IMG/VR virus record: IMGVR_UViG_3300040815_003350
Length of the DNA stretch: 20,000 nt
Strand: one strand, 5' to 3'
Source of the DNA: an uncultured virus (IMG/VR IMGVR_UViG_3300040815_003350)
Lineage: Duplodnaviria; Heunggongvirae; Uroviricota; Caudoviricetes
Part shown: positions 1 through 20,000 of the stretch, piece by piece
How positions within the stretch are numbered: the stretch's first letter is position 1
Layout: every line of letters starts with the position of its first letter
Made by a program: the position numbers and the translations under genes
The notes under the pieces: model-generated
Databases searched by the model: none
Told to the model about the DNA's origin: nothing
Seen by the model: only the letters and a program-made list of their open reading frames with translations

Positions 1-813
1 GATGGGAATGGAAAATTTACTTCTGGAACAGCCCCTTCGAGTGTTCATAACCCCACAAAAAATTTAATACTTACTGCTACTGACCTGAATGGAAATGATG
101 TAAAAAATTATTTAGTAGCTGAAGGAGGAGGTAGGATTAAATTTACAGATAAATCAAATAATGAAAATTATATTATTAGAAATTTTCAAAGATCTTTTAT
201 TTTAAGGGGGAAAAACCATTTTAGCAATAAATACTATGTGGTGTTTACTAATCTAGAAACCATAGCAGAAAGCGGGACTTATGAAGATGAAGATGCCACA
301 TATTGTGTTGAAGTTATGCCTACTGATATGGGACATGGCACTAACACTACAGGGGGTACCCCTAATGTTATTTATTCACCCTTGGTAACCCACCGCCAAA
401 GATTTCAAGATTATAATGAACTTTTAAGAATTGGAAGAAGATATGAAGGAGGATACAGAAGTGGAAATCCTTATGGGTTTGATAATTCTGTAGCAGGTGC
501 TGAAATATCCGTAAATTGTTGGGTAAATACAGGCAACACCCCAAACAATACATATAGAAGTTCGGGCACATTTTCCCAAACTTTTGGAGACGACGGGGTA
601 GCTTCTTCCCCTTTACTTTGGACCTCTGCTAATATCATGACAAGAGGAAGTAATGGAATTGGTGCCCTCCCAGTATTTCGACCTGAATATCTAAGAAAAA
701 TAGATGATGTTGGAGCTTACCTTGTGCTTAAATTTAGCAAGAATGATAACTGGCCCGAAGCTGATTCTTCAGCTTGGGTAACTACAAGAATATTCTACAC
801 TAATAGAAACTAA
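1..813 (+). CDS. 5'-truncated hypothetical protein, probably virion structural/fibre protein (C-terminal part)
   Basis: Frame 1 is open from base 1 ([14 protein letters not shown]...) to TAA at 811-813, so the GTG at 238 is not the true start. G/S/T/N-rich composition and fibre-gene context. Confidence 0.6.
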
Positions 814-818
814 TAAAG

Positions 819-3263
819 ATGTTATTATATAATGCTTCTTCATCTTTTGCTTTAAGCTTATCATCATCTAATAATTTAGTTGACAATAGAATACAATTCA
901 TTTTTAGAAATTCTGAAAACACTTCATCAAATTCCCCACTTGTTCTTCATGTAAGCGGTACAGATGATCCTCGTGTAGGTATTGGTTTTCCTTCTAATGA
1001 AAAACCCCTCCAAACCTTAGATATAAAATCTGTAAAAGATTCCTCACAAGGTGCCGAACTTTTAATAAGAAGCTCTAGACAAACTGTAGGCGCCCTCCCT
1101 GGAGACTCAGCAGGTAAAATTAACTTTACAATTGACAGTGGAAGTTTCGCAAAAGTAGACTCTTCAGGATCAGTAGCTGTTATTGATGCTATTGTTAGTA
1201 CTGCTACTAAGGAGGGGGTTTTTGGAGCTTTATCTTTTAAAGTAGCAGAAGGTGTTTCTGAAGAAGCAACCGAAATAATAAATATATCTTCTACAGATAC
1301 AACCATATCTGGATCTGTAATAACGTTAGGATCTATAACAGCTTCTGTTATAAGTGCTAGTGAAAATATAGAAGCTCCTAATTTTATTGTACCTAGTGGA
1401 GGAGCGCTTAAACTTAGTAACAACATATCAAGTATTGGGGTAAATACTTCCAACATAATTTTTAGTAATAGTGGAAATGAAATTTTTAGGTTAGGAAATA
1501 GTGAAGGAGCAGTATTTAATAATAATGGAGCTTCTGGATTAGATTTTAGAATAGAGGGTGATACTGATACCCATTTATTTTTTGTTTCGGGTAATATAGA
1601 TAAAATAGGTATAGGTACTAGTACCCCAAGCGAAAAATTAACTGTAGAAGGTAATATAAGCTCTAGTGGAGCTTTAACTACGTCAGGAGTTAAAATTACA
1701 AATCTTTCTACTACAACAGAAACAGAATACATAGTAGTAGACTCAGATGGTAACTTAAGTAAAAGATCAGCAGGTGCTTCGGGTACCTCAGGTACCTCAG
1801 GCGAATCAGGTACCTCAGGTACTTCAGGCTTATCAGGTACTTCAGGTACCTCAGGCGAATCAGGTACTTCAGGCGAATCCGGTACTTCAGGTACTAGTGG
1901 CTCATCAGGTACCTCAGGCGAATCAGGCACCTCAGGCGAATCAGGTACTTCAGGTACCTCAGGTACTTCAGGCGAATCAGGTACTTCAGGTACCTCAGGT
2001 ACTTCAGGCGAATCAGGTACCTCAGGTACTTCAGGCTTATCAGGTACTTCAGGTACCTCAGGCGAATCAGGCACCTCAGGCGAATCAGGTACTTCAGGTA
2101 CCTCAGGTACTTCAGGCGAATCAGGCACCTCAGGCGAATCAGGTACTTCAGGTACCTCAGGTACTTCAGGCGAATCAGGTACTTCAGGTACCTCAGGTAC
2201 TTCAGGCGAATCAGGCACCTCAGGTACTTCAGGCGAATCAGGTACTTCAGGCGAATCAGGTACTAGTGGCTCATCAGGTACCTCAGGTACTTCAGGTACT
2301 TCAGGCGAATCAGGTACCTCAGGTACTTCAGGCGAATCAGGTACTAGTGGCTCATCAGGTACCTCAGGTACCTCAGGCGAATCAGGTACTTCAGGTACCT
2401 CAGGTACTTCAGGCGAATCAGGTACTAGTGGCTCATCAGGTACCTCAGGTACTTCAGGTACTTCAGGCGAATCAGGTACCTCAGGTACTTCAGGCGAAGA
2501 TGGTACCTCAGGTACTTCAGGCGAATCAGGTACTAGTGGCTCATCAGGTACCTCAGGTACTTCAGGCGAATCAGGTACTTCAGGTACCTCAGGCGAATCA
2601 GGTACTTCAGGTACTTCAGGTACCTCAGGAGAAGATGGCACTTCAGGTACCTCAGGTGAAAATGGTTCTTCAGGTACCTCAGGCGAATCAGGTACTTCAG
2701 GTACTAGTGGAGCATCACCTACTATAGGAGGATCTAATACTCAAATTCAATACAACAATAACGGTTCTTTAGGAGGTGATTCTGATCTTACATGGAATAA
2801 TAGTACTAATACTTTAAGTGTGAAATCTGGTTCTATAGATTATTTAGCAATAAACGATAGACTTCAAGGTAATGGTGCTGGTTTTCAATTTTTTGCTTTT
2901 AATGAAGATACAACAAAATTAAAATTTGTAAATTGGTATACAGATAATGATAATCAATATGGTATGGGTATGTTGTGGTACGAAACTTGGTTTGGTGCTA
3001 TTGATACTGATGGTGATGCTAATGATATAAATAGACGTATTGGGTTTTATCTCGAAGAACCTAACTCTGGATCTACTGACTCCCCATCAGGAGTAACCGG
3101 TGTACACCCTTCAAATGCCCGTTTTTATGTTGATGTTACTGGTTCTTATGTTGCTAGTGGCAGTTTAACAGTGACAGATGCCAATTTTAAAGTATCTTCT
3201 AGTGGTGATGTAACTATAGCAGGAGAATTATCAGCGAATATAATTAACGGAGGCACATTCTAA
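819..3263 (+). CDS. Putative tail fibre/virion fibre protein with a long collagen-like (Gly-X-Ser)n segment
   Basis: 814-aa ORF. Fibre-type motifs ([52 protein letters not shown]), 105 G-X-Y triplets, and C-terminal INGGTF shared with 6195-6671. Confidence 0.75.
1773..2717 (+). repeat. Coding 9-bp tandem repeat (TCAGGTACY / TCAGGCGAA units) encoding 105 Gly-X-Ser/Asp/Asn triplets
   Basis: 945 nt = 105 x 9 nt with Gly at every third residue (GTS, GES, GSS, GLS, GED, GEN, GAS). The block GGTACTAGTGGCTCATCAGGTACC recurs five times. Confidence 0.95.
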
Positions 3264-3565
3264 TGGCTACACAAAGAATACCATTTAAGTGGAATACCGC
3301 TAATTTTCAATGGAATAGTAACCCATATACATGGGATGACTGTGCTATAACGCAAGAAGTTGTAGATGCGATAAGGCGGGGTGGATCATATCAAGAAGTG
3401 TTTAAAGACACTAAAAAAAAGAAAAAGTTTATAAAACTTATATGTAAAGTAGAAGGTGTAGAATATAAGGAAACTAAAGAGATAAAAAAAAGGCAAATAC
3501 GTATAACGGACGTAGCACTTGTTGCCAAAGAAGTGCTTGGTGTTGATATTAAAGTAGAAATATAA
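3263..3565 (+). CDS. Hypothetical phage protein (100 aa; Trp-repeat N-terminus, basic C-terminus)
   Basis: TAATG coupling on both sides. N-terminal FKWNTANFQWNSNPYTWDD. Confidence 0.7.
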   Translation: MATQRIPFKWNTANFQWNSNPYTWDDCAITQEVVDAIRRGGSYQEVFKDTKKKKKFIKLICKVEGVEYKETKEIKKRQIRITDVALVAKEVLGVDIKVEI

Positions 3566-4137
3566 TGTACAAACTATTTACAGATAAAACCGAACTCTTT
3601 GAGTGCGATATAAAATTAACAGGTGCTTCTTTAAAAAACAGCCAAGCCCGCTTATTAATTGAATCAGATGATCTAGCCTTAGTATTTAAAGGTAAAATCA
3701 CATCAGATGGCAAATGCCAAATCCCAGTAAAAAAACTAAAAGGTTTATTACCCGAAAACACACAGGGTAACATTCAATTAGAGGTTATAGCAGAAGATAC
3801 TTATTTTACTCCTTGGGAATCTAAATTTACAGTTGATACTTCAAGAAAAATCACTGTTGAAGTTAAATCTCAACAAACAGAAGATCTTATCACAGAATCA
3901 AAACCACAAGTTTCTGTAAAAAATGTTAAGGAAAACGTGTCTATTCACGAAAGAGAACATATCGTCAAGCTACTACGATTATTAGTAAAAGAGGATATTA
4001 ACCTTAAAAACCTCTCGATTAAAAAAGATAAACTTAACAATTTAGTAGGAACTTACCTTCAAGAAAATAAAGTAGATTCTAAACAAAGAAAAACTATTAT
4101 TGACGGTTTGCTCTACGGGTTGTCTAAAATAGACTAA
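3565..4137 (+). CDS. Hypothetical phage protein (190 aa), possibly beta-sandwich structural/adaptor protein
   Basis: TAATG-coupled ORF with an alternating beta-strand pattern in the N-terminal half. Function not recognisable. Confidence 0.65.
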   Translation: MYKLFTDKTELFECDIKLTGASLKNSQARLLIESDDLALVFKGKITSDGKCQIPVKKLKGLLPENTQGNIQLEVIAEDTYFTPWESKFTVDTSRKITVEVKSQQTEDLITESKPQVSVKNVKENVSIHEREHIVKLLRLLVKEDINLKNLSIKKDKLNNLVGTYLQENKVDSKQRKTIIDGLLYGLSKID

Positions 4138-4138
4138 T

Positions 4139-4780
4139 ATGCCCTTTGATTTTACGGGTCAAAATATAGAAAATACGTACCAAAGGTTAGTTCAAACTGA
4201 TGGTACTTCTTATTATGACGGGACAGGGTCTTTATTAGATTTAGGAGGTGGAGCTCAAAATTTACAATCTGTACTTAATCAAGGAGCTTCTACCTCAATT
4301 ACTATTACTTCAAGTGCTGAAACTGCTATAATCGCAAGTGGTACTGGTAGTTTTGCTCATTTAAGAGCTACTGTAATAGAAGGTAATTCTCCTTTAACCC
4401 TTAAAGATGTAGCTGAAATCAATTTTGATAACGCTGATTTATTTGGAAACACTATTTTCCACTCAGATGTAAACATTTATAGTGGATCAGCTTTTTTAGG
4501 GGAAAACGATGCTGATATTTTTAGAGAAAACCCCACAAATATACAATTTGGGGGGGTTGGTTTAGAAACTTTAGTACGGGGTAAAGGTCTTACACTTGAT
4601 ATTGGAGACCAAACCCAACCTTCTTCAGATAATATTTTTTTAGTTAAAATAGAAGATGACACTAAATTTACAATTAACAACCAAGGTGTAACAATATTAG
4701 GAGAACAAACTTCTACTCCTACCGCAGTTGAAGGAGGAATTTATTATTCTTCTAGCGCATTTTTCGTAGGAGTTGAATAA
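4139..4780 (+). CDS. Putative virion fibre/adaptor protein (213 aa)
   Basis: Shares the internal module GSFxHLxATxIEGNSPL...LFGNxIFHxDxNIYSGSA with 6195-6671. Ends PTAVEGGIYYSSSAFFVGVE. Confidence 0.65.
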   Translation: MPFDFTGQNIENTYQRLVQTDGTSYYDGTGSLLDLGGGAQNLQSVLNQGASTSITITSSAETAIIASGTGSFAHLRATVIEGNSPLTLKDVAEINFDNADLFGNTIFHSDVNIYSGSAFLGENDADIFRENPTNIQFGGVGLETLVRGKGLTLDIGDQTQPSSDNIFLVKIEDDTKFTINNQGVTILGEQTSTPTAVEGGIYYSSSAFFVGVE

Positions 4781-4786
4781 CATATA

Positions 4787-4794
4787 TATTTATA
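4787..4794 (+). promoter_or_regulatory. TATTTATA motif, candidate phage late promoter
   Basis: The same octamer occurs in intergenic gaps at 6118-6125 and 16066-16073, with variant TATGTATA at 6675-6682, each upstream of a + strand start. Confidence 0.5.
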
Positions 4795-4818
4795 TTAAAC
4801 ATTGAAAAATAGATTAAA

Positions 4819-5748
4819 ATGGCAGAATGGAAAAAAGTAGTCGTTAGTGGTAGCGACATATCACAGTTAAACAACGATTCAAATTATATAGCAGATGGAG
4901 ACTCAAGTGTTTCTATATCTGGCTCGTTCAGTGGTTCTTTCCAAGGAGATGGCTCAGGACTAACAGGCCTCCCAGCAGCAGCAATTTCAGCTTATAATAA
5001 TGCTGCTGATAATAGAGTAATTACCTCTGTAGATTCTTCTACAGTTCAAGGTGAAGCAAATTTAACGTTTAACGGTTCTACTTTAGGAGTAACAGGTAAT
5101 ATTACTGTTACAGGTACAGTAGATGGTGTAAATGTATCACAATTAGAAACGGATTTTAATACACTAGAAGGTAAAACATTAATTTCAAGCTCGGCACAAA
5201 TAACTTATGGTGATAGTGCTGACCAAGCAGTTGAAGGTAATACCAATATTACAATTAATGTTGCTTCTGGTGAGTTAACCAGAGATGTTGGTAATGCGGC
5301 TCAGGCCTTAGGTGGTGCCCCTTCATACACACTTGGATTAGCTGACACAATCTCAGGTAATAGAACATTTTCAGGTCAAACCATTACATTTAATAATGAT
5401 ATTGTTGTTCAAGGTACAGCCTCATTCCAAAATTCAACTAATTTAGAAGTAGCTGACCAATTTATTCTCTTAAATTCGGGTTCGACAACTGATAATTCAC
5501 CTGGTGGTATTATTATCCAACAAAATACCCAAGATGAAGGTGTTGCTTTTGCTTATGATGCTGCTGCTGATAGCAATAACGGGAGATGGGGCACCACAGA
5601 TGCTGTAAATGCTTCAGGTACAACATTTAGTGCTGATGCTTATGTTTCCTATGTAGTAGATATTGATGCTGGTCAATCTGATGTTGCCAAATATCAACAA
5701 AATGGTAACATTAAGGTTGATAGTGGAGATATTTTCATTTATGCTTAA
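4819..5748 (+). CDS. Putative tail fibre protein (309 aa)
   Basis: S/G/T-rich with fibre motifs (SGSFSGSFQGDGSGLTGL, NNAADNRVITS...GEANLTFNGSTL, NLEVADQFILLNSG). N-terminus WKKVxxSGS shared with 6195-6671. Confidence 0.7.
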   Translation: MAEWKKVVVSGSDISQLNNDSNYIADGDSSVSISGSFSGSFQGDGSGLTGLPAAAISAYNNAADNRVITSVDSSTVQGEANLTFNGSTLGVTGNITVTGTVDGVNVSQLETDFNTLEGKTLISSSAQITYGDSADQAVEGNTNITINVASGELTRDVGNAAQALGGAPSYTLGLADTISGNRTFSGQTITFNNDIVVQGTASFQNSTNLEVADQFILLNSGSTTDNSPGGIIIQQNTQDEGVAFAYDAAADSNNGRWGTTDAVNASGTTFSADAYVSYVVDIDAGQSDVAKYQQNGNIKVDSGDIFIYA

Positions 5749-5770
5749 TAAAAAATAAAAAATAAAGGTT

Positions 5771-5947
5771 ATGGGATTGTTAGATAAAGTAAAACAGCAA
5801 CAAAAAGTTTCAAATAATTTGGATTCTTCTGAAATTGAATTTATATTATCGCTAATAAAAAATTCTACTTTTAAAGGGGAAAATTTAGATATCCTCTATA
5901 AAATAGCAATTAAGTTACAAAATCAATACACAGAAATATCCAAATGA
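5771..5947 (+). CDS. Small helical protein, 58 aa (MGLLDKVKQQQKVSNNLDSSEIEFILSLIKNSTFKGENLDILYKIAIKLQNQYTEISK), possible fibre assembly chaperone
   Basis: Translated by hand; absent from the ORF track. Fills the gap, overlaps the next ORF by ATGA, and is similar to it. Confidence 0.7.
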   Translation: MGLLDKVKQQQKVSNNLDSSEIEFILSLIKNSTFKGENLDILYKIAIKLQNQYTEISK

Positions 5948-6108
5948 CGTACGACGTAAATGAATTAAGTGTCTTAAGAGAATCATTAAACCACATAACA
6001 ATAAAAGGAAGTGATGCTCAACAAGTAGCAGCTCTCCAAACAAAGTTAGAACAAAATATTTCTAACTTAAATACCCCTAAAACTACAAAGAGGACCACAT
6101 CCAAGTGA
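5944..6108 (+). CDS. Small helical protein, 54 aa (MTYDVNELSVLRESLNHITIKGSDAQQVAALQTKLEQNISNLNTPKTTKRTTSK), probable paralogue of the preceding ORF
   Basis: Translated by hand. ATGA coupling and a shared E-[IL]...T-[FI]-K-G...K-L pattern. Confidence 0.7.
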   Translation: MTYDVNELSVLRESLNHITIKGSDAQQVAALQTKLEQNISNLNTPKTTKRTTSK

Positions 6109-6194
6109 TCCTTTTTGTATTTATAACAAATTGTTGGCCCGTAAGGGAAGTGGGCACCACACTTTTGGTGTAACCAACCGCAATAAAAAAGGAT
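6108..6194 (+). ncRNA. Candidate structured cis-regulatory leader RNA upstream of fibre gene 6195
   Basis: GC-rich island in AT-rich intergenic DNA. CCC-GTAA-GGG GNRA hairpin (6138-6147), GCACCA/TGGTGT hairpin (6154-6171), closing helices, and an outer 13-bp stem (6108-6121 with 6182-6194) ending immediately before the ATG. Confidence 0.55.
6118..6125 (+). promoter_or_regulatory. TATTTATA motif, candidate late promoter lying inside the 5' arm of the outer stem
   Basis: Recurrent intergenic octamer (also at 4787 and 16066). Confidence 0.5.
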
Positions 6195-6671
6195 ATGCCA
6201 AACTGGAAAAAAGTAATTACATCAGGTAGTAATGCCAACTTAAATTCCCTCTTAGTAGGAGAAATCACAGCCTCAGGTAACATTAGTGGTTCAATTACGG
6301 GTTCATTTAAACACCTTAAAGCTACAACAATTGAAGGTAACTCACCACTTATTATTAAGGGTGTTAGTGACTTAACATTTGCCGATCCTGGAGATGGTGT
6401 TACTTTCTCAAATACAAACTTATTTGGTAACCCTATATTTCACGGTGACATAAACATTTATAGTGGATCAGCAATGCTTGATGAAATTGATCAAGTTATT
6501 TTTAGATCTACTAATGAAAACCAACCAGCAGATGGTTTTCTACAATTAGGGGATAATGGAACCCATACTGAATTACGCGGAAATGGGATTAAACTAACTA
6601 GTGTTTTAACAGCTTCTGTAATAAGTTGTAGTGGAGAATTTATAAGCACAATAAATGGAGGCACTTTTTAA
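6195..6671 (+). CDS. Putative short fibre/adaptor protein (158 aa)
   Basis: Mosaic: WKKV N-terminus like 4819, internal module like 4139, INGGTF C-terminus like 819. Confidence 0.7.
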   Translation: MPNWKKVITSGSNANLNSLLVGEITASGNISGSITGSFKHLKATTIEGNSPLIIKGVSDLTFADPGDGVTFSNTNLFGNPIFHGDINIYSGSAMLDEIDQVIFRSTNENQPADGFLQLGDNGTHTELRGNGIKLTSVLTASVISCSGEFISTINGGTF

Positions 6672-6686
6672 TAATATGTATATACA

Positions 6687-9077
6687 ATGGCAAGTACGAT
6701 TCAAATAAAAAATAGCAATACATCAGGTAATTCACCTAGTTCATTAACTCAAGGAGAGTTAGCTATTAATGTTAATGATGGTAATTTATTCTATGGTGAT
6801 GGTACATCAGTAAAACAAGACTTTGTACTGGGATCTGTCAGCGCAAGTGGAGGTTTTACAGGCAGCATTGATGCCTCAGGCATTGATGGTACGATAGACA
6901 TTTCCGATCAAACTAACTTAGCAGGAGGTACTAACCTTACCTTGTCAGGCGATACTATGAATCTTGATGCTGATATTAGCTTAACTAGTATTACAGCTTC
7001 AGGAGATATAAGCGCCAGTGGAGATTTAATCAGTAACACTCTTACGGCAGCAGGTATAGCATACCCAACAACAGATGGTGACAATGGAGACGTATTAATA
7101 ACAGATGGTGCTGGTAATTTATCATTTGCTAGAACCACAGTATATGCTAACGTAAAAAATGTCCACGGTAGTGAACTAGTAAAAGGTATGCCTGTTCACG
7201 TTACTGGTGCCGCTGGTAATACTAGTGAAGTTGTAGCAGCTTCTGCTTCAAACGCAGCTACAATGCCTGCTCATTTTATCCTAAATGAAACTTTAGCAGA
7301 TGACGAGGAAGGTTTAGCAATTGCTGTGGGGTATATAAACCAGGTTAACACAGGAGATTTTAGTGAAGGTGATACGGTTTATGTAGGAGCCGATGGGGGT
7401 TATACAAATGTTAAACCAACAGGATCTAATTTAATTCAAAACTTAGGTATTGTAGATAAAGTTGATGCTTCAAACGGATCAGGCTTTATTTTAGGTGCTG
7501 GTAGATCAAATGATGTACCTAACATTACTAGTGGGTATGCTTGGGTAGGTAACAGTGATCAAGTTGCTACAGCAGTTGCTACTTCATCATTTGTAGTAAC
7601 TAATGCTAATACTGCTTCTTATGTAGCAGCTGATAATATAGCTCAACCATTTTCAACCCTTGAAGTTGATGGTCCTTCAAACTCACACATTGAAGTAGGA
7701 ACATATAATGTAGGATTTGATCAAATTAGTATTCCTACTACCCAAATTACAGGTTCCGGTTTAATAATATCGGGGGCTATGGCGGACCAAGATCACCATA
7801 ATTTTCTCAAAATAGGAGAGATTGAATTAGTAGATGTAAACACACTCCTCAATTCTAATACTTTTTTAATTCACAACGTAGATGACTTTTTATTAACATC
7901 GGGATCAGACGGAGGGAATATTACTACTGCTAATTTATTATTTAGACACCAAGGTAATGCTTTTGATATTTACCAAAATGGTTCTTCTAAAATTAGTATG
8001 AATAGTGGGGGGGATCTATCATTTAACGGTAATAATATTACATTTACCCCGGGATCAGGAGATACTAATATACAAGCTGTTAATACTACAGCAACAAATA
8101 CCTACATAATAACTGCTGAAGGTAACCCAAATAATATCCCACAATCACTTAGATCTATTAATGCTCAAGATTTCTTTAGAACAGTTAATGGAGCCGTAAC
8201 GGCATCTGCGGTAAGTTCAAGTGGCATTATAACAGCCGATTCATTCGTTGGAACAGTAACAACAGCAGAAACTGCCTCTTATGTAGCAGCATCTAATATT
8301 GATGGCACTATAGATATTTCGGACCAAACTAACCTAGCAGGAGGTACTAACCTTACATTGTCGGATGATACTATGAATCTTGATGCTAGTATTAGTTTAA
8401 CTAGTATAACAACATCGGGAAATGTAAGTTCAAGTGGAACTATAACAGCTAATACTATAGAAGTAGACACTGATATTGATATTACTACTAACAATGAATT
8501 TTTAAGAGGAAAAACCACAGGAGGTGTTACTCGAAATTTAATTGGTTTTGATGCTAGTAATGTAGTTGTTGTAGGAAATACATCAGTTGATTCTATTCAA
8601 TTAAATAATGATACTTCAGTTAATGGTAACCTTACACTTGAAGGTCAATTTATTATTGATGAAGCCAAATTTAAAGTAGGTAAAACCCTTTCTTCTGCCG
8701 GTGATGGTAATGGTACCATCATAAAAGAAGGAAATACAACCACAACCGCAGGTAAAATTTATTACTATACTAGTTTAGGTGAATGGACCCTCACAGATGC
8801 TGATGCTGAATCCTCATCAACAGGTTTATTAGGAGTTGCTTTAGGTACTAATTCTGGCACTAATGGTATGCTTTTACAAGGGTGCGTAACTTTAGCTACC
8901 GACCCAGGTGATACCGGTGATATATTATACCTCCAAACAGACACAGCTGGAGACACAGGTGATGCTACATCTACAGCTCCTAATGGAACTAATGATATTG
9001 TTAGAATTATAGGATATTGTTTAGATAGTGCTAAAATTTATTTTAATCCATCTAACGACTTTATTAAACACACTTAA
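6687..9077 (+). CDS. Putative tail/capsid fibre protein (796 aa) with IQIK...GELAIN N-terminal domain and two cement/DUF2190-like domains
   Basis: N-terminus MASTIQIKNS...LTQGELAINVNDGNLFYG is typical of phage fibre N-terminal (Mtd-N-like) domains. Also YPTTDGDNGDVLITDGAGNLSF, ITASGDISASG repeats, an internal duplication, and two GxxVY/LY...P...GxV/C modules. Confidence 0.7.
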   Translation: MASTIQIKNSNTSGNSPSSLTQGELAINVNDGNLFYGDGTSVKQDFVLGSVSASGGFTGSIDASGIDGTIDISDQTNLAGGTNLTLSGDTMNLDADISLTSITASGDISASGDLISNTLTAAGIAYPTTDGDNGDVLITDGAGNLSFARTTVYANVKNVHGSELVKGMPVHVTGAAGNTSEVVAASASNAATMPAHFILNETLADDEEGLAIAVGYINQVNTGDFSEGDTVYVGADGGYTNVKPTGSNLIQNLGIVDKVDASNGSGFILGAGRSNDVPNITSGYAWVGNSDQVATAVATSSFVVTNANTASYVAADNIAQPFSTLEVDGPSNSHIEVGTYNVGFDQISIPTTQITGSGLIISGAMADQDHHNFLKIGEIELVDVNTLLNSNTFLIHNVDDFLLTSGSDGGNITTANLLFRHQGNAFDIYQNGSSKISMNSGGDLSFNGNNITFTPGSGDTNIQAVNTTATNTYIITAEGNPNNIPQSLRSINAQDFFRTVNGAVTASAVSSSGIITADSFVGTVTTAETASYVAASNIDGTIDISDQTNLAGGTNLTLSDDTMNLDASISLTSITTSGNVSSSGTITANTIEVDTDIDITTNNEFLRGKTTGGVTRNLIGFDASNVVVVGNTSVDSIQLNNDTSVNGNLTLEGQFIIDEAKFKVGKTLSSAGDGNGTIIKEGNTTTTAGKIYYYTSLGEWTLTDADAESSSTGLLGVALGTNSGTNGMLLQGCVTLATDPGDTGDILYLQTDTAGDTGDATSTAPNGTNDIVRIIGYCLDSAKIYFNPSNDFIKHT
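6882..8420 (+). repeat. 123-nt direct repeat within the fibre gene (6882-7004 and 8298-8420)
   Basis: IDGTIDISDQTNLAGGTNLTLS(G/D)DTMNLDA(D/S)ISLTSIT(A/T)SG; 38 of 41 aa identical; 11 synonymous versus 3 non-synonymous codon differences by manual comparison. Confidence 0.9.
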
Positions 9078-9637
9078 TGGATTACCTAAATAAAACACTT
9101 ACTATAACAGGTAGCCAAATTTATTATACTGAAGAGGGTCAAACCTATGAAGTAATGATGGATTGGGAAGACGAGATTATGTCTGCCTCTGCAGCTTATG
9201 TTTGCCAAAATGGGGGTGATATTTTAGAAATAGGATTTGGTATGGGTATATCGGCAGGATATATTCAATCACATTCTATTAATTCACACACTATTTGTGA
9301 AAACCACCCTCAAATTATTCCTTTAGCTAAAGCGTGGGCCCAAGATAAACCAAATGTTACTATAATAACTTCAAGTTGGTACGATGTACGAAAAACTGTA
9401 GGAACGTTTGATGGTATTTTTTATGATGCTTTTGGAGACGATAATTGGGTAGAATTTAGCTCTTCATTAGTAAGCATGTGTAACCCTAATGCAGTAGCTA
9501 CTTGGTTTAATGGTACCCCTGATGCTAATGACATTTTAGACTACCCAGGACTGCTTTATGATTCATATTCAATAGACCCTGAACCAAATTTTTATTTTAA
9601 CCACGATACTTACTACCTACCTAAATGGCAACTTTAA
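9077..9637 (+). CDS. Class I SAM-dependent methyltransferase, Rmt2/guanidinoacetate methyltransferase-like
   Basis: VMMDWEDEIM, motif I GGDILEIGFGMGI, HTICENHP, KPNV...W.D and FDGIFYDAF match the Rmt2/GAMT signature. Confidence 0.8.
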   Translation: MDYLNKTLTITGSQIYYTEEGQTYEVMMDWEDEIMSASAAYVCQNGGDILEIGFGMGISAGYIQSHSINSHTICENHPQIIPLAKAWAQDKPNVTIITSSWYDVRKTVGTFDGIFYDAFGDDNWVEFSSSLVSMCNPNAVATWFNGTPDANDILDYPGLLYDSYSIDPEPNFYFNHDTYYLPKWQL

Positions 9638-10308
9638 ACGCATCTAAATGGAGTAAGGCTACTATTGCTTCTCAAACAACACATGCTGCAGCTCGTGGAT
9701 CTACAGCTACCTCATTTTTTAACAACCAAACAAACTCAACAACTGGAGCTGAGTATAGAAAACAATCAGGAAGAAGAAGCACTGTATATACTACTATTCG
9801 TTCATTTTATTATTTTGATACTAGTGGGATTACCGGTACAGTTACTGCAGCGACTATCAACATAACAGGAAATGCAATTGGGGGAACAGCGGATATAATA
9901 GTATGCCCTAGCACAGCTTTTAGTGGAGATGGTAGTACAAATTTTGCTGCTGCCGAATATGGTAATATATCTTTTAATACTAACTATACTAATGAATATA
10001 CTGGATGGAATAATAGCAGTAATAACTCTATTACCCTAAAATCCACAGCCCTTTCTAACATCCAAAGTAATGATTATTTTATTTGCGCTGTTCTTCAACA
10101 CGATAATGACTATTCTAACTCAGAACCAGGAACTTTTCTTACATCTAATATAGGAATAAACTACACTGCGACAGCGTACTTAGACTACACAGAAGCTGCT
10201 TCTGGTCCTGCTAATGTAGCTTCATTTTTGGGAGTAACTAAAGCAAATATTAGTACTATCAATACTATTTCTTTAGGAGATATTTCGGAATTAAACGGAA
10301 TAAGTTAA
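9625..10308 (+). CDS. Putative virion structural/fibre-tip protein (227 aa)
   Basis: T/S/N-rich. RSFYYFDTSGITGTVTAATINI resembles beta-sandwich virion domains. Short C-terminal repeats (VASFLGV/ISTINTI/ISELNGI). Confidence 0.6.
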   Translation: MATLNASKWSKATIASQTTHAAARGSTATSFFNNQTNSTTGAEYRKQSGRRSTVYTTIRSFYYFDTSGITGTVTAATINITGNAIGGTADIIVCPSTAFSGDGSTNFAAAEYGNISFNTNYTNEYTGWNNSSNNSITLKSTALSNIQSNDYFICAVLQHDNDYSNSEPGTFLTSNIGINYTATAYLDYTEAASGPANVASFLGVTKANISTINTISLGDISELNGIS

Positions 10309-10338
10309 TTTGGAAATTTAAATTAAATTTATTATAAT
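10309..10338 (+). promoter_or_regulatory. Candidate host-RNAP promoter TTTG-N20-TATAAT upstream of the glycosyltransferase cassette
   Basis: TTTG at 10309-10312, 20-nt spacer, TATAAT at 10333-10338. Same geometry as 16477-16508 and similar to the Bacteroidota -33/-7 arrangement. Confidence 0.4.
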
Positions 10339-10344
10339 AATGTT

Positions 10345-12312
10345 ATGCGGAAATTGTTATATATTACTCCTCACCTTTCAACAGGAGGAGCACCACAATA
10401 CCTTCTAAAAAAAATAGAATTACTTAAAGACGAGTATGATATTTCATTAGTAGAATATACTGATGTAGGGGGCACCCAATTTGTAGTTCAAAAAAATAGG
10501 ATTTTTGATATTATTCCTTCTGAAAAACGAATTACGCTAAGAGAGGATAAAACTCAACTTTTAGATTTTCTTGATCAAGTACAACCTAATATTGTACACT
10601 TAGAAGAAATTCCTGAAATGTTTATGGATAATGGGATTGCTGAGATATTATACAATAAAAATAGAAATTATACTATTTTTGAAACCTCCCACGATAGTTC
10701 TCAAAACCCTAACAACAAACGTTTCTTCCCAGATAAATTTATGTTTGTCTCTAATTGGCAAATTGACCAATATAAAGATATAGATGTACCTGCTGTATTA
10801 GTAGAATATCCTATTGAATATAAAGAAACTAAAAATAAAGAAGAAGCATGTAAACGTTTAGGGTTAGATCCTAACAAAAAACATATTGTCCATGTAGGAT
10901 TATTTACTCCTAGAAAAAATCAAGCTGAGTTTTTTGAATATGCTCGTGCTCTTCCTGAGTACGAGTTTCACTGTATAGGTAACCAAGCAATAAATTTTCA
11001 ACATTATTGGGAACCTTTAATGAAGGATAAACCTAGTAACTTAACTTGGTGGGGCGAGCGTAATGATGTAGATAATTTTTACGAAGCTGCTGATTTATTT
11101 TTATTTACTTCCAAAGGCAATTCCCACGATAAAGAAACAATGCCCCTTGTAATTAGAGAAGCCATATCGTGGAAACTACCCACCCTAATCTATAACCTAG
11201 GGGTTTACCAAAATTATTTTGACAAATACCCAGTAGAATACCTTACTCAGTTTGATGAAAATATTAATAAAATTAAATCTTTAATAGATAATACATTTAT
11301 TGATATTTCTAAAGAAGCATTTGTTTTATCTACATATCCTAATAGCCAAGCAGTAATAGATACTACACTTAAGTGTATAGAATCTATAAAACAAACTAAA
11401 AGATCTATTATTTTAGTATCTCATTATCCTATTCCCGAATCCCTTCAAAAAGAGGTAGATTATTGTATATATGATGCTAATAATATTTTAGTAAAACACA
11501 ATTACTTTACTCAAGCTTGGTGGGCTTCTTCTAATATAAGATTAAATTTTAATTTAAAAAAAGAAGATAATAATTGGTATCACGGCCCCGCAGTATACAC
11601 TAATTACTATAATGGATCTCAATTAGCTGAAAAGCTTGGTTTTGAAAAAGTATATTTTTTAAATTTTGACTATTTAGTAAAATCCAAAACAGATTTTGAT
11701 AATTTATCTATAGAATTGAATAGGCACGATGCCTGTCTTTCTTATGAAACTAATGAGGAAGGAAGTACATATGAAACTTTTTTTATGGCGTTTAGATCTT
11801 CTTATTTTAATTCAACTTTCCCTAAAATTTCAACAGCTAAAGAATACAGTAATTGGGTAAAAAATGTTGATTCTCCTACAAATGGTTTAGAAAAGTCTAT
11901 GTATTGTGCCTTAAAAGGTAAAGGAAATCATTTAGAATTAGATAAAAATAAAGTTCACAATTTCTTCAATTTTAAAGATTTTTCTCAACTAGAGTACTTA
12001 ACTGTTCTTCCTAGTAACAAACCTAATATTATTATTCCTTCTGCTTTATTTTCTGATTCAACTAATTCTAAAAGATTAGTTATTAATATAATAGCTGACA
12101 AACAAAATGTTTTAGAAACTAAAGAGTATATAATAAACCATAAAGGATGTTTTTGGTTTGAGCAAGACTCTACTATAAATAATTCTTTTTTTGACATAGA
12201 ATTTATAGTAACCGATATTCCTACAGACACTATAGTAAAAACAAAAACTATTAAAATTACCCCTGAATATTTAAAATCCCAACTACCCCAAAATGGTTCA
12301 ACCTCAATTTAA
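10345..12312 (+). CDS. Bi-domain glycosyltransferase: N-terminal GT-B (GT4-like) plus C-terminal probable GT-A-like domain
   Basis: HLSTGGAPQYL, VGLFTPRKNQ, GERNDVDNFYEAADLFLFTS and ETMPLVIREA (E-x7-E). C-terminal AFVLSTYP...IILVSH...YFLNFDY. Confidence 0.8.
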   Translation: MRKLLYITPHLSTGGAPQYLLKKIELLKDEYDISLVEYTDVGGTQFVVQKNRIFDIIPSEKRITLREDKTQLLDFLDQVQPNIVHLEEIPEMFMDNGIAEILYNKNRNYTIFETSHDSSQNPNNKRFFPDKFMFVSNWQIDQYKDIDVPAVLVEYPIEYKETKNKEEACKRLGLDPNKKHIVHVGLFTPRKNQAEFFEYARALPEYEFHCIGNQAINFQHYWEPLMKDKPSNLTWWGERNDVDNFYEAADLFLFTSKGNSHDKETMPLVIREAISWKLPTLIYNLGVYQNYFDKYPVEYLTQFDENINKIKSLIDNTFIDISKEAFVLSTYPNSQAVIDTTLKCIESIKQTKRSIILVSHYPIPESLQKEVDYCIYDANNILVKHNYFTQAWWASSNIRLNFNLKKEDNNWYHGPAVYTNYYNGSQLAEKLGFEKVYFLNFDYLVKSKTDFDNLSIELNRHDACLSYETNEEGSTYETFFMAFRSSYFNSTFPKISTAKEYSNWVKNVDSPTNGLEKSMYCALKGKGNHLELDKNKVHNFFNFKDFSQLEYLTVLPSNKPNIIIPSALFSDSTNSKRLVINIIADKQNVLETKEYIINHKGCFWFEQDSTINNSFFDIEFIVTDIPTDTIVKTKTIKITPEYLKSQLPQNGSTSI

Positions 12313-14437
12313 AATCTGCCAGGTTAATCCCGGTTGTGGTATAGAAATACCTCCTAAAGGATGGGGCGCTATTGAAAAAATAGTATGGGAATTTACTAAA
12401 AATTTACGTAAACAAGGACACCAAGTAGATATAAAGTGGACTGATGAAATAAAAAAAGATGAATACGATATAGTTCATGTTCATGTAGCTAACTTAGCTT
12501 TAATTTTAGCAGAGCGAGGTATTCCTTATATATTTCAATGTCATGATCACCATGCTTACCATCATGGTAAAGATAGTTTTATTTTTAAACAAAATCTAGA
12601 AGCGATAGAAAAATCAGAATTATCTATTTTACCTGCTAAGTATTTAGTAGATTATTTTAGGTCTGATAAAGCTGTTTACTTTTCTCACGGAGTTGATACA
12701 GATTTTTTTGTTCCTAATTTAGAAGAGAGGCCCCACAAATTATTAATGGTAGCTAATAATGGGTTAGGGGGTAAAGATGGATATGACAGAAAAGGATTTA
12801 CTGAAGGTATTAAAGCTGCTCATAAATTAAACCTTCCAATAACAATAGCTGGACCTGAAAATAACAAAAATTTTATAGAAAAAAATTCTTGGGTTAAAAA
12901 TTATGATATTAACTGGATTTTTAACCCAAACCAAGAAGAACTCCTTAATCTATACCAAACCCACACAATATTCCTCCACCCCTCAGAATTAGAAGCAGGT
13001 CATCCTAATTTAACTATACTAGAAGCAATGGCTTGTGGTTTACCTGTAGTAGGTTGTATGGAAGATAATTTAAAGGGAATGGTAAAAGTAGAAAAAATAT
13101 TTACTGAAGTTTCCCAAGGAATCAAACAAATACTTAAAGATTATACTATTTTTCACTCCCAAGCTTTACACACATCAAATAAACTATCTTGGTATAACAG
13201 AAGCTCAGAACTAATAAAATTAATAATTCCTAGTAATATGAAAGAAGTTTTAATTAAAGAATACACTAATACTAAAAAATTAGAATACCAACCCATAGTA
13301 AAAGATTCTTTATCTTTTAATTTTAATTTTAATAATCGTACTTTTTGTGAAATTTTAGGAAATTCCTCTAAAAAATACACAGTAGAATTTACAGATAGTA
13401 ACACATCATATAATCATTATACTACTACATTAAGCCCCAACATGTGGTCAGAATGTAATATACGTTATCATCTCCCTTGGATTATAACAATTAGAGAAAA
13501 GGATTCATTTAAATTAGTACATACCGAACATTTCAATTGCACAGGAAAAAAAGTTTACATTAAATTTGAAAGCAAATCTATAGGGGATACTATAGCTTGG
13601 TTCCCTTATGTAGAAGAATTTAGAAAAAAACACAAATGTGAATTAATTTGTTCTACATTTCATAACAGTTGGTTCGAAACCCAATACCCAGAGATTACAT
13701 TTGTTCCTCCTGGTACTTCTATAGAAGATTCATATGCTTCTTATTCTTTAGGTTGGTTTTATGCTAATGAAACAGAAAAAGATCATAGCAAACACCCCCA
13801 ACCTTTTATTTCTCAACCTTTACAAAAAACAGCTTCTGATATTTTAGGTTTAGAATATAAAGAAATTAAACCTAAAATTAAATCTCTTCCTCCTTCCCCA
13901 ATAAAAGAAAAATATGTAACAATTTCAATTCAATCTACTTGTCAAGCAAAATACTGGAATCACCCAACAGGATGGGAACAAGTAGTAAAACATTTACAAA
14001 ATAAAGGGTATAAGGTAGCGGTTGTAGACAAATATCGAACTTTTGGTATAGGAGCATTTATGAACACCTCTCCTCAAGCAGATTACTATTTTCATGAAAA
14101 ATCTTTAGAAGAAGTAATGCCCATAATAAAGGGAGCAGAATTCCATATAGGAATCAGCTCAGGTCTATCTTGGATGGCATGGGCATTAAATACTCCTGTA
14201 GTTCTTATTTCTTCATTCTCAAAACCTTATTGTGAATTCCAATCAGGATGTACCCGAATATATAAAGAAGATACTTCTACTTATGACCCCCTTCAAGGAT
14301 ATTTTAATACACATAAGCTTGATCCTTCAAATTGGAATTGGTACCCATTTAAAGAAATAAAATCAATGGAGGATTGGTATGAAATAGAAACTATTACTCC
14401 CGAACAAGTTATTAATGAAATAAATAAAATATTATGA
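12293..14437 (+). CDS. Bi-domain glycosyltransferase: N-terminal GT4 plus C-terminal autotransporter O-heptosyltransferase (TibC/Aah, BAHT; GT9-like) domain
   Basis: GT4: IPPKGWGAIEKIVW and EAGHPNLTILEAMACGLPVV. BAHT-like: SIGDTIAWFPYVEEFRKKHKC, YVTISIQSTCQAKYWNHPTGWEQVV, HIGISSGLSWMAWALNTPVVLISSFS. Confidence 0.85.
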   Translation: MVQPQFKICQVNPGCGIEIPPKGWGAIEKIVWEFTKNLRKQGHQVDIKWTDEIKKDEYDIVHVHVANLALILAERGIPYIFQCHDHHAYHHGKDSFIFKQNLEAIEKSELSILPAKYLVDYFRSDKAVYFSHGVDTDFFVPNLEERPHKLLMVANNGLGGKDGYDRKGFTEGIKAAHKLNLPITIAGPENNKNFIEKNSWVKNYDINWIFNPNQEELLNLYQTHTIFLHPSELEAGHPNLTILEAMACGLPVVGCMEDNLKGMVKVEKIFTEVSQGIKQILKDYTIFHSQALHTSNKLSWYNRSSELIKLIIPSNMKEVLIKEYTNTKKLEYQPIVKDSLSFNFNFNNRTFCEILGNSSKKYTVEFTDSNTSYNHYTTTLSPNMWSECNIRYHLPWIITIREKDSFKLVHTEHFNCTGKKVYIKFESKSIGDTIAWFPYVEEFRKKHKCELICSTFHNSWFETQYPEITFVPPGTSIEDSYASYSLGWFYANETEKDHSKHPQPFISQPLQKTASDILGLEYKEIKPKIKSLPPSPIKEKYVTISIQSTCQAKYWNHPTGWEQVVKHLQNKGYKVAVVDKYRTFGIGAFMNTSPQADYYFHEKSLEEVMPIIKGAEFHIGISSGLSWMAWALNTPVVLISSFSKPYCEFQSGCTRIYKEDTSTYDPLQGYFNTHKLDPSNWNWYPFKEIKSMEDWYEIETITPEQVINEINKIL

Positions 14438-14817
14438 AAGTAGAAATTTCAACAGGTGAATTATTAGATAAATTATCTATTTTAGAAATTAAACTTTTAA
14501 ATATTAATGATCCTAAAAAATCTAAAAACATTTATAAAGAATTAAAAACTTTAAATCCTTATTTTCAAGATTTATTAGATGTGTATGGTTTAAAAATAAA
14601 AAACCTTTATATTAAGCTTTCTAACATCAATAAGGCATTATGGGATATTGAAGATGCCATCCGTGATAAAGAAAAAGCAGAAGAATTTGATGAAGAATTT
14701 GTAGAATTAGCAAGGAGTGTGTATATTGTAAATGATCAAAGGGCAGCCGTAAAAAAGGAAATTAACCTACTTACCAAGTCTAAATTAGTAGAAGAAAAAT
14801 CATACTCCGATTATTAA
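14434..14817 (+). CDS. DUF6165-like helical protein
   Basis: EISTGELLDKLSILEIK...INKALWDIEDAIR...FVELARSVYIVNDQRAAVKKEIN...EEKSY. ATGA-coupled to the glycosyltransferase. Confidence 0.75.
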   Translation: MKVEISTGELLDKLSILEIKLLNINDPKKSKNIYKELKTLNPYFQDLLDVYGLKIKNLYIKLSNINKALWDIEDAIRDKEKAEEFDEEFVELARSVYIVNDQRAAVKKEINLLTKSKLVEEKSYSDY

Positions 14818-16065
14818 GTGTTTTGGCTTATAGAAAATACTACACAACTCCAAGAATTTAGAAATAAAGGATTCAAAAAAGTCTTTATTGAACCTATTTA
14901 CTCTAACGACAATATTCACCCCTACCTAAGGGGTATAGTAGGATTCTATATTAGAGAAATTAATTATAGAAAAGGCTTCCTAATCAATGTAAATCATAGT
15001 GAAGCCACAAGTTGTGAATTAGGTGAAGTACTAAATCTAATAGGAGAATTTGAAGAGATATTTGTAAGGGATAGGAAGGAATTTTTACATATAGTACCCT
15101 TAAAGCAGCTTAGCGACATTCACTTTATCTCTCCTACGGATATCCCAGACTCATTCCCATGCCACGATTTTTTCTATAGGAAATACCCCCACATAGGCAA
15201 CATAGGTAGCATAATCCCGATAGTAAAGCATTATGAACGTTGTGAGACAATATTTAACGCCGTACAACATGTATTCTCGCTACCTAAACCACAACACTTT
15301 GAGTTTTACAATAATAAAGCCACAAACGTATTCTATTGGATCGAATCAATGGGACTTAAAGTCGATCCTAAATTATTTGAGGAACATTTTGGTGTAGAAA
15401 AGGAATGGACTTACTCGCAGTTTAATTTAAAAACAACTACAACAAGACCCTCGAATTCATTTGGTGGAATTAATTATGCTGCTTTAGATAAAAAATCGGG
15501 TTGTAGAGAGGCGTTTGTTCCCGATAATGACTTTTTGTTAGAAATTGACATTAGCGCTTACCACCCTACTTTGGCAGCACAATTGGTAGATTTTGATTTT
15601 GGTGAAGGAGACATACACCAAGCGTTTGCTGACATGTATGGGGTTGATTATAAGAAAGCTAAGGAGTTAACGTTTAAACAGCTATACGGAGGAGTATTTA
15701 AGGAGTATAAAGACCTTGAATTCTTTAAAAGGGTAGAAAAATATATAGAGGATATAAGTAGTAAAGAAGAAGTTGTCTGTAAATCTGGATACGTTTTTAA
15801 AACAGACATGAAAAAACAGAAGCTGTTTAATTACATACTTCAAAACACGGAAACATATTATAATGTGCTTATACTAGAGGAAATTATCCGTATACTCAAA
15901 AACAGTGAAACTAAGATTGTTCACTACACTTACGATTCTTTCTTGTTAGATGTATCTAAGGAGGAAAAGTATGTGGTGTTAAATATTTTAGCTATATTCA
16001 AAAGGTTCGGGTTTTCTACCAAAGTAGAAGCGGGCCATAATTATGGGGTTTTACAAAAGGTATAA
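14818..16065 (+). CDS. polA: Minimal, divergent family A DNA polymerase-like protein (415 aa; degenerate 3'-5' exonuclease region, no 5'-3' exonuclease)
   Basis: TTTRPSN...NYAAL (equivalent to TGRLSS..PNLQN), motif A EIDISAYHP, motif B AKELTFKQLYGG, FNYILQN, motif C TYDSFLLD. GTG start directly after the upstream stop. Confidence 0.75.
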   Translation: MFWLIENTTQLQEFRNKGFKKVFIEPIYSNDNIHPYLRGIVGFYIREINYRKGFLINVNHSEATSCELGEVLNLIGEFEEIFVRDRKEFLHIVPLKQLSDIHFISPTDIPDSFPCHDFFYRKYPHIGNIGSIIPIVKHYERCETIFNAVQHVFSLPKPQHFEFYNNKATNVFYWIESMGLKVDPKLFEEHFGVEKEWTYSQFNLKTTTTRPSNSFGGINYAALDKKSGCREAFVPDNDFLLEIDISAYHPTLAAQLVDFDFGEGDIHQAFADMYGVDYKKAKELTFKQLYGGVFKEYKDLEFFKRVEKYIEDISSKEEVVCKSGYVFKTDMKKQKLFNYILQNTETYYNVLILEEIIRILKNSETKIVHYTYDSFLLDVSKEEKYVVLNILAIFKRFGFSTKVEAGHNYGVLQKV

Positions 16066-16073
16066 TATTTATA
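16066..16073 (+). promoter_or_regulatory. TATTTATA motif, candidate late promoter
   Basis: Third exact intergenic copy, 16 nt upstream of ATG 16090. Confidence 0.45.
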
Positions 16074-16089
16074 CCCAAAACCCTAGATA

Positions 16090-16476
16090 ATGAATAATAA
16101 GCTATTTTGTACCTTTACAAGTTTGGATGACTTGGAGAAGACGATTGTAGAGGTAAAATCTAGCTACGATATACTCTATAAGAAAATCTTTGTCTTATAC
16201 ATAAAAAGCAATGATGAGTACGTGTGTACTTACAACGTGGAGCCCAGTAGCGTGGAGTCGATTTTACCCAATACAATATTAGTACACAGAAAGAAAGAGT
16301 CAAATACTCTATATACAATAAATGCTCTTAACGAGTTAATAAAACTTCTAAATGGAGGTGTGGTTGATGTAAGATACAAGGTGAACTGGCAGCATTATAG
16401 AAATACAATTTTGTTAACTCAACACAACGAGCTTAAGCAGTTAAAAACGAGAATCCACGAAATCATTGAACTTTAA
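16090..16476 (+). CDS. Hypothetical phage protein (128 aa) in the replication module
   Basis: Clean ORF between the polA-like and ssb genes. Motif-like stretch VHRKKESNTLYTINALN. Confidence 0.75.
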   Translation: MNNKLFCTFTSLDDLEKTIVEVKSSYDILYKKIFVLYIKSNDEYVCTYNVEPSSVESILPNTILVHRKKESNTLYTINALNELIKLLNGGVVDVRYKVNWQHYRNTILLTQHNELKQLKTRIHEIIEL

Positions 16477-16508
16477 TTTGGGGTTCTGAATTTGCGTTCG
16501 TATGTTTA
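16477..16508 (+). promoter_or_regulatory. Bacteroidota-type promoter candidate (TTTG-N20-TATGTTTA) upstream of ssb
   Basis: TTTG at 16477-16480 and TATGTTTA at 16501-16508, one mismatch to TAnnTTTG, with a 20-nt spacer. Confidence 0.5.
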
Positions 16509-16540
16509 CGCAAAAGTTATATTAAAAAATTAGTTACATT

Positions 16541-17344
16541 ATGGATTTAAATGCTATTCGAAGCAAGCTGAATTCACTTCAGCAAACAAACAAAGGTGGT
16601 GGTGGAAGCGACCGTAGCCTTTTCTGGAAGCCTAGTGTGGGTAAACAAGTTATCCGCATTGTTCCTAACAAGTTCAACAAATCTAATCCTTTTACGGAGG
16701 TTTACTTCCACTATGGGATTGGTGAACGTACGATGATTTCACCTATTAATTTTGGTGAAAAAGACCCTATCGTTGAGTTCGCGAAGCAACTTCGCAACAC
16801 TAGCGATAAGGAAAATTGGCGTTTGGCTAAAAAGCTTGACCCCAAGATGCGTGTATTTGCTCCTGTTATTGTTCGTGGCGAAGAACACGAAGGAGTAAAG
16901 TTGTGGCAGTTTGGTAAGAACACTTACCTTGATTTCCTCTCACTTGCTGATGATGATGATATTGGTGATTACACCGACATTCACCAGGGTCGTGACATTA
17001 CAGTAGACACCGTTGGTCCTGACGTTACAGGTACTGCTTATAACAAGTCTTCTGTTCGTGTTAAGACGAAGCAAACACCACTTGGTGATGCTGACCAGAT
17101 CCAGCAGTGGTTGGATGATCAAAAGAACCCAATGGAGGTCTTTAAGCGTCACTCATTTGAGGATATGAAAAACAATCTCCAAACATTCTTGGCACCTGAA
17201 GAGGCAGCTCAAGAAGGAGATATTATTGATGAAGGAAAGACTGACGATCTCCCTTTTGATAAAGGGGGGTCACAAAACAACTATGCTCTGAAGACCCCCC
17301 AGAAGCAAAATAAAGTTGATAAATTTGATGAATTGTTTAGCTAA
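16541..17344 (+). CDS. ssb: Single-stranded DNA-binding protein, T4 gp32-like
   Basis: FWKPSVGKQVIRIVP, PFTEVYFHY, DPIVEF, GVKLWQFGK, DYTDIHQGRDITV, and an acidic tail. Sits directly before the recombinase and shows high-expression-type codon use (cgt, ggt, aac, ttc). Confidence 0.8.
   Translation: MDLNAIRSKLNSLQQTNKGGGGSDRSLFWKPSVGKQVIRIVPNKFNKSNPFTEVYFHYGIGERTMISPINFGEKDPIVEFAKQLRNTSDKENWRLAKKLDPKMRVFAPVIVRGEEHEGVKLWQFGKNTYLDFLSLADDDDIGDYTDIHQGRDITVDTVGPDVTGTAYNKSSVRVKTKQTPLGDADQIQQWLDDQKNPMEVFKRHSFEDMKNNLQTFLAPEEAAQEGDIIDEGKTDDLPFDKGGSQNNYALKTPQKQNKVDKFDELFS
17251..17300 (+). other. Candidate -1 programmed ribosomal frameshift signal in ssb (C_CCT_TTT, 6-nt spacer, GGGGGGTC/GACCCCCC stem)
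   Basis: In-frame X_XXY_YYZ heptamer at 17251-17257. The -1 frame reads CCC TTT TGA. Perfect 8-bp inverted repeat at 17264-17271 / 17293-17300. Confidence 0.6.
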
Positions 17345-18423
17345 TGCCTAGAGGAAAGAAAGCATCATTATCAGCGGCTGTCTCTAATGAACTTAAGGCG
17401 AATTTTGACCTTGGTAAGTTTAAGGAGAAAAAAATGCTTAACTCGAATGTTAAGTTTAAGCCACAACAATGGATCCCACTTTCCCAAGCATTCCAGGATG
17501 TAACTTCAATACCTGGCATTCCCGCAGGACATATTGTTCTGCTCCGAGGCCACTCTGATACCGGCAAGACAACCGCCTTGATTGAGGCGGCTGTCTCTGC
17601 CCAAAAGAGAGGCATCCTCCCAGTGTTTATTATCACTGAGATGAAGTGGAATTGGGAACATGCCCAACAAATGGGATTGGAGTTGAATACTGAAGTAGAT
17701 GAGGAAACTGGAGAAGTTCTAAATTACAATGGACAGTTCATTTATGTAGATAGAGAAACTATTAACTCTATTGAAGACGTAGCAGCATTTATCTTAGATT
17801 TGCTTGATGAACAAAAGAAAGGTAATCTTCCTTATGATTTGCTTTTCTTGTGGGATTCAATTGGATCAGTTCCTTGTGAGATGTCTATTAAATCAAACAA
17901 GAACAACAATGAATGGAACGCAGGTGCTATGTCTACCCAATTTGGTAACAACGTAAACCAGCGTATTACACTTTCACGTAAGGAAAGTAGCCCATTTACC
18001 AATACACTTGTGTGTATTAATAAGGTATGGACACTTAAACCTGAATCACCTATGGGTAAACCCAAGTTGATGAATAAAGGTGGGTATGCTATGTGGTTTG
18101 ATTCAACATTTGTAGTAACATTTGGTAATGTAATGTCTGCTGGTACCTCTAAAATTAAAGCAATCAAAGATGGTAAGCAGGTTGAATTTGCCAAACGTAC
18201 TAATCTACAAATTGATAAAAATCATATTAATGGTGTTACTACTAGAGGTAAAATTGTAATGACACCTCATGGGTTCATTAATGACGATGATAAAGAGATC
18301 AAATCCTATAAAAATGACCACGCAGAAGCTTGGAGAGAAGTTTTAGGGGGCGTAGATTTCGACATCATTGAAGAAGATCAAGAAGTACAAGATATCTCGC
18401 ACTTCGAGAAAGAACCCGACTAA
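17344..18423 (+). CDS. recA: RecA/UvsX-like recombinase
   Basis: Walker A GHSDTGKTT after GIPAGHIVLL, Walker B LFLWDSIGS, LVCINKVW and NKGGYAMWF (equivalent to TxGGxALKF), QIDKNHI. Confidence 0.85.
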   Translation: MPRGKKASLSAAVSNELKANFDLGKFKEKKMLNSNVKFKPQQWIPLSQAFQDVTSIPGIPAGHIVLLRGHSDTGKTTALIEAAVSAQKRGILPVFIITEMKWNWEHAQQMGLELNTEVDEETGEVLNYNGQFIYVDRETINSIEDVAAFILDLLDEQKKGNLPYDLLFLWDSIGSVPCEMSIKSNKNNNEWNAGAMSTQFGNNVNQRITLSRKESSPFTNTLVCINKVWTLKPESPMGKPKLMNKGGYAMWFDSTFVVTFGNVMSAGTSKIKAIKDGKQVEFAKRTNLQIDKNHINGVTTRGKIVMTPHGFINDDDKEIKSYKNDHAEAWREVLGGVDFDIIEEDQEVQDISHFEKEPD

Positions 18424-19460
18424 TGAATAAAAAAGATTATCTAAAGATGCTCAATAGTATTGAGCAAGGGGAAGAACCAACTAAGCCCGGACAGCACGAG
18501 CGTGTAGTCTTTATAGACGGACTCAACCTGTTTTTGAGGAACTTTGCTATATTAAATTTTGTAAACTCAAGCGGTACTCACATAGGTGGTTTAGCAGGCT
18601 TCCTCCGTTCTTTAGGTGCTCTCATAAATCAAATACAACCAACCTCAATATATATAGTGTTCGACGGAGTGGGTGCCTCCACTAACAGGAGGTACCTACT
18701 CCCAGAATACAAAACGGGTAGGAATTTAAATAGAATTACCAACTGGGACATCTTTGAAGATATTGGAGATGAAAATGATGCTAAAGTAGATCAGATTATT
18801 CGTTTGATTCAGTACTTGAAGTGTCTCCCAGTTAAGGTAGTTTCTATGGATAAGGTAGAGGCAGACGATATTATAGCTTATATGTCAAAGGACATGGCTA
18901 AACGCTTTAATACTAAGTCATATATTGTCTCTAGTGACAGAGATTTCCTACAGCTCGTGGATGATAACGTAACAGTTTACCGTCCTATAGAACGAGAATT
19001 TTACGATCCTAGAACCGTAAAAGAAAAGTTTGGTATTGTCCCTGAAAACTTTATTCATTATAAAGTACTATTAGGTGATGCTTCTGATAAAGTACCTGGT
19101 ATTAAGGGGTTAGGTAAAAAGGGTGTACTTAAACGATTCCCTGAACTAGCAGATGGCCCTATGCCATTTGATAGGTTATTTGATTTAAGTGAGGAACGAC
19201 TCAAAGAAAGTGTAGTGTATGCTAGGGTAATTCAAGATTGGGACAAGCTCCAGAACACTAAAAAAATTATGGATCTTGAAGAACCAATGGTTTCGGATGA
19301 AGAAAAAGAATATCTTTCTCAATTCCCCTTGGAACCACTTAATGAATTGCGTATCTTAGAGTTTATGAGTTTATACACTGAGGATGGACTCAATCATATT
19401 ATAAAGAACACTGAATTTTGGTTAAAAGATACATTTACGAGGTTGTGTTATGACACTTAA
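18423..19460 (+). CDS. 5'-3' exonuclease / flap endonuclease (Pol I N-terminal domain / T4 RNase H family)
   Basis: FIDGLNLFLR, IVFDG, PEYKTGR, EADDIIA, IVSSDRDFLQL and LGDASDKVPGIKGLGKK (helix-3-turn-helix). Confidence 0.9.
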   Translation: MNKKDYLKMLNSIEQGEEPTKPGQHERVVFIDGLNLFLRNFAILNFVNSSGTHIGGLAGFLRSLGALINQIQPTSIYIVFDGVGASTNRRYLLPEYKTGRNLNRITNWDIFEDIGDENDAKVDQIIRLIQYLKCLPVKVVSMDKVEADDIIAYMSKDMAKRFNTKSYIVSSDRDFLQLVDDNVTVYRPIEREFYDPRTVKEKFGIVPENFIHYKVLLGDASDKVPGIKGLGKKGVLKRFPELADGPMPFDRLFDLSEERLKESVVYARVIQDWDKLQNTKKIMDLEEPMVSDEEKEYLSQFPLEPLNELRILEFMSLYTEDGLNHIIKNTEFWLKDTFTRLCYDT

Positions 19461-20000
19461 TAGCTTAGCAACATACGGCACAGCGTTTCAAGTCAAAGTA
19501 TTATCATCACTTCTTACACACAAAGAGTTCTTACAGAACATTAATGATGTGTTAAGTGAAGAGTATTTTGATAACCAAGCGCACAAATGGATCATTGGGC
19601 AGATCCTAGATTATTACGAAAAATACCACACAACACCAACAATGGAGGTGTTAAAAGTGGAAATGAAGAAGGTATCAAACGAAGTACTCCAACTTTCAGT
19701 TAAGGAACAACTTCGTGAAGCATACCAAGCTTCAAATGAAGACCTAGAATATGTAGAAAAGGAATTTTCTTCATTTTGTAAAAACCAGCAACTTAAGAAA
19801 GCACTATTAAGCTCAGTTGATCTCCTTAATTCTGGGGACTTTGAATCAATCAGAGGTCTTATTGATAATGCTCTTAAAGCAGGTGCTGAAAAAAACATAG
19901 GACATGAATATATCAAAGATACTGAAGCTCGTTATAGAGAAGAAGCAAGAACTATTGTTGCGACCCCCTGGGAAAAATTTAATGACCTTATGCAGGGAGG
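19450..20000 (+). CDS. dnaB: Replicative helicase, DnaB/T4 gp41-like, N-terminal part (3'-truncated)
   Basis: Translated by hand from ATG 19450, open to the window end: MTLNSLATYGTAFQVKVLSSLL...EYFDNQAHKWI...FCKNQQLKKAL...IGHEY...IVATPWEKFNDLMQG. The ATPase motifs lie beyond the window. Confidence 0.75.
   Translation, partial: MTLNSLATYGTAFQVKVLSSLLTHKEFLQNINDVLSEEYFDNQAHKWIIGQILDYYEKYHTTPTMEVLKVEMKKVSNEVLQLSVKEQLREAYQASNEDLEYVEKEFSSFCKNQQLKKALLSSVDLLNSGDFESIRGLIDNALKAGAEKNIGHEYIKDTEARYREEARTIVATPWEKFNDLMQG

Follow-up and report, generated by a model that had tools for sequence, protein, structure and literature searches.

The gp32-family ssb gene of an uncultured phage probably contains a dnaX-type site of programmed −1 ribosomal frameshifting, a reading that draws on comparative sequence analysis. 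The anatomy of the site is plain in the DNA, and the site is maintained by selection at the nucleotide level; that ribosomes slip there, and at what rate, is what we infer. Slipping would turn an internal DDLPF motif into the C-terminus of a shortened protein. The initial annotation had proposed a −1 slip that ends the protein in this way, and the proposal came through all of the comparative tests suggested for it.

The ssb gene and its context

The window, a stretch of 20,000 nucleotides, comes from an uncultured marine or estuarine phage that is a relative of Flavobacterium phage immuto. The features that concern us are the following.

16541 to 17344, + strand: ssb gene of the gp32 family (Pfam and PHROG matches, translation)
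17243 to 17257, + strand: codons D235, D236, L237, P238 and F239, a DDLPF motif that is internal in frame 0 (translation)
17246 to 17256, + strand: upstream arm GATCTCCCTTT, which contains most of the heptamer and can form 11 bp with 17261–17271 around the loop TGAT
17251 to 17257, + strand: slippery heptamer C_CCT_TTT, in frame and kept in relatives (P-site CCU to CCC, A-site UUU to UUU)
17257 to 17262, + strand: tandem −1-frame stops TGA TAA directly after the slipped Phe codon, conserved in relatives
17258 to 17263, + strand: conserved 6-nt spacer GATAAA from heptamer to stem
17264 to 17271, + strand: 5' arm of the downstream stem, GGGGGGTC (folding, pairing in relatives)
17293 to 17300, + strand: 3' arm of the downstream stem, GACCCCCC (folding, pairing in relatives)
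17321 to 17341, + strand: codons of KFDELFS, the frame-0 C-terminal motif, which only the 267-aa form carries (translation, subfamily conservation)
17344 to 18423, + strand: uvsX/RecA-like recombinase gene, whose ATG overlaps the ssb stop codon (TAATG)

All positions that the initial annotation had given for the heptamer, the −1 stop, the stem and the two halves of a suggested pseudoknot (CAACT, 17278–17282; AGTTG, 17314–17318) are correct.

In frame 0, translation gives a 267-aa protein that ends in ...KVDKFDELFS. It matches the gp32 family of Pfam (PF08804) over residues 34–212 (E = 1.5e-11; 45.1 bits against a curated cut-off of 26.8) and PHROG 1192 (E = 1e-19), and does not belong to the bacterial OB-fold SSB family, PF00436. 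The genes downstream of ssb encode uvsX-like, 5'-3' exonuclease and DnaB-like proteins, a replication and recombination context that fits the predicted ssDNA-binding role. The best cultured relative is phage immuto, with 44% identity in the SSB and 62.9% in the recombinase. Structure prediction for the SSB gave a mean pLDDT of 54.7, which is too low for fold searches. In this low-confidence model, residues 220–263 fall below a pLDDT of 50, a faint hint that the region beyond the folded core may be unstructured, and a short helix is predicted at residues 259–265. One relative lies on a contig of 5.9 kb assigned to a MAG labelled Aliivibrio, a binning that we judged unreliable; the SSBs of that MAG have the C-termini DDDIPF and DDDIAF.

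Anatomy of the putative slip site

The frame-0 codons at 17243–17263 are GAC GAT CTC CCT TTT GAT AAA. After a slip of one base at the heptamer, the reading would be CCC TTT TGA TAA, and the product would end in ...TDDLPF at residue 239. Acidic residues and then [IL]-P-F, the pattern of a bacterial SSB-Ct tip, are present here (...TDDLPF, residues 234–239). In frame 0, 28 residues follow Phe239, so that a free terminal Phe exists only in the hypothetical −1 product. The downstream stem, GGGGGGTC with GACCCCCC, is a perfect 8-bp G/C helix with a 21-nt loop. Folding of 17251–17330 gave −19.0 kcal/mol (z = −2.43), and 1 of 200 shuffled sequences was as stable.

The heptamer by itself is no more than chance would supply, as the 6525 codons of the window hold 70 in-frame X_XXY_YYZ heptamers, and in 10 cases a −1 stop follows at once. 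Downstream of the heptamer at 17251, the 45-nt fold (−16.8 kcal/mol) is more stable than for any other of the 70. This heptamer is significant because it is conserved in relatives. According to results given by Sharma et al. 2014 (PMC4066793), heptamers of the form H_HH.U_UU.Y rank with the most efficient ones in E. coli, and the tetramers U_UU.U and U_UU.C are prone to shift.

In the mechanism that we propose, a ribosome whose P site holds CCU (Pro238) and whose A site holds UUU (Phe239) would have the G/C stem of 17264–17300 at its mRNA entrance, 6 nt downstream. A fraction of ribosomes would move back one base, re-pairing from CCU to CCC and from UUU to UUU, and would then meet UGA, with UAA behind it, and release a 239-aa protein with the end ...TDDLPF. 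Unslipped ribosomes would continue through KFDELFS to the end of the 267-aa protein and terminate at the TAATG junction with uvsX.

Conservation and codon choice

Homologues were retrieved with peptide patterns from elsewhere in the protein or with fully degenerate patterns, which makes the set independent of the codon choice at the site. In the 66 distinct homologous ssb segments, CCCTTTT is kept in 58, an immediate −1 stop in 64 (TGA in 59, TAA in 5), and TAA as the second −1 codon in all 66; a stem with 7 pairs or more is present in 63. The exceptions to CCCTTTT are CCCTTTC (two segments), TCCTTTT (one), GCCTTTT (four) and ACCTTTT (one). With CCCTTTC the −1 product would end in ...LPFR, without a free Phe, and with GCCTTTT or ACCTTTT re-pairing in the P site would be imperfect. 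The TCCTTTT segment (L053 type) has no downstream structure (−7.3 kcal/mol, z = −0.19), and the stem is weakened in two of the 66 segments.

Synonymous constraint was estimated from tree-based counts over 53 unique CDS (tree length 3.66 substitutions per site) in 197 windows of five codons each. The P-F-D-K-G window has 2 synonymous changes where 28.3 are expected, the lowest of all 197, and for L-P-F-D-K the figures are 4 and 29.4; among regions that do not overlap these, the start of the gene comes lowest, with a ratio of 0.30. In the same sequences, flanking codons changed synonymously 12 (Tyr248), 14 (Leu217) and 10 (Asp263) times. The initial annotation had named as checks both the conservation of heptamer and −1 stop among homologues and the constraint on synonymous sites, and both were found (heptamer 58/66, −1 stop 64/66).

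All 53 unique CDS of the clade encode LPF without change, and its codons vary little, with CCT in 53/53, TTT in 52/53 and CTC in 47/53. The last of these is a rare codon elsewhere in the gene (7.6% of Leu), where CTT is commonest (36.5%). The suggestion that the stem is built from codons unusual for this gene likewise holds, since elsewhere GGG makes up 7.8% of Gly codons and CCC 16% of Pro codons, the latter against 49 of 51 sequences in the 3' stem arm. The residue after Phe is only Asp (GAT, in 49/49 of the Asp codons) or Asn (AAT). Both codons keep the −1 stop, and their T keeps the second TAA; GAT at this position shows no synonymous change where 5.6 are expected. For the SPF-S-KGE protein variants P0013 and P0016, no DNA closer than 83% was found in viral contigs, and genome contigs yielded an ordinary clade member only.

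RNA structure around the site

In 43 distinct sequences, 95.6% of the cells of the downstream stem are paired. Pair 26:54 occurs as GU (21 sequences), AU (8), GC (6), UA (4), UG (1) and other combinations (3). Its covariation score is 0.196 against 0.137 for shuffles, none of 500 of which reaches it, and the score falls to 0.052 or less when the partner is slid by 1–3 columns. Covariation of the stem, which the initial annotation had named as a test, was thus detected at this pair; the signal comes mainly from one pair and probably from few independent events. Sequences of the L008 type carry a register-shifted stem, GGGGGAG/CTCCCCC. The pseudoknot between CAACT (17278–17282) and AGTTG (17314–17318) did not survive comparison, as 80.9% of its cells are paired, pair 37:84 is unpaired in 20 of the 43 sequences and no two-sided change occurs.

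A second helix, overlooked in the initial annotation, pairs 17246–17256 with 17261–17271 and competes with the downstream stem for the G-run. Of all folds of the free RNA, this upstream hairpin has the lowest energy (−23.6 kcal/mol); it is also the consensus structure of RNAalifold and is 93.9% paired in the 43 sequences. No covariation beyond controls was found for it in these sequences (its score of 0.059 compares with 0.051 in shuffles and 0.067 after a slide of +1). Pair 7:26 of this hairpin is disrupted in 14 of the 43, and the variable base concerned covaries with the downstream arm. Without covariation beyond controls, the upstream hairpin was rejected as a selected element. Apart from short A/U-rich runs, a scan of all column pairs for conserved helices returned only the downstream stem and the upstream hairpin.

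Mean fold energies of the region are −27.0 kcal/mol in the internal clade, −20.7 in the terminal-PF clade and −17.5 in the DLPW clade. These values are consistent with a frameshift but are confounded by GC content (0.39 against 0.35 and 0.36).

Several other candidates were rejected. No + strand terminator lies at the site, and the sole Rfam match is ES173, on the minus strand, with E = 0.79. For transcriptional slippage, the T-run is only 4 long. No fixed indel is listed across 17162–17420 in contigs from three RNA libraries and one DNA run, a check in which contigs drop rare variants, RNA libraries may hold DNA, and translation is not addressed.

C-terminal tips across the family

The family was represented by 123 proteins, namely 120 cluster representatives, the protein of the window and two SSBs of cultured phages. 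In 90 of them xPF is the true C-terminus, and most relatives of the window's SSB end in ...DDLPF. The proteins with internal PF form a monophyletic group (16/16, support 0.938) nested among terminal-PF forms. CCCTTTT occurs in 0 of 48 distinct terminal-LPF segments. There, Leu is encoded by TTA (26), TTG (9), CTT, CTG or CTA (4 each) and CTC (1), Pro by CCA (33), CCC (10) and CCT (5), and Phe by TTT (35) and TTC (13).

In a separate clade, which accounts for 7 of the 123, an internal SDLPW stands at this site and is specified by the non-slippery codons TTA CCT/CCA TGG. Other members end in DLPFDLE, DLPFDLK or DLPWEK, also with non-slippery codons. Internal DLPW and near-terminal DLPF without a slippery site weaken, in part, both the idea of host-partner capture and that of an obligatory free Phe. 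The family offers a natural experiment with three states, which are a terminal tip, an internal tip with the slip site, and an internal DLPW without it.

KFDELFS had been described in the initial annotation as a phage-type tail, and this description is upheld. The motif is old, as members throughout the subfamily carry KFDxLF near the C-terminus, among them the SSBs of Flavobacterium phage immuto and Microcystis phage Mel-JY01.

Possible functions and rival explanations

If the frameshift operates, the free DDLPF end of the short form could plausibly dock partner proteins in the manner of the bacterial SSB C-terminal tip, a suggestion that we make tentatively and by analogy. The long form would use the family-wide KFDxLF motif for other partners. 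A more elaborate version, which we consider quite unlikely, is a tunable isoform switch in place of a slip at fixed ratio. The G-run would pair either upstream, with the heptamer hidden, or downstream, as the stimulator, and the switch would set the ratio of a DDLPF form that hijacks the host interactome to a KFDELFS form for the phage replisome, together with the ribosome flow into uvsX. The share of ribosomes that meet the stimulatory stem could be set by ribosome traffic or by the helix-destabilising SSB acting on its own mRNA, and the ratio of the forms could be linked in this way to the level of free SSB or to the stage of infection. The gp32 protein of T4 binds its own mRNA.

It is unlikely that there is no functional frameshift and that the conserved nucleotides form an RNA structural element that serves a different purpose, for example in stabilising or processing the mRNA or in controlling how ribosomes flow into the coupled uvsX. 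The hairpin at 17246–17256/17261–17271 would then alternate with the stem at 17264–17271/17293–17300, and DLPF would be an internal linear motif, as DLPW seems to be elsewhere. This hairpin is both the consensus and the minimum-energy fold and is widely paired; it hides the G-run and the heptamer and could explain part of the nucleotide conservation, and internal DLPW and near-terminal DLPF do occur without slippery codons. However, the hairpin lacks covariation and has a frequently broken pair, and it would accept CTT through a U-G pair, yet the rare CTC is found in 47 of 53 CDS. The bases TGAT of its loop are fixed, which the −1 stops fit better than a loop does, and the change from D to N preserves the −1 stop. 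The lack of an Rfam match and of a + strand terminator also speaks against such an element. Chance combined with shared ancestry, by which heptamer, stop and stem would be fortuitous and would look conserved through close kinship, is very improbable. In-frame heptamers are common in this AT-rich DNA, as the counts for the window illustrate, and many loci are near-identical, but flanking synonymous sites vary freely while the site itself has 2 changes against 28.3 expected on a tree of length 3.66.

A further explanation accepts the frameshift and assigns it another purpose, namely to make a tail-less SSB that lacks the NYALK...KFDELFS module and to reduce the coupled translation of uvsX compared with that of SSB. 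A fixed share of the ribosomes would be halted about 85 nt before the TAATG junction, and the DDLPF end would be secondary. The overlap of the ssb stop with the uvsX start agrees with this, as does the established role of dnaX-type frameshifts in setting isoform ratios. The TTC lineage, moreover, has retained the heptamer type, the stem and the TAA even though its product would end in ...LPFR. Against it, the stop lies exactly after Phe in 64 of the 66 segments, 90 of the 123 family proteins have xPF as their true end, and LPF is invariant in the clade. Dosage as the main purpose is distinctly unlikely; it is a sub-case of the programmed frameshift that we favour and is compatible with it.

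Comparison with known systems

In E. coli, the single gene dnaX gives the full-length tau and the truncated gamma through a −1 frameshift, a parallel that the initial annotation had already drawn. The ssb site resembles it in being part of a replication gene and in having an X_XXY_YYZ heptamer, a stem-loop after a short spacer and a near-immediate −1 stop. The dnaX isoforms, full-length and truncated, differ in their partner-binding C-termini, and the same is proposed for ssb. The heptamers differ, A_AAA_AAG in dnaX against C_CCU_UUU in ssb. An upstream Shine-Dalgarno-like stimulator belongs to dnaX, whereas none was identified at the ssb site. Truncation in dnaX merely removes domains, whereas in ssb it would create a terminal DDLPF.

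The SSB-Ct tip of E. coli is DDDIPF, and DDLPF is the usual ending of flavobacterial SSBs. A DDDLPF tip is described for S. aureus and other Gram-positive bacteria (PMC5531588). The terminal Phe's side chain and alpha-carboxyl group are reported to dock into partner proteins (PMC10164576, PMC5531588). An acidic run and [IL]-P-F beyond the folded core are common to the bacterial SSBs and to the SSB of the window; the motif is terminal in the former, whereas in the latter it is internal in frame 0 and would be terminal only after the proposed slip. Among phage proteins, T7 gp2.5 needs its C-terminal Phe. The SSB-like protein of coliphage Bas48 is reported to end in DDIPF (bioRxiv 10.64898/2026.10.27.754916). 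In such terminal-tip phage SSBs, including the DDLPF relatives, the tip is the end of the ORF and no recoding is involved.

Phage −1 frameshifts are exemplified by the lambda tail chaperones G/GT and by T7 gene 10A/10B. Those extend structural proteins, whereas the ssb slip would shorten a replication protein. In SPP1, heptamer-based slipping is described as giving two products at a fixed ratio (PMC6316719).

Novelty and implications

Our literature searches, which did not reach subscription-only papers, turned up no published report of frameshifting in a phage SSB. The Atkins 2016 review mentions neither SSB nor gp32 in its first 300,000 characters, and passages of the Nhi preprint describe indel-truncated staphylococcal phage SSBs without recoding. 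If confirmed, the site would represent recoding in a phage single-stranded-DNA-binding protein, for which we found no published account. Its logic would be unusual, as the position of the stop would turn a docking motif dependent on a free C-terminus into the end of the protein, and a domain is neither added nor merely removed.

If the proposed frameshift is real, one gene would give two SSB forms with different sets of partners. This bears on how phages tap the host SSB interactome and on defence systems that sense phage SSBs, of which more and more are being listed. It also bears on annotation, since gene callers report only the 267-aa form. The element itself is small, at about 55 nt.

Anatomy of the candidate frameshift site

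The initial annotation had proposed that a -1 ribosomal frameshift gives the phage SSB two alternative tails, and all of its coordinates were borne out when the sequence and translation were re-read. The gene and the elements of the site are as follows.

16541-17344, + strand: ssb, 267 aa (PF08804, E = 1.5e-11, residues 34-212)
17251-17257, + strand: slippery heptamer C_CCT_TTT, in frame
17264-71/17293-300, + strand: downstream stem GGGGGGTC/GACCCCCC, perfect 8 bp, starting 6 nt past the heptamer

The frame-0 codons at the site are CTC CCT TTT GAT AAA. In the -1 frame the Phe codon is followed by two stops (CCC TTT TGA TAA), so that after a slip translation would end at residue 239, with ...TDDLPF as the C-terminus. 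The fold energy of the downstream stem region is -19.0 kcal/mol (z = -2.43).

Conservation of the site in relatives

Viral contigs were searched independently of the slip site; of the 404 relatives obtained, 80 were retained. The same layout is found in 66 of these loci (74-99% identical): an internal DLPF, then [D/N]-K-G-G-S-Q-N-N-Y-A-L-K...K-F-D-E-L-F-S and the stop. Contig ends cut 3 loci, and 11 more distant ones (62-66%) have the reversed order, with NYxLK...KFDxLF first and the tip last; they end in ...DDDLPF (9 loci) or ...DDFVF (2). All of 12 additional reversed-order loci end in ...DDLPF. Fully degenerate pattern scans, blind to codon choice, yielded 64 viral and 73 metagenomic stretches, 4 of the latter being chance matches. 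Pooling all sources gave 66 distinct ssb segments, in which the heptamer, the -1 stop and the stem are largely kept; their conservation in homologues was a check proposed by the initial annotation.

Table. Site elements in the 66 distinct ssb segments
CCCTTTT: 58/66
GCCTTTT: 4/66
CCCTTTC: 2/66
TCCTTTT: 1/66
ACCTTTT: 1/66
Immediate -1 stop: 64/66 (TGA 59, TAA 5)
Second -1 codon TAA: 66/66
Stem with 7 or more contiguous pairs: 63/66

The heptamer is absent from all 48 distinct segments in which LPF is the true C-terminus. Codons vary widely there: Leu is mostly TTA, Pro mostly CCA, and Phe is TTT in 35 and TTC in 13.

Exceptions also occur inside the internal-LPF clade. In the 2 distinct segments with TTC, the -1 product would end in ...LPFR; the stem and the TAA are still there. 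In one lineage, represented by L053, the heptamer is T_CCT_TTT and the sequence beyond it lacks a structure (-7.3 kcal/mol, z = -0.19). G or A precedes CCT in 5 segments, where slipping would rest on the U_UUU tetramer. Sharma et al. 2014 (PMC4066793) list U_UUU with the shift-prone tetramers and place H_HH.U_UU.Y with the heptamers that slip most efficiently in E. coli. Two proteins of the internal-PF clade, P0013 and P0016, which share 83% and 79% identity with the SSB of the window, have ...SPF-S-KGE... in place of DLPF-D-KGG; AGY for Ser would make the -1 frame UAG. An ordinary frameshift-clade locus from genome contigs, L380, lies on a 5.9-kb contig binned into an Aliivibrio-labelled MAG whose own SSBs end in DDDIPF and DDDIAF. 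It is probably a mis-binned phage contig.

Synonymous constraint

Synonymous changes per codon were counted by parsimony in 53 unique CDS from the internal-LPF clade, whose tree has a length of 3.66; the expectation for each codon was the average over the gene's other codons for that amino acid. The constraint that the initial annotation had proposed to test for is strong: the five P-F-D-K-G codons have 2 changes where 28.3 were expected, fewer for their expectation than any other of the 197 windows, and the L-P-F-D-K codons have 4 where 29.4 were expected. Neighbouring codons vary freely (Tyr248, 12 changes; Leu217, 14; Asp263, 10). The codons fixed at the site are seldom used in the rest of the gene, where CTC makes up 7.6% of Leu, GGG 7.8% of Gly and CCC 16% of Pro. 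The codon after Phe is only ever GAT or AAT, either of which yields the -1 stop, and its T builds the second TAA. Away from the site, the lowest values lie at the gene start (ratio 0.30). This second most constrained stretch covers codons 1 to ~12 (window 16541-16575, ratio about 0.30); synonymous constraint is usual in translation-initiation regions.

RNA structure

In an alignment of 43 distinct segments of 102 nt, the downstream stem is 95.6% paired. Its pair 26:54 covaries and takes five forms (GU 21, AU 8, GC 6, UA 4, UG 1). The covariation score is 0.196 compared with 0.137 for shuffles (reached by 0/500), and slid partners score at most 0.052. Substitutions in column 26 lead to a different residue (Gly, Glu, Val), and the opposite Thr/Ala codon shows matching changes at its third position, which are synonymous. 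The pseudoknot proposed initially (CAACT, 17278-17282, with AGTTG, 17314-17318) found no support in this alignment.

The G-run of the downstream stem can also pair upstream, in a competing structure.

17246-56/17261-71: upstream hairpin GATCTCCCTTT / AAAGGGGGGTC, 11 bp, loop TGAT, holding most of the heptamer

RNAalifold favours it, and in free RNA no fold has a lower energy (-23.6 kcal/mol). No covariation was detected in it (0.059 against 0.051 for shuffles and 0.067 when slid by +1), and the pair containing the variable base is broken in 14/43 sequences. With the heptamer in the P and A sites of the ribosome, this hairpin must already be melted; melting would free the G-run, and the downstream stem could then form at the mRNA entrance. 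Competition between the two structures might tune the slip.

History of the tip in the SSB family

Among 6884 homologues at E <= 1e-10, the best 120, together with the SSB of the window and those of two cultured phages, formed a set of 123 proteins. KFDxLF is kept in every tail class.

Table. Tail classes in the 123 proteins
Ends in xPF: 90/123
Internal PF, the window's layout: 17/123
Internal DLPW at the same site, acidic end: 7/123
2-3 residues after DLPF or DLPW: 4/123
Ends in FVF: 3/123
Tip motif absent (immuto, Mel-JY01): 2/123

In a core tree (last 70 residues cut off; one protein < 240 aa left out), the internal-PF group is monophyletic (16/16, support 0.938) and nested within terminal-PF forms. 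Hence the tip shifted inward a single time, and it did so in the clade that bears the slip signal.

The DLPW clade (L381-L387, L432-L434; P0034, P0064, P0080, P0106, P0117-P0119) has internal SDLPW[D/E] (APWED in P0080) upstream of NYxLK, an acidic C-terminus without PF, and the non-slippery codons TTA CCT/CCA TGG. Other loci place 2-3 residues between the motif and the stop, also with non-slippery codons: L368-L372 and L374 (DLPFDLE* or DLPFDLK*, codons CTT CCC TTT/TTC) and L402 and L427 (DLPWEK*). The motif can therefore evidently exist without being terminal, and the DLPW and DLPFDLE/DLPFDLK forms speak against an absolute requirement for a free Phe.

Interpretation

A dnaX-type programmed -1 frameshift in ssb is the best explanation, and a probable one, judged from the site anatomy, the codon-level constraint, the covariation, the history of the family and the position of the stop, exactly after Phe. 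The slip would truncate the SSB and expose the DDLPF tip as its C-terminus, and the long form would retain the family-wide KFDxLF motif. DDDLPF is a genuine bacterial SSB tip (PMC5531588), and the short form could by analogy dock host or phage partners beyond the long form's reach. The ssb stop and the start of the uvsX-like recombinase gene overlap (TAATG, window 17342-17346), so ribosomes slipping and terminating at 17257-17262 would miss the coupled start, and the slip would also halt some ribosomes ahead of it. A literature search, with most subscription journals outside its coverage, found no frameshift in a phage SSB.

The conserved nucleotides might instead be an RNA element with another function; we regard this as unlikely. 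Less likely again is a real frameshift whose role is dosage only. Chance as an explanation is very improbable. The heptamer alone means little in this window: 70 occur in frame among 6525 codons, and an immediate -1 stop accompanies 10. The fold downstream of the heptamer at 17251 is the most stable among the 70.

Genomic setting

The window is phage DNA in which genes for a collagen-repeat tail fibre and glycosyltransferases precede a replication/recombination block (gp32-family SSB, UvsX/RecA-like recombinase, 5'-3' exonuclease, DnaB-like helicase). Among cultured phages, Flavobacterium phage immuto is the nearest (SSB 44% and recombinase 62.9% identical), and estuary and seawater runs contain near-identical DNA. 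The tail-fibre-like protein (window 819-3263) is 814 aa long and contains repeats of the collagen triple-helix type (PF01391, E = 5.9e-46). Window 10345-14437 encodes two large glycosyltransferase-like proteins with several domains each, 655 and 714 aa in length, and after them a DUF6165 protein. Leader-mediated autoregulation is known for T4 gp32. The 64-nt leader 5' of ssb contains a 7-bp perfect inverted repeat, TTTGCGT/ACGCAAA (window 16491-16514).
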